DNA from: Rhodospirillales bacterium | Lineage (GTDB): Bacteria > Pseudomonadota > Alphaproteobacteria > SP197 | DNA length: 64,000 nt | Reading direction: 5' to 3' | Assembly: GCA_014323865.1 (NCBI GenBank) | Contig: JACONG010000016.1 | Span: 544,523 to 608,522, forward strand | The notes under the pieces: generated by a model | Seen by the model: only the letters and a program-made list of their open reading frames with translations | Database searches by the model: none | Told to the model about the DNA's origin: nothing | In this document: piece by piece, positions 1-64,000 of the stretch | How positions within the stretch are numbered: the first letter of the stretch is position 1 | How the letters are laid out: the number at the start of each line of letters is the position of its first letter | Made by a program: the position numbers and the translations under genes

Positions 1-14
1 CTGCCCAAGCGACT

Positions 15-864
15 CTAGCAGCAACAAGCCGATCTTGTCATCCCGGGCCAGTGAGCGCCGTGAACGCGAGCTGGAATCACGGCAACGCGCAGCCTCGACG
101 ATTTACCGAATCGGGATTCCGGATCAGCGGCCCGCTGGACCTTACCCGGGATGACACAAGTGATTGGAATCAGAACACAAGCGCAGTGGCCCGCACCGGG
201 CAGCCAGTGCCGCCCTTCATGGAGAACGGCAGGCAGACGAAGAGCAAGTTCTTGCCCACCAGTTGATCGAGATTGCAAAGCTGCTGGACCAGGCAGACAT
301 CCCGGCCGTTGAGCGCGGTATGTGTCGGTCACCACCCCTCGTTGAGATCGTCCATGCCGATCATGTCGTTACAGAAGATGGTGATCTCCTGACTGACCAG
401 CCAATGCACCCCTCGGTCGGCACATAGAGCCGGTTCATGGCGAAGCCTTCCTTGCCCTGGTGCTTGTCGGACCCGGTTCAGCAGACGGTTGCGCCGCCGG
501 GCCCAATCTTGCGTCCCGATTTGTTGGCCGCGGCCTCGAAGTTCTCGATAGTTATTGCTTCGCCGTTCTGCTTGTGGCTGAGATCGAGAAGGCGGCCCGG
601 CAACACGAGCTGCTCCAGCGGGACCTGATCGAGCGGAATGCCATTGGCTGCGCTGTGGCGCGGCACATCGAGATGGGTGCCGCAATGTTCCGGCATCAGG
701 GTCATGCGGCTTTTCATCGTGATCTTGCCTCCGGTGATCTCGGAGAGATAGGCATGATCGTCGAGCTGGAAGAAGGTCACTTGGCCGCCGATGTTCGGCA
801 TGTTGAAATACATCGGATGGCTGAGATCGATGATCTTCTGAATTACTGGCACCATGGTGGTCAC
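15..864 (-). pseudogene. Putative cyclase-family (kynurenine formamidase-like) gene, apparently frame-disrupted. The N-terminal segment 478..864 is intact and the C-terminal parts continue in two other frames.
   Basis: ORF 478..864 begins MTTMVPVIQKIIDLSHP...MPEHCGTHLDVPRH (cyclase H-x-G-T-H-x-D motif). The expected downstream part (…WLVSQEITIFCNDMIGMDD…) is found in a second minus frame (329..685), and the tail is in a third (15..335). Confidence 0.45.
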
Positions 865-886
865 GCCCCTCGTTGTCTCGGGGTGA

Positions 887-1651
887 TCATGCCTGATCGG
901 CGAGCCAGGCCATCACCTCCTCAACCGAACCCGCGACCTGACCCTCTGGCATGGCGGGGCGCGCCACCATGACGACGGGCAGGCCAAGCGACCGGGCGGA
1001 CAGGATCTTCGCTTCGTTCGCCGCGCCGCCGCTCGCCTTGGTGACCAGCGCGCCGATGCCGTTCTCCCGTAACAGCGTCGTCTCGCCTTCGGCCGTGAAG
1101 GGGCCGCGGTCCAGCAGCAGGTCGCCATGCGGCAGCGGCGCGTCCGGTGGCTCGATCATGCGGACGAGAAGACGGATGCCGCGTAGGTCCGAGAAGGCAT
1201 CGAGGTCGCGCCGGCCCAGCGTCACAAATGCGGCCGACGGCGCGAGGTCGCCGAGAGCCCGTGCCGCGTCGGGTGCATCACGCACCGCAATCCACCGGTC
1301 GTCTGCCGTCTCTTGCCACATCGGACGGACGAGCTTGATGCGTGGGACGACGGCTTGCGACGCGGCATCGGCAGCGTGGCTGGCCATGACAGAGGCAAAG
1401 GGATGGGTGGCGTCGATCAGGGCGGCAAAGCGCTCCGCCCGGAGGTAGTCGGCGAGGCCTTCCACCCCGCCGAAACCACCGCGCCTGACCGTACCCGGGA
1501 CCTGCCCGGGGGCGCGTGTGACCCCGGCGAGCGATGTGACGACGTCGATATCGAGTCGCTCCGAGATGAGCCGCTCAGCCAGCGCGACAGCCTCGGTCGT
1601 GCCGCCCAGGATCAGGATCCGCAACATGGAATCACGGTCCGGCCCGGCCAA
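887..1651 (-). CDS. cobK: Precorrin-6A / cobalt-precorrin-6A reductase
   Basis: 254-aa ORF MLRILILGGTTEA…SLGLPVVMVARP, typical CobK/CbiJ length and motifs. It overlaps cbiD by 20 nt. Confidence 0.85.
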   Translation of the reverse strand: MAGPDRDSMLRILILGGTTEAVALAERLISERLDIDVVTSLAGVTRAPGQVPGTVRRGGFGGVEGLADYLRAERFAALIDATHPFASVMASHAADAASQAVVPRIKLVRPMWQETADDRWIAVRDAPDAARALGDLAPSAAFVTLGRRDLDAFSDLRGIRLLVRMIEPPDAPLPHGDLLLDRGPFTAEGETTLLRENGIGALVTKASGGAANEAKILSARSLGLPVVMVARPAMPEGQVAGSVEEVMAWLADQA

Positions 1652-2717
1652 CGATGGCGCCGGCCCGGTCGATCACGATGATGTCGATGACGGTGTCGCC
1701 GGCCAGCGTCGCCAGCGCGCTCTCCCGCGCCCGTCGCGCTACGGCATCGGCGAGGGGAATGTCATGCGCCTGGCTCAGCGCGAGGACGGCTCCGGCACTG
1801 GTGGCGGCAGCCATCTCGCTGACGAGCGTAGCGTCGGCGCCGTTGGCCTCGGCGAGCGCGGCCAAGGCCGCGTGGTTGACCTGGCTGCGCGAGGAGTGAA
1901 GATCCATCGCCCCTTGGCCCAGTTTGGTCAGCTTGCCGAAGCCGCCGGCGATCGTAACACGAGGCACCGGGTGACGGCGCAGGTACTTCAGCATGCCGCC
2001 GGCGAAGTCGCCCATATCGATCAGCGCACCGATCTCCAGCCCGTAGAGCTCCCGCACGGTCACCTCGGATGTGCGCCCGGTTGACACGGCCACATGGTTG
2101 AGTCCGGTGGCGCGCGCAACATCGATGCCGCGGTGGATCGAGTGGATCCAGGCCGAGCAGGAGTAGGGAATGACGACACCGGTCGTGCCCAGGATCGACA
2201 GACCACCCTCAATGCCGAGGCGCGGGTTCCAGGTCGCCTCGGCGAGCGTGGCGCCATCGGTCACGCCCACGGTGATCGCGACGTCGCCTGCGCAGCCGTG
2301 GCGCCTTGCGAGATCGGCGATCGCGGCCGTCATCATCTCGCGCGGTTTCGGATTGATCGCGGGTTCGCCGGGCGGGATCGGCAGACCGGGTTTCGTGACT
2401 GTTCCCACACCCTCGCCGGCCCGGAACGAGATGCCTTCCCCTGTCTCCGTCCACCGGACCGACACCACGATTTCGGCGCCATGGGTGATGTCAGGATCGT
2501 CACCGGCATCCTTGATCACTGAGGCGGTGGCCTCCCCCTCACCGAGCTCCCGGCGAACGAGCGGAAAGGCCGGTTCCTTGCCTCCCGGCAGGGTGATCGT
2601 CACTGGATCGGGGAAGCGTCCGGTCGCCAGTGCCTCGAAGGCGGCGGCCGTAGCGGCCGTCGCACAAGCGCCGGTGGTCCACCCCTTGCGCAGGGGGCCT
2701 TCGGGTTTTGTCGCCAT
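1632..2717 (-). CDS. cbiD: Cobalt-precorrin-5B (C1)-methyltransferase CbiD
   Basis: ORF contains LRKGWTTGACATAAT…ILGTTGVVIPYSCSAW, the CbiD signature. The start was chosen at MATKPEGPLRKGW; the ORF extends to 2744. Confidence 0.85.
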   Translation of the reverse strand: MATKPEGPLRKGWTTGACATAATAAAFEALATGRFPDPVTITLPGGKEPAFPLVRRELGEGEATASVIKDAGDDPDITHGAEIVVSVRWTETGEGISFRAGEGVGTVTKPGLPIPPGEPAINPKPREMMTAAIADLARRHGCAGDVAITVGVTDGATLAEATWNPRLGIEGGLSILGTTGVVIPYSCSAWIHSIHRGIDVARATGLNHVAVSTGRTSEVTVRELYGLEIGALIDMGDFAGGMLKYLRRHPVPRVTIAGGFGKLTKLGQGAMDLHSSRSQVNHAALAALAEANGADATLVSEMAAATSAGAVLALSQAHDIPLADAVARRARESALATLAGDTVIDIIVIDRAGAIVGRAGP

Positions 2718-2794
2718 GACCCTGGTCGCGGATGAGAAGAACAATGTCGCCGATTGTAGGATTTCGACTCTCGAAGGTTTATAGGCTCACCATC

Positions 2795-3649
2795 ATGGAT
2801 CCGTCACGACGCAAATCCCGTCTGCCCAACCTTCCCGACTTCGAGCCGGGCTGGGTCTGGCTTGTGGGCGCAGGCCCGGGTGATCCCGGGCTGATCACGC
2901 TGCTCGCGCATCACGCGCTGGGCGTGGCCGACTGCGTCGTCTACGACGCCCTAGTCGACAAGAATATCCTCGATCTCGCACGCGCCGACGCGGAGCTGAT
3001 CTATGCCGGCAAGCGCGGTGGCAAGCCTTCGCCCAAGCAGCCCGACATCTCCAACCGCCTGATCGCGCTGGCGCGGGGCGGCAAGCGGGTGCTGCGGCTG
3101 AAGGGCGGCGATCCCTTCGTCTTCGGCCGCGGCGGCGAGGAGGCGCTGGCGCTGGTCGGTGCGGGGGTGCCGTTCCGGGTGGTGCCCGGCATCACGGCCG
3201 GCATCGGCGGCCTCGCCTATGCCGGCATCCCGGCGACCCATCGCGACACCAACCACACCGTTACCTTCATCACCGGGCACATGGCCGGCGGCGACATGCC
3301 TGACGGGATCGATTGGCATGCGCTTGCCGCCGGCGGCCAAGCGCTGGTGATTTATATGGCGCTCAAGCATCTGGACGAGATCGCCACCGAGCTTCTCGAG
3401 GGCGGCCTGATGTCGGAGACACCGGTGGCCATCGTCAGTCGCGCGGCGACTGCACACCAGCGGGTCCTGGAGACCACCCTAGGTTCGGCTGTGGCCGACG
3501 TTGCCGAGAGCGGGATCGAGGCACCAGCGATCGTCGCCATGGGCGAGATCGTGCGTCTGCGCAGCGGTCTCGACTGGATGGGCGCCATGGAGGGCCGCCT
3601 GCTCGACTCTGACCCCCTGGGGCGCGACCGGACCCGGCAGGCAGGCTGA
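2795..3649 (+). CDS. cobA: Uroporphyrinogen-III C-methyltransferase (SUMT)
   Basis: VWLVGAGPGDPGLITL…LKGGDPFVFGRGGEE is the classic SUMT motif set. It is divergent from cbiD. The start was chosen at MDPSRRK; the ORF begins at 2732. Confidence 0.85.
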   Translation: MDPSRRKSRLPNLPDFEPGWVWLVGAGPGDPGLITLLAHHALGVADCVVYDALVDKNILDLARADAELIYAGKRGGKPSPKQPDISNRLIALARGGKRVLRLKGGDPFVFGRGGEEALALVGAGVPFRVVPGITAGIGGLAYAGIPATHRDTNHTVTFITGHMAGGDMPDGIDWHALAAGGQALVIYMALKHLDEIATELLEGGLMSETPVAIVSRAATAHQRVLETTLGSAVADVAESGIEAPAIVAMGEIVRLRSGLDWMGAMEGRLLDSDPLGRDRTRQAG

Positions 3650-3653
3650 TTCC

Positions 3654-4961
3654 GTGGCGGGCGGTCTGATCATTGCTGCGCCGTCGGGTGGCAGCGGCAA
3701 GACCGTTCTGACGCTCGCCCTTCTCCGCGCCTTCGCCCGACGGGGCGACTCGGTCTCCTCGTTCAAGGTCGGTCCCGACTACATTGATCCCGCCTTTCAT
3801 TCAGCAGCGTCCGGACGGGTCTGCCCCAATCTCGATCTCTGGGCCATGCGGCCCGACACCTTTGCCGCGACGGCGCACGACGTGATCTCGGACGCCGACC
3901 TTGTCATCGGCGAAGGTGTGATGGGCCTGTTCGACGGTCCGGTTGCAGGCGACGGCAGCACCGCTGACGTGGCCGGCGCGCTCGGCCTGCCGGTCGTCCT
4001 GGCGCTTGATGTCACCGGTCAGGGTGCCTCGGCTGCAGCGGTAGTGAAGGGCTTTCGCGACTTTCGCGACGACGTGATGCTGGCCGGCGTGATCCTGAAC
4101 CGCGTCGGTCGCGAGGGGCATCGCGCGATTCTCGAAGCGGCGCTCGACGGTGTCACGACCGTTCTCGGCATGGTGCCACGGAGCAACCAGCTCGCCCTGC
4201 CCGAGCGGCATCTGGGTCTGGTCCAGGCCGGCGAGCGGGATGACCTCGAGGCCTTTCTGGACAAGGCGGCCGAGCTCGTCGGCGAGGCGGTCGATCTCGA
4301 TGCCCTGAGTGCCCTGGGGCGTTCTCCCGCCGTCGAGCCGCCCGAACGGCCAGCACCGCAGCTTGATCCCCTCGGCCAGCGCATCGCGGTTGCCAGCGAT
4401 ACGGCGTTCGCTTTCACCTATCCCGCCCTGCTCGATGGCTGGCGCCATGCTGGGGCCGAGATCGTGCCTTTTTCGCCGCTCAACGACGAGGGGCCGGACC
4501 AAGCTTGTGATGCGGTCTATCTGCCGGGTGGCTATCCGGAGTTGTATGCCGCACGGCTCGCCGGCAATGAAAGCTTTCTCGACGGTCTCCGCGCCGCGGC
4601 CGCGCACGATGTGACCGTGTTCGGTGAGTGCGGCGGCTTCATGGTTCTGGGCGAGCGTCTGATCGACGCCGACGGCGAAAGTCACGCCATGGCCGGGCTC
4701 CTGCCCGCGGTGACGTCCTTCAACGCACCGCGCCTGCATCTGGGCTACCGGCGCATGACCGTGACGCGGGATTGCGTCTTGGGCCCGACCGGCACGACCT
4801 ATCGCGGCCACGAGTTCCACTACGCCCGGCTTGTGCGCCAACGCGGCACACCGCTGTTTCACACGACCGATGCGGCCGGTCGCTACTTCGGGCCGACCGG
4901 TGCGGTGGCCGGTCGCGTCGCGGGGTCGTTCCTGCACGTCATCGACCGCGAGCCCGGATGA
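3654..4961 (+). CDS. cobB: Cobyrinic acid a,c-diamide synthase
   Basis: IIAAPSGGSGKTVLTLALLRAF…GECGGFMVLGE gives the AAA-like N-terminal domain plus the GATase domain of CobB/CbiA. A GTG start lies just after the cobA stop. Confidence 0.85.
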   Translation: MAGGLIIAAPSGGSGKTVLTLALLRAFARRGDSVSSFKVGPDYIDPAFHSAASGRVCPNLDLWAMRPDTFAATAHDVISDADLVIGEGVMGLFDGPVAGDGSTADVAGALGLPVVLALDVTGQGASAAAVVKGFRDFRDDVMLAGVILNRVGREGHRAILEAALDGVTTVLGMVPRSNQLALPERHLGLVQAGERDDLEAFLDKAAELVGEAVDLDALSALGRSPAVEPPERPAPQLDPLGQRIAVASDTAFAFTYPALLDGWRHAGAEIVPFSPLNDEGPDQACDAVYLPGGYPELYAARLAGNESFLDGLRAAAAHDVTVFGECGGFMVLGERLIDADGESHAMAGLLPAVTSFNAPRLHLGYRRMTVTRDCVLGPTGTTYRGHEFHYARLVRQRGTPLFHTTDAAGRYFGPTGAVAGRVAGSFLHVIDREPG

Positions 4962-6157
4962 GGTTGCGTTCGGCACCCAGGGTCTTCGTGACCTGCGCGG
5001 TGGTCACGGGCCTGATCGCACTCGCGCCGATGGCGACCGATACGGCGATTCCGGCGCTGCCGGCGATCGGTCGCGCGCTGCAGGCCTCGCCCGACCAGGT
5101 CGTGCTGATCATCAGCCTGTTCTATTTCGGTATGGCGCTGATGCAGCTGGTCTACGGGCCCCTGTCGGATCATTACGGTCGCCGTACCGTTTTGGTGATT
5201 TCGCTGGTGATCTACCTTGCTGCCACGGCGGGAATCGTGCTCGCAACCTCGATCGAGATGCTGCTCGCCCTGCGGGTGCTGCAGGCGGGCGGCGCCTGTG
5301 CCGGCACCGTGCTGGGACGCGCCATCGTGCGCGACATGTTCGAGCGCAACGAGGCCGGGCGCGTGCTGGGCTACTGCATGACCGCCATGACGATCGTGCC
5401 GGGCATCAGCCCAATCATCGGCGGCGAACTGCTCGTCGCTTTCGGCTGGCGCTCGGTCTTCGGCCTCACACTCGTGATCGGCGCCATCATCGCGTTCTTC
5501 ACCTGGCGCATCCTGCCGGAGACTCTACCGCCCGCCCGGCGCCAGCCGGCCAACTTGGACGCGATCGTTCGCGCCTTCGCCCAGATGGCGCGCCACCGCG
5601 AGTACCTCGGCTTCGTTCTGGCGGCATGCGGGAGCTCGGTCGCACTCTTCGCCTACCTCTCAGGGGCGGGCTACACCTATGTCGATGTCCTCGGCCTCGA
5701 GGAGAACCTGGTCGGGTGGATGCTCCTGCTTGCCGTCGGCGGTTATCTCGTTGGCGGTTTCTCCGGCAGCGGATTGCAACGGCGCTTCGGTCTGGAGCGG
5801 ATCGTGCTGGCGGGTCTTGTCCTCAACATCCTCGGCGGCGCGCTGATGGCAATCGGGCTGGTGACGGGCTCGGCTTCGATCTGGTTCGTCGCGCTGCCCG
5901 GGATCGTCGTCTTCGCCGGCAACGGTGCCGCCCTGCCCCAGGCCACCGCAGGCGCCTTGGGGCCGTTCCCCCATGTCGCGGGGACGGCATCGTCGCTGGT
6001 GGGGTTCTGCCAGATGCTGACCGGTGCCGCGGCGTCGGCCCTTGTTGGTACCTTCTACGACGGCAGCCCAGCCTCGATGGTTATCGCCATCACGCTAGGA
6101 CCGCTGGTCGGTTTGGTGCTCTACGGCTGGCTCATCAGGCCGTGGCAGTTCCGCTGA
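4958..6157 (+). CDS. MFS transporter, Bcr/CflA-like drug-resistance family
   Basis: ATG overlaps the cobB TGA (ATGA). The N-terminus MATDTAIPALPAIGRAL…GPLSDHYGRRTV matches the Bcr/CflA signature, and the protein has 12 predicted TM segments. Confidence 0.8.
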   Translation: MRLRSAPRVFVTCAVVTGLIALAPMATDTAIPALPAIGRALQASPDQVVLIISLFYFGMALMQLVYGPLSDHYGRRTVLVISLVIYLAATAGIVLATSIEMLLALRVLQAGGACAGTVLGRAIVRDMFERNEAGRVLGYCMTAMTIVPGISPIIGGELLVAFGWRSVFGLTLVIGAIIAFFTWRILPETLPPARRQPANLDAIVRAFAQMARHREYLGFVLAACGSSVALFAYLSGAGYTYVDVLGLEENLVGWMLLLAVGGYLVGGFSGSGLQRRFGLERIVLAGLVLNILGGALMAIGLVTGSASIWFVALPGIVVFAGNGAALPQATAGALGPFPHVAGTASSLVGFCQMLTGAAASALVGTFYDGSPASMVIAITLGPLVGLVLYGWLIRPWQFR

Positions 6158-6161
6158 TTGC

Positions 6162-8192
6162 TCAGCGGTCGCCGCCGCCGCTGCGCCGAGTGTCGGGGTC
6201 GGCAGCGCCGGCGCCACCGAGTTCGTCGAGCAGGCCGCCCAGCAGACTGCCGTAGCTGTCTTCGGCCTTCTCCTTCTGGACGTATTCGAGGGGCGCATCG
6301 TCGTAGGGATCGACCAGCGCCAGTGCGGCGTGGCCCCGTTGGGCCTCCATCATGTAGTCGGCCCAGATGCGCGCGGGCAGACCGCCGCCGGTAACCCGAT
6401 CCATGGCCGAACCGTCGTCGTTGCCGACCCAGACGCCGGTGACGACCTGGCGTGTGAAGCCGACGAACCATGCGTCGCGGTGGTCCTGGCTGGTACCGGT
6501 CTTGCCGCCGGCGGGCCAGGGAATTTGCGCGGCACGGCCCGTTCCGCTCACGATGGTGGTTTCGAGCATCGCGGCAAGGCCGGCCTGAACCTCGGGTTTG
6601 ACCAGCCGGGCAAGCGAGACGTCGTCGCGTCGGTAAAGCAGGTCGCCTGAACGGGTCCGGATCTCGCTGATGACATAGGGGCGTGCCGCCAGTCCCTGGT
6701 TGGCGATGGTGGCGTAGGCCGCTGTCAGCTCGAGTGGCGTCACGTCGGTTGTGCCGAGCGCCAGGCTGGGCACGGCCATCATCTCCTGGTCGATGCCGAG
6801 CCTGTGGGCGGCGTCGATCACATCGTTCATGCCCACGGTCCAGGCCACCTCGGCGGCGACCGTGTTGGTCGACGCCGCGAAGGCCTCGGTCAGGGTCATC
6901 GGCCCGTCAAACTCCCCATCGTAGTTCACCGGACTCCAGCCGTCGATCGCAATCGCCCGATCGTCGACAATGTCGGACGGTTCGTAGCCGGCCTCGAGTG
7001 CCGCCAGATAGACGAAGAGCTTGAAGGCCGAGCCTGGCTGGCGTTCGGCCTGGACGACCCGATTGAACTGGGTGGTGCTGTAGTCCGAGCCGCCGACCAT
7101 GGCGAGCACCGCCCCGTCGGGGGCCATGGAAACGATGGCGCCCTCGCGCGCGTCGCCCTCGTCGTCGAGACCAGCCTGCAAGGCCTCCTGTGCGGCGCGC
7201 TGGAGGTCGGGATCGATCGTGGTGACGATGACCAGATCCTGGCGCGCCACGCCGATGTAGTCGGCGGCGCGCGTGACGGTCCAGTCAGCGGCGTAGCGCG
7301 CATCACCACCCGCCGGCCGCTCGCCGACGAGGTTGAGGGGTGCGGCTTTGGCGGCGCGCGCGGTCTCTTCGTCGATCAATCCCGCCTCGACCATATTGTC
7401 GATCACCTCGGCCGACCGAATGCGGGCGGCAGCGGGGTCGGCAGCCGGGTTGTAGCGGGACGGTGCCTTGAAAAGGCCGGCGATCATCGCGGCCTCGGGC
7501 AGGGTCAGATCGCGCGCCGACTTGTCGAAGTAGCGCTTGGCCGCCGCGTCGACGCCATAGGTGCCCGCACCGAGATAGACCCGGTTCAGGTAGATCGCGA
7601 GTATCTCCCCCTTGGTGAAACGGCGTTCGAGCCAGAGCGCCAGAAGAGCCTCCTGGGCCTTGCGCTTGAACGACCGCTCAGGTGTGAGGAAGAGGTTCTT
7701 GGCGACCTGCTGGGTGATCGTGCTGCCGCCTTGGAGCACCCCGCCGGCCTGGATGTTGACCCAAGCCGCACGAGCGATGCCCCGGATGTCGACCCCGATG
7801 TGCTCGAAGTAACGCCGGTCCTCGGTCGCTGTGACGGCCCAGATCAGGGTCTCGGGCAGATCCTCGAAATGGAGGACCTCGCCGTGCAGCTCGCCGTAGG
7901 TCGCAATCACCTGGCCGTCCGCACCGAGCACTGTGACCGAGGGTGCCCGGTCATTGATCAGTTCGGCAGGATCCGGAAGGTCGAGCACATACCAGCCGAT
8001 CAGGCCGGCGAACGCCAGCCCGCCCCAGATAAAGGCGACCGCGCTCCAGCGCAGAAAGACCCGGAACCAGCGTCGGCGCGGTCGGGATGTCGCCTCCTCC
8101 CTATCCTTGGCGCGGGGCGCGGCCTTCGACGTGGCGGGCTTCGTTGCCGCCTTCATGGCTTTCTTCGGCTTGGCCTTCTTGCGCTGCGCCAT
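6162..8192 (-). CDS. mrcA: Penicillin-binding protein 1A (bifunctional transglycosylase/transpeptidase)
   Basis: Lys-rich N-terminus plus TM segment, then the transglycosylase motifs TATEDRRYFEHIGVD and RKAQEALLALWLE, and a transpeptidase domain. The alternative start at 8228 (MTVTAL) is also possible. Confidence 0.85.
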   Translation of the reverse strand: MAQRKKAKPKKAMKAATKPATSKAAPRAKDREEATSRPRRRWFRVFLRWSAVAFIWGGLAFAGLIGWYVLDLPDPAELINDRAPSVTVLGADGQVIATYGELHGEVLHFEDLPETLIWAVTATEDRRYFEHIGVDIRGIARAAWVNIQAGGVLQGGSTITQQVAKNLFLTPERSFKRKAQEALLALWLERRFTKGEILAIYLNRVYLGAGTYGVDAAAKRYFDKSARDLTLPEAAMIAGLFKAPSRYNPAADPAAARIRSAEVIDNMVEAGLIDEETARAAKAAPLNLVGERPAGGDARYAADWTVTRAADYIGVARQDLVIVTTIDPDLQRAAQEALQAGLDDEGDAREGAIVSMAPDGAVLAMVGGSDYSTTQFNRVVQAERQPGSAFKLFVYLAALEAGYEPSDIVDDRAIAIDGWSPVNYDGEFDGPMTLTEAFAASTNTVAAEVAWTVGMNDVIDAAHRLGIDQEMMAVPSLALGTTDVTPLELTAAYATIANQGLAARPYVISEIRTRSGDLLYRRDDVSLARLVKPEVQAGLAAMLETTIVSGTGRAAQIPWPAGGKTGTSQDHRDAWFVGFTRQVVTGVWVGNDDGSAMDRVTGGGLPARIWADYMMEAQRGHAALALVDPYDDAPLEYVQKEKAEDSYGSLLGGLLDELGGAGAADPDTRRSGGGDR

Positions 8193-8355
8193 GTCAGGCC
8201 GCTCCGTGGCGAGCGCTGTCACCGTCATGATAGCCTCGTTCCCGGAACGGCAGTCCAGAGGACATTGTGCCGGTTGAAGGGCGATGCGGGGACAGTCGAG
8301 GGTGACGTCGCAGAACCAGCGCGCGCGCGACACGGCTGTCGTAACGCCGGTCTAC

Positions 8356-9370
8356 ATGGCCATCGTAGCAGTCCTGACGGCGGTTGCCTTGGTCCTGCGC
8401 GCGATGGATGCCGCAGGACCTCTCTCGATCGACGAGGTCTGGAGTCTCTATCTCATCGCTTTCCTGCCGTCGCAGTCCGAAGGTATCATCGGCGCTTTCG
8501 CCTTGCTGATGCACGACAACAGCCATCCGCTTAACACGGCTTGGCTGTGGCTCGTCGGCCTGGTCTCCGGCGGCGCCCCCCGCGACCTGAGCATGGCGCG
8601 GCCTGTCCGGTCGTGGCCGGAACACTGACGGTCCCGCTGGTAGCCGTGCTGGCGCAGCGCCAGCACGGGTTCCCGGCCCTGGTCGTCTGTCTCGTGATCG
8701 CGGTCGGATTGCCTTTCGTGCAAGACGGTTCGGAGGCGCGGGGCTGCGCTGCCGATCTCCGCGTCGCTCGGCGCCGGCCTCGGCCTGTTGCGCCGGATCG
8801 ACTCCGATGCACACCCGGGCGGTGCCTTCTTCACGGCCATGGCGGTGGTAGGATTCCTGTCCCACCTGCTGTTCCTGCCGGTTTTCGCGGCGCTGATCGC
8901 CACAGCATGTGCCTCTGGCCGATTCAGGCTGGCCGGGCATCGTGCAGGTCTGCGCGATGTGGCCTCGCTTGCCGTGCTGTCGGTTGTGGTGGGCGCCGGC
9001 TACATCGGGCGGCTCTTCCTGACGCTGGGGTTCTACGGCAAGAGCGAGCCCGCGGACGCCTTGGCGAGCCTTCTGGCCATGGCCGGGTCGCTGGTCGTTC
9101 CCCTGGAACCCGTTGTCCCCTGGCAGCCCGTCATGGTGCTGTCGCTGGGCGCGGTCTGGGGCATCATCGTGGCGCTGCGCGTGCGCCATCCCGGCACCCT
9201 CTTCGTGCTTCTGGTGGTCTTCCTTGTTCCGGCGGTCCTGATCGGCCTGGGTCTGGGGCGCTATCCGCAGCCCCGCTACTTCCTGATACCGGTCCTGTTC
9301 GCCTTGCTTTCCGCGGGCCGAGCGCGGTGGTTCCTGGCAGCCGGGCTTCCATCGTGTCTCGATCGGCAGG
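8356..9370 (+). pseudogene. Polytopic membrane protein gene split across two reading frames (frame-disrupted or sequencing error)
   Basis: Hydrophobic helical segments continue from frame 1 (8356..8628) to frame 0 (about 8577..8790) and back to frame 1 (8788..9370). The opposite strand reads as a Q/R/D/H-rich shadow. Confidence 0.35.
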
Positions 9371-9483
9371 GGGGCTATCCTCATGCGGGGCTGTCGGGCC
9401 AGACGTGGGTTGTCTTCCGGTCGTCGTGCCGCCGCCTCATGCCATCACGAGGGCGGCATCCGACGACACGGCAGAGCGGGTTG

Positions 9484-13115
<3,632 letters not shown>

Positions 13116-13122
13116 TCCTACT

Positions 13123-14241
13123 TCAGACCCGCATCGGCATCAGGACGTAAAGTGTGCGGTCGTCGCTGGTGTCGTGGACGATGGTGGGCGACACAGCATC
13201 GGCCATCTGGAAGCGGATCTGCTCGCCCTGGAAGTTTTGGGCCATCTCCAGCACGTAACGGGAGTTGAAGCCGATCTCGATCGACGGGCCGGAATAGTTG
13301 ACCGGCAGCTCCTCCTCGCCCGACGTGCTGTCGGGGCTGTTGGCCGACAGCACGAGCCGCTCGGAATCGAGCGCCAGCTTGATTGAGCGCGACTTGTCGG
13401 TCGAGATCGCGGCCATGCGGTCGACCGCCTGCACGAATCTCGTGGCCGACATCTCCAGCATCTTGTCGTTGCTCTGCGGTATAACCCGCTCGTAGTCGGG
13501 GAAGGTGCCGTCGATCAGCTTCGACGTCAGAACGACGGTATCGAAGGCGAAGCGGATCTTGGTGTCGGAGAGCTCGATCTCCACGGCGCTGTCGATCTCG
13601 TCGACCAGCTTCCGCAACTCGCCCACGGCCTTGCGCGGCACGATGATGCTTGGCATGCCGCGCGCACCGTCGGGCTGCTCCGAATCGATACGCGCCAGCC
13701 GGTGGCCGTCGGTCGCGACCGCCCGCAGCATCGGGCCCGAGTCGGCGTCGGTGCCGTGCAGATAGATGCCGTTGAGGTAGTAGCGCGTCTCCTCGGTCGA
13801 GATTGCGAACTTGGTTTTGTCGATCAGGCGGCGCAACTCGGAGGCGGGCAGCGCAAAGCTGTGGCTGAAGTCGCCGCCTGACATCATGGGGAAGTCCTGA
13901 GGCGGCAGGCAGGGCAGGCAGAAGTGGATCCGTTCGCAGGCGATCGACAGTCGGCTCGAATCGCCGGTTGCGTCGAGCGCTACCTCGGATCCCTCGGGAA
14001 GCTTGCGGCAGATGTCGTAGAGAACATGGGCCGCCGCCGTGGTCGCGCCGGTGACCTGGAGAGTGGCAGGCACGGCCTCGACCACCTCAAGATCCATGTC
14101 GGTCGCGGTCAGGCGCAGCGTGCCGTCGGCCGCTTCGAGCCGGACGTTGGAGAGAATCGGGATGGTGTTGCGCCGCTCGACGACGCTCTGCACGTGCGCC
14201 AGCGCCCTCAGGAGAACGGCACGTTCAATAGCCAGCTTCAT
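13123..14241 (-). CDS. dnaN: DNA polymerase III beta sliding clamp
   Basis: MKLAIERAVLLRALAHVQSVVERRNTIPILSNVRL is the canonical DnaN N-terminus; the protein is 372 aa. Confidence 0.95.
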   Translation of the reverse strand: MKLAIERAVLLRALAHVQSVVERRNTIPILSNVRLEAADGTLRLTATDMDLEVVEAVPATLQVTGATTAAAHVLYDICRKLPEGSEVALDATGDSSRLSIACERIHFCLPCLPPQDFPMMSGGDFSHSFALPASELRRLIDKTKFAISTEETRYYLNGIYLHGTDADSGPMLRAVATDGHRLARIDSEQPDGARGMPSIIVPRKAVGELRKLVDEIDSAVEIELSDTKIRFAFDTVVLTSKLIDGTFPDYERVIPQSNDKMLEMSATRFVQAVDRMAAISTDKSRSIKLALDSERLVLSANSPDSTSGEEELPVNYSGPSIEIGFNSRYVLEMAQNFQGEQIRFQMADAVSPTIVHDTSDDRTLYVLMPMRV

Positions 14242-14356
14242 TTAACAAGGTCCGTCGCAGGTGAGTGTTCGACCGGTTTCGGCATGTCCGATTCGGTTGT
14301 GGGACATTACTGTGTACAAAACCAGTCATCACAGGGTTGATCAACTATAGCACAAA

Positions 14357-14384
14357 GTCCCCGGGAACGCCAGTTCCCGGGGAC
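14357..14384 (-). terminator. Perfect 12-bp-stem hairpin downstream of dnaA (likely dnaA terminator)
   Basis: GTCCCCGGGAAC-gcca-GTTCCCGGGGAC, followed on the minus strand by TTTGTG. Confidence 0.5.
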
Positions 14385-14415
14385 TTTGAAGGTGTCCGTA
14401 AGTGCCTGAAAGCAC

Positions 14416-15816
14416 TTAGTTTTCCAGCATGCGTTCGAGAAGTTCCACATCCTCCGCGAAGGCGGGGTCACCGGCCATCAGTTCCTCCACCTTGCGCACC
14501 CCGTGCATGACCGTGGTGTGGTCCCGTCCGCCGAACTTCCGTCCAATCTCGGGCAGGCTGCGGCTGGTCAGGCGTTTGGCGAGATACATGGCGATCTGGC
14601 GCGGCCGGGCGATTGCCCGTTGCTTGCGGCTGGAGACCATATCGGCCATGCGAATGTTGAAGTGTTCGGCGACCTTCTTCTGGATTTCCTCGATCGTCAC
14701 GCGCCGGTCCTGGGCGCGCAGGAGGTCGCGCAGCAAATCCTGGGTGGAATCGAGCGTCACCGGCTGGCCGACCAGCTGCGCGTGCGCCAGAACACGGTTC
14801 AGGGCGCCTTCGAGCTCGCGGACATTCGAGGCGATTTTGTGCGCGAGGAACTCCATGACTCGCTGCGGCACGACCACGTCGGGGAACTGGGCGGCCTTGG
14901 TCTCCAAGATTCCCAGGCGTAGTTCGTAGTCGGCGGGATGGATGTCGGCCACGAGGCCCCAGCCCAGCCGACTCCGCAGGCGTTCCTCAATGCCGTCGAT
15001 GTCCGATGGCGAGCGGTCTCCGGAGATCACGACCTGGCGATTCTGATCGACCAGCGCGTTGAACGTGTGGAAGAACTCCTCCTGGGTTGAATCCTTGCCC
15101 GCGATGAACTGGATGTCGTCGATCATCAGCACGTCGACGGCGCGGAACTGATCCTTGAAAGCCATTGTGTCCTTGTAGCGAAGGGCACGGATGAACTTGT
15201 ACATGAATTTCTCGGCCGACATGTAGAGAACCCGCCGGCCCGGCTTCTTGGCCCGAATATGCCACGCGATCGCGTGCATTAGGTGGGTCTTGCCCAGGCC
15301 GACGCCGCCATAGAGGAAGAGTGGGTTGAAGGTGACCGAATCGGCTGCAGCGACACGCTGGGCCGCGGCATGGGCGAACTCGTTGGTCTTGCCGACGACG
15401 AAGTTTTCGAAGGTGAAGCGCGGATCGAGCAAAGCGGCAATCTTCTCGGCCTCGGCCACCGCATCAAGCATGTTGCCGTCATGGCGGATCATGTCGAGAT
15501 CGCGACGCACCGGCGTCACCTCCCGCCGCGGCGCACGGCGCTCAGGCCTGCCCACCTTGATGGTGATCCCACTGATGGCGTCGTTTTCACCGCACCACAG
15601 ATCGTGCAGGCGTTCGCCGCAGCGCGACATAACCCAGTCCTTCATGTTGCCGCTGGGCACACGCATGACGACCTCGTTGCCCGAGACTCCGTCAAGCGAA
15701 AGCGGGCGCAACCATGTCTTGAATGCTGCTTCGCCCAGTTCAGCGCGAAGGCGACCCCTGACCCGCTTCCACTGGTCTTCCACGTCCTGGTTGATCTTCA
15801 ACTGTTCAGACGCCAT
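14416..15816 (-). CDS. dnaA: Chromosomal replication initiator DnaA
   Basis: The AAA+ motifs GGVGLGKTHLMHAIA and the C-terminal HTH (RKFGGRDHTTVMHG) are present. Start chosen at MASEQLK, which has a GAGGAG RBS; the ORF extends to 15918. Confidence 0.95.
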   Translation of the reverse strand: MASEQLKINQDVEDQWKRVRGRLRAELGEAAFKTWLRPLSLDGVSGNEVVMRVPSGNMKDWVMSRCGERLHDLWCGENDAISGITIKVGRPERRAPRREVTPVRRDLDMIRHDGNMLDAVAEAEKIAALLDPRFTFENFVVGKTNEFAHAAAQRVAAADSVTFNPLFLYGGVGLGKTHLMHAIAWHIRAKKPGRRVLYMSAEKFMYKFIRALRYKDTMAFKDQFRAVDVLMIDDIQFIAGKDSTQEEFFHTFNALVDQNRQVVISGDRSPSDIDGIEERLRSRLGWGLVADIHPADYELRLGILETKAAQFPDVVVPQRVMEFLAHKIASNVRELEGALNRVLAHAQLVGQPVTLDSTQDLLRDLLRAQDRRVTIEEIQKKVAEHFNIRMADMVSSRKQRAIARPRQIAMYLAKRLTSRSLPEIGRKFGGRDHTTVMHGVRKVEELMAGDPAFAEDVELLERMLEN

Positions 15817-15919
15817 CAACGATCTCCTCGAAACGCCGCGCATGGGGGCTGCAGGCAGGGCAGCCGCTTGGCAGGCGGGCCTCATGCTGCACATGCGACC
15901 GGCGGTGTAAGCGTGCATT

Positions 15920-16385
15920 AACGACGGGCAGAGGCTTCTCGATTGAGGGGTGCGAAGACACCACGCCGCCAGTCAGTCGATATAAATTGCTGTTCATTTT
16001 CAACCCTTTAACCGCAAACTTCTACTCCACCACAGTCCCGTTTTTTGCGTGCGACAGGTTGCGAATGACCACCACTGTGTCCGAAGCTGAGCGCAACCTA
16101 CAATATTGCCGCGACTGCACGAGTCGTGGCCAGAGAAGGATTGGCGTCACTGCTTGTCGCCCCACCGGAACTATTATTCTTGAGGTCATCCCCGCGACCT
16201 TAATGAACCATAGAGCAAGGCCCTCGACGGAAACAACTGGATTAAAACAAGAACATCGATCGACGCAGCCACAATACATCTATAGATTGTATAAGTGAAT
16301 CATATGACAAAACAAGAAACGCGCCGGACCATTCGGTCCGACGCGTTGTCATCACAGGATCATGTGCAGCCCGCAGGACGTCCGA
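15920..16385. promoter_or_regulatory. AT-rich 466-bp non-coding region upstream of dnaA (dnaA promoter, candidate oriC)
   Basis: GC content drops sharply; there is an A/T tract at about 16250–16320 (…acaatacatctatagattgtataagtgaatcatatgac…). No perfect TTATCCACA box was seen by eye. Confidence 0.4.
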
Positions 16386-16646
16386 CTACATCTTGGCGAT
16401 ACGTTGCACCAGACGGGACACCTTTCGCGACGCGGCGTTCTTGTGCATCACGCCGGTCTTGGCGCCGCGCATGATCTCGGGTTGCGCCGAACGCAGCGCC
16501 TGGGTCGCGGCTTCCTTGTCGCCCTTGGCGATCGCTTCTTCGACCGAGCGCATGTAGCTGCGCACACGGCTCATACGGCTGCGATTAATGGCGGTTCGCC
16601 GGGCGGTTTGGCGCACGCGCTTCTTGGCTTGCATCGAGTTGGCCAT
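16386..16646 (-). CDS. rpsT: 30S ribosomal protein S20
   Basis: [33 protein letters not shown] is the canonical S20 sequence. Confidence 0.95.
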
Positions 16647-16841
16647 GGAATCTCCTGGCGCTTGGGTTCATTTTGGAGCGCGGCTTATAGCGATGCGGAT
16701 TGAGGGCGTCAACGGCAAGGAAACTGGCGATTCGCCGGTCACCATTGATGTCATCCAAATGAATTGGAAAAGCATCGTATTTCCGAATCGTGCGAATCGT
16801 TCGCGGCGGAACCTGTCGGTTTTCGTCGCAAGATCGTCACA

Positions 16842-17675
16842 TTAACGCTGGCACCGACCGCAGAAGAAAGTGGAACGGTTGGACTGCACGATTCGGCGCA
16901 CGGTTCCCGGACAACCCGGCGTTGGGCAGGGCACTCCTTCGCGGTCGTAGACCCGGAAGTTGTGCTGGAAGTAGCCGAGTTCTCCGGAGGCCTGGCGATG
17001 ATCGCGCAACGAGGAACCGCCCGCCGCGATCGCCTCGTTCAAGACGTCGACGATCGCCGGCGCCAACCGCTCGCATCGCTTGCCCGCGACCGACTTTGCG
17101 AGCCGTCGCGGCGAGATCCCGGCGCGGCTCAGGGCTTCGCAGGCATAGATGTTACCGACCCCGCCGACGACCTTCTGGTCGAGCAGCGCCGCCTTGATCG
17201 GCGTGGCTTTGCAGGCGAGCTGTGCGGAGAGATGCTCGGGGCCGAACAGGGGATCCAGCGGATCGGCCGCGATCGCGGCGAGCAGAGGATGCTCTGCCTC
17301 CTCCTCGCGCCGGGTCAGCGTCATGAGCCCGAAGCGGCGATGGTCGTTGTAGATGATGCGCGCCCCGTCGTCGGTGGTGAAGACGACATGGTCGTGGGCT
17401 TCAGGCGGTTGGTTGCTGCCCCAGTTCTGGACGACCATGCGGCCCGACATGCCGAGATGGCAGATCAGCACAAGCCCGTCGTCGAGATCGAACAGCAGAT
17501 ACTTGGCCTTACGCCGCAACTGCTCGACCCTGCAGCCCTCCACCAGGCCCGCAAAGCCGACGGGGAAGGGAATCCGCAGGTCGGGACGACGCTGGTCCAC
17601 AGCGACAATGCGATGGCCGAGCAGGACGGGCTCTAGGCCCCGCCTAACGGTTTCCACCTCGGGCAGTTCGGGCAT
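16842..17675 (-). CDS. mutM: Formamidopyrimidine-DNA glycosylase
   Basis: The conserved Fpg N-terminus MPELPEVETVRRGL, plus a C-terminal zinc finger CPTPGCPGTVRRIVQSNRSTFFCGRCQ. Start at 17675; the long ORF to 17999 is an upstream extension. Confidence 0.9.
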   Translation of the reverse strand: MPELPEVETVRRGLEPVLLGHRIVAVDQRRPDLRIPFPVGFAGLVEGCRVEQLRRKAKYLLFDLDDGLVLICHLGMSGRMVVQNWGSNQPPEAHDHVVFTTDDGARIIYNDHRRFGLMTLTRREEEAEHPLLAAIAADPLDPLFGPEHLSAQLACKATPIKAALLDQKVVGGVGNIYACEALSRAGISPRRLAKSVAGKRCERLAPAIVDVLNEAIAAGGSSLRDHRQASGELGYFQHNFRVYDREGVPCPTPGCPGTVRRIVQSNRSTFFCGRCQR

Positions 17676-17798
17676 CGCTCCGGCGCACCTCCACAAGTCC
17701 AGACGATCCGCCACGATGTAGAGAGAAAGTCGCCGGCTGCAAAGCCGCAGGCCGCACCCGTTGGTGTGAATCCATGCGCGATAGTATGCTCCGCTTCC

Positions 17799-18554
17799 AT
17801 GTCCGACCTCGACCAGATCGATCACGCCACCCGATTCGGCGAACAACGCATTGCCGAAGACGACAAGGCGCGCCTTGTGCGCGACATCTTTGACAGCGTG
17901 GCGAGCCGCTACGACTTGATGAACGATCTCATGTCGGCGGGCGTACATCGGCTTTGGAAGCGCGAGATGGTTGGTCTTGTAGCGCGTGACATCGGACACG
18001 GCCGGGTCGTGGATGTCGCGGGTGGCACGGGCGACATCGCTTTCCGCCTGCTGGAAAGCGGCTTTGCCGTCGATGTCGTCGACATCAACGCCGCCATGCT
18101 GTCGGTCGGCCGCGACCGCGCCATCGATCGCACGCTGATAGAAGGTCTGACCTGGACCTGTGGTGACGCCGAGGCGCTACCACTGCCAGATCTGAGCGCC
18201 GACGCCTATACGATCGCCTTCGGCATTCGCAACGTGACCCATCTCGATCGTGTCCTTGCCGAAGTGCGACGTGTGCTGCGACCCGGCGGGCGGTTCGTCT
18301 GCCTGGAGTTCGGTCATGTTGTGCTGCCGTTGCTCGACCGTGTCTACAAGCGCTACTCCGACAAGGTCCTTCCGCGACTCGGCGCCATGGTCGCGGGCGA
18401 CCGCGAGTCGTACCGGTACCTCGTCGACAGCATTCGGCGCTTTCCGGTCCAGGACCGCTTTGCCGCCATGGTCTCCGATGCCGGTCTGTCCCGGGTCGGC
18501 ACGATCAATCTCTCGGGTGGCATAGCCGCCCTGACGACCGCCTGGCGTCTGTGA
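17799..18554 (+). CDS. ubiE: Ubiquinone/menaquinone C-methyltransferase
   Basis: VFDSVASRYDLMNDLMS and VVDVAGGTGDIAF are UbiE signatures. The alternative start at 17766 is also possible. Confidence 0.9.
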   Translation: MSDLDQIDHATRFGEQRIAEDDKARLVRDIFDSVASRYDLMNDLMSAGVHRLWKREMVGLVARDIGHGRVVDVAGGTGDIAFRLLESGFAVDVVDINAAMLSVGRDRAIDRTLIEGLTWTCGDAEALPLPDLSADAYTIAFGIRNVTHLDRVLAEVRRVLRPGGRFVCLEFGHVVLPLLDRVYKRYSDKVLPRLGAMVAGDRESYRYLVDSIRRFPVQDRFAAMVSDAGLSRVGTINLSGGIAALTTAWRL

Positions 18555-18561
18555 TCTCTCC

Positions 18562-20221
18562 GTGCGTCCGGCCACGCTGAATCTGTTGCAGACCGCGCGC
18601 AATCTGGCGTGGCTTCTTGCGATCGCGCGAACGCTGGTGCGCTATAACGTCTCCTCCCGCTCCAACTCGCAGGCGTCGCACCCCCGGTGATGTGGGCCGC
18701 CAAGATGGTGTCGTCGCACAGTGCCGAAGGGCGTCCGGGACAACGTCTGGCTCGTGCTCTTCAGGAGCTCGGCCACAGTTTCGTGAAGTTCGTGAAGGTA
18801 GACCAGTTGCTTTCGGTGCGGCCCGATCTTGTCGGCCAGGAGATCGTTGCCGATCTCCAGACCCTGCAGGATGGCCTGACACCGTTCCCGGCCGAGGAGG
18901 CTCGGGCGACCATTGAACGCGAGCTGGAACGGCCGCTCGACGAGCTGTTCGAGAGCTTCGACAGCACGCCGGTTGCTACCGCCTCGACCGCACAGGTCCA
19001 CCGCGCGGTGACCTCGGACGGCCGCACGGTGGCGGTCAAGGTGCTACAGCCGCGCATCGCCGAGATCCTCGTTTGCTTACCAGCGCCCGGAGTTGCGAGA
19101 AAGGTGTCTGAGATGCTCCGGCAAGTCCTGTAGTGTCTCGATAGAGGGCCACATGAGAAGTATAACATCACGGCCGTTGCAAGCGCGACGACGACACCAA
19201 CCGCACGACAAAGCACCTCGCTGTCGTCGGTTCGCGGTGCCCAAACCAAGATGCATAACGCTACGCCGAGTGCCCGCCATAAACGGCGAGTATGCCAAAC
19301 AGTGCACCTAGAACATTGATTGCTGAGACCAACATTTTAGTTACTCCCTAGTTGTTCGGATAAGAGGGCTGCCACCAATGGTGCAATCCCAAACCCCGAT
19401 AGTTTCCGATGGAACATCAACTGGAGACATCACGGCGGCGAACAAGGTGGTCGCGAGCGAAGCGACATGGGCCTCGCACACTGGCTCGCTGACGTTATGG
19501 AGCACGCCCGGCCCGGCCTCAAGAGGCTCAAGCCGGTTCAGGTGGTCGAGACGCTGCGGAAGTGAGGCGACGTCGAACTCGACTTCAGGCCCGGTGTCGC
19601 TCACAGAGAACATGGCCGACGCTCCCGGCTTCCGCGTGCCCGAGATCGACTGGCAGCTCACCGGCGAACATGTGCTGAACCTGGAGTGGGTCAAAGGCAT
19701 CCCCGTCGATGAGCGCGAGTCGCTGCAGGCTAGCTGCAGGCTATGTGCCCCCCGGGACCGCAGCCGCGAGCTCTTCACCCAAGCATGCCGCTCGATCGGT
19801 GAGCCGATCCTAGGCCGGCCGCTCAACAAGATCTCGATCGCCCGACTTCTGGCCCAGCTTCTGCTCTTGCAGAAGACCATGCGGATCAATGAGGGCATCG
19901 GCCGTGCGCTGGCGTTCGCTCTCAAAATGTGGCGCTATCCCAGCCGCTGATCGAGAACTGTGCCGTGCGCGATCTCTCGCCGCCGGCATGGGCCTACGAT
20001 GCGGCACAGTCGGCGCGGCGACGCTGCGCCGCCTGCCGGAGCTGGCCCAGAAGGTCGAGGACATCACTGACGAGACCTCGGCCTCGGGGTTTCGTCTGCA
20101 CACCGACACGGTCGACGACCTGGCGCGCCGCCTTGCGGAAATCGGCAGCCGGGCGACCACCGCGCTCTGGGCTGCGGCATGGCTTGCCCTTCTGGTCGCA
20201 GCCATCGCACTCATCGTCTGA
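18562..20221 (+). pseudogene. ubiB: ubiB (AarF/ABC1 kinase-like ubiquinone biosynthesis protein) disrupted by frameshifts and an internal insertion
   Basis: UbiB-like segments fall in different frames: 18562 (LLQTARNLAWLLAIARTLVRY), 18687 (…FVKFVKVDQLLSVRPDLVG…AVKVLQPRI), 19478 (LADVMEHARPGLKRLKPVQVVETLRK), 19606 (FRVPEIDWQLTGEHVLNLEWVKGIPV), and 19889 (C-terminal TM region). The total span of about 1.66 kb equals the normal ubiB length plus an insert of roughly 350 bp. Confidence 0.7.
19261..19335 (-). CDS. Candidate 24-aa hydrophobic peptide ORF (MLVSAINVLGALFGILAVYGGHSA) inside the low-GC insert in ubiB
   Basis: ATG preceded by AGGGAG at the proper spacing; a single predicted TM helix; located in a segment of about 48% GC. 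Confidence 0.2.
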   Translation of the reverse strand: MLVSAINVLGALFGILAVYGGHSA

Positions 20222-20390
20222 CGGACGCGGTCGAATCCAAAACCTCGAGGCATTCTCGCGCTCGACCCGAGAGCCCGTGCTCCGAGCACGCCTTGGCAAG
20301 ATCCCTGTGGCCCCACCATGACCCCAAAGCAATGAGCCGGCCCTCTGTGAGGCCCACCCCTTTGCCGCTCATGCGTATCGCGACATCCCG

Positions 20391-22612
<2,222 letters not shown>

Positions 22613-22693
22613 ATCAAGAGTGGACTTTGTACGATTCCGTGAAAGATTAACGGCGCTGTCCTATATTGTGCAGTGCACAACAGGGTGAAACCG

Positions 22694-23899
22694 ATGCTCG
22701 ACGGCAAGCACGTCCTTCTCGTCATCTCCGGCGGCATCGCCGCATACAAGACGCCAGACCTTGTCCGGCAACTGACCAACCGGGGCGCTGGCGTTCGCTG
22801 CGTGATGACCGAAGGCGCCCAAGAGTTCGTGACACCGCTGACGTTGTCGGCTCTGACCGGCGACAAGGTCTTCACCGAGCTCTTCTCGCTCACCGACGAG
22901 GCGAAGATGAGCCATATACCGTTGAGCCGGGAGGCTGACATCGTCGTCGTGGCGCCGGCCACGGCCAATCTGATAGCGCGCATGGCGGCGGGTCTCGCCG
23001 ACGATCTGGTGACCACCGTTCTGCTGGCGACCGACAAGCCTGTCCTGATGGCGCCTGCCATGAACACGATGATGTGGAACCACGCTGCGACCCGGCGCAA
23101 TGCCGCACGGCTGGTCAGCGACGGGATTGCCATGGTCGGCCCGGAGGCGGGCGATCTCGCCTGCGGCGAGGTCGGCTCGGGCCGCATGAGCCAGCCCGTT
23201 GACATCGTCACGGCGATCGAGGCCACCTTGGCCGATGACGGCGCCCGGCCGCTTGCGGGTCACCATGCTCTGATCACCAGCGGACCGACCCACGAGCCGA
23301 TCGATCCCGTGCGCTACATCGCCAACCGCAGTTCGGGCAAGCAGGGCCACGCCATTGCTGCCGCCTGCGCCCGCCTCGGTGCACGTGTGACGCTGGTGTC
23401 GGGACCGGCCGCCCTCGACGATCCGGCCGGTGTCGATGTTGTCCGCGTCGAGACTGCGCGCGACATGCTCGGAGCCTGTGAGGCTGCGCTGCCCGCCGAC
23501 GTCGCCGTCTGCGCTGCCGCCGTGGCCGACTGGCGTGTCGCCCAGCCCGCCGACAGCAAGATGAAGAAGAACGGCGGCGCGCTGCCCACGCTCGCCTTAG
23601 CCGAGAACCCCGACATCCTTGCCGTGCTCGCCGGCCGCAACGACGGCCGCCCGCGGCTCGTCGTCGGGTTCGCTGCCGAGACCGGCGATGTCGTGACCTA
23701 CGCCCAGGGCAAGCTTGCGTCGAAGGGCTGCGACTGGATCGTCGCCAACGATGTCAGCGAAGGCACGGGCACCTTCGGCGGTGATGACAACACGGTCCAT
23801 CTCGTGACCTCGGCGGGCGTCGAGGACTGGCCGTGCATGTCGAAGCCCGCGGTCGCCGAACGGCTCGCCCGCTCGATCGCTGCCCACCTCGCCGCATGA
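22694..23899 (+). CDS. coaBC: Bifunctional phosphopantothenoylcysteine decarboxylase/phosphopantothenate-cysteine ligase
   Basis: [23 protein letters not shown] (flavoprotein domain) plus a C-terminal CoaB domain; the protein is 402 aa. Confidence 0.9.
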
Positions 23900-24345
23900 G
23901 TTTGAGGGTCCGGCTGATTCGGCTTGATCACGGGGCGGAGCTTGATCTGCCCGCCTATGCCACACCAGGCTCGGCCGGGGTCGACCTGCGCGCGGCGACC
24001 GATGACACCACGACGATCGAACCGGGTGACCACGCCATAGTCCCGACCGGCCTCGCGCTTGCGCTGCCCCAGGGTTACGAGGCCCAGATCCGGCCACGCT
24101 CGGGTCTGGCCGCCAGACATGCCGTGACCGTGCTCAACAGCCCCGGTACGGTCGACAGCGACTACCGTGGCGAGGTCAAGGTGCTGCTGATCAACCACGG
24201 CTACGAACCCTTCACCTTCGAGCGTGGTGAACGCATTGCCCAGATGGTCATCGCGCCGGTCGTCCAGGTGACGTTCGACAAGGTCGACACGCTCGATGAA
24301 ACCGCACGCGGTGCGGGCGGCCACGGCTCGACCGGCAGAGACTAG
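23896..24345 (+). CDS. dut: dUTP diphosphatase
   Basis: GSAGVDLRA…RSGLAARH…DSDYRGEV are the dUTPase motifs. There is an ATGA overlap with coaBC. Confidence 0.9.
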
Positions 24346-24354
24346 GAGACACCC

Positions 24355-24672
24355 ATGCTCGCGCTGCGGCCCAACTGCCAATACTGCGACAAGGACATGC
24401 CGCCCGACGTTCCTGATGCCATGATCTGCACCTAACCAGTCACCTTCTGCGCGGACTGCATCGAGGCGCATCTTCACAACGTCTGCCCGAACTGCGGCGG
24501 CCGTTTCGCGCTTTGCCCGACGATGGCGCCGCGCGAGGGCGTGTCGCTCCGGCATCAGCCGGCTTCGACCGAGCGTGTGCACCTCGGATATCCGAAGGAT
24601 GACATCGCCGCCTTCACTGCGCCCACCGGCACGTCCCGCCAGCCGAGCGTTGAGCGCGGCTTGCAAGGGTGA
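24355..24672 (+). pseudogene. DUF1272-family Cys-rich small protein gene with an in-frame TAA at 24433–24435
   Basis: MLALRPNCQYCDKDMPPDVPDAMICT-[TAA]-PVTFCADCIEAHLHNVCPNCGG… The stop replaces a residue between conserved Cys pairs. Confidence 0.5.
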
Positions 24673-24696
24673 TCCCGCCTGCCCACCTTTGGCAGC

Positions 24697-25521
24697 ATGG
24701 ACATCACCGACTTTACCGAAGAGCAGCTTCACCGCTACGCACGCCATATCGTCATGCCCGAGGTTGGCGGCGAGGGGCAGGTCAAGCTGCTCAATGCGAA
24801 GGTGCTGGTCGTGGGCGCCGGAGGCTTAGGCGCGCCACTCGTCATGTATCTCGCGGCAGCTGGTGTCGGCACGATAGGGATCGTCGACAATGACGTCGTC
24901 GAACCCTCGAACCTGCAGCGCCAGATCGCCCACACCAACGACCGAATCGGCATGCCCAAGACCGAAAGCGCCGAGACGACGATCAAGGCTCTGAACCCCG
25001 ACATCACCGTGATACGGCATCAGGAGCGTATCGAGCACCACAACGCACTCGAGATCATCGCGGGATACGATCTGGTCTGCGATGGCACCGACAACTTCCC
25101 CACGCGCTACCTGATCAACGATGCCTGCTATCTCGCGAGGAAGCTGCTGGTCAGTGCGGCGATGATGCGCTTCGACGGCCAGCTCACCACGTTCCGCGCT
25201 CACGAGGGCGACGAGAACCCCTGCTACCGCTGCCTCTTTCCGGAGGTACCGCCAGAGGGCCTGGTGCCGTCGTGCTCGGAAGCCGGCATCTTCGGCGCCA
25301 TCGCCGGGGTCATGGGCACGCTGCAGACGGCCGAGGTGCTCAAGGAGTTGATAGGCCTCGGCGAGAGCCTGGTCGGCACGCTGCTCATTTATGACGCGCT
25401 GGGCGCGGAGTTCCGCCGCGTAAAGTACGGCAAGGACCCCGACTGTGCGCTCTGCGGCAGCCGGGCCACCATCACCAACCTCTCTGGCCACGCCCAACAC
25501 GCCCGGAGGATGCAATCGTGA
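24697..25521 (+). CDS. moeB: Molybdopterin-synthase adenylyltransferase (ThiF/MoeB E1-like)
   Basis: Nucleotide-binding motif VLVVGAGGLGAPL, the catalytic Cys region, and two CxxC pairs (CYRC…CALCG). Confidence 0.85.
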   Translation: MDITDFTEEQLHRYARHIVMPEVGGEGQVKLLNAKVLVVGAGGLGAPLVMYLAAAGVGTIGIVDNDVVEPSNLQRQIAHTNDRIGMPKTESAETTIKALNPDITVIRHQERIEHHNALEIIAGYDLVCDGTDNFPTRYLINDACYLARKLLVSAAMMRFDGQLTTFRAHEGDENPCYRCLFPEVPPEGLVPSCSEAGIFGAIAGVMGTLQTAEVLKELIGLGESLVGTLLIYDALGAEFRRVKYGKDPDCALCGSRATITNLSGHAQHARRMQS

Positions 25522-25651
25522 GACTCCACAAATCTCGATTTCCGTCATGCCCCGGCTTGACCGGAGCATCCATCATCCGATTTGGCGGATCGCGATGGCG
25601 GACGATGGATCGCGCCATCAGGTGGGGGCGATGACGGTGGGAGAGTGGTCC

Positions 25652-26047
25652 ATGTCTGATCCCGCGCCCCTCGGTGTCGTCGTGCTTTCGGGTGCCTATG
25701 AACGGGTGCACTACGCGCTGATGATGGCCTCGGCCGCGGCGGCCATCGACCGGCCGGTGACGGTGTTTGTCACGATGGATGCGGTGCCGCTTCTGGTGAA
25801 GGACGAGGGCTGGCGGACCCTGATGGGATCGGAACGCGACGACGCGCTGAAGGCGGGCAACGTGGCCGATATCGAAACCCTGCTCGAGGCCTGTGCGGCG
25901 ATGGATGTCAGCTTCATGGTCTGTGAGGCCGGTTTGAAGGTCGAGGACACGCCGGCCGAGGCCATGCGCGACGATCTCGGCGTCGAGGTGACGGGGCTCG
26001 TCACGTTCTATGGCGCTGTCGGATCGGGCCGGATCGTCACGCTCTGA
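25652..26047 (+). CDS. DsrE/DsrF-like (YchN-like) family small protein
   Basis: A 131-aa protein with a GGGAGAG RBS. The pattern PLGVVVLSGAYERVHYALMMASAAAAIDRPVTVFVTMDAV has the alternating β/α hydrophobicity typical of the DsrE fold. Confidence 0.6.
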   Translation: MSDPAPLGVVVLSGAYERVHYALMMASAAAAIDRPVTVFVTMDAVPLLVKDEGWRTLMGSERDDALKAGNVADIETLLEACAAMDVSFMVCEAGLKVEDTPAEAMRDDLGVEVTGLVTFYGAVGSGRIVTL

Positions 26048-26147
26048 GCTTGATCTTCGGGTCGGATTTCATCACCGTATCACCGCCGTCCGGAACCACG
26101 GCGCTTCGCTCAAAGGGCCGCTTTCTCTCACCTTTGGAGAACGGACT

Positions 26148-27155
26148 ATGACGCAGAACTTCCCTACGCTTGAACCGGTCGAGCTCGCAGCCCTGTTCCA
26201 TGGTGATGCTGAGTCGCAGCGTGCCTGCGGCGAGGCCCTGCTGGCGGCCTTCCAATCGGCTAACGGGTTCGTCGTGACGGGCTTCCCGACCTCGGCATTG
26301 GTGGACGGGCAGGTCAACGACACTCTCGCCTTCTTCGATCTCGACGATCCCGAGCGACTGGCCCTTGCGACCCGGTGGCACCGCGATGATGCAACGCATT
26401 GCTACCGCGGCTACTTCCCGCTGCCGAAGGAGCGCGGCTGGGCGCACAACGAAATCTTCGACTTCGGCCCCGCCGTGATCTCCCGCGCGCCCGACGGCCA
26501 TCCGGTGAAGCGGTTTCTGGAAGAAGGCAACCAGTGGCCTGCGCGCGAACCGCATGACGGCTGGCGCGAGGGATCCGAGGCGCTCTTCGCTGACCTCCAC
26601 AAGCTGGCCCATGTGGTCATGGCTGCGCTGACCGATGCGCTCGACGATGACGCCGCGACCACGATGGACAAGTTCGGCGACGGCAACGGCACGCTCCGAG
26701 CCCTGCACTACCCGCCGCCGCCCGAGGGCTTCATCGCCTGCCACAAGGAAACACTGCCCGAGCGGGTCGATGCGGCCGGCCGGCGAATCATCACCCATCG
26801 TCACATTGATGCATGCGTGCTGTCGGTCCTCTGGCAGGACGCGGTCGGTGGGCTGCAGTACGAGAGCCGCGACGGCACCTGGTACGAGGTGCCCGCGGGC
26901 TGCGGGCGTCTCTCCATCCACGCCGGACGCGCGATGGAGCTGATGACCGGCGGGCGCATCAAGGGCACACCGCACCGGGTGGTCGGTGTCGGACAGGATC
27001 GTTGCTCGATGGGCTTTTTCCTGGAGCCCGACTTCGGCGCCGTGATCGGACGCGACGATGATGGAAACCCGATCACCTATGCCGACCACATGAAGGACGA
27101 TTTCGCCGATCTCGAGGTCTATGCCGATGTCATGGGCGACGCGGTCGCGGCCTGA
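26148..27155 (+). CDS. 2OG-Fe(II) oxygenase superfamily protein (isopenicillin-N-synthase-like)
   Basis: An N-terminal DIOX_N-like region, then a candidate Fe-binding triad: HxD in THRHIDACVLSVLWQD, followed by the distal His in GTPHRVV. RBS GGAGAA. Confidence 0.8.
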   Translation: MTQNFPTLEPVELAALFHGDAESQRACGEALLAAFQSANGFVVTGFPTSALVDGQVNDTLAFFDLDDPERLALATRWHRDDATHCYRGYFPLPKERGWAHNEIFDFGPAVISRAPDGHPVKRFLEEGNQWPAREPHDGWREGSEALFADLHKLAHVVMAALTDALDDDAATTMDKFGDGNGTLRALHYPPPPEGFIACHKETLPERVDAAGRRIITHRHIDACVLSVLWQDAVGGLQYESRDGTWYEVPAGCGRLSIHAGRAMELMTGGRIKGTPHRVVGVGQDRCSMGFFLEPDFGAVIGRDDDGNPITYADHMKDDFADLEVYADVMGDAVAA

Positions 27156-27326
27156 CCGGACATCGTCCAGAAGGCTCTTGACCCGGGTGCACTTCGTTCG
27201 CACATTTTGCCTGCCGGCTAATAACACGGCGTTTCGCAAACAAGGGCTATCTTTCGCCACCCAAGGGGATCGGCGGATTGTGGCGCTTGCGCCGGGTCCG
27301 CCCTCCCCGACGACGGAGGAACGGAC

Positions 27327-28334
27327 ATGCAAGCGCACTTTGAGAACGTCACCACCATTGATATCGCCGCGTTGTTCGACGACACCTCGGCCGTTCGACC
27401 CGCGATTGCAGTCGAGGTCGCGCGGGCCCTTGCCGAGCATGGCGCGTTTCTCGCTACGGGCTTTCCCGGCGGCGACGACATCGACAGGCGTATGGAGAAA
27501 CTGCTCGCCTTCTTCACCCTGAATCGCGCCGGCAAGATGAGCTGTGCCACGCGGCGCGACGATCCCGCCAGTCCCAATGTCAACCGCGGCTACATCGCGC
27601 CGCCCGAGGACAAAGGCTGGGCCTACAACGAGTTCTTCGACATCGGCCCCGACCCTGTGCCGTCGGTGCCGTCCGGCCTGCCTGCACGCGAGCTGCTCGA
27701 AGAGCCGACCCGCTGGCCGACGACAGAGCCCTATTCCGGTTGGGTCACCGAGTCGCGCGCGCTGTTCAACGATATGGTCGGCCTGTGCCGTGGTGTGCTG
27801 GGTGGCATGATGGAAGGTCTCGGTCTCGATCCTTCGCCGGCGTTGGCGCTGTGCGAAGGCAACAACGCCACCCTGCGGCTGCTGAACTATCCGGAAGTAC
27901 CCGACCATTTCGTGGCCGGCGAGGGCGAGGTCGTGCCTGAGCAGTTCGACGAACTGGGTCGTCGTATCCTGACCCAGCGCCATCTCGACATGAACCTTGC
28001 CTCGCTGCTGTGGCAGGACCCCGTGGGCGGGCTGCAGATGCAGGCGCCCGACGGCATCTGGCGCGAGGTACCTGTCGATCAGGGCGGTATCTCGGTGCAC
28101 AACGGCGTCATGATCGACCGCCTGACCGGTGGTCGGGTGCCGGGCACACCACACCGCGTGGCCGGACCCACGGGCAACCGCCGCTCGGTCGGCATGTTCC
28201 ACGAGCCCGATTTCTCGGCCCTGATGGACTCCGAAGAAAGCCGCCCGCCCGAGGTCTATGCCCGTCAGCTGCTGCGCCGCTACAAGGCCTACCCCGACAT
28301 GGCCCCCTTCATCCCCGACGAGATGGCTGCATGA
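27327..28334 (+). CDS. 2OG-Fe(II) oxygenase superfamily protein, paralog of 26148..27155
   Basis: Same architecture as the upstream paralog (TQRHLDMNLASLLWQD … GTPHRVA) and the same RBS context (GGAGGAACGGACATG). Confidence 0.8.
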   Translation: MQAHFENVTTIDIAALFDDTSAVRPAIAVEVARALAEHGAFLATGFPGGDDIDRRMEKLLAFFTLNRAGKMSCATRRDDPASPNVNRGYIAPPEDKGWAYNEFFDIGPDPVPSVPSGLPARELLEEPTRWPTTEPYSGWVTESRALFNDMVGLCRGVLGGMMEGLGLDPSPALALCEGNNATLRLLNYPEVPDHFVAGEGEVVPEQFDELGRRILTQRHLDMNLASLLWQDPVGGLQMQAPDGIWREVPVDQGGISVHNGVMIDRLTGGRVPGTPHRVAGPTGNRRSVGMFHEPDFSALMDSEESRPPEVYARQLLRRYKAYPDMAPFIPDEMAA

Positions 28335-28657
28335 CGATGACGTACCATGACACCACAATCCTCGACATCGCCCCGCTCTTCTCGAGCGGCGGCACCGCCT
28401 CGCTCGACCGGCAGATCGCCGAGGTGCTCGAAACCGAAGCGAGCTTCGTCGCCACGGGGTTCCCCGGCTGCGAGGGGCACGACAAGCGCGTCTCCGATGT
28501 TCTGCGCTTCTTCGACATGCCGCTCAAGGCGAAGATGACCTGCACTGTCCAGCAGCACCACGCGGCCCACAGCAACATCTATCGCGGCTGTCTGCTATCG
28601 TTGTTCCGCGACAGCAGGGCCATCGGCGTCGTTGCGATGGCGGCCGAAGCCGCCTGA
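28331..28657 (+). pseudogene. Truncated third 2OG-Fe(II) oxygenase paralog (N-terminal about 95 aa only)
   Basis: Its ATG overlaps the previous TGA (ATGA). MTMTYHDTTILDIAPLF…FVATGFPGCEGHDKRV parallels the N-termini of the two paralogs, then diverges after NIYRG and stops. The next gene starts at 28671. Confidence 0.55.
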
Positions 28658-28670
28658 GGCCGTGGCCGCG

Positions 28671-29291
28671 ATGAGTCTGGACGATGTCCTCCGCGACCTG
28701 AACGCGCTGCCCCGGAAGGCCGACGGCACCGTCTACGTGTCCGCGTTCAAGCCGCTTGCGCGGCGCCATCGCAACGACCATGCGCTCGCCTTGGCCCTGT
28801 GGGACACCGGCACGGATGTTGCGCGCCAGCTCGCCGTCCGCATCGCCGATCCCAGCCTGGCCGATGACCGCCTGCTTGAGACCTGGGTTAACGACCTGGA
28901 CGAATGGAGTCTGACGGATGCCTTCACGGCCCATGTCGTCAGGCCGTCGGCACTGGCGATCGAGAAATCCCATGCCTGGGCGCAGGCCGAACCGACCTTC
29001 GTGCGCCGGGCCGGGTTCGCGACCGTGGCGCAGTTGGCTTGGCTGCGGACAAGCGCGACCGAGGACATGGTTTTCCTCGCCTTTCTTCCCCGGATCGAAG
29101 CCGCCGCCACCGATGAGCGCTTCTATGTGAAGAAGGCCGTCAACTGGGCGTTGCGCGACATCGCCAAACGCAACGATGCGCTGTGTGAGCACGCCACGGC
29201 GCTTGCCATGTGCCTTATGGCCTCCGACGACACGACCGCCCGCTGGGTCGGGCGGCACCGCTGCAAGGAGTTCCTCGTCGATCCCGCTTAG
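28671..29291 (+). CDS. DNA alkylation repair enzyme family protein (AlkD/HEAT-like)
   Basis: …ALALALWDTG…FVRRAGFATVAQLAWL…ERFYVKKAVNWALRDIAKR matches the DNA_alkylation family pattern. Confidence 0.75.
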   Translation: MSLDDVLRDLNALPRKADGTVYVSAFKPLARRHRNDHALALALWDTGTDVARQLAVRIADPSLADDRLLETWVNDLDEWSLTDAFTAHVVRPSALAIEKSHAWAQAEPTFVRRAGFATVAQLAWLRTSATEDMVFLAFLPRIEAAATDERFYVKKAVNWALRDIAKRNDALCEHATALAMCLMASDDTTARWVGRHRCKEFLVDPA

Positions 29292-29775
29292 AAGAAGACG
29301 AACGAGACCGAGATTGTCGATAGCCTGCCGCAGATCGGGACGCCGAAGGTCGACCGCATCTGTCTGGCCGAACGCGACAACCAGGCTCTCGACCGCCGAA
29401 AGGCCGAAGACGCTGATGATTCCGATGCGCCTGACGGCTTACCCAACGATCTCAGCCGTCACATTGCCGCTGCGCCGTGCAAGGTGTTGGAGCGCGACGC
29501 GGCCTCGCCGCAAGCCCCTACATCGACGTAGGTGGCGATTTGCTGTCCGCACCGGTCTCTGCAATCCACATCGAGAAGGTGTTCGGTATGGTGCTCGATC
29601 CCGCCGATCTGCTCGACGACATTCCATTGGCCGAGATCGTTGAGGCGATCGCCGAGTCGGCACGATCCGGCCCATGACGATCAAGCTTGGTCTTTTCCCG
29701 CAGCTTTTCGTTGATTGTACACTCATTCAACAACCTGTCCCGCAGGAGGTGCGGCGATGAACGAGATCCGCACGA

Positions 29776-30964
29776 TTGACACGGAAAAACCCCTTTGCCG
29801 CCGTCGATGATTTGGTACGCCAAGGCATGGAGGCGCCGGTTGCCGATGCCAGGGGCCTGCCCAATGAAGCCTTCACCGATCCCGTGTTCCTGGAGCTCGA
29901 ACGCAAGCACCTGTTTGCACGAAGCTGGGTCTTCGCCTGCCCGCAGAGCGACGTTCCGAATCCGGGCGACGTGAAATGTCTCGAGGTTGCGGGGCGTCAT
30001 CTCTTCATGACCCGCGACCGCAAGGGTGCCGTCAGGATTTTCTTCAACGTCTGCTCCCATCGCGGCGCCAGGCTTGTGATCGAGGACCAGACGAAAGCCA
30101 CCGTCCTGACCTGCCCTACCACGATTGGTCCTTCGGGCTGGACGGCACGCTGCGCGGACGGCCGCACTATCACGCCCCGCTGGAGCATGACACCGTCGGC
30201 AGCAAAGCTGATCGCGACTGCCTCTTCGAGGTGCGCCCGGCAATCTGGCACGGCTGGGTCTTCGTCAACATCGACGGTCAGGCGCAACCGTTCGAGGACT
30301 ACATGGCGCCCGCCATGAAGGCCTATGTGGACTGGGACCTTGGCGCGCTCAAGCTGGTGCACTACCAGCCCTTCGACTTCCACGCGGCTTGGAAGCTCGT
30401 GATCGAGACCTTCTGCGACACCTACCACGTCTTTATGGTGGCATCCCGATCTTCATGCCGCGCAGACGCCGGCCGACTGTTTCACGATGCGGCCCGATAG
30501 TGCGCACATGTTCAACCACATCGTCATCGGCGCCGAAGGCGGTGGTCTGACGCCGGTTGAGGAACAACTTCTACCGGATATCCCGGGCGTCTCCGCCGAT
30601 CAGGAGTCGCTCTCACCCTTCTGCAACATCTTCCCCAACGTCACGATGGCGCTGTTCCGTTCGGCCGTGACCTTACTTCCAATACGAGCCGGTCGCCGTC
30701 GACAAGACCATCATGCGTGTCTGGTTCTACGTTGCGCCCGAAACCGCCGAGGACGAGGCCTACGCGCTGGGCCGCGAGGAGCTCTATGCCAATTGGGTAC
30801 AGCTCAACGCCGACGGTGCCGGGATCTGCCACCGTCTGCAGGAAGGCCCCAGCTGTGACGCCTACGACGGCGGCAGCTTCGTTCCCTACTGGGACGAGGG
30901 CAGGCTGCACTTTCACCGCCAGATCGCGGATGCGCTGCGCGGGGAAGGGTTGTTTGTGCGGTGA
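29776..30964 (+). pseudogene. Rieske non-heme iron oxygenase alpha subunit, at least 3 frameshifts
   Basis: The first Rieske motif CSHRG (CxH) is in frame A and the second, CPYHDW, only in frame C. The frame change is in a C-run (tgccctacc). The catalytic-domain pieces (ETFCDTYHVFMV…, then YFQYEPVAVDKTIMRVWFYVAPE…GEGLFVR) are in two further frames. Confidence 0.65.
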
Positions 30965-31020
30965 GACTGTTGCCGGGCTCGTGAGCCTTCAAAACGCGGT
31001 GACGGTACGCGCCTGGGAAA

Positions 31021-31067
31021 ACAAACAAAAAAGGCCGCCCCGGACATCCGGGGACGGCTTTGGATTT
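31021..31067. terminator. Bidirectional rho-independent terminator between the convergent Rieske pseudogene and ghrA-like gene
   Basis: AAACAAACAAAAAAG-GCCGCCCCGGA-cat-CCGGGGACGGC-TTTGGATTT. Confidence 0.6.
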
Positions 31068-31082
31068 CAGATCTTCGCGACA

Positions 31083-32072
31083 TCAGAGAAGCGTATCGAT
31101 CACCCGATCCGGCGGTTTGTGCCCGTCGGCGTAGGTCTTGATGTTGATGATGACCTTTTCGCCCATGTCGAGGCGGCCCTCGATCGTGGCCGAGCCCATG
31201 TGGGGCAGGAGCACGACGTTCTGAAGCGCCAGCAGCTTGGGGTTCACGGCGGGCTCATGTTCGAAGACGTCGAGGCCGGCGCCGGCGATCTCGTTGTCCC
31301 GGAGCATCCGTGTCAGCGCCGCCTCGTCGATGACCTCGCCGCGTGAGGTGTTCACGACCATCGCGTTTTTCTTCAGAAGCTTCAGGCGGCGGGCCGAGAG
31401 CAGGTGGAAGGTGGCGGGCGTGTGCGGGCAGTTGACCGAGATGATGTCCATGCGGGCGAGCATCTGGTCGAGGCTCTCCCAGTAGGTCGCCTCAAGCTCC
31501 TGCTCGGTGTCGTCGGGCAGCTGCCGGCGGTTGTGGTAGTGGATCGAGAGGCCGAAGCCACGCGCCCGGCGCGCCACGGCTGAGCCGATTCGGCCCATAC
31601 CGATTATGCCGAGCCGTTTGCCCCAGAGACGATGGCCCAGCATGTGGGTCGGGCTCCAGCCCGACCAGTCGCCTGAACGGATCAGGCGCTCGCCTTGGCT
31701 GACCCGGCGGATCACGTCGAGGATCAGCGCCATGGTCATGTCGGCGGTGTCCTCGGTCAGGACGCCCGGCGTGTTGGTCACGGTGATGCCGCGCTCGCGG
31801 GCCGCGGCGAGATCGATATGGTCGACGCCGGTACCGAAGTTCGCGACCAGTCGGAGATTCTCGCCAGCCTGGGCCAGAATACCCTTATCGATGCGGTCGG
31901 TCAGGGTGGGGACCAGGACGTCAGCTGTCTTGACTGCTTCGACCAGTTCGTCCCGACCCATCGGGTGATCATCGTCGTTGAGCCGGGTATCGAATAGCTC
32001 CATCATTCGTGTTTCAATGACGTCGGGCAGCTTTCTGGTTACAATGACAGTGGATTTTTTGGCTTGGGCCAT
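31083..32072 (-). CDS. D-isomer-specific 2-hydroxyacid dehydrogenase (glyoxylate/hydroxypyruvate reductase-like)
   Basis: The NAD-binding motif GIIGMGRIGSAVARRA and the catalytic R/E/H context (…NTSRGEVIDEAAL…LDVFEHEP). Start chosen at MAQAKKSTVIV. Confidence 0.85.
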   Translation of the reverse strand: MAQAKKSTVIVTRKLPDVIETRMMELFDTRLNDDDHPMGRDELVEAVKTADVLVPTLTDRIDKGILAQAGENLRLVANFGTGVDHIDLAAARERGITVTNTPGVLTEDTADMTMALILDVIRRVSQGERLIRSGDWSGWSPTHMLGHRLWGKRLGIIGMGRIGSAVARRARGFGLSIHYHNRRQLPDDTEQELEATYWESLDQMLARMDIISVNCPHTPATFHLLSARRLKLLKKNAMVVNTSRGEVIDEAALTRMLRDNEIAGAGLDVFEHEPAVNPKLLALQNVVLLPHMGSATIEGRLDMGEKVIINIKTYADGHKPPDRVIDTLL

Positions 32073-32175
32073 GCGTTTGCTGATTGCCTTGCTGCGAGGG
32101 AGGCCCGGGAGCTTCGGGCGCAGGGTCTTTAGCAAACACGATCACACGAAACAACGCAACGCGGCCTCCTTCCGG

Positions 32176-32649
32176 ATGCATGGCACGATTGCGCTTTTTC
32201 TCGTCGTGCTGATCGGGTGCGAAGCGGCCCAGGACCCGCTGCCTCTGCCCCGATTCGTGTCGCTCAAGGAAGACAAGGTCTTCATGCGCGCGGGCCCCGG
32301 CACGACCTACCCGATCAACTGGGTCTTCGTGCGCGAAGGCATGCCGATCGAGATCCTCCGTGAATATGAGGAATGGCGTTACGTGCGCGACCACGATGGC
32401 GTCGAAGGCTGGATGCACCGGATTATGCTGTCAGGCTCGCGCTCGGTGATCGTTGCGAGCCAGGTGGTGGCGACTGCCTACGACACGCCGAGGCGCGACG
32501 GCGCGCCGGTGTTCCGCGCGGACCCCGGGGTCCAGGGGGGGCTGATCTCGTGTGACGGCTCATGGTGCCGGATCGAGATCGGCGACGTGAAGGGCTGGAT
32601 GCTGATGGACGATCTCTGGGGTGTCTACCCGGAGGACGGGCAGGGCTGA
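32176..32649 (+). CDS. Secreted SH3b-domain protein
   Basis: A signal peptide (MHGTIALFLVVLIGCEA) followed by two SH3-like repeats (…VSLKEDKVFMRAGPGTTYPINWVFVREGMPIEIL… and …VFRADPGVQGGLISCDGSWCRIE…). Confidence 0.7.
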   Translation: MHGTIALFLVVLIGCEAAQDPLPLPRFVSLKEDKVFMRAGPGTTYPINWVFVREGMPIEILREYEEWRYVRDHDGVEGWMHRIMLSGSRSVIVASQVVATAYDTPRRDGAPVFRADPGVQGGLISCDGSWCRIEIGDVKGWMLMDDLWGVYPEDGQG

Positions 32650-32960
32650 TGGGGTTCACTCCCGGGGAGCGTCGGCTTGTCCCCGATCATGTCGGACGCC
32701 TTCTCGGCCATCATGATGACGGGAGTGTTCAGATTGGCCGAGACGATCGAGGGGATGATCGACGCGTCAACCACGCGCAGGCCTGTGACGCCATGAACAC
32801 GGTAGGCCGGATCAATCACCGCATCGGGACTCTGACACATGCGGCAGGCACCCGCGGGGTGATAGCCGCTCTCGGCATATCGCTGGACCCAAGCGTCGAC
32901 CTCGGCGTCCGTCCTGACATCGGGGCCCGGGGTCAGCTCGCGCCCGCGAACTGGTGTATG
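32625..32960 (-). pseudogene. C-terminal about 110-aa fragment of a GMC-family oxidoreductase (choline dehydrogenase-like)
   Basis: …SGYHPAGACRMCQSPDAVIDPAYRVHGVTGLRVVDASIIPSIVSANLNTPVIMMAEKASDMI is the GMC C-terminal signature. The coding sequence stops abruptly at the repeat-rich junction (about 32960). Confidence 0.65.
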
Positions 32961-32970
32961 TGGGGGGCGG

Positions 32971-33148
32971 GAAGTCTTTGGGAATCGTGACTATGCGTGA
33001 TGAGGCGTGACTATGCGTGATGGATCAAGGGGTTAGGGGTGGATTCGGGGTTGCTGAAAAGTCTTTCAGAATCGTCCGTTGAAACGGCCTTGCAGGGTCG
33101 TTTTCCGGGCGTTTTCTAGGGTCTGGAACGCCGGGATTTTCCGGGCGT
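32971..33148. repeat. Repeat-rich junction: tandem 19–20-bp repeat (CGTGACTATGCGTGATG ×2), direct repeats of TTTTCCGGGCGTTTT, and an imperfect repeat of GAAGTCTTTGGGAATCGT
   Basis: Seen directly at 32986–33022, 33092–33108/33130–33144, and 32971–32991/33056–33070. Confidence 0.5.
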
Positions 33149-33221
33149 TTTGGGGGGTCGCGAGATGGCGTCGAAACAGAGGCCGTCGGGGTGCGCCGGG
33201 CGGCGGTCGCTCGGAGCGGGT

Positions 33222-33734
33222 TCAGGCGAGGCAGAACCTGACGATCGGGCCTTCGACGGTGCGTCGTCCGGTTCCGTCTGGTCCGCTTTCGTCTGTCAGG
33301 GTGTATTCGGCGTTGGGGGGCGGGTGGCCGATCTTGTCGCCGTTCTTGTCGATCAGATGCGCGGGCATCCGCGCCTTGTGTCCGTCGGGGAAGGTGAACA
33401 GGGGCGAGAGGTGTTCGAGTTCGGTCTCGCCTCCGTCGAAGACCGGGGGCAGCTCGATGGCGATGCCCTGGTAGATCTCGCTCGGTGTATGGACGCCAGC
33501 CCATATGAAACCCAGCAGCCAGATGAGGTCGCCTGGGCTGTGGGCCGGGTCCTGGAGCCAGACCTGGATCTCGTCCTTGGCGAGCCATCCCGGCTCGCGT
33601 CCGTCGACCTGCTCGTTGAGCCATGGCACATCGCCGTGATCGCCGTCGAAGGTTCCGGCGACATCGTCCCACAGGATGGTCCGCATGGCGCGCCCGAACC
33701 GCCGGTCGGGCAGCATGATGGTGTGGATAGCCAT
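33222..33734 (-). CDS. Hypothetical protein (170 aa), unrecognised family
   Basis: Open frame with protein-like composition (…VPWLNEQVDGREPGWLAKDEIQVWLQDPAHSPGDLIWLLGFIWAGVHTPSEIYQGIAIELPPVFDGGETELEHL…). The opposite strand is an R-rich shadow. Confidence 0.4.
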   Translation of the reverse strand: MAIHTIMLPDRRFGRAMRTILWDDVAGTFDGDHGDVPWLNEQVDGREPGWLAKDEIQVWLQDPAHSPGDLIWLLGFIWAGVHTPSEIYQGIAIELPPVFDGGETELEHLSPLFTFPDGHKARMPAHLIDKNGDKIGHPPPNAEYTLTDESGPDGTGRRTVEGPIVRFCLA

Positions 33735-33848
33735 GTCAGGGATTGTAGTGGAACAGGACGCCGAAGACCAGATCCATTAGTTCGGGATCGTCGCGGGCGA
33801 GCGAGGCGATGTCGAGAATTTCTGTGGTGCCATCGGGCCGCGTCCTGG

Positions 33849-34764
33849 TTATCTGGTGGAATGTGATCTGGAACGCGCGCGTGACGACCTCAAGGGCGGG
33901 GCGGTCGCCATATTGCGGTGCACCGCCTGTATCAGCGGCAGGCGTTCGGGCACGTTCTCGAAACCGAGCTGGGCATCGCAGAGCGCGGCTGCAAGCGACG
34001 GCGCGACCATCAGGTTGGCCTCGACCGCCGCACGCTCCTCACCCTCGCTCCAGGAGACCGCATGCGCCTGCGAGTCCTGGGTCTTGCTGTCCTCGACATC
34101 GAACAGCCGGGTCGCGAGGCCTGCCCACGCACAGGCCCAGGCGACCCTGGTGCCTATGACGCCGTCGCCGACGATCCCGATCGGTCGGGCATGGTCGAAC
34201 GCCGGCAGGTCTGTCGATACAGGCTCAGTCCTCGAACTGGCTTTCGCGCCAGCGGATGGCAGCACTGAGGCCCTTCTCCGAACGGACCTTCTCGAACTGC
34301 TTGTACTGTTCGGGTTCGGCCGTATCAGGCCCTCGAGCGAGATCGTGGTGGCGCGGCGGGCATAACGCATGGTCTCTTCCTCGAGCTTGTCGTCGGGGAA
34401 GGCCTTGTTGACCGTGCCCATCGCCAGCGCCTCTTCGGCGGTGATGAGATCACCGGTGTAGAGCAGTTCACGGGTGCGCTTCAGGCCGATGATCCAGGGC
34501 ATGATCATCCCCGGCGGTGCAGTCGAGAAGCGGCTCTCCGGCTCGCCGAACATCGCGCTCTCGCCGGCGTAGGTGATGCAGCACATCATCGCGAGTTCGC
34601 AGGAACCGGTTATACTCGTTGCCCCACTCGTACTTCAGGTCGTCGCCCGCGCCGAAGTGGTCGCCGTCGTGCGTCAGGATGATGACCGAGACGTCGTCAT
34701 TCTCGTCGAGCTCGCACAGCACGCCGGAAAGTTCGGCCATAAATGGCGGGTTCATGGAATTCAT
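33849..34764 (-). pseudogene. Remnants of a FadB-like enoyl-CoA hydratase / 3-hydroxyacyl-CoA dehydrogenase gene
   Basis: ECH N-terminus (34764→: …VIILTHDGDHFGAGDDLK) and ECH C-terminus in a second frame (ITYAGESAMFGEPESRF…LLYTGDLITAEEALAMGTVNKAFP), with roughly 60 aa missing between them. HADH N-terminus (IGIVGDGVIGTRVAWACAWAGL…ENVPERLPLIQAV) ends at a stop at 33849. Confidence 0.55.
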
Positions 34765-34849
34765 CTTGGCGGCCCGGTTGATCGTGACCGTGGCGATAGC
34801 TGGTCGTCGGTCTGGATGAAGCCGCTGTCGATCAAACCCGATTGCGAGA

Positions 34850-35401
34850 TCAGCGTGATGTCGCCGGGGTCGATGCTGTTGCGTGTGCCGACCAAGGCGA
34901 TCTGGGTCTTTTTTCGTCGCGGTTGACGAAGCCCGAGCCGTTGCCTCCGCAGACCTGGAGTCCGGCCGCGCGCACCTTGGTCTGCAAGCGATCGAGCAGC
35001 AGTGGGTCGGTGTCGCCCTTGAGGTAGCAGGAGGCGAAGATCGTCACCGCCTTCATTCTGTTGGCGATCGCGTCGTCGAGCACGCCCTCAAGGCGCGCAT
35101 TCGCGACGTTCAGCATGGCGTACTCGACCGGCGTGCCGATCGCTGCGATGTCCGGGGAACACAGCCGGTCGTCGATCGCGTCGTCACGCGGGTTCACGAG
35201 GTGAACATCACCGTCGTAGCCGATGTCGCCGACACCGCGACAGGACTTCCAACCGAAGCTGTACTCCCTCGGCGACGCGCCGACGACCGCCACCGAGGTC
35301 AGGTTCAAAAGAATCCTGAGACGATGCTGACCACGGGAAAAGCTGTCTGACAAATGACTGGCGGAACTGTAGAGCGGATTGTACCGTCGGCAATCCCCCA
35401 T
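34850..35401 (-). pseudogene. N-terminal CoA-binding-domain fragment of an ADP-forming acyl-CoA synthetase
   Basis: LLNLTSVAVVGASPREYSFGWKSCRGV…VHLVNPRDDAIDD…AVTIFASCYLKGDTD…AGLQVCGGNGSGFVNRDEK, then the coding sequence decays and stops after about 180 aa; the expected full length is over 450 aa. Confidence 0.5.
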
Positions 35402-35543
35402 GAATCGAAATCGTTCCTCGACAGGCCCTCCCCCCTCCCGCCGCCAACGGATGTGGGAGGGTGAGGGCTCCGTCAGATTGCGACAGCATCGATCGCAAGA
35501 AGCGGAATGACAGGCGGAGCGGCAGTGTTGATAGTTCCCGCCC

Positions 35544-36455
35544 ATGACTGCCCGCCCCCCTGTTCTCGATAGCACCGCCTGGCTTCTTCTGATCGCGCTC
35601 TCGCTCGTGTGGGGCGCGTCGTTCTTCTTCGCCGAGGTGGCGCTTGCCGACCTGCCGCCGGTGACCATCGTTGCGGCCCGCATGGTGATCGGCGCGGCGG
35701 GGCTTTGGGTCATCGTCGCTATCGTTCGGGTCGTCCTTCCCCGGGATCGACGGACATGGTGTGACCTCCTGGTAATGGGGTTGCTGAACAACGCGCTGCC
35801 GTTCTGCCTGATCGTGTCGAGCCAGGTCTGGGTCACCGGCGGGTTCGCCAGTGTGCTGAATGCCACCACGCCCGTGTTCGGCGTCATCGCCGCCCACGTC
35901 TTCACCACTGATGAACGCCTCACGCCCAATCGGCTGGCGGGTGTCGTGCTGGGCTTCCTCGGCGTCGTCGTGCTGATGGGCCCGTCGATCCTTGGGAACG
36001 TCTCGGACCAGATCATCGGCGGCCTGCTGCTGATCGCTGCGGCGATCTCCTACGCGACGGCCGGTCTCTGGGGGCGGCGTCTGCGTCATCTGCCGCCGGT
36101 CAGCGCGGCAACCTGCCAGGCCAGTTGCTCGATGGTGATGCTGGTGCCGTTGGCGCTTGTCGTCGATGCGCCATGGGCGCTTCCCAACCCGTCGATCGAG
36201 GTCTGGCTCTCGCTCCTGGGTATCGGCCTGCTGTCGACCTCGCTCGCCTATCTGATGTTCTTCGCTATCCTCAAACGGGCGGGCGGCAGCAACGTCATGC
36301 TCGTGACGCTGATGGTGCCGCCCAGCGCCACCCTGCTCGGGGTGCTCGTGCTGGCCGAACCGGTCAGCACCGGGCAGCTCATCGGCATGGTCCTGATCTG
36401 TCTCGGCCTCGTCGCCATCGACGGACGCCTGCTGCGCCGGTTCCGAACGGCATGA
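35544..36455 (+). CDS. DMT-superfamily (EamA-like) transporter
   Basis: 10 predicted TM segments with the two-EamA-repeat architecture; 303 aa. Confidence 0.85.
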   Translation: MTARPPVLDSTAWLLLIALSLVWGASFFFAEVALADLPPVTIVAARMVIGAAGLWVIVAIVRVVLPRDRRTWCDLLVMGLLNNALPFCLIVSSQVWVTGGFASVLNATTPVFGVIAAHVFTTDERLTPNRLAGVVLGFLGVVVLMGPSILGNVSDQIIGGLLLIAAAISYATAGLWGRRLRHLPPVSAATCQASCSMVMLVPLALVVDAPWALPNPSIEVWLSLLGIGLLSTSLAYLMFFAILKRAGGSNVMLVTLMVPPSATLLGVLVLAEPVSTGQLIGMVLICLGLVAIDGRLLRRFRTA

Positions 36456-36877
36456 AAACGACCGAGCGCGTCTTCTTCGGCCAGTGGGTTGCCTGGACCG
36501 GCTTCCTCATGGCGCTCTTCGCTCTGAGGGTTCGGATTCTACCGGTTCGACGTCTACCTGGGCTGGCGAAACCGAATGTCGCGCTGATCATGAGGCTCTG
36601 CGGTCTCGTCATCGACCGGATCGTCTTTGCCATGGGCTTGGGCTGCCAGGTCACGCTGTCGGGCCTGATCGCCCAGGTCGAGTTCTCACGCGCCGACTTC
36701 GCGCGCGCAATTGCGCCGATCGTCGCGATCACCCGGTTCACCTGTGCCTTCGGCCCGGGCGTCGTCGGTGTCATCGCCGATGTCGCGCACGGCTACGGCA
36801 CAGCGTTGGCGCTCACCACGGCTGCGATGCTGGTTGCATCGGCGGTCCTAATCGTCGTTGGCCGGCCCCGTGCCTGA
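36452..36877 (+). CDS. Small membrane protein (141 aa), resembles the C-terminal 3–4 helices of an MFS transporter
   Basis: Its ATG overlaps the upstream TGA (ATGA coupling). Hydrophobic helices: …GLVIDRIVFAMGLGCQVTLSGLIAQ… and AFGPGVVGVIADVAHGYGTALALTTAAMLVASAVLIVVG. Confidence 0.45.
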   Translation: MKTTERVFFGQWVAWTGFLMALFALRVRILPVRRLPGLAKPNVALIMRLCGLVIDRIVFAMGLGCQVTLSGLIAQVEFSRADFARAIAPIVAITRFTCAFGPGVVGVIADVAHGYGTALALTTAAMLVASAVLIVVGRPRA

Positions 36878-37071
36878 AGCGGACGGTGCTGCGGGCAGCG
36901 ACCGTACATCATGAAGATGACGCGGCCCGGTTCAATGACTTCGACGCGGTGCCACGTGCTGTGCGGCATCACCATGGTCGGGTGATCGCCGTCGAGCCGC
37001 GCGATCTCGTCGGTCCTGTCATCGACCGTGATCGGGCTCGCCATCAGTTCGGGCCAGAAGCTCTCGGGCAC
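36793..37071 (-). CDS. Possible small cupin-like protein (92 aa); weak call
   Basis: …PHSTWHRVEVIEPGRVIFMM has a cupin-like H-x-H…E…G pattern. It overlaps the 3' end of the previous ORF by 85 nt, so one of the two may be spurious. Confidence 0.25.
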   Translation of the reverse strand: MPESFWPELMASPITVDDRTDEIARLDGDHPTMVMPHSTWHRVEVIEPGRVIFMMYGRCPQHRPLQARGRPTTIRTADATSIAAVVSANAVP

Positions 37072-37147
37072 CTCCAGCGGTTCGACCGCCCATCGCCCCT
37101 GAGATAGCTGCAGGTTCGGGCAGGATCGTGTGCCCGGGCCATGGCCG

Positions 37148-37780
37148 TCAGCCGAGGTCGACCGTCTCGACCCCGTGGCGTTCCAGCAGGGCCGCGATCT
37201 TCAGACGCTTCTGAATGCGGCTGACGAGCCCTGCGACATTGGTCTCGCGCGCGAACATCGCGGGGTAGTCGTGGTGCATGTAGGCCTCGGTCACGAACAG
37301 GATGTCGGCCGTGGTGAAGCTCTCGCCGCAGAGCCATGTCCGGCCGGCGATGGTCGCGTTGATCTGGGACCAGAGGTTATCGTTGTTGATCTCCGCCTGG
37401 CGCTTCACGCCGCCGATGCCGCTTTCCTCGTCCGTGTACCAGTCGGCGTGGAACCAGTTGGCGACGGCCGGATGCACCATGGAGTTGAGATAGAGCATCC
37501 ACTCGTACCAGCGGGCGCGCTCGGCGCTGCCGACCGCCGGCGCGAGGCCCGTGTCGGGATGTTTGTCGGCCAGGTGCATGGCGATCGCCGAGCCCTCAAT
37601 GATGACGAGATCACCGTCGACCAGCGTCGGCACGAGACCGTCGGCACGAAGCTTCAGGTAGTTCGGATCGTCGGACCGGCCATCGGGCAGGGTGATGAGA
37701 TCGTAAGTGACGCCAATCTCGTCCATCGTGCCTTCGGGCACCATCGACATCGTGTAGGGCTTGCCGTAGAGGCGATACAT
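37148..37780 (-). CDS. Glutathione S-transferase
   Basis: MYRLYGKPYTMS…LVPTLVDGDLVIIEGSAIAMHLADKHP is the GST N-terminal thioredoxin-like domain; a C-terminal helical domain follows. Confidence 0.85.
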   Translation of the reverse strand: MYRLYGKPYTMSMVPEGTMDEIGVTYDLITLPDGRSDDPNYLKLRADGLVPTLVDGDLVIIEGSAIAMHLADKHPDTGLAPAVGSAERARWYEWMLYLNSMVHPAVANWFHADWYTDEESGIGGVKRQAEINNDNLWSQINATIAGRTWLCGESFTTADILFVTEAYMHHDYPAMFARETNVAGLVSRIQKRLKIAALLERHGVETVDLG

Positions 37781-37854
37781 GGCGATCTCCCGGTTGCGCA
37801 ATTCCCGGAGGGTAGCCGCCCGCCCGAAGCGCCGCCAGCGAGGAGACAGTCACG

Positions 37855-38751
37855 ATGCCCCACATCACCGCGAACGGGATCAAGATCTACGTCGAGAGCA
37901 ACGGCGACCCCAAGGGTACGCCGCTCCTGATTGTGCGCGGGCTCGGCAGCCAGATCATTCACTGGCCCCGGGCGATGATCGATCGCTGGGTCGAGCAGGG
38001 CTTCTTTGTCATCACGCCCGACAACCGCGATGCCGGCCTTTCGCAGAAGTTCGACGACTTCGGTCCCATTGACGAGACCGATCTTGCCTGCAAGGCCGAG
38101 GCCGGGTTGCCGATCGACGCCCCCTACGCTGTCAGCGCTTTTGCCGATGACCATGCCGGCGTGCTCGATCACTTCGGCATCGACCGCGCACACATCTTCG
38201 GCGTCTCCATGGGCGGCATGATCGTGCAGGTGATGGCCGCGCTGCATCCCGACCGTGTCATCACCATGACGTCGGTGATGTCATCATCGGGCAATCCCGA
38301 CATTCCATTGGGTTCCCCGGAGGTGCGCGAGCTTCTTCTGGCCCAGCCAGATGATCCGAACGATCGCGACTCCGTCATCGCCTTCACGCTCAGGTGCGAC
38401 CGCGTCTGGGGCAGCCCCGGTTATCCCTTCGACGATGCCGAGCGCGCGGACCTGATCGGCCGCGCCTTCGACCGTTGCTGGACGCCCGAAGGCGTCAAGA
38501 GGCACTACGCCGCGGTACGGTCGAGCGGTTCGCGGGTCGAACTGCTGAAGACGATCACCGCACCCAGCCTCGTGATCCACGGTCTCGCCGATACGCTGAT
38601 CCAACCCGAACACGGGCGCGACACCGTCCGCAACATCCCCGGCGCCACGCTAATCGAGATCACGGGTATGGGGCACGATCTGGAAGGCGCGTTGGGGCCG
38701 TTGATCGCCGATTACGTCGCCCGTCACGTCGAGCGGAATTCTTCGGCCTGA
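37855..38751 (+). CDS. Alpha/beta-fold hydrolase
   Basis: TPLLIVRGLGSQ…FGVSMGGMIVQ (nucleophile elbow GxSxG) and a C-terminal HGLADTLI…MGHD. Confidence 0.85.
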   Translation: MPHITANGIKIYVESNGDPKGTPLLIVRGLGSQIIHWPRAMIDRWVEQGFFVITPDNRDAGLSQKFDDFGPIDETDLACKAEAGLPIDAPYAVSAFADDHAGVLDHFGIDRAHIFGVSMGGMIVQVMAALHPDRVITMTSVMSSSGNPDIPLGSPEVRELLLAQPDDPNDRDSVIAFTLRCDRVWGSPGYPFDDAERADLIGRAFDRCWTPEGVKRHYAAVRSSGSRVELLKTITAPSLVIHGLADTLIQPEHGRDTVRNIPGATLIEITGMGHDLEGALGPLIADYVARHVERNSSA

Positions 38752-39659
38752 AAGGTCTCGAGCACCCACGCTCGGAACGCTGCGACCGGCGGCTTGCCGA
38801 GCGCCTCGGGCGGGCTGACGAAGTAGATGCCGAACTCCAGGTTGATGCTGTCGTCGCCGCAGAAGGGGCGTATCAGGTGGCCGTCATCGAGTTCGTCCGA
38901 CGCCATGTCGGCGGAGACGAGGGCGACACCGCGGCCCAGCACGGCGGCCTGGACGACCAGCGGCGCACCGTCGAACCGGTCGCCGCGTGAGGCGCCGATG
39001 CCGTCGACGCCAAGCGTCTTCAGCCACATGTCCCAACCGGGCCGGATCCCCGAGCCGTAGACCCAGCTATCGTCGTGCAGCAGGTTGTGGTGGCGCAGGT
39101 CAGCCGGTTCCCTGAGAGGGTGCTCTCCTTCGTTCAGCTTCGGTGAGCACACCGGGAAGAGCTGTACGCGCGAGAGCTGGTCGATCTGCATGCCGGGATA
39201 GAGCCCACGCCCGAAGCGTAGCGCGGCATCGACATGACCGGCGCTGAGATCGACCAGTTGGTTGGAGACCGACACACGCACCTCGATTTCCGGGTGGCGC
39301 TCTTCGAAGGAGCCGAGCCGGGGCATGAGCCAGCGCGAGCCCAGCGACGGCGAGGTCGTCACCGTGAGTGTTTCGTCGTCACCCAAGCGGTCGAGCCGCG
39401 AAAGCGCCCGCTGCAGGGTCTGAAACGCCTGGGTGGTCTCGGGCAGCAGCGTGCGCCCGGCTTCAGTGAGATGAACCGCGCGTGTGCGGCGCTCGAAGAG
39501 GCGCACGCCAAGCCTGTCCTCGAGCCCGCGTATCTGATGGCTGATGGCGGCCGGCGTGACCGCGAGTTCTTCGGCCGCTGCCGTGAACGAGAGATGGCGG
39601 GCTGCAGCGTCGAAGGCGCGGAGGCCGTTCAGAGGCAGGGTCGAAAGGCGAACGTCCAT
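38724..39659 (-). CDS. LysR-family transcriptional regulator (GcvA-like)
   Basis: HTH region LNGLRAFDAAARHLSFTAAAEELAVTPAAISHQIRGLEDRLGVRLFERRTR, with a periplasmic-binding-protein-like effector domain. Confidence 0.9.
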   Translation of the reverse strand: MDVRLSTLPLNGLRAFDAAARHLSFTAAAEELAVTPAAISHQIRGLEDRLGVRLFERRTRAVHLTEAGRTLLPETTQAFQTLQRALSRLDRLGDDETLTVTTSPSLGSRWLMPRLGSFEERHPEIEVRVSVSNQLVDLSAGHVDAALRFGRGLYPGMQIDQLSRVQLFPVCSPKLNEGEHPLREPADLRHHNLLHDDSWVYGSGIRPGWDMWLKTLGVDGIGASRGDRFDGAPLVVQAAVLGRGVALVSADMASDELDDGHLIRPFCGDDSINLEFGIYFVSPPEALGKPPVAAFRAWVLETFQAEEFRST

Positions 39660-39784
39660 GGTACCATAGTTAAGCTCATCTCATGTATATGACGAAAACT
39701 CATCGTTCGTCAACAGCTCAGGAAATTTCGATATTCTCTCTCAAGGAACACGGTACCTTGATACCACAGACAAGGAGAACTCGC

Positions 39785-40072
39785 ATGCACCAAAGACACT
39801 CCTCGATCGCCGGCCAGCTTGTTGAAGACCGCATCTCCCGTATCTCGGCCCCGGCTGATAAGGCGCGTGGTCTGTTCTCGAGCCTGGTAGAGGCGGCAGT
39901 CCGGATCTGGCATGTGAACCGGAAGCACCGCGAAGCCCAACGGGCGCTGCGCCGGATGACGCCACAGCAGCTCGACGACAGTGTGCTGTCGCGCTCGGTC
40001 GATCCGGTCGCCTCGCCCTTCCTCACCATTTCGGGCCAGCCTCTTCACCGGGACATGCGGCGCTACCTCTGA
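39785..40072 (+). CDS. DUF1127-family small protein
   Basis: RBS AAGGAGAA. The C-terminal motif …RIWHVNRKHREAQRALRRMTPQQLDDSVLSRSVDP matches the DUF1127 pattern. Divergent from the LysR gene. Confidence 0.65.
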   Translation: MHQRHSSIAGQLVEDRISRISAPADKARGLFSSLVEAAVRIWHVNRKHREAQRALRRMTPQQLDDSVLSRSVDPVASPFLTISGQPLHRDMRRYL

Positions 40073-40254
40073 GCCCCGATCCCGCGGTGCGCGGGGTGGA
40101 ACGACAGGAGGTTCCACCCCGCCGTGATCCGCTCTGGCGTTTGGCGCCACGGTTCCGGCGGCGCCATGTTTCCCTCCCAAGGTCTTCCCTCCAGAAACGA
40201 CATCTCGGCGACCGGCCCGTCGCGGCTGTGCCGTTGTTCGTCTGGTAGTACGGG

Positions 40255-41166
40255 TCAGCTTGCTGCGAGCGCGTCCTGGGCCTCGGCGGCCTCGTCCAGC
40301 AGCCAACCGCGAAAGGCCGCCACCTTGGGCTTGCGCGCGCTGCCCTTGGGGTAGACCAGCCAGTGCGAGAGGTTCTCGTCGGTCAGGTCACCGAACGGCA
40401 TGACCAGCCTGCCGTCGTCAAGGTCGTCCTGCATGATGATCCGGCTGCCGAGCGCGATGCCGAGTCCGGCGGCAGCTGCCTCAAGCGCGAGATCGCTGGA
40501 ATCGAAGAACAGCCCCCGGCTGCCGTCGATGCCCTTCACATGCAGCGCCGAGAGCCAGTAGCGCCAGTCCTCGTCGTTGGCTTCGTGCAGCAGCGTGTGG
40601 TGGCGCAGGTCTTCCGGCGACTTCAGCGGCGGATCGCGGGTCAGAAGCTCGGGGCTGCAGACCGCGATGAAACGGTCCTCGAACAGCTTGTCGGAATCCA
40701 GCCCCGGCCATGAGCCGGTACCATAACGGATGCCGCAGTCGACATCCTCGCGGTTGAAGTCGACGTTGCGCTCGGTCGTCACCATGCGCACCTCGATGTC
40801 GGGATGCTTGATCTGGAAGTCGCGCAGGCGCGGGATGAACCAGCGCACGGCGAAGGTCGGCAGCATGGTGACCGACAGCGGTCCGTGAGCGTCGTGGCTG
40901 ACGATGAGATCGGTGCCGTCGGCGATCAGGTCGAAAGCCTGGCGCAGAAACGGCAGGTAGATCTCGCCTTCTTCGGTAAGCCAGAGGCCCCGTCCGTGGC
41001 GCTCGAACAGGCGCACGGCGAGACGTTCCTCGAGCGCCTTGACCTGATGGCTCACGGCCGCCTGCGTGACATTGAGCTCTTTGGCAGCGCGGGTGAACGA
41101 CAGGTGCCGCGCGGCGGCCTCGAAGGCGCGCAGCGCATTCAGGGGAGGGAGTTTGCGACCGCTCAT
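40255..41166 (-). CDS. LysR-family transcriptional regulator (GcvA-like), paralog of 38724..39659
   Basis: LNALRAFEAAARHLSFTRAAKELNVTQAAVSHQVKALEERLAVRLFERHGR; same domain order as the upstream paralog. Confidence 0.9.
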   Translation of the reverse strand: MSGRKLPPLNALRAFEAAARHLSFTRAAKELNVTQAAVSHQVKALEERLAVRLFERHGRGLWLTEEGEIYLPFLRQAFDLIADGTDLIVSHDAHGPLSVTMLPTFAVRWFIPRLRDFQIKHPDIEVRMVTTERNVDFNREDVDCGIRYGTGSWPGLDSDKLFEDRFIAVCSPELLTRDPPLKSPEDLRHHTLLHEANDEDWRYWLSALHVKGIDGSRGLFFDSSDLALEAAAAGLGIALGSRIIMQDDLDDGRLVMPFGDLTDENLSHWLVYPKGSARKPKVAAFRGWLLDEAAEAQDALAAS

Positions 41167-41169
41167 GAG

Positions 41170-41188
41170 CCATTAACAAAGCTTATGG
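41170..41188. promoter_or_regulatory. Candidate LysR box (T-N11-A dyad) CCATTAACAAAGCTTATGG immediately upstream of the lysR-like start
   Basis: Partial palindrome CCAT…ATGG with TTAACAAAGCTTA = T-N11-A, lying in the divergent regulatory region. Confidence 0.3.
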
Positions 41189-41309
41189 CTGAGGTTACAA
41201 GATGTCGTTGGTCGATTCTGCCGTGAATCTCTATTTCCTCTTCATCGAAATGCAGATGGAACCGGCCAGAACGAGCCGGTCCACCGCAACAAACCTAAGG
41301 AGAAGTCCC

Positions 41310-41441
41310 ATGAAGTTCCTTTTCAAGCGTGACAACACCACGAATAACAGCCGCGAGATTCGCCGCCGGGTCGAAAGCCGGCGCGAGACCGTGTCCCCCT
41401 TCGGCGCCCCGCTCAACGCGCTGAAGCCGCTGATCGACTGA
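41310..41441 (+). CDS. Small ORF, 43 aa: MKFLFKRDNTTNNSREIRRRVESRRETVSPFGAPLNALKPLID
   Basis: RBS AAGGAGAAG 6 nt upstream. Divergent from the LysR gene and followed by a strong hairpin. Confidence 0.4.
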   Translation: MKFLFKRDNTTNNSREIRRRVESRRETVSPFGAPLNALKPLID

Positions 41442-41501
41442 TGCCCCCCGGATCCAAACCTGCCGGTCAACGTGGGGCGGACGCCGGGAGGAATGGACTT
41501 G

Positions 41502-41545
41502 GGAAAGGCAGAGACCCGCAAGGGTCTCCGCCTTTCCTGTGTCTG
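41502..41545 (+). terminator. Hairpin terminator after the first MKFLFKR ORF
   Basis: GGAAAGGCAGAGACCC-gcaa-GGGTCTCCGCCTTTCC, then TGTGTCTGG. Confidence 0.45.
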
Positions 41546-41654
41546 GTGTCACCGGTTGCACCGCAGCATGACCACATCTCTCGGCCGTGACAAACACCGA
41601 TGGATGCAGGGTGCCCCCGCCCGGTCCGCGGCCAGATCATCGAGGAGACCAGCC

Positions 41655-41792
41655 GTGAAGTTCCTGTTCAAACGCCGCGAAGACCCCCAACACCAATCAC
41701 CAGGTCCGACATCGCATCGTCGGGCGCGCTTGCCTCCGTGGCCATCGCCGTGCTCCTCGGCGACGACGTCGAAACCATGTTCACGATCTTGA
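41655..41792 (+). CDS. Second small ORF with a homologous start (GTG-KFLFKRRED…); the reading frame after the CCCCC run is uncertain
   Basis: The DNA around the start (AGGAGACCAGCCGTGAAGTTCCTGTTCAAACGC) parallels the first ORF (AGGAGAAGTCCCATGAAGTTCCTTTTCAAGCGT). A +1 frame after the C5 run gives a more protein-like tail ending at 41830 (…ALASVAIAVLLGDDVETMFTILSEAVQQAIESGD). Confidence 0.3.
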   Translation: MKFLFKRREDPQHQSPGPTSHRRARLPPWPSPCSSATTSKPCSRS

Positions 41793-41921
41793 GCGAGGCC
41801 GTTCAGCAGGCGATCGAGAGCGGCGACTGAACAGCGACAGCCGCTTCTTGCTGCTCCGATTCGACCATGTCACAATAAGAATGTTTCGCCGCCTGACGCC
41901 GTTTTTGCGCAGGACCCTGAC

Positions 41922-42947
41922 GTGATCTTTTTGTCTCTTCCCCACGATGCCCGCCTCGGTCACCTCCTGGCCGAGCGTGACGTACTGATCGCTGATGGGG
42001 CGACAGGCACCAATCTCTTCGCCCGCGGCCTGGAGACCGGTGATGCGCCGGAGCTCTGGAACGTCGACCATCCCGACCGGGTGCTCGACCACCACCGGTG
42101 CATGGTCGAGGCCGAAGCCGACATCATCCTGACCAACAGCTTCGGCGGCACACGCAACCGGCTCAAGCTGCATCAGGCACACGACAGGGTGACTGAGCTC
42201 AATTTGGCGGCGGCCCGGCTGGCTCGCCAGATTGCCGATGCTGCCGATCATCCCGTTCTGGTCTCGGGATCGATGGGACCCACGGGCGAGATCATGGTGC
42301 CGGTCGGCGAGCTGACGCACGAGGAGGCCACGGCGGCCTTCGGCGAACAGGCCGCGGCGCTCGCCGAGGGCGGCGCCGACATGATTTGGATCGAGACCAT
42401 GAGCTCCGAGGAGGAAGCGCGTGCCGCGATCGAAGGGTCGGAATCGTCGGGTTTGCCGATCGTTTGCACCATGACCTTCGACACCAATGGCCGCACCATG
42501 ATGGGTGTGACGCCTGAGGGCGCCGCGAACTTCTTCGGCGCGAGCCAGCCCAGGCTTGCCGCCTGCGGTGCCAACTGCGGCAACGGCTTCGGCGAACTGG
42601 TCGCCGCCGTTGCGGGCATCGGCGCGGCCTGCGAGGCCGATCGTGTGCTGATCGCCAAGGCCAACTGCGGACTGCCGGAGTATGTCGATGGGGAGATCCG
42701 CTACTCGGGCACGCCCGAGATCATGCGGACCTATGCCCGGCTCGCGCGCGATGCCGGTGCCCGCATCATCGGCGGTTGCTGCGGCTCCACACCCGAACAC
42801 GTCGCGGCCATGGCCGACGAGCTGCGGGGCTATGTGCCAGGCGAACGCCCGGATCTTGCGGTGATCGAGTCCGTCCTCGGCCTCAACCGCGTGGCGCCGC
42901 CGCCCGACGCCGAAGGACGCAAGCGCCGATCACGCCGCCGGACCTGA
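41922..42947 (+). CDS. Homocysteine S-methyltransferase family protein (BHMT/MmuM-like)
   Basis: …LIADGATGTNLF…ILTNSFGGT…GANCGNG…IGGCCGSTPEH: Zn-binding Cys residues and TIM-barrel Hcy-binding-domain motifs. Confidence 0.85.
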   Translation: MIFLSLPHDARLGHLLAERDVLIADGATGTNLFARGLETGDAPELWNVDHPDRVLDHHRCMVEAEADIILTNSFGGTRNRLKLHQAHDRVTELNLAAARLARQIADAADHPVLVSGSMGPTGEIMVPVGELTHEEATAAFGEQAAALAEGGADMIWIETMSSEEEARAAIEGSESSGLPIVCTMTFDTNGRTMMGVTPEGAANFFGASQPRLAACGANCGNGFGELVAAVAGIGAACEADRVLIAKANCGLPEYVDGEIRYSGTPEIMRTYARLARDAGARIIGGCCGSTPEHVAAMADELRGYVPGERPDLAVIESVLGLNRVAPPPDAEGRKRRSRRRT

Positions 42948-43052
42948 CTGCTGCAGCGCAACATTTCTCCAGATCCTTTGTGACCCCATAGTTGCGGCGG
43001 GCGAGCGGATCGCTATGGTGCGCCGCACAATCCGCGAACCCTGGAGCGCACC

Positions 43053-43472
43053 GTGTCTGATCCGCTTGATGCCCTCACCGTCGGTCGGTCCGACAGCTAC
43101 ACCCGTACCGTCACCGAAGCCGACATCGTGCTGTTCGCCGGCGTCTCAGGCGACGACAACCCGGTCCACCTCAACGAGCCCTGGGCGGCCCAGACCATGT
43201 TCAAGGGCCGCATCGCCCACGGCATGCTCTCGGCGGGTTACATCTCAACCGTCATCGGCACCCGCCTGCCCGGTCCGGGTTCAATCTACATGAGCCAGAA
43301 TCTCAAGTTCAAGGCGCCGGTCCGCATCGGCGACACCGTGACGGCGACCGTCACCGTGCGCGAGATCAACACCGAGAAGCGCCGCCTGACGCTCGACACC
43401 GTCTGCACCGTCGGCGAGGCCGTCGTGATTGACGGCGAAGCCATGGTGATGCTGCCGAAGCCGTCGGCGTAG
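43053..43472 (+). CDS. MaoC-like (R)-specific enoyl-CoA hydratase / hot-dog fold dehydratase
   Basis: …FAGVSGDDNPVHLNEPWAAQTMFKGRIAHGMLSAGYIS is the MaoC dehydratase signature. Confidence 0.85.
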   Translation: MSDPLDALTVGRSDSYTRTVTEADIVLFAGVSGDDNPVHLNEPWAAQTMFKGRIAHGMLSAGYISTVIGTRLPGPGSIYMSQNLKFKAPVRIGDTVTATVTVREINTEKRRLTLDTVCTVGEAVVIDGEAMVMLPKPSA

Positions 43473-43495
43473 CCGACGGTGTCTTTGTTTGTTGG
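43461..43495 (+). terminator. Rho-independent terminator at the maoC-like stop
   Basis: CCGTCGGC-gta-GCCGACGG followed by TGTCTTTGTTTGTT. It is part of a longer hairpin reaching GGCCAAACAAACAAAAA (to 43553). Confidence 0.5.
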
Positions 43496-43591
43496 TCTAG
43501 CCTTGGTCGCCGAGTGGAGCGAGGGCCGGCGCGTGAGGCCAAACAAACAAAAATGATGCTGCCCGGCGTCTGAGAAGCTACGACACCAGCC

Positions 43592-44611
43592 ATGCGTATC
43601 CTCCGGCATCCTGCTTCGACCCCGGCCGATCTTCGTGGTGCTGTCATGGCACTCGGCAACTTCGACGGCGTGCACCGCGGGCACCAGAGTGTCATTGCGC
43701 TGGCCCAGGCGATCGCGAAGGCCGAGGGTACACTGTCCGGCGTCGTCACCTTCGAGCCGCATCCGCGCAGCTTCTTCGGCGGTGACACCTCGCCCTTTCG
43801 TCTGACGCCCTTCCGCCAGAAGGCCCGCCTGCTCGCGGGCCTGGGCCTCGACCTCATGGTGAACCTCACCTTCGGCCCCATGATTGCAGGCCGGCTGGCT
43901 CAGGAGTTCGTCTCCGAGGATCTGCTCGACGGGCTTGGCGTGCGCCATGTCGTCACCGGTCCCGGCTTCGTCTTCGGCAAGGGCCGACGCGGCAACGGCC
44001 AGGTGCTTGCCCGCATGGCTGAGCGCGAGGGCTTCGGCTACACTGAGTCTCCGATCTTCCATCACGATGACAAGAAGGTGTCCTCGACCGAGGTGCGCGT
44101 GTTGCTGCGTCGCGGCCAGGTCGGCGCGGCGGCCCGGCTGATGGGTCATCCTTGGGAGTACGAGGCCCGTGTCCAGTCCGGCCACCAGCGCGGCCGCGAA
44201 ATGGGCTTCCCCACCGCCAACCAGGCGCTCGATGGCACGCTCCACCCCGGCCCCGGCATCTACGCCGTGCGCGCCGGCATCGTGGAGGGCATGACGACCA
44301 CCTGGCACGACGGCGCTGCCTACATCGGCACCCGCCCCACCTTCCAGGGCGAAACCGTGCTGCTCGAAACCAACCTCTTCGACTTCTCCGGCAACCTTTA
44401 CGGCAAACGCCTGCGCGTCGCGATGTTCGAACGCGTGCGCAAGGACATGACCTTCCGCGGCATGGAGGCTCTTGCCACGCAAATGGGGGAAGACTGCGCC
44501 AAGGCACGGGACGTGCTGGCGGGGCTCAGGGACCGGAGCGCTGAATCCTGCGGGCGTATGGCGGATGCTGGCGCCTCGCTCCACCTCGACATCCCCTCGC
44601 CCCGGTGCTAG
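43592..44611 (+). CDS. ribF: Bifunctional riboflavin kinase / FMN adenylyltransferase
   Basis: ALGNFDGVHRGHQ (FAD synthetase motif) with a C-terminal riboflavin kinase domain. Confidence 0.9.
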   Translation: MRILRHPASTPADLRGAVMALGNFDGVHRGHQSVIALAQAIAKAEGTLSGVVTFEPHPRSFFGGDTSPFRLTPFRQKARLLAGLGLDLMVNLTFGPMIAGRLAQEFVSEDLLDGLGVRHVVTGPGFVFGKGRRGNGQVLARMAEREGFGYTESPIFHHDDKKVSSTEVRVLLRRGQVGAAARLMGHPWEYEARVQSGHQRGREMGFPTANQALDGTLHPGPGIYAVRAGIVEGMTTTWHDGAAYIGTRPTFQGETVLLETNLFDFSGNLYGKRLRVAMFERVRKDMTFRGMEALATQMGEDCAKARDVLAGLRDRSAESCGRMADAGASLHLDIPSPRC

Positions 44612-44723
44612 ACATCGCGCCGTGCAAGCCCAGCGAAGCATAGGGATGGCCCCGCGAATCATCGACCCGAACCGCGACTGAGGGCCGGGCGCTGCGACGT
44701 GTCCCTCTTTTGCTTCCCGACTG

Positions 44724-44750
44724 CCGGATAACACTCCCGCCGGATAACAC
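44724..44750 (+). repeat. Tandem direct repeat CCGGATAACAC ×2 (16-bp period) ending 5 nt before the ileS ATG
   Basis: CCGGATAACACTCCCGCCGGATAACACGCCCAATG. Confidence 0.3.
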
Positions 44751-44755
44751 GCCCA

Positions 44756-47605
44756 ATGACTGCCGACTACAAGTCGACCCTGTTTCTGCCCGAAACCGAC
44801 TTCCCCATGCGCGCGTGCCTTCCCGAGCTCGAGCCCGAGATCCTGGCGCGCTGGGCGAAGAACGATCTCTATCGCCAGCTGCGCGAGGACTCGAAGGGGC
44901 GCAAGAAGTTCATCCTTCACGACGGCCCTCCTTACGCGAACGGCCATCTCCACATCGGCCACGCGCTCAACAAGATCCTCAAAGACGTCATCAACCGCTC
45001 CCAGCAGATGCTGGGCAAGGACGCGAACTACGTGCCCGGCTGGGACTGCCACGGCCTGCCGATCGAGTGGAAGATCGAGGAGCAGTATCGTGCGATCGGC
45101 AAGGACAAGGACGAGATCGACATCGTCAAGTTCCGCCGCGAGTGCCGCGAGTTCGCCGACCACTGGATCGACGTGCAGCGCGAGGAGTTCAAGCGGCTGG
45201 GCGTGATCGGCGACTGGGATGACCCTTATCTCACCATGGCTTATCCGGCCGAGGCGCAGATCGTGCGCGAGTTGGGCAAGTTCCTGATGTCGGGCGAGCT
45301 CTATCGTGGCTCCAAGCCCGTCATGTGGTCCTGCATCGAGAAGACCGCGCTGGCCGAGGCCGAGGTCGAGTATCACGAACACAAGTCTCCCACGATCGAC
45401 GTCGCCTTCCCGGTTGTGTCGACGCCCACCCCGGCGCTCGAGCGCGCGCATGTCGTGATCTGGACGACGACGCCCTGGACCATCCCCGGCAACCGCGCGA
45501 TCGCCTATGGCAAGGGGTTCGATTACCGTCTGATCGAGGTGACCGAGGTCGGCGAGAAGTCGGGTGCGGCGGTCGGCCAGAAGATCGTTCTGGTGGCCGA
45601 ACTGATGGCGGACGCCCTGGCACGCTGCCAGATCACCGGTCACACGGAACTCGGACGCATCACCAGCGACCAGCTCGCCGGCACGGTGACACGCCATCCG
45701 TTCCGGGGCCAGGGTTACGATTTCGATGTGCCGTTGCTCGAAGGCGGCCACGTCACCACCGAACAGGGCACGGGCTTCGTCCATATCGCGCCGGGCCACG
45801 GTGCGGATGACTGGGTGCTCGGCATGGCGAACGGCATCGAGGTGCCGCACACCGTGGGCGAGGACGGCAGCTATTTCGAGGATGTGTCGCTCTTTGCCGG
45901 CGCGCGTGTCCTGACGCCGGAGGGCAAGGACGGTGACGCCAACGGGCGGGTCATCAAGGCGCTGATCGAGTCGGGCTGCCTGCTCGGCAAGGGCAGCCTG
46001 CGCCACAGCTATCCGCATTCCTGGCGTTCGAAAGCCCCGCTGATCTTCCGCAACACGAGCCAGTGGTTCGTCTCGATGGAGGAGAAGGGTCTGCGGGAGA
46101 CGGCGCTGAAGGCAATCGACGACACCCGCTGGGTACCGCGCTCTGGCCACGCCCGCATCCGGGGCATGATCGAGACCCGGCCCGACTGGGTCCTGTCCCG
46201 TCAAAGGGCATGGGGCGTGCCGATCGCCGTCTTCGTCCACAAGAAGACAGGTGAGGTGCTGCGCGACCAGGCGGTGATCGACCGCATCGCCGACGCCGTG
46301 GAAGAGGAGGGCGCCGATGTCTGGTTCGCTGACGACCCCCAGCGGTTCCTGGGCAACGAGTACGAGGCCGACGACTACGAGCAGGTTCACGACATCCTTG
46401 ATGTCTGGTTCGACTCCGGTTCGACCCACGCCTTCTGCTTGGATCAGCGCGAGAACCTGCAGTGGCCGGCCTCGCTTTATCTCGAGGGGTCCGACCAGCA
46501 TCGCGGCTGGTTCCATTCGTCGCTGCTGGAAAGCTGCGGCACGCGTGGTCGCGCGCCCTATGACGCGGTGCTGACCCATGGCTTCGTCATGGACGGCGAA
46601 GGTCGCAAGATGTCGAAGTCGCTCGGCAACGTGGTCGCCCCCCAGGAGGTGATCGAGCAGTACGGTGCCGACATCCTGCGCGTATGGGTGGTCTCAGCCG
46701 ACTACAGCGAGGATCTCCGGATCAGTCAGGAGATCGTGAAGCACCAGGCCGACAGTTATCGCCGGCTGCGCAACACGCTGCGCTTCCTGCTGGGCAACCT
46801 TGCCAATTTCTCCGAGGAGGAGCGGCTTGATGCCGTGGACATGCCGGAGCTGGAGCGCTGGATGCTGCACCGGCTCGTGGAGCTCGATCGCCAGATCCGG
46901 CAGAACTGCGACGACTTCGATTTCCACGCCATGTTCGTGGCGCTGCACAACTTCTGCGCCACGGATCTGTCGGCCTTCTACTTCGACATTCGCAAGGATG
47001 CTCTCTACTGCGATCCCGCGAATGCGCCGCGCCGCCGCGCCTGCCGTACGGTGCTCGACACGCTGTTCTCGTGCCTGACGTCCTGGCTTGCGCCGATCAT
47101 CTGCTTCACCGCCGAGGAGGCCTGGCTGCAGCGCTTCCCGGATGAGACCGACAGCGTGCATCGCCGTACCTTCCCCGACGTGCCCGAGGACTGGCGCGAC
47201 GACGCGCTGGCCGCGAAGTGGCAGACCGTGCGCCGCCTGCGCCGTGTGGTGACCGGCGCGCTTGAGGTCGAACGCCGCGCGAAGCGCATCGGTGCCAGCC
47301 TCCAGGCCCATCCCCATGTTTACGCCACGGCGTCCGATATCGCCGCGATGGAGGGCGTCGATCTCGCCGAGATCGTGATCGCGTCGCAGGCGACGCTGAT
47401 CGAGGGCGAGGGGCCGGCCGACGCCTTCCGGCTCGACGATGTCGCCGGCATCTCAGTCGTTGCGGAGTATGCCGACGGGGCGCGCTGCGAACGATGCTGG
47501 ATGGTGCTCGAGGAGGTCGGCTCGGATCCGATCATGAACGATCTCTGCCTTCGCTGCGTCGGCGCGGTCGCCGAGATTGCCGACGTATCGGAGGTCAGGT
47601 CCTGA
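44756..47605 (+). CDS. ileS: Isoleucine--tRNA ligase
   Basis: HIGH (PYANGHLHIGHALN) and KMSKS (KMSKSLGN) motifs, plus a C-terminal Zn-finger Cys cluster; 949 aa. Confidence 0.95.
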   Translation: MTADYKSTLFLPETDFPMRACLPELEPEILARWAKNDLYRQLREDSKGRKKFILHDGPPYANGHLHIGHALNKILKDVINRSQQMLGKDANYVPGWDCHGLPIEWKIEEQYRAIGKDKDEIDIVKFRRECREFADHWIDVQREEFKRLGVIGDWDDPYLTMAYPAEAQIVRELGKFLMSGELYRGSKPVMWSCIEKTALAEAEVEYHEHKSPTIDVAFPVVSTPTPALERAHVVIWTTTPWTIPGNRAIAYGKGFDYRLIEVTEVGEKSGAAVGQKIVLVAELMADALARCQITGHTELGRITSDQLAGTVTRHPFRGQGYDFDVPLLEGGHVTTEQGTGFVHIAPGHGADDWVLGMANGIEVPHTVGEDGSYFEDVSLFAGARVLTPEGKDGDANGRVIKALIESGCLLGKGSLRHSYPHSWRSKAPLIFRNTSQWFVSMEEKGLRETALKAIDDTRWVPRSGHARIRGMIETRPDWVLSRQRAWGVPIAVFVHKKTGEVLRDQAVIDRIADAVEEEGADVWFADDPQRFLGNEYEADDYEQVHDILDVWFDSGSTHAFCLDQRENLQWPASLYLEGSDQHRGWFHSSLLESCGTRGRAPYDAVLTHGFVMDGEGRKMSKSLGNVVAPQEVIEQYGADILRVWVVSADYSEDLRISQEIVKHQADSYRRLRNTLRFLLGNLANFSEEERLDAVDMPELERWMLHRLVELDRQIRQNCDDFDFHAMFVALHNFCATDLSAFYFDIRKDALYCDPANAPRRRACRTVLDTLFSCLTSWLAPIICFTAEEAWLQRFPDETDSVHRRTFPDVPEDWRDDALAAKWQTVRRLRRVVTGALEVERRAKRIGASLQAHPHVYATASDIAAMEGVDLAEIVIASQATLIEGEGPADAFRLDDVAGISVVAEYADGARCERCWMVLEEVGSDPIMNDLCLRCVGAVAEIADVSEVRS

Positions 47606-48099
47606 CAGGCCGCCGCCTCTTCGTCCTCGGTCTTGCCGTGCTGGCGGTCACGCTGGTGGCTGACCAGGTCTCGAAGCTCATCCTGATTGACGTCATGGAG
47701 GCGAACGCCTTCCGTCCGATCGAGATCACCGGTTTCTTCAACCTCGTGATGGTGTGGAACCGGGGTGTGAGTTTCGGGATGCTCGGCGGCGGCGAGGAGA
47801 CCACGCGATGGCTTCTGACTATCTTCGCCGTCGTCGTGGCCTGCGCACTTGTGGTCTGGATGCGCCGACAGGAGTTGCGGCGGCAGGTGATCGCCATCGG
47901 ACTGGTTGCGGGCGGGGCGCTGGGCAATGCCATCGACCGGGTGGTGTACGGCGCCGTTGCCGACTTCTTCGACGTCCACGTTTCTGGCTGGAGTTGGCCC
48001 GCCTTCAACATCGCCGATTCCGCGATCACGGTCGGTGTCGTGATCCTCGTGATCGACGCCTTGTTGACGTCAAGAAGCAGTCGTAAGGTGGTGCCATGA
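47600..48099 (+). CDS. lspA: Lipoprotein signal peptidase II
   Basis: …LVADQVSKLIL…FNLVMVWNRGVSFG…NIADSAITVGV are the LspA motifs. The start is uncertain: there is no ATG/GTG/TTG between the ileS stop and the first TM, so either a non-canonical start or the upstream ATG at 47494 overlapping ileS is used. Confidence 0.8.
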
Positions 48100-48710
48100 T
48101 ACGATATGCTCTCGTTTTGCCGTTGTGCGCTGCGGGTCTGATCCTGCTGGGCGGCTGCAGCAGTGTCCGCGACTCCCTGGGACTGGATACAAAGGCACCT
48201 GACGAGTTCAACGTTGTCTCCCGGGCACCGCTTGCCATGCCCGCGACGCTCGGATCGCTGCCTGAACCCGAGCCCGGTGCGCCGCGGCCGCAGGAGGTCC
48301 AGCCGAGCGCCCAGGCGCAGTATGCGTTGTTCGGCCGTCTGGTCGGCGGCGGCAGCTTCAGCAACGGTCAGGAGTACCTGATCGCCTCCGCGGAGACCAA
48401 TGCGCTCGAACCCTCCGGTGCCGTCGTCTCCGAGTACAGCCTTGAATCGGATCTGCCGACAGCGATCAGCCCGGCCATTCGCACCACGGTCGACGAAGAG
48501 CACGAGCACATTCTCAACGATTCGACTTGGCTCGAGGATATCAATCCCGTGACCGAGTACGGCGATCCGACAGAGGTCCTGATCGACGTGCAGCGCGAGC
48601 GCGAGCGTATCCAGGCCCAGGCGGCGCGGGGCGCGCCGATCAACGAGGGCCAGTTCGAGGCCTACATCGTTGTCGAAGAGGAAAAGGCGCTGCTCGAGGA
48701 CCTCTTCTAG
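48096..48710 (+). CDS. DUF3035-family lipoprotein
   Basis: Lipobox LILLGGC-SS; ATGA overlap with lspA. The lspA-adjacent position is typical for alphaproteobacterial DUF3035. Confidence 0.7.
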   Translation: MIRYALVLPLCAAGLILLGGCSSVRDSLGLDTKAPDEFNVVSRAPLAMPATLGSLPEPEPGAPRPQEVQPSAQAQYALFGRLVGGGSFSNGQEYLIASAETNALEPSGAVVSEYSLESDLPTAISPAIRTTVDEEHEHILNDSTWLEDINPVTEYGDPTEVLIDVQRERERIQAQAARGAPINEGQFEAYIVVEEEKALLEDLF

Positions 48711-48713
48711 GCT

Positions 48714-49169
48714 ATGCGACGCTGGGCGATGGTTCTTGCGGTGGGCCTGCTTTCGGCATGCGGTGGCGCTGAGACGCTTCAGGGTCAGGGCTACTTGCCG
48801 CCCAGTGAGGTGACGGCGATGCGCACCATTCCGCTGACCGTGCCGCCCGATTACGGCGTGCGACCGACCGGCGTCTCGAGCAACATCGTCGACGAGCGCG
48901 AGGAGACGGTCGTCCAGACGCTTCCGCTCGACATGACCGTGGGTGAACAGGTCCTGCTCACCCGGGCGGGTGTGCTTGATGCCGACCCCACGATCCGCCA
49001 GACCCTGAGCCGCGAAAACGCGCTTCTGACCGACGATCCGGCGCTTGTCGAAGCGCTTCTGTTCGGCAGCTATCCCTCGGCCGACGAGGTCACGCCGGAT
49101 GTCGTCATCGTGCAGCCCGAGGACGAGTCCGACTGGTTCGACGAGGTCTGGGATTCGCTCGGCGAATGA
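48714..49169 (+). CDS. DUF3035-like lipoprotein paralog
   Basis: Lipobox LLSAC-GG; an acidic C-terminal region similar to the preceding gene. Confidence 0.65.
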   Translation: MRRWAMVLAVGLLSACGGAETLQGQGYLPPSEVTAMRTIPLTVPPDYGVRPTGVSSNIVDEREETVVQTLPLDMTVGEQVLLTRAGVLDADPTIRQTLSRENALLTDDPALVEALLFGSYPSADEVTPDVVIVQPEDESDWFDEVWDSLGE

Positions 49170-49263
49170 GGGCCTAGCGGGCTCACAGTCCTGTCATCCG
49201 CCTTGTGTTGGACGCACTTGCACCCTAGCTCCACAGCGTAGTTCAGCCAGACGGAAGCTGCCT

Positions 49264-50616
49264 GTGTTCCTATCCCGCCTTGTCCTGCCTTCGATTCTCC
49301 TGCTTGTCACGCTCGCATCCGCCCGTGCCGACGGCGAGAGCCTGTTCGGCGCTGAGAGCTTCACCCTGTCGAACGGTATGGAGGTCGTGGTGATCCCCGA
49401 CCACCGCGCCCCGATCGTCACCCACATGGTGTGGTACCGGGTCGGATCGGCCGACGAGGAGCCTGGCCAAACGGGCATTGCCCATCTGCTGGAACATCTG
49501 ATGTTCAAGGGAACAGAGCAGACGCCTGACGGCGAGTTCTCCTACATCGTCGCGCGCAACGGCGGCTCGGGTAACGCCTTTACCAGCTACGACTACACGG
49601 GTTACTTCCAGAACATCGCACGCGACCGGCTCGAGTTGATGATGGAGCTCGAAGCCGAGCGCATGACCGACCTGCTGATCACCGACGGGCAGGTCGCGAC
49701 CGAACGGCAGGTCGTGCTCGAGGAACGCAACATGCGGGTCGAGAACGAACCCTCCGGCATCTTCGCCGAACAGCTCCGCGCCACGCAGTTCTTCGCTCAC
49801 CCCTACGGATGGCCCGTGATTGGCTGGGAGCACGACATCAAGGCGCTCGGCCTTGAGGATATCATGGTGTTCTACCGGCAGCACTATGTCCCGAACAACG
49901 CGATCCTCGTGGTCGCCGGCGACGTGACGGCCGAGGAACTGAAGCCCATGGCGGAGCGCATCTATGGCGCGATCCCGGCGGTGGAGATCGACGAACGCAC
50001 GCGCGCCCAAGAGCCACCGCAACGTGCCGCGCGGCGCCTCCTTTACGTCGACTCGCGCGTCGCGCAGCCCAGCCTGCAGATGATGTATCTCGCGCCGACC
50101 TATGCGACCGGGCCCGAGGAGACGGCCTATGGCCTTGAGGTTCTGGCCGAGGTGTTGTCGGGCTCCACGACCAGCCGGCTCCATCGCCGTCTCGTGGTCG
50201 AGCAGCAGCTCGCGGTCTCGGCGGGTGCCTGGTACAGCGGCGATGGCCTGGACCAGTCCCGCTTCGGCTTCTGGATCGTCCCCGCCATCGGGGTGACGAT
50301 CGAGGCCGCCGAGGCCGCCCTGCGCGCCGAGATCGCCGCGTTGCTTGAGGACGGTGTGACCGGGGACGAGGTCGCCCGCGTCAAGACACGCATGGAAGCG
50401 GACCTGATCTACGCCCGCGACAACGTCGCCGCGATCGCGCGCTGGTACGGTTCCTGGCTCGCCGTCGGCATGAGCGTCGAGGAGGTCGAGAACTGGGCCT
50501 CGCGGATCGACGAGGTCACCGTCGACGAAGTCAATGCCGCAGCGCGTGCGGTGCTTGTACCCGAGACGGAAGTGACGGGTATCCTTCTGCTGGAGGCTCC
50601 GACCGATGCGCTCTAG
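49264..50616 (+). CDS. M16-family zinc peptidase (pitrilysin-like, catalytic subunit)
   Basis: Signal peptide, then the inverted zinc motif HLLEHLMFKGT (HxxEH). The GTG start at 49264 follows the RBS GGAAG; the long ORF begins at 49045. Confidence 0.85.
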   Translation: MFLSRLVLPSILLLVTLASARADGESLFGAESFTLSNGMEVVVIPDHRAPIVTHMVWYRVGSADEEPGQTGIAHLLEHLMFKGTEQTPDGEFSYIVARNGGSGNAFTSYDYTGYFQNIARDRLELMMELEAERMTDLLITDGQVATERQVVLEERNMRVENEPSGIFAEQLRATQFFAHPYGWPVIGWEHDIKALGLEDIMVFYRQHYVPNNAILVVAGDVTAEELKPMAERIYGAIPAVEIDERTRAQEPPQRAARRLLYVDSRVAQPSLQMMYLAPTYATGPEETAYGLEVLAEVLSGSTTSRLHRRLVVEQQLAVSAGAWYSGDGLDQSRFGFWIVPAIGVTIEAAEAALRAEIAALLEDGVTGDEVARVKTRMEADLIYARDNVAAIARWYGSWLAVGMSVEEVENWASRIDEVTVDEVNAAARAVLVPETEVTGILLLEAPTDAL

Positions 50617-51937
50617 GCTGTTCTCTCTTCCCGTCGCCCTGATCCTTGCTGTTGCCGTCCTGCAGCCGGCGATGGCCAGTGACATTGAGATCCTCACGAC
50701 GCCCGCCGGCATTGAGGTCTGGCTCAAGCAGGAGCCCTCGATCCCGATCGTCAGCATAGAGGTGGCTTTCGCCGGTGGCGCCTCGCTCGATCCCGATGGC
50801 CGGGAAGGTCTCGCCAACATGGTGACCGGCCTGCTCGACGAGGGGGCGGGCGATCTCGACAGCTACGCCTTTCAGGACAAGCTCGATGCGCTGTCGATCC
50901 GCATGAGCTTCAATGTGGGACGCGACGCGTTCTACGGTTCGCTGACGACGCTTGCCGCCAATCTGGACGAGGCCGAGGCACTCTTCGCCATGGCGCTCAA
51001 CAACCCGCGCTTCGATGAGGAGCCGGTCGAGCGGATCCGTGGCCAGATCACGGTGGGCCTGTTGCGCGATCAGGAGGACCCCTCATCACGCGCGTGGCGG
51101 GCCTGGAGCGAGGCCGCGTTCCCCGGTCACCCATACGGCCGTCCGGTCGATGGAACACCGGACAGCGTCAGCACCATCACAGCTGACGATCTGCGCGGTT
51201 ACGTTGACGGGAACTTCACCCGTGACCGGCTCTTTGTGTCGATCGTCGGTGCCATAACTCCGGAGCGGGCGACCGCACTGGTCGACACTGTCTTTGCCGA
51301 TCTTCCGTTTCAAGGCGTTGCGCTGACGACCGTCGATACCGCTGTGGGCGCGGGCGGTGTCAACGTGATCGCGATGGATGTGCCGCAAAGCGCCATCGTG
51401 TTCGGGCTGGCGGGCCTGATGCGCGGCGATCCCGACTATTATGCCGGTGCCGTGCTCAACAAGGTGGTGGGTGGCGGCGGCCTCAGCACCCGGCTCTTTG
51501 AGGAGGTCCGCAAGAAGCGTGGCCTGGCCTATGCCACCGGCAGTTCTCTCTTTGCCTACGACCACGCGGGTCTCTGGGTCGGTTCCGCCGGCACCCAGAA
51601 CGCGCGAGCCGGCGAAACGCTCCAGGTCATCCGCGACGTTCTGAATGACGTTGCCGAGAATGGCGTGACCGATGAGGAAGTCGACGATGCCAAGGCCTAC
51701 ATGACGGGTTCGTTCCCGCTGCGGCTCGATAGCAATCAGTCGATCGCGAACATGCTGCTCGCGATCCAGCTCAACGATCTCGGTGTCGACTACATCGAAC
51801 GTCGCAACGACTACATCGAGGCGGTGACCGCCGAGGACATTCAGCGTGTCGCCCGACGCATCCTGGATGCCGACAACCTGCTGGTTGTGGTCGCTGGCCA
51901 GCCTGTGGGGATAACGCCCAGCGTTTCCATCGATTGA
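50606..51937 (+). CDS. M16-family peptidase, second (non-catalytic-like) subunit
   Basis: Signal peptide and M16 fold, with no HxxEH motif. It overlaps the upstream gene by 11 nt. Confidence 0.85.
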   Translation: MRSRLFSLPVALILAVAVLQPAMASDIEILTTPAGIEVWLKQEPSIPIVSIEVAFAGGASLDPDGREGLANMVTGLLDEGAGDLDSYAFQDKLDALSIRMSFNVGRDAFYGSLTTLAANLDEAEALFAMALNNPRFDEEPVERIRGQITVGLLRDQEDPSSRAWRAWSEAAFPGHPYGRPVDGTPDSVSTITADDLRGYVDGNFTRDRLFVSIVGAITPERATALVDTVFADLPFQGVALTTVDTAVGAGGVNVIAMDVPQSAIVFGLAGLMRGDPDYYAGAVLNKVVGGGGLSTRLFEEVRKKRGLAYATGSSLFAYDHAGLWVGSAGTQNARAGETLQVIRDVLNDVAENGVTDEEVDDAKAYMTGSFPLRLDSNQSIANMLLAIQLNDLGVDYIERRNDYIEAVTAEDIQRVARRILDADNLLVVVAGQPVGITPSVSID

Positions 51938-51980
51938 GGTCCTGTCGACTGGTAATTTGGCACGGTGATCGGACACGCCC

Positions 51981-53204
51981 ATGACCTACACGCTTTCGCA
52001 AGACGACCATCACGACGCAGACACGCAGTTGGCCGCCGCGTTCGAGCGCTTTCACGCCGATCTCGGGACCGACCGTCTCGATTGCCTGACAATTGCTGAG
52101 GCACACGACGATCTCGCGGCGCTTGAAACGCATGCCGCACGCATCGTCGAGACGTCCGACGACGTTCTGGTGCTTGGCATCGGCGGGTCGAGCCTTGCCG
52201 CCCAGACACTGCTTGCGCTGTCGGATGACGCGCGCCACCGGGTGCGGCTCCACACGATCGACAACATCGATCCCGAAACCTGGAACGCGCTCCTCGCGCG
52301 GCTCGATCCCGCGCGTAGCCATGTTCTCGCGGTCTCGAAATCGGGCCGCACTGCCGAGACCCTGGCGCAATTGCTTCTGGCGATGCGCTGGCTCGATGAG
52401 GCCGGATGCTCGACGGGCGAACGGCTGACGGTGATCACCGAACCGGGGCCGCGTCCGTTGCGCGATCTGGCCGACGTCGCCAAGGCACCTGCGATCGATT
52501 ATCCGACCACGATCGGCGGTCGTTTCTCGGCCCTCAGCCCGGTCGGCATGCTGCCGGCCATGCTGGGCGGACTGGATGCTGCTGCGGTCCGACGGGGGGC
52601 GGCGTCCGTGCTCGACGACATACGTTCCAACGGCGTTGCGAGCGCACCGGTGCGCGGGGTCGCCGGGCTCGTGGGATCGGAGATACGCGGCGCGACGGTC
52701 CAGGTCTTCCTGACCTACAGCGACCGACTCGCCCCTGTGGCGCCTTGGTGGGTGCAGCTCTGGGGTGAAAGCCTGGGCAAGGACGGCAAGGGCTCGTCGC
52801 CGGTCGCGGCAAAAGGTGCGACCGACCAGCACAGCCAGCTTCAGCTCTGGCGTGACGGGCCCAAGCGCCACATGGTGACCGTGCTCGGTCTTGAGGGCGG
52901 GGCCGATACGCCTGCCATGGCTGCCGGACATCCCGATCTCGCCTATCTCAATGGTCGCACGCTGGGCGACCTGTTCGAGGCCGAACGCGAGGCGACCTGC
53001 GAATCGCTTGCCGTGGCCGGTGTCCCGGTCCGGAAGTTCCTGGTCGCCCGCGCTGACGAAGCGGCACTCGGTGCCCTCTTCGCGCACCTCATGGCCGAGA
53101 CAATACTGATGGCGCCCATGATCGGCGTCGATGCTTTCGGCCAGCCCGCCGTCGAGGACAGCAAGGTGAGGGCGCGCGACAAGCTGCGGGCGATGGCACC
53201 ATGA
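51981..53204 (+). CDS. pgi: Glucose-6-phosphate isomerase (short SIS-type)
   Basis: [22 protein letters not shown], and [12 protein letters not shown] are PGI signature segments; 407 aa. Confidence 0.8.
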
Positions 53205-55024
53205 AGGTCATCCGCCGCCTGTCGGAAACAACTGTCAACCGCATTGCTGCGGGCGAGGTGATCGAGCGGCCGGCCTCGGTCGTGAAGGAGCTGGTCGAGA
53301 ACGCCATTGATGCCGGGTCGACCAGGATCGACATCACGATCAATGGCGGCGGGCGGACCTTCATCGGGGTCTCCGACGACGGCGTCGGCATGGAAGCTGA
53401 TGATCTGGCGCTCGCGGTTGAGCGGCATGCCACCTCGAAACTGTCCGATGATGATCTCACCGACATCGCGACACTCGGATTCCGCGGCGAAGCGCTGCCC
53501 TCGATCGGCGCGGTGGCGCGCTTGCGAATCGTGACGCGCCAGCACCGGTCGGACAGCGGCTGGGAGATCCGGGTCGACGGCGGCAAGGTCGGTGCGGTCG
53601 AGCCCGCGCCGCGCGGTCCCGGCACCACGGTCGAGGTCGCCGATCTCTTTTTCGCCACGCCGGCGCGTTTGAAGTTCATGAAGTCCGAGCGGGCCGAGAG
53701 CGGTGCGGTTTCCGATGTCGTCAAACGACTCGCGATGTCCCATCCCGAGGTCGCGTTCACGGTGTCCAACGACGGGCGCAAGAGCCTCGGCTACGGTGCG
53801 GAGGCCGGTGACTTGCTCGATACCAGACTGAACCGGCTGGGGGCGGTGATGGGTCGCGCCTTCCAGGACAATGCCGTCGCGGTCGACGCCCTGCGCGAGG
53901 ACGTCCGGGTGACCGGGTACGCCGGTCTGCCGACGCTCAACAGGCCGACCGCCCAGGGCCAGTTCCTCTTCGTCAACGGCCGGCCCGTGAAGGACCGTCT
54001 GCTGCTGGGTGCCGTGAAGGGTGCCTACCAGGACGTGTTGGCCTCGAACCGCCATCCGATGGTGGCGCTGTTCCTTGAGCTGCCGCCGCGCAAGGTCGAC
54101 GTCAACGTGCATCCCGCCAAGGCCGAGGTGCGTTTCCGCGACAACCAGCTGGTGCGCGGGCTGCTTGTCTCGGCGCTGCGGTCCGCCCTCGAAAGGGCAG
54201 GCCATCACGCCTCGACGACGGTGGCCGAGGACACGCTGGCGAAGCTGCGGCCCGGTGTTGCGCCACAAGCCGCACCCCATCTCTTCGCCGGGCACCGGCC
54301 GCGCTTCCGTGGCGGCATGGCCGAGGCCGCGGCGGCCTACAACACGCCACTGCAGGCCGACTACGCGCTTCAGGAACGCGTCGATACCGCCGAGACGGGT
54401 TTTGTTCCCGTCGATGAATCCTCGGTGCCGATCGACCCCATGACCTATCCGCTGGGCACGGCGCGCGGCCAGTTGCACGAGACCTATGTCGTCGCCCAGA
54501 CGTCCGACGGCATCGTCATCGTCGACCAGCACGCCGCGCACGAACGTCTTGTCTATGAGCGCATGAAGGCGCAGATCGCCGAAGAGGGCGTGGGCCGCCA
54601 GCTCCTGTTGTTGCCCGAGGTCGTGGAGTTGAGCGAAGACGCCGTCGATCGCCTCGTCGCGCGCGCGGCGGAGCTCGGTGAGCTAGGGCTTGCCCTCGAG
54701 CGCTTCGGTCCGGGCGCTGTGGTCGTGCGCGAGACACCGGCGCTCCTGGGCGAGACCGACATCAAGGGTCTCGTCGCCGATCTGGCCGACGAGCTTGCCG
54801 AGTTCGACCAGGCCTTGAGCCTTCGCGACCGGCTGGAGCATGTCTGTGGCACCATGGCCTGCCACGGCAGCGTGCGTGCCGGCCGCCGCCTCAACCCGAC
54901 CGAGATGAACGCGCTGCTGCGCGAGATGGAGGTCACGCCGAACTCCGGCCAGTGCAACCACGGCCGCCCGACCTACGTCGAACTGAAGCTCGTCGACATC
55001 GAACGCCTCTTCGGCCGGCGCTGA
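53201..55024 (+). CDS. mutL: DNA mismatch repair protein MutL
   Basis: [37 protein letters not shown] is the GHKL ATPase N-terminus. The C-terminal dimerisation/endonuclease domain has a CxHGxP-like motif ([10 protein letters not shown]). ATGA overlap with pgi. Confidence 0.95.
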
Positions 55025-55155
55025 CCCTCCGGAGTGTCATTCTGGCCGCGGCACAGCGGAGAGGCGGAACCTCGAGAGGCCATCGCCAGCCTGTCGAGGT
55101 CCCGGATCAGCCTTTGCTTCGCTCCCTTGTCCGGGATGACAGGGGTGGCGGATCG

Positions 55156-55710
55156 TCACACAACCCGGAGGAACACGAGCTGGGTGTCGCCGTAGGTGCG
55201 GTCGTCGATGATTTCGAAACCCTCTGGAGCTTCGAAGGCGGCTCTGCGATGGATTTCGACGCAGGCGATGGCGGCGGCGGCAAACCAGCCGCCGGCACGC
55301 ATGGCGCTGAGCACGTCGGCGGTGGCCTCAAGACGGTAGGGCGGGTCGAGATAGGCCAAGTCGACCGGGCGCGCCGGGCGGGGCATGGATTTCGTCGCAT
55401 CGTTGCGCAGCAGAGCCGTGCGCTTTTCCTCGCCAAGGTGTTCGATGTTGCCCCGCGCGGCCCTGTGCGCCTCGACGCCATTGTCGACCAGGGTCGCAAA
55501 GGCGGCACCGCGGGAGAGCGCCTCGAGCGCCACGGCCCCGGTTCCGCAGAAGATGTCGGCGACATGGACATCCTCCAGACCGTTCCAGTCGATGCTGTGA
55601 GCCAGCAGGTTGAACAGCGCCTCGCGGACCCGGTCGCTGGTCGGTCGGATATCGTGGCCGCCTGGTGCCTGGAGCCGGCGCGCCCTATGCCGGCCGGCGA
55701 CGATGCGCAT
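55156..55710 (-). CDS. rsmD: 16S rRNA (guanine966-N2)-methyltransferase
   Basis: …DIFCGTGAVALEALSRGA…LDPPY are the RsmD motifs. Confidence 0.85.
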   Translation of the reverse strand: MRIVAGRHRARRLQAPGGHDIRPTSDRVREALFNLLAHSIDWNGLEDVHVADIFCGTGAVALEALSRGAAFATLVDNGVEAHRAARGNIEHLGEEKRTALLRNDATKSMPRPARPVDLAYLDPPYRLEATADVLSAMRAGGWFAAAAIACVEIHRRAAFEAPEGFEIIDDRTYGDTQLVFLRVV

Positions 55711-56437
55711 CAATCCGGTCCGCCCAGCGCTGGCCGAGCTGTTCCTTCAGGATCTTGCCGTTGACCTCTTCGTGCTTGCCGCGCTTGAGCGCACCCAACT
55801 GGAAGGGTCCGTAGGCCGTGCGCAGCAAGCGGTTCACGTTGAGATCGAGCGCGCCAAGCACCTTCCGGATCTCGCGGTTCTTGCCCTCGCGCAGGGTCAT
55901 GGTCAGCCAGGCGTTGGCGCCTGACTGGCTGTCGATCGTGGTATCGATCGGGCCGTAGCGGATGCCGTCGACGGTCATGCCCGCTCTCAGCTTCTTGAGC
56001 ATGGTGTCGTCGGGGCGGCCGTAGACCCGTACCCGGTAGCGCCGGGCCCATCCGGTCTCTGGCAGCTCGAGCCAGCGGGCGAGCTCACCGTCGTTGGTCA
56101 GCAACAGGAGCCCCTCAGTGTTCATGTCGAGGCGGCCGACAGCGACGATATGGCCCCGGTTCTCGGGCAGCAGATCGAACACGGTCGGCCGGTCACGCTC
56201 GTCGCTCCGGGTCACGACCGTGCCTTCGGTCTTGTAGAGCCGCCACATACGCAGGCCAGGCTGGGCGCCGATGCGCTCGCCGTCGACCGTCACGACATCG
56301 TCGGGTTCCACAGTGAAGGCGGGCGATTCGAGCGCCGTGCCGTTGACCGCCACCCGGCCCTGTTCGATCAGCCGCTCCGCCTCGCGTCGCGACGCCACAC
56401 CCGCGTGCGCCAGTCTCTTGGCTATACGCTCAGGCAT
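55685..56437 (-). CDS. rluB: rRNA pseudouridine synthase (RluB/RsuA family)
   Basis: An S4 domain (RIAKRLAHAGVASRREAERLIEQGRV) and the catalytic motif VAVGRLDMNTEGLLLLTNDG. Start at MPERIAK; the long upstream extension to 56869 is a spurious R-rich reading. Confidence 0.85.
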   Translation of the reverse strand: MPERIAKRLAHAGVASRREAERLIEQGRVAVNGTALESPAFTVEPDDVVTVDGERIGAQPGLRMWRLYKTEGTVVTRSDERDRPTVFDLLPENRGHIVAVGRLDMNTEGLLLLTNDGELARWLELPETGWARRYRVRVYGRPDDTMLKKLRAGMTVDGIRYGPIDTTIDSQSGANAWLTMTLREGKNREIRKVLGALDLNVNRLLRTAYGPFQLGALKRGKHEEVNGKILKEQLGQRWADRIDAHRRRPA

Positions 56438-57162
56438 CAGGCCTTGCAGGCCTTGAGGAAGGCGCTGAACAGCCGCGTGTCGCCTTCGGAGATGTGGTAC
56501 TCCGGGTGCCACTGGACGCCGAGGCAGAAGCGGTAGTCGGGGTGCTCGATGCCTTCGATCACGCCGTCGGGCGCGATGGCATTGACCACGACCTGGTCGC
56601 CGATGTCGTCGACCGCCTGATGATGGGCGCTGTTCACCGGAAGCTCGTTGGTTCCCACGATGTGATAGAGCAGCGTGTCCTTGGCGACGGCGATGTCGTG
56701 TCCGGGTTCGGTTCGCGGGTTCTTCTGCTCGTGTTCGAGACAGCCCGACACTGCGTCCGGGATGTGCTGGATCAGCGTGCCGCCCAGCACCACGTTCAGC
56801 AGCTGCTGGCCGCCGCAGATGCCGAACACCGGCTTGTCGCGTCTGAGCGCGCCTTCGGTCGCGTCCCATTCGAAGCGCGTGCGCCGGTCCTTCGTCGTGA
56901 CGGTGTCATGGTGCGATTCCGCACCGAACAGGGCGGGATCGACGTCGAACGCGCCACCGGTGACGATCAGACCGTCGAGCTCCTCCAGATAGACCTCGGC
57001 CAGGTCCACCTCATGACCGATCGCAACGGGCAGGCCACCGGCCTCGGCGACCGACGACATGTAGTTCTGGCGAACCGCGTACCAAGGCAGGCTCGAATAG
57101 CCGCCGGGCTCCTCGGAATCGAGCGTGACGCCGATCAGAGGGCGGCTGCGGTTGCTGGGCAT
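56437..57162 (-). CDS. Class-I glutamine amidotransferase-like / gamma-glutamyl-GABA hydrolase (peptidase C26) family
   Basis: Nucleophile elbow FGICGGQQ with a His/Glu near the C-terminus (…VQWHPE). ATGA overlap with rluB. Confidence 0.8.
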   Translation of the reverse strand: MPSNRSRPLIGVTLDSEEPGGYSSLPWYAVRQNYMSSVAEAGGLPVAIGHEVDLAEVYLEELDGLIVTGGAFDVDPALFGAESHHDTVTTKDRRTRFEWDATEGALRRDKPVFGICGGQQLLNVVLGGTLIQHIPDAVSGCLEHEQKNPRTEPGHDIAVAKDTLLYHIVGTNELPVNSAHHQAVDDIGDQVVVNAIAPDGVIEGIEHPDYRFCLGVQWHPEYHISEGDTRLFSAFLKACKA

Positions 57163-57233
57163 GGAGGGAATCCGTGTGCTTGATGCTGTGCGCAATGTGG
57201 CGGCAGGCAGGGGGGCATGCAAGATTGGCGCTC

Positions 57234-57683
57234 ATGGGGCAGCAACCGACCTTTATGGAACTCGCGCTCGCCGAGGCGCGCCAGGCAGGCGACCGCGGTG
57301 AAACGCCGGTGGGCGCCGTCGTCGTATGCGGCGGCGTGGTGCTTGGCGCGGCGGGCAACCGCGTGCGTGAAGCCAACGACCCCACGGCGCATGCCGAAGT
57401 GCTGGCGATCCGCGCCGCCTGCGAACATGTCAGCCGCCCCCGCCTCGACGGCGCCGACCTCCACGTCACCCTGGAGCCATGCGCCATGTGCGCCGGCACC
57501 ATCGCCGCGGCCCACATCGCCCGGCTCTACTACGGTGCTGCCGATCCGAAGGGTGGCGCGGTCGATCACGGCCCGCACCTCTTCAGCCAGCCGACCTGCT
57601 ACCACCGCCCGGAGATCTACGGCGGCATCGACGAGACCCGCTGCGCGGCCTTGCTGAAGGAGTTCTTTGCCGCGCTGCGTTGA
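57234..57683 (+). CDS. tadA: tRNA adenosine(34) deaminase
   Basis: HAEVLAIRAA…LEPCAMCAGT are the CDA zinc motifs; 149 aa. Confidence 0.85.
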   Translation: MGQQPTFMELALAEARQAGDRGETPVGAVVVCGGVVLGAAGNRVREANDPTAHAEVLAIRAACEHVSRPRLDGADLHVTLEPCAMCAGTIAAAHIARLYYGAADPKGGAVDHGPHLFSQPTCYHRPEIYGGIDETRCAALLKEFFAALR

Positions 57684-57884
57684 GCGGCTGTTGCCCTTTT
57701 CGACTCTCACCCCGACCCTCTCCCGGTCCCGGTAGAGGGGATGTAATATCGGCTTGCCTGAAGCTGCCCTCGCCCATCGGGGAGAGGGCAGCGCAGACTT
57801 GGCGAGGAACGAGCCTGGATGGGGTCGGGTGAAGGGGGTGCACTTGCAGATGAAACAGGCCACCAGCATCCTTCGTTCGATGCC

Positions 57885-58352
57885 TCAGAGCCAGCGCCGC
57901 ACCTGCCGGCAGAACGCCCGGTAGTCCTCGCCGAAGAGACCTTCGAGATACCGTTCCTCGCGCCGGATGACGCCCCAGTGCAGGGTCGCCACCAGCACCT
58001 GCCAGACGGCCAAGAGCCAGAGTGTGTCGAGGGCGAAGCCGAGTCCCAGAAACAGCGTCACCATGGCGAGGTACATCGGATTGCGCGTGTGTTTGTAGGG
58101 GCCTTCGGTGACCAGTGCGGTTGAGGGATGCCAGGGTTCGACGGCCGTCTTCTTGTGGCCGAAGCAGCGGACCGCCCAGAGTGCGAGCCCGATGGCGGGG
58201 ACGATGAACACGGCACCGAGGACGTACTGCACGGTGTCGTCCAGGAAGGGTGCCGGCCAGATGCGGTCGAGCTCGAGGCCCGCCAGCAGGAGAAGCAGCA
58301 CGATGATCGGCGGCGGCGCGATGACGCTGGCTGTCTTGCGTTCCTCGCTCAT
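57885..58352 (-). CDS. Isoprenylcysteine carboxyl methyltransferase (ICMT/PEMT-like) family membrane protein
   Basis: …LVTEGPYKHTRNPMYLAMV… is the ICMT signature; 4 predicted TM segments. ATGA overlap with the GNAT gene. Confidence 0.75.
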   Translation of the reverse strand: MSEERKTASVIAPPPIIVLLLLLAGLELDRIWPAPFLDDTVQYVLGAVFIVPAIGLALWAVRCFGHKKTAVEPWHPSTALVTEGPYKHTRNPMYLAMVTLFLGLGFALDTLWLLAVWQVLVATLHWGVIRREERYLEGLFGEDYRAFCRQVRRWL

Positions 58353-58843
58353 GCCCCTTGTTTCACCTTCTCCATGAACGCGACCGGAAGGTCGACACCG
58401 GCCACCGTCGGCATGCTGCCACGTTCGTAGGTCCTGTAGCCCAGATGCGCATAGAACGCTTCGGCATTCGCATTGGAACGGACGATGAAGGCGACATAGC
58501 CCTGTCCGCGCGTGTCCGCTTCGGCCGCTTCGACCATACGCCGCCCAAGACCCGTGCCCGCCAAGGCTGGATCGACAAACACCTTGCGGATGCGTGTAAC
58601 ATCCGGGCGGTCCTCGACCGCGCACCAGCCGGCCGTGGCCATGATGGTGCCACCATCGGCCACCGCGAGCTGCAGGTGATTGCGCATCAGCACATCAGCG
58701 TAGCCGTCACTCTCGATCTCGGCGACGTGCGCCGCGATCTGTGCAGCTGTGTTGTGGGTCCCGGCGAGAGCCCGGAACGCGGTGGCGTGCAGGCGGCGCA
58801 CCGCCAGGATGTCCTCGGGTGCGATCGGGCGGAGGAGCTTCAT
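58349..58843 (-). CDS. GNAT-family N-acetyltransferase
   Basis: The acetyl-CoA binding motif …RIRKVFVDPALAGTGLGRRMVEAAE…. Confidence 0.8.
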   Translation of the reverse strand: MKLLRPIAPEDILAVRRLHATAFRALAGTHNTAAQIAAHVAEIESDGYADVLMRNHLQLAVADGGTIMATAGWCAVEDRPDVTRIRKVFVDPALAGTGLGRRMVEAAEADTRGQGYVAFIVRSNANAEAFYAHLGYRTYERGSMPTVAGVDLPVAFMEKVKQGA

Positions 58844-58945
58844 TGAATCTGAACTCGCGTTTGGATCCTCGCTTCGGTTCGACGGACAACTACGACTCAG
58901 CACGCTTTAAGGTTGTGCAATTCACTGGCAGTCTGACTCCAGGAG

Positions 58946-59872
58946 GTGCCGAACTTGACCAGACTGGTCCTGTTGCACAAACAAGACTCGATCTACGACG
59001 ATCTGCCAGATCAACGTTATCACTTTCCGAACCGCTCCTATCTTTCGGCGTTGCGGGAAGCAGTTGGTGACTGGATCGTCTACCACGAGCCGGGCGCGGG
59101 GGGAGGTCGGCGGTCCTACTTCGCGATCGCGAGGGTGGTCAGCGTGGAGCCGGACCCCGAACGTGACGACCACTCATATGCAACCGTGGCCGACTATCTG
59201 GATTTCTCGGACCTGGTCCCTCTTCATGACCCGAATGGCGACCACTATGAGAGTGACCTCCAGCAGCCGGATGGCTCAACAAACCGGGGACGGATCCAGC
59301 GTGCAGTTCGCCGGATCAGTGATGCCGACTACTTGTCAATTCGCGCCGCTGGGCTTCGTTCGGCCCACAAGTACCTCGACGACTTGCGAAGCGAAGAGGT
59401 TGCAGATGGTTTGGCCGAAGATCAGGCACCATATGATCGTCCAATGGTTTCCAGCACAGGATCCAGACCTTTCCGTGACGTCGCGTTTCGTCATGCTGTG
59501 CTCAGAGCCTATGACTCACATTGCGCGTTTACCGACCTCAAGGTCGTGAATGGCCGCCAGCGCGTTGAAGTTGACGCGGCGCACATTCGACCGGTCGGTG
59601 ATAACCATCGGGGCAGCGACAGCATTCGAAATGGCCTGGCGCTGTCAAAGACAGTTCACTGGCTGTTCGATCGCGGGATCATCGCTGTTAGCGACGACTT
59701 CGAGATTCTTGAGTCGCCAGGACGGCTGCCAGACAAACTCAAGCCACTGTTCCGAGATGACGGACTTATCAGAATGCCAGAACGAAGATCGGAATGGCCC
59801 AGTCCGGTCAACCTTCGCTATCACCGTGACATGTTTGAGGACTGCTACGGACGTTTCTCCAAGCTGAACTAA
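58946..59872 (+). CDS. HNH endonuclease (HNH_2-type C-terminal domain) with an unrecognised N-terminal domain of about 160 aa
   Basis: C-terminus: …FRHAVLRAYDSHCAFTDLKV…VDAAHIRPVGDNHRGSDSIRNGLALSKTVHWLFDRGII (the C-A-x-T…AAHI-P…NGL…H-x-x-FD pattern). GC content is visibly lower than the flanks. Confidence 0.8.
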   Translation: MPNLTRLVLLHKQDSIYDDLPDQRYHFPNRSYLSALREAVGDWIVYHEPGAGGGRRSYFAIARVVSVEPDPERDDHSYATVADYLDFSDLVPLHDPNGDHYESDLQQPDGSTNRGRIQRAVRRISDADYLSIRAAGLRSAHKYLDDLRSEEVADGLAEDQAPYDRPMVSSTGSRPFRDVAFRHAVLRAYDSHCAFTDLKVVNGRQRVEVDAAHIRPVGDNHRGSDSIRNGLALSKTVHWLFDRGIIAVSDDFEILESPGRLPDKLKPLFRDDGLIRMPERRSEWPSPVNLRYHRDMFEDCYGRFSKLN

Positions 59873-61149
59873 ACCTGCCCGCGCTCGATCGCACGCCAGC
59901 CGATGTCGCGGCGGCAGAAGCCCTGGGGCCAGTCGATCGTGTCAGTGGCGGCGTAGGCGTTACACTGGGCTTCGGCAATGGTGGAGCCGAGTGCCGTGAC
60001 GCCCAGAACGCGGCCGCCGGTGGAAAGCCATTGGTCGCCGTCGCGGCGGGTGCCGGCGTGGAAGACCGTGACGTCATCCAGGCCGCCGGTGGCGTCGAGG
60101 CCGGCGATCGGCGTTTCCTTGGGGTAGCTACCGGGATAGCCCTCGGTCGCCATGACGACGCAGAGCGCGGCCTCTGCGTGCCAGCGCAGATTCATATGGT
60201 GGAGCTCGCCCGAGCGGGTGGCAAGCAGGGCGGGGACGAGGTCCGACTTCAGGCGCGCCATCATCACCTGGCACTCCGGATCGCCGAAGCGGACGTTGAA
60301 CTCCAGAAGCTTCGGCCCGGCGGCCGAGATCATAAGACCGGCGAAGAGCACGCCCCGGAACGGCGTACCGCGGCGGGCCATCTCGGCGACGCTGGGGCGG
60401 ATGATGGTCTCGAGGATCTGCTCCTCCATCTCGGGCGTGACGACCGGGGTGGGCGAATAGCAGCCCATGCCGCCGGTGTTCGGCCCGGTGTCGCCGTCGC
60501 CGACCCGTTTGTGATCCTGAGCCGTCGCGAGCGGCAGGACGTGTTCGCCATCGGTCAGGACGTGGAAGCTCGCTTCCTCGCCGTCGAGGAACTCCTCGAT
60601 CACGACGCTGATGCCTGCGGTGCCGAAGACGCCCGTGACCAGCGCATCGTCGATCGCGGCATGGGCCTCGCCCATGGTCATGGCGACGGTGGCGCCCTTG
60701 CCGGCGGCGAGCCCGTCGGCCTTCACGACGATCGGCGCGCCGCGCTCGCTCGCCCAGGCCCTGGCGGTGTCTGCGTCGGTGAAACGCTGCCAAGCGGCGG
60801 TCGGCACGCCCGCAGCGTCGGCGACCTCCTTCATGAAGGTCTTGGAGCCCTCAAGCTGCGCAGCGTCTGCATCGGGACCGAAACATGGGATGCCGGCATC
60901 CTCCATGGCATCGACGATTCCTGCGACCAGCGGTGCCTCCGGCCCCGGCACGACGAGGTCGATACCGTTTTTGCCCGCCCAGGCGACGAGGGCCTCGACG
61001 TCTTCTGCGCCGATCGCAACCGGTTCGGCATCAGTCGCGATGCCATCGTTGCCGGGTGCACAATAGAGTTTTGTCACCAGCGGGGAGTTCGCGATGGCCC
61101 AACACAGCGCGTGTTCGCGCCCGCCACCGCCGGTCACCAGAATACGCAT
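59869..61149 (-). CDS. purD: Phosphoribosylamine--glycine ligase
   Basis: MRILVTGGGGREHALCWAI…; an ATP-grasp domain; 426 aa. Confidence 0.95.
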   Translation of the reverse strand: MRILVTGGGGREHALCWAIANSPLVTKLYCAPGNDGIATDAEPVAIGAEDVEALVAWAGKNGIDLVVPGPEAPLVAGIVDAMEDAGIPCFGPDADAAQLEGSKTFMKEVADAAGVPTAAWQRFTDADTARAWASERGAPIVVKADGLAAGKGATVAMTMGEAHAAIDDALVTGVFGTAGISVVIEEFLDGEEASFHVLTDGEHVLPLATAQDHKRVGDGDTGPNTGGMGCYSPTPVVTPEMEEQILETIIRPSVAEMARRGTPFRGVLFAGLMISAAGPKLLEFNVRFGDPECQVMMARLKSDLVPALLATRSGELHHMNLRWHAEAALCVVMATEGYPGSYPKETPIAGLDATGGLDDVTVFHAGTRRDGDQWLSTGGRVLGVTALGSTIAEAQCNAYAATDTIDWPQGFCRRDIGWRAIERGQV

Positions 61150-61199
61150 CCCCGCCACCGCATTGTGTCTGCCCGGCTGCCTTGTATCATGCACCCGCC

Positions 61200-62690
61200 A
61201 TGCCGACAGCCCACAGCGCCGCGCAGCCTGCGGACAACTTGCCCGAACTCAGTGTTTCCGAGCTCTCCCGTGCGGTGAAACGCACGGTCGAGCAGGCCTT
61301 CGACCGTGTGCGCATCCGGGGGGAAATCGGCCGTGTCACCGTGGCGGGATCGGGCCATATGTACCTTTCCATGAAGGAAGAGAACGCCGTGCTCGATTGT
61401 GTCTGCTGGCGCAACACGGTGAACTGCTTGACGCACATGCCCGAACAGGGCCTGGAGATGGTCGCGACCGGACGATTGACGACCTACCCCGGCCGGTCGA
61501 GCTACCAGCTTGTGATCGAGTCCATCGAACCCGCAGGGATCGGCGCGCTCATGGCTCTGCTGGAACAACGGCGCAAGGAGCTCGCCGCCGAAGGGCTCTT
61601 CGCCGAGGAACGCAAGAAGCTGCTGCCCTTCCTGCCCGCCGTGATCGGCGTCGTGACCTCGCCGACGGGTGCCGTGATCCGCGACATCATGCACCGCCTG
61701 CGTGATCGCTTCCCGCGCCATGTCCTGCTCTGGCCCGTGGCCGTGCAGGGCGATGCCGCAGCCGAGCAGGTCGCCACGGCGATCCGCGGCTTCAACGCCC
61801 TGGAGCCGGGTGGTGACGTACCGTGTCCCGACCTGATCATCGTCGCGCGGGGCGGCGGCAGCGTGGAGGACCTCTGGGCCTTCAACGAGGAGGTTGTGGT
61901 CCGCGCTGTGGCCGAGAGCACGATCCCGCTGATCTCGGCCGTGGGTCACGAGACCGACACCACCCTGATCGACTTCGTCTCGGACCGTCGGGCGCCGACG
62001 CCGACCGCTGCCGCCGAGATGGCCGTGCCCGTGCGCGCCGAACTGGAGGCGCGTGTGCTTGATGCCGAGGGGCGGCTGGTCGGTAGCGCGGGGCGTATGA
62101 TGGAACGCCTGCGCGGTGACCTGCGGGGGCTGGCGCGCGGCCTGCCATGTCCTCAGAGGCTGGTCGAACAGAAGAGCCAGGACCTCGACAATGCCGCCGA
62201 GAGTTTGCGGCGGGTCATGGCGCTGGGCCTGAGCGAGCGGCGCGACCACCTGCGCAGCCTGGCCTTGCGCCGCCCCGAGGAGATCATTGCGACCAAGCGG
62301 GTCGTCCTGACCGAAGTCGCTGCGGGCCTTCGCCTGGCGCGCCTGAGCGACCGGATCAACCAGTCCCGCGAGCACATCGGCCGCCTGGGCCGCGACCTTG
62401 CGCGCAACACCACAGGTCGGCTCGACGCGTCGCAACGTCAGCTGACCCAGCTCGGCAAGTTGCTGGAGAGCCTGAGTTACCGCAGCGTTCTGCAGCGCGG
62501 CTATGCTGTCGTCCGCAGCGACGGAGCGCCGGTCACGCGCGCAGCGGGTGTCGCTGACGGCGCGGCGCTGGCCATAGAGTTCGCCGACAGCACGGTCAAC
62601 GTAACGGTGGGCGATTCACCGCCGGTTCCGAAAGCCGCCGCGCCGAAACGCAAGAAAACCGCCACGGGCGAACAGAGAGACCTGTTCTAG
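61200..62690 (+). CDS. xseA: Exodeoxyribonuclease VII large subunit
   Basis: N-terminal OB-fold (LSVSELSRAVKRTVEQAFDRVRIRGEI) and the catalytic region (VGHETDTTLIDFVSD); 496 aa. Confidence 0.9.
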   Translation: MPTAHSAAQPADNLPELSVSELSRAVKRTVEQAFDRVRIRGEIGRVTVAGSGHMYLSMKEENAVLDCVCWRNTVNCLTHMPEQGLEMVATGRLTTYPGRSSYQLVIESIEPAGIGALMALLEQRRKELAAEGLFAEERKKLLPFLPAVIGVVTSPTGAVIRDIMHRLRDRFPRHVLLWPVAVQGDAAAEQVATAIRGFNALEPGGDVPCPDLIIVARGGGSVEDLWAFNEEVVVRAVAESTIPLISAVGHETDTTLIDFVSDRRAPTPTAAAEMAVPVRAELEARVLDAEGRLVGSAGRMMERLRGDLRGLARGLPCPQRLVEQKSQDLDNAAESLRRVMALGLSERRDHLRSLALRRPEEIIATKRVVLTEVAAGLRLARLSDRINQSREHIGRLGRDLARNTTGRLDASQRQLTQLGKLLESLSYRSVLQRGYAVVRSDGAPVTRAAGVADGAALAIEFADSTVNVTVGDSPPVPKAAAPKRKKTATGEQRDLF

Positions 62691-62796
62691 GGCGCACGCG
62701 CGATCCTCTCGTCGTCATGGCCCACGTGATGGGACTATCCATCGTCCGATCTCTCGGTTGCTCACGTTGCAACCCGTTGGGTATCGCGATGGAACG

Positions 62797-62919
62797 CTAG
62801 GTCAAGCGGGGCGATGCCGGGAGTGGTTTGAGGGTCTGCGCAACGACCCCCATGAGGTCGCCCATGACCTTGTTCATGGTGCCGATCAGCAGGTCTGCCT
62901 CTGACCGGCCGAAGGACAT
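62797..62919 (-). CDS. Candidate small ORF, 40 aa (MSFGRSEADLLIGTMNKVMGDLMGVVAQTLKPLPASPRLT), upstream of lpxL
   Basis: RBS GGAGAG 5 nt upstream of the ATG. It sits in an otherwise empty 290-bp gap. Confidence 0.25.
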   Translation of the reverse strand: MSFGRSEADLLIGTMNKVMGDLMGVVAQTLKPLPASPRLT

Positions 62920-62979
62920 GGCGTCTCTCCGGTGGCTGCTGGATGGGGCGAGGCTAGACCGGAAACATGACGTCTTCCA

Positions 62980-63852
62980 TCAATCCGGCCAGCGGCGATG
63001 AATCCAGAGCCAGTGGTCGGGGTTCTCGCGGATCCAAACCTCGAAGGTCTGGTTGATCTTCACCAGGATGGCGCGCACGTCGGCGTCCTTGTCGCCGGTC
63101 TTCTCGATCCTGATCGGATTGAAGACGTGGACGTGGAAATGGGCGCGTGGCTTGCGCAGAACGCGCACCGGAAAGAGGGGCACGTCGTACTTCAGGGCGA
63201 GCTCGGCGATCGCTGGAGCGGTCATGGCGTCACGCCCGAAGAAGGGGATCGGCAGGCCTTCGTTGAACTTCTGGTCGGCCAGGATGGCGATCGCGCCCTT
63301 GCGCCGGATCGCCGCGAGCAGCGCGCGCGCGCCCTCACGCCCCTTGGGCGCCCAGTAGCCGCCGCGTTTCTCGCGCCAGTGCTGGATGATGGCTTCCGAA
63401 TAGGGGTTGTTGGCTCTTCGGTAGACCAGGGTGAGCTCGAAGCCGCGCTGAAGCGCGAGCAGCGTGGAGACTTCGAAGTTGCCGAAATGGGCGTTGAAGT
63501 AGATCGCCGGCAGGACGTGGGCGTAGGGATCGTCGATCTCGGGATCGGACGTCACCTGGATGCGGTCGCCGTCGAGCGCGTCGAGCCCGTGGACGAACGG
63601 GATCTCGCCCAGGAAGCGGCCCAGGTTGTCCCACATGCCCCGTATGATCGTCTCGATCTCGGTGTCGGTCTTCTCGGGCATGGCCGCCTGGATATTGCGC
63701 CGTGCGATGCGGTTCTTCGAGGTCATGAAGCGGCCCACAAGGCGAGCGAGGAAACCGCCCAGTGCCGAGGCGCGCTGAATCCCGAGAATCCGGAAGAGCC
63801 GGAGCAGGAGCCAAAGAAGGGCGGCCTCCAGAAGATGGCGCAACGTCTTCAT
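62980..63852 (-). CDS. lpxL: Lipid A biosynthesis lauroyl/myristoyl acyltransferase
   Basis: An N-terminal TM segment and the HX4D-like acyltransferase region (…NAHFGNFE…); 290 aa. Confidence 0.85.
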   Translation of the reverse strand: MKTLRHLLEAALLWLLLRLFRILGIQRASALGGFLARLVGRFMTSKNRIARRNIQAAMPEKTDTEIETIIRGMWDNLGRFLGEIPFVHGLDALDGDRIQVTSDPEIDDPYAHVLPAIYFNAHFGNFEVSTLLALQRGFELTLVYRRANNPYSEAIIQHWREKRGGYWAPKGREGARALLAAIRRKGAIAILADQKFNEGLPIPFFGRDAMTAPAIAELALKYDVPLFPVRVLRKPRAHFHVHVFNPIRIEKTGDKDADVRAILVKINQTFEVWIRENPDHWLWIHRRWPD

Positions 63853-64000
63853 AGGCCGGAATGCGAGCGCAGCGGGAGCAGGAGGTCGTCGAGCTTTTCT
63901 GGCTCGCGGAACACCAGAGAAACCCGCACCGGCTCGGCCAGCGGGCGGGTCTCGGCGTCGAGCCGGAGCCAGTCCTTCTCGGTGGTCACGAGCCGTGCGC
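63849..64000 (-). CDS. lpxK: Tetraacyldisaccharide 4'-kinase, C-terminal end (partial, continues beyond the window)
   Basis: …ARLVTTEKDWLRLDAETRPLAEPVRVSLVFREPEKLDDLLLPLRS is the LpxK C-terminal pattern. ATGA overlap with lpxL. Confidence 0.7.
   Translation of the reverse strand, partial: ARLVTTEKDWLRLDAETRPLAEPVRVSLVFREPEKLDDLLLPLRSHSGL

Follow-up and report, generated by a model that had tools for sequence, protein, structure and literature searches.

Based on comparative sequence analysis, ORF A, located at positions 41310–41441 (plus strand) of the window (the whole 64-kb stretch of Rhodospirillales DNA analyzed here), is a genuine and previously undescribed gene for an arginine-rich protein of 43 residues (MKFLFKRDNTTNNSREIRRRVESRRETVSPFGAPLNALKPLID). 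The best explanation of the region is that it consists of two paralogous modules, each pairing a GcvA-type LysR regulator with a divergent small gene, plus one piece of wreckage. We lean toward the view that ORF A is a transcription unit of its own, encodes a small regulatory protein, and is controlled by the second regulator, LysR2; it sits where paralogous regulators have DUF1127 genes and Vibrio has the small RNA GcvB. An earlier sequence-only reading had described two regulators, each divergent from tiny ORFs, the second from a tandem pair of MKFLFKR peptides; the features it described are real, but their reading needs correcting, and its interpretation overall is partly supported.

Both regulators, LysR1 (38724–39659, minus strand, 311 amino acids) and LysR2 (40255–41166, minus strand, 303 amino acids), have HTH_1 and LysR_substrate domains and score 330.4 and 381.7 bits, respectively, on NF008352, the NCBIfam GcvA subfamily (cut-off 288 bits). 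The two share 45% identity, and the claim of two paralogous GcvA-like regulators thus holds. Full-length LysR2 orthologs with 78–90% identity were found in the related lineages L001, L003–L008, and L087, and shorter matches with 80–93% identity in L088–L091. LysR1 orthologs (59–67% identity) are present in L004, L005, L007, and L008, and L003 keeps an N-terminal fragment; every one found, including this fragment, shares its strand with LysR2.

LysR1 faces a diverged small-protein gene of 95 codons (39785–40072, plus strand) with a ribosome-binding site AAGGAG at 39772–39777, which had been read as DUF1127. On PF06568, the protein in the window reaches only 14.3 bits (cut-off 23.3), so that its own assignment is weak; the family call is upheld only because its syntenic orthologs in L003, L004, and L005 score 33–38.6 bits (36% identity to the L003 counterpart by tblastn). 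The control region between LysR1 and this gene (39664–39713) comprises an AT-rich dyad region (39664–39692) and a box GAAAACTCATCGTTCGTCAA (39694–39713) that is kept in L003, L004, L005, and L007 and is similar to the box on the LysR2 side (..AAGATGTCGTT..); both elements are putative binding sites. A GC-rich hairpin (GGGGTGGAAC..GTTCCACCCC), read off the sequence directly, lies 3' of the gene at 40093–40120 (plus strand). When the adjacency of lysR and small ORFs was compared among relatives, a DUF1127 ORF was found on the divergent side in 56 of the 72 loci with the nearest non-orthologous LysR2 homologs, and all eight such ORFs sampled scored above the Pfam cut-off. Module 1, that is LysR1 with its diverged DUF1127 protein, is therefore the common form of this pairing. 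VtlR is an established case of a LysR-type regulator that controls both DUF1127 small proteins and a small RNA (PMC12595884), and DUF1127 proteins are arginine-rich and bind protein or RNA (PMC12501420).

LysR2, by contrast with the regulators at those loci, faces ORF A, which is intact, with a length of 41–49 codons, in 12 uncultured lineages of marine alphaproteobacteria, all represented by metagenome-assembled genomes or metagenome contigs. Its co-occurrence with LysR2 is strict: ORF A is always divergent from a LysR2 ortholog (at least 78% identity) and never from a more distant homolog. A profile search of six-frame translations matched only the window, L001, L002, and L003–L008, all with LysR2 identities of 82% or more, and detected no ORF A in 74 loci with LysR2 homologs at 43–54% identity; protein searches added four further lineages, whose LysR2 matches are 78–93% identical, several of them only fragments. 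The sequence-only reading would have dropped its mini-ORFs had relatives lacked them; since ORF A is conserved in the LysR-linked module, this does not apply to it.

The coding signature is consistent with a translated gene. The frame is open in all 12 lineages, the observed length changes (+6 and −2 codons) are both in frame, and the median dN/dS is 0.44, which is only moderate, compared with 1.36 in the control frame. Much of the constraint is carried by the C-terminal 15 residues, the most conserved part of the peptide, with the invariant motif SPFGxPLNAL(K/R)PLIS. Upstream, the ribosome-binding block TAAGGAGAAGTCCC (41296–41441 together with ORF A, plus strand) contains an AAGGAG 7 nt before the ATG that is invariant in the alignment of 11 lineages. 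The peptide has no match in Pfam, NCBIfam, or PDB, and AlphaFold models it with low confidence (pLDDT 63.6). Homology between ORF A and DUF1127 is not detectable, so that the analogy between them is one of position only.

Conservation extends to the control region shared by LysR2 and ORF A. The T-N11-A dyad noticed earlier at the LysR2 start is a perfect AGCCAT-N11-ATGGCT (41168–41190, with T41173-N11-A41185) that lies in the LysR2 leader, 2 nt from the start codon, and its AT..N11..AT positions are invariant in the 11 lineages aligned; it is the predicted LysR2 recognition site. Adjoining the predicted −35 element is a near-invariant box GTTACAAGATGTCGTT (41194–41209, consensus GTGACAAGATGTCGTT), which is the most conserved non-coding stretch besides the ribosome-binding site in the same 11 lineages and the predicted activation site. 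The ORF-A promoter is predicted at 41208–41236 (plus strand), with −35 TTGGTC (41208–41213), a 17-nt spacer, and −10 CTATTT (41231–41236); the alignment shows a conserved CCTAnnTTC block. The prediction matches the alphaproteobacterial consensus CTTGAC-N17-CTATAT, and a promoter scan of E. coli type found none. Both this promoter and the transcription start are predictions from sequence.

The 3'UTR of ORF A is structured (−57.2 kcal/mol, z-score −4.0). Hairpin 1 (41449–41501, plus strand), predicted by RNAalifold, has an outer stem (41449–56/41494–501) and an inner CCGG/CCGG stem (41463–87), and its apical loop (41467–41483) carries a G-rich motif, GGGGCGGACG in the window and GCGGCGGCGG in relatives. 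The stem covaries: 84% of cells are paired, compared with 63% in shuffles (none of 500 as high) and 16–47% in slid controls, and in 7 of the 10 pairs, both partners have changed. The covariance model R1 matches only downstream of ORF A. A role of ORF A simply as a protein leaves the conservation of this G-rich loop unaccounted for. The next hairpin (41502–41537, plus strand) is the terminator of the ORF-A transcription unit, and it is conserved, with compensatory changes. The earlier claim of a strong terminator stands insofar as this hairpin separates the two mini-ORFs, but it was not flagged by a simple terminator scan because its T-run is weak in this genome; relatives carry CCTTTTCTTTT at that position. 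The genes that follow differ by lineage and include bmt, flp-bmt, an AbrB-family gene, or an ABC transporter.

In the window, bmt (41922–42947, plus strand) encodes a betaine-homocysteine S-methyltransferase of 341 amino acids (441.9 bits on NF005718, cut-off 338), and it is found 3' of the module in all lineages whose sequence is long enough to judge, apart from L089. Between the ORF-A terminator and bmt, L003 and L004 have flp, and L005–L008 have an AbrB-family gene between ORF A and flp-bmt. A conserved box upstream of bmt (41868–41900, plus strand; TGTCACAATA at 41868–77 and TTTCGCCGCCTGACGCC at 41884–900) is kept in nine lineages whatever precedes it, and is missing in front of bmt in S. 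meliloti and Paracoccus. Its complementarity to the loop of hairpin 1 does not exceed the local background. The bmt leader and the ORF-A 5'UTR also have complementary conserved motifs, which a simple protein-only role leaves unexplained.

These observations bear on other readings of the ORF-A transcript. It might have a dual function, as mRNA and as small RNA, in the manner of SgrS/SgrT; its GCGGCGGCGG loop would base-pair to C-rich leaders, chiefly UCCGCCGCC of bmt, and LysR2 would then control bmt post-transcriptionally, as GcvA does via GcvB. [quoted passage not shown] However, the duplex energies are unexceptional, with 7–607 of ~116–1,200 local background windows binding equally or better, CCGCCGCC is abundant in GC-rich genomes, no compensatory change was seen, the pairing is weaker in L008 and L088, and L087 keeps the leader motif without the loop motif; we therefore regard this reading as unlikely. 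An untranslated, GcvB-like small RNA of alphaproteobacteria would share the gcvB position and the structured 3' region, but is very hard to reconcile with a frame and length kept in 12 lineages, whole-codon length changes, the predominance of synonymous changes, the invariant ribosome-binding site, and the lack of an Rfam match.

A cis-acting role of ORF A as a leader peptide, as had also been suggested, is a little less likely than the dual-function RNA. The peptide could be one that arrests ribosomes through its C-terminal 15 residues, and its translation would govern whether transcription passes the terminator into bmt or other genes 3' of it, which would make the downstream operon the real LysR2 target. 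A same-strand gene always lies 3' of the terminator, the peptide is most conserved toward its C terminus, and in most lineages the stop codon is only ~7 nt before hairpin 1. However, no mutually exclusive antiterminator was found, ORF A lacks runs of regulatory codons, and the terminator is still folded, as the minimum-energy structure, with the ribosome footprint of 16 nt from the stop codon masked (9 of 9 lineages tested). Further, bmt has its own upstream box, and with an AbrB-family gene or flp intervening, the downstream gene is not constant.

The piece of wreckage is ORF B, the other member of the proposed peptide pair. The shared start pattern is real: RTGAAGTTCCTKTTCAARCG occurs at 41310 and 41655 and nowhere else in the 64 kb (shuffles expect 0), and AGGAGA precedes both ORFs. 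In ORF B, it belongs to a decayed ORF-A-type 5' end (41642–41719, plus strand) with a ribosome-binding site GAGGAGA, a GTG start at 41655, ~21 codons, and a 1-nt indel near the C5 run (41684–41688). This part aligns with L004 ORF A (−12 to +64) with a score of 44, where 300 shuffles reach at most 26, and with the window's own ORF A (−12 to +20) with a score of 31, reached by none of 300. The 3' part (41690–41830, plus strand; ..IASSGALASVAIAVLLGDDVETMFTILSEAVQQAIESGD) is a remnant of a Flp-pilin gene, 63% identical to residues 24–67 of the L003 Flp protein (tblastn) and alignable as DNA to the L003 and L004 flp genes. Its frame, that of ORF 41600–41830, is −1/+2 relative to the GTG rather than +1 as stated earlier; the +1 frame holds the decayed continuation of the ORF-A-type gene (NTNHQVRHRI). 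In L003–L008, this slot is occupied by an intact flp upstream of bmt; intact flp relatives pass the Flp_Fap cut-off, whereas ORF 41600–41830 has no Pfam match and lacks the Flp processing motif G/xxxxEY. Sequence comparison thus shows a chimera in which ~77 nt from an ORF-A-type 5' end run out of frame into a Flp 3' part, and which may have arisen when an old partial ORF-A copy was joined to flp at a GCATCG microhomology.

This chimera was found only in this genome, and no relative has a second ORF-A copy. ORF B was therefore rejected as a paralogous gene and is a lineage-specific pseudogene; of the proposed tandem pair and LysR-controlled module, ORF A stands as a conserved gene, and ORF B is no part as a paralog. 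A single correction at the C5 run can restore neither parent gene. Programmed −1 frameshifting at the C run could still yield a 58-residue membrane peptide (MKFLFKRREDP then PTPITRSDIASSGALASVAIAVLLGDD...), given that the ribosome-binding site and GTG are kept, a CCC to CCC slip would permit tRNA re-pairing, and the downstream frame retains a hydrophobic helix. We consider this most improbable, however, for a one-genome ORF whose 5' part is itself a frame-broken copy, which has neither an X_XXY_YYZ slippery heptamer nor an obvious stimulatory structure, lacks the Flp processing motif and a Pfam match, and is replaced in relatives by a normal flp.

Taken together, we favor a module in which LysR2 would bind both the dyad and the near-invariant box that adjoins the −35 element, and may repress its own gene, because the dyad sits in its leader, while activating the ORF-A promoter with a co-inducer. 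The resulting transcript of ~300 nt would be translated from its invariant strong ribosome-binding site and stop at its own terminator. The peptide, with a basic central helix and the invariant C-terminal motif, may act in trans by binding protein or RNA, and would therefore play the role that DUF1127 proteins play for paralogous regulators. Given the conserved neighbor bmt, the process involved is probably methyl-group or methionine metabolism.

This arrangement has the layout of gcvA-gcvB, with the center of the dyad ~64 nt before the point where ORF-A transcription is predicted to begin, compared with IR1 at −65 in the gcvA-gcvB scheme (PMC5002191). LysR2 shares 45% identity with GcvA genes of Vibrio that lie divergent from gcvB, and GcvB in Vibrio has the same position relative to gcvA as the ORF-A unit has relative to LysR2.

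The mini-ORF that diverges from the second of the two LysR-type regulator genes, ORF A (41310–41441, +; followed by a structured spacer), represents a new small-protein family that is restricted to an uncultured marine clade. A word-based protein search returned one homologue of 43 residues, on whose contig the gene order is LysR2 orthologue, small ORF (on the opposite strand), bmt, MaoC and ribF. Scanning one genome per species with LysR2 then gave six orthologous loci (L003–L008; 82–89% identity, the next match being at most 54%), with the small ORF in the same place in 6/6, and an exhaustive profile search across 1.84 billion proteins yielded just seven, the genomic contexts of which were recovered as loci L087–L091. 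ORF A is now known from 12 lineages, and the adjacency to which the sequence-only reading had drawn attention is kept in all of them: it is divergent from a LysR2 orthologue in 12/12 (78–90% identity over the full length, 80–93% over shorter matches). Among the 74 loci with LysR2 homologues of 43–54% identity, none carries it. A metagenome scan with the ORF-A alignment added no diversity, its three loci being near-identical to L004, L005 and L006, and blastn of the region against a plasmid collection matched the LysR gene only (65–68% identity).

The frame of ORF A is open in all lineages over 41–49 codons, with length differences of +6 and −2 codons, and an invariant AAGGAG precedes the ATG by 7 nt. 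Median pairwise dN/dS is 0.44 in this frame vs. 1.36 in the control frame, and the third frame is interrupted by stop codons in every lineage; from this signature, ORF A is apparently translated. The peptide, with the consensus MK.LFK+ .. NHEIRRRIE.RR .. MSPFG.PLNAL(K/R)PLIS, has no relative in Pfam, NCBIfam or, by profile search, PDB, and is named only "hypothetical protein" in the source databases. Its AlphaFold model is of low confidence (pLDDT 63.6) and consists of a single central helix (residues 9–26). An identity as RiPP precursor was dropped, with no modification-enzyme gene nearby in any lineage, as was that of a diverged DUF1127 protein, for which the hhalign probability was below 0.2% against two DUF1127 alignments and Pfam gave no match.

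The contig comes from JGI metagenome 3300017829, and its nearest genomes are uncultured marine "Rhodospirillaceae/Alphaproteobacteria" metagenome-assembled genomes. The stretch of 37.8–43.5 kb runs from an alpha/beta hydrolase gene (37855–38751, +) through both regulators and mini-ORFs to bmt (betaine-homocysteine S-methyltransferase; 41922–42947, +; NF005718, 441.9 bits) and, last, a MaoC-like gene. LysR1 (38724–39659, −) and LysR2 (40255–41166, −) share 45% identity, each comprises an HTH_1 and a LysR substrate-binding domain, and both pass the 288-bit cut-off of the GcvA subfamily (NCBIfam NF008352) with 330.4 and 381.7 bits, respectively; gcvTHP is absent from their neighbourhood. The gene facing LysR1, encoding 95 residues (39785–40072, +), had been called DUF1127 by the sequence-only reading. 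The window protein itself does not bear out this call, scoring 14.3 bits (E = 0.034) on PF06568, under the gathering cut-off of 23.3. The assignment nevertheless holds by orthology, because the syntenic orthologues facing LysR1 in L003, L004 and L005 pass with 38.1, 38.6 and 33.0 bits, that of L003 being 36% identical to the window protein (tblastn). The LysR1–DUF1127 pair is ordinary, and its control region has boxes paralogous to those on the LysR2 side.

Several further features of this layout may be recorded. The hydrolase gene and LysR1 are convergent, their 3′ ends overlapping by 28 nt (38724–38751), and in L089, where the LysR1/DUF1127 pair is missing from this place, the hydrolase gene directly adjoins that of the LysR2 orthologue. 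A GC-rich hairpin, GGGGTGGAAC-N8-GTTCCACCCC, lies at 40093–40120 between the DUF1127-like gene and the LysR2 3′ end and may be a terminator. LysR2 is better conserved than Bmt in the same genome pairs (e.g. L003, 89% vs. 75%; L087, 78% vs. 62%), and LysR1 reaches only 59–67% in this comparison of L001–L008 and L087.

The place of ORF A relative to its regulator is filled in other ways among more distant homologues. Rfam identifies GcvB in two Vibrio loci that LysR2 retrieved at 45% identity, where it is divergent from gcvA and has the same relative position (L075 3731–3907, −; L082 3730–3909, −). These served as positive controls for RF00022, at 50 and 46.9 bits, and the model has no match in the window or the alphaproteobacterial loci, either at the gathering threshold or at E up to 10. 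In 56 of the 72 other loci of L009–L082, a DUF1127 ORF lies divergently, no more than 700 nt from the regulator; all eight of those sampled pass the Pfam cut-off (30–49 bits), and the regulators are all nearer LysR2 than LysR1. LysR1 and its DUF1127 gene in the window are the same kind of pair. A GcvA-like LysR regulator facing a DUF1127 gene is therefore a widespread module, and a literature search found no paper on DUF1127 and GcvA together. Because the relatives hold either a DUF1127 protein or GcvB there, the slot of ORF A is the DUF1127/GcvB slot, and the presence of GcvB, DUF1127 or ORF A in one divergent slot suggests a conserved two-tier design. It also opens a genomic approach to the DUF1127 proteins, which are poorly understood, and we regard the pattern itself as the most interesting by-product of the analysis.

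An alignment of the region between LysR2 and ORF A from 11 lineages shows, in order, the LysR2 start codon, a dyad, a 16-mer, a CCTAnnTTC block and an invariant ribosome-binding block. The T-N11-A dyad already noticed at the LysR2 start is AGCCAT-N11-ATGGCT (41168–41190), 2 nt from the start codon, and its AT..N11..AT core is invariant in the 11 lineages, in which the 16-mer GTGACAAGATGTCGTT (41194–41209 in the window) is nearly so. An E. coli-type promoter scan found no ORF-A promoter; the conserved CCTAnnTTC block is a predicted −10 element (41231–41236). With this predicted promoter, the dyad would be centred about 64 nt before the transcription start and the 16-mer would abut the −35 element. 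The LysR2–ORF A region would then match the two-site layout of gcvA–gcvB, where IR1 is at −65 and IR2 is next to the −35 element (PMC5002191). RNAalifold on a MAFFT alignment yielded no consensus structure for the ORF-A 5′UTR, a hairpin being present in single lineages. This leader also contains a semi-conserved C-rich motif, (C/T)C(G/A)CCGCA, at 41281–41288 (~22–29 nt before the ATG), which is complementary to the ORF-A 3′ loop described below and has equivalents in the relatives.

Downstream of ORF A, the strong hairpin that had been placed between the two mini-ORFs proved sound. The window 3′UTR folds at −57.2 kcal/mol (z-score −4.0), and RNAalifold resolves it into a two-stem hairpin (hairpin 1) and then a terminator (41502–41537). 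For hairpin 1 alone, 84% of cells pair vs. 63% in shuffles (0/500 as high), with changes on both sides in 7 of 10 pairs (slid controls, 16–47%). Its apical loop carries GCGGCGGCGG in 10 of the 12 lineages; L087 and L089 lack the loop, and in the window (GGGGCGGACG) and L088 it is degenerate. The terminator hairpin is GC-rich and shows covariation, and is followed in the relatives by a run of 4–5 T, which in the window is weak and was missed by a simple scan. A covariance model of the 3′UTR element finds matches only behind ORF A, with no further copies in the window and 80 loci. Rfam gave no match at the gathering threshold over the whole window, and chance-level hits only at E up to 10 over 39600–42000. 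The ORF-A 3′UTR is a new structured element, restricted, like the peptide, to the uncultured marine clade.

Several roles can be envisaged for this element. A CsrA-type GGA loop was rejected for hairpin 1, the GGA missing from the loop in L008, L088 and L090. An attenuator that couples translation of ORF A to the expression of downstream genes would be expected to lose its terminator under a terminating ribosome. When the latter was imitated by masking 16 nt from the stop codon, the terminator stayed intact in 9/9 lineages, and ORF A is therefore no classical attenuator. The next same-strand gene after the terminator also varies: it is bmt in L001, L087 and L088, flp (a Flp-pilin gene) and then bmt in L003 and L004, an AbrB-family membrane gene followed by flp and bmt in L005–L008, and an ABC transporter gene in L089. 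In addition, bmt keeps an upstream box of its own, TGTCA(C/A)AA-N9-TCCGCCGCCTGA(A)CGC, at 41868–41900 in the window and at equivalent places in L001, L003–L008 and L088. Since the terminator is undisplaced, the downstream gene varies and bmt has this box, we take ORF A to be transcribed as a unit of its own. The AbrB-family gene (PF05145, 285 bits; L005 2395–3510, −) occurs in equivalent places in L006–L008 and L091, and its insertion between the ORF-A terminator and flp–bmt is confined to one sub-clade. In S. meliloti and Paracoccus, bmt lacks the upstream box, which shows only that the box is clade-specific; in S. meliloti (CP090106.1; L092 2410–2450), an AT-rich palindrome, AAAGATATCTTTATATCTT, is found just upstream of bmt, preceded by an unannotated stretch of ~1 kb.

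Alternatively, the ORF-A transcript might be a dual-function RNA of the SgrS/SgrT type, encoding the peptide and pairing through its G-rich 3′ loop with the leader of bmt. The bmt leader box, also written CCGCCGCC, includes a part complementary to the loop, UCCGCCGCC, and we keep this model alive because the bmt leader, and to a lesser degree the ORF-A 5′UTR, has retained the exact complement of the conserved, seed-like loop. However, the energies of the loop–leader duplexes are within the local background and not exceptional, no compensatory change was seen between loop and leader, and L087 has a leader motif without the loop motif. Pairing of the loop with the RRR codons of ORF A was rejected by eye, L003 and L004 not being complementary there.

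The second mini-ORF, ORF B (GTG at 41655), has a different history. The start that it shares with ORF A, RTGAAGTTCCTKTTCAARCG, is real, with exactly two occurrences in 64 kb and none in shuffles, and the similarity extends further: the 5′ part of ORF B (41643–41719) aligns to the ORF-A gene, best to that of L004 from −12 to +64, with a score of 44 vs. a maximum of 26 in 300 shuffles. In L003–L008 the gene directly upstream of bmt (L003 3300–3500, −) encodes a Flp-like pilin of 67–73 residues (..EDGVTAIEYGLIASS..LLGDDVGAMF..), which in L003 and L005 scores 39.6 and 39.1 bits on Flp_Fap (PF04964; cut-off 32.2). The window ORF at 41600–41827 matches no Pfam family, and all that is left of flp in the window (41690–41830) is its C-terminal 46 residues (63% identity), in the frame of ORF 41600–41830. 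The sequence-only reading had placed the protein-like continuation of ORF B in the +1 frame; it is actually in −1/+2 relative to the GTG, and the +1 frame instead holds the ORF-A-like NTNHQVRHRI (cf. NTNHETRQRI), put there by a 1-nt indel in the alignment to ORF A. The Flp leader is gone, the G/xxxxEY processing motif (GVTAIEYG in relatives) is absent in every frame of 41655–41830, and its place is taken by ORF-A-type sequence, the junction with flp lying at a shared GCATCG. With three frames involved, neither parent gene can be restored by one correction at the C5 run. The copy in ORF B is closer to the ancestral ORF-A sequence than to the present ORF A of the window, so that the duplication must be old and the copy decayed; neither a second ORF-A copy nor the ORF-B arrangement was found in the relatives examined. 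On these alignments, ORF B is a chimera of an ORF-A-type 5′ end and the 3′ part of flp, best read as a pseudogene, and it calls for caution in small-ORF annotation, as partial duplication and fusion can yield a plausible-looking small ORF. As regards flp itself, no tad genes are visible in the flanks covered for the relatives, and the L004 copy also looks frameshifted in a record that contains Ns.

Taken together, we lean slightly towards the following working of the LysR2–ORF A pair. LysR2 would repress its own gene through the dyad in its leader and, with a co-inducer, activate the ORF-A promoter. The short ORF-A mRNA would be translated into a basic peptide of 43 residues, which would use its invariant C-terminal motif to act in trans on a partner, either a protein or an RNA, in a process probably tied to betaine-dependent methionine synthesis. 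Through bmt, which is conserved next to it, the module would be connected with how marine bacteria employ glycine betaine in making methionine. Because ORF A has a clear regulatory partner, its control region is defined and its 3′UTR is structured, its function is directly testable. A much bolder generalization, which we consider improbable, is that GcvA-family regulators are as a rule paired with a divergent post-transcriptional small regulator: GcvB in Vibrio and enterics, DUF1127 in most marine alphaproteobacterial homologues, and in this clade a new dual-function RNA, whose arginine-rich peptide and G-rich loop would both act in trans, the loop pairing with the box in the bmt leader and perhaps with a similar box in its own 5′UTR.

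Among known systems, GcvA–gcvB of Gammaproteobacteria resembles LysR2–ORF A in having a regulator of the GcvA subfamily, a short terminator-ended unit that starts ~75–95 nt from the regulator start codon, and a two-site control region, here predicted, one site being an inverted repeat near −65 and the other adjoining the −35 element (PMC5002191). By contrast, the ORF-A unit carries a conserved, apparently translated ORF of 43 codons and lacks a GU-rich seed, its conserved unpaired motif being the hairpin 1 loop; the LysR2 half-sites differ from the consensus ATTAG-n5-CTAAT, and the host is alphaproteobacterial with bmt as neighbour. In Brucella, the LysR-type regulator VtlR is established to control small proteins of the DUF1127 family together with a small RNA (PMC12595884). 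Regulation of this type is directed mainly at arginine-rich proteins of very small size and at a small RNA encoded nearby (PMC12595884, PMC12501420), and DUF1127 proteins, which are arginine-rich, bind the sensor kinase PhoR or RNA (PMC12501420). The pair of LysR1 and its DUF1127 gene is broadly of this type, and ORF A, too, encodes a small basic protein where the paralogues have DUF1127. However, LysR1 and LysR2 are GcvA-like, each small gene is directly divergent from its regulator, and ORF A has no DUF1127 domain.

SgrR–SgrS/SgrT likewise has a regulator gene divergent from a short RNA with a small ORF at its 5′ end, and in both SgrS and the ORF-A RNA a terminator comes after a conserved 3′ region (PMC2760817); the two are unrelated in sequence, the regulator family differs, and pairing by the ORF-A 3′ loop is only putative and statistically weak. 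The trpL-type attenuators, including those with a trans-acting released RNA and peptide, offer the combination of a small ORF, a strong terminator and a biosynthetic gene downstream, whereas ORF A has no alternative antiterminator and no regulatory codon runs, its peptide is conserved along its length, and the downstream gene varies. For ORF B, the 3′ part is homologous to the hydrophobic C-terminal part of Flp/Fap pilins (PF04964; L003–L008), from which it differs in lacking the leader peptide, the processing motif and an intact frame. LysR2 and ORF A belong to a known kind of arrangement, in which a small regulatory gene diverges from that of a LysR regulator; new here are the protein family and the 3′UTR element.
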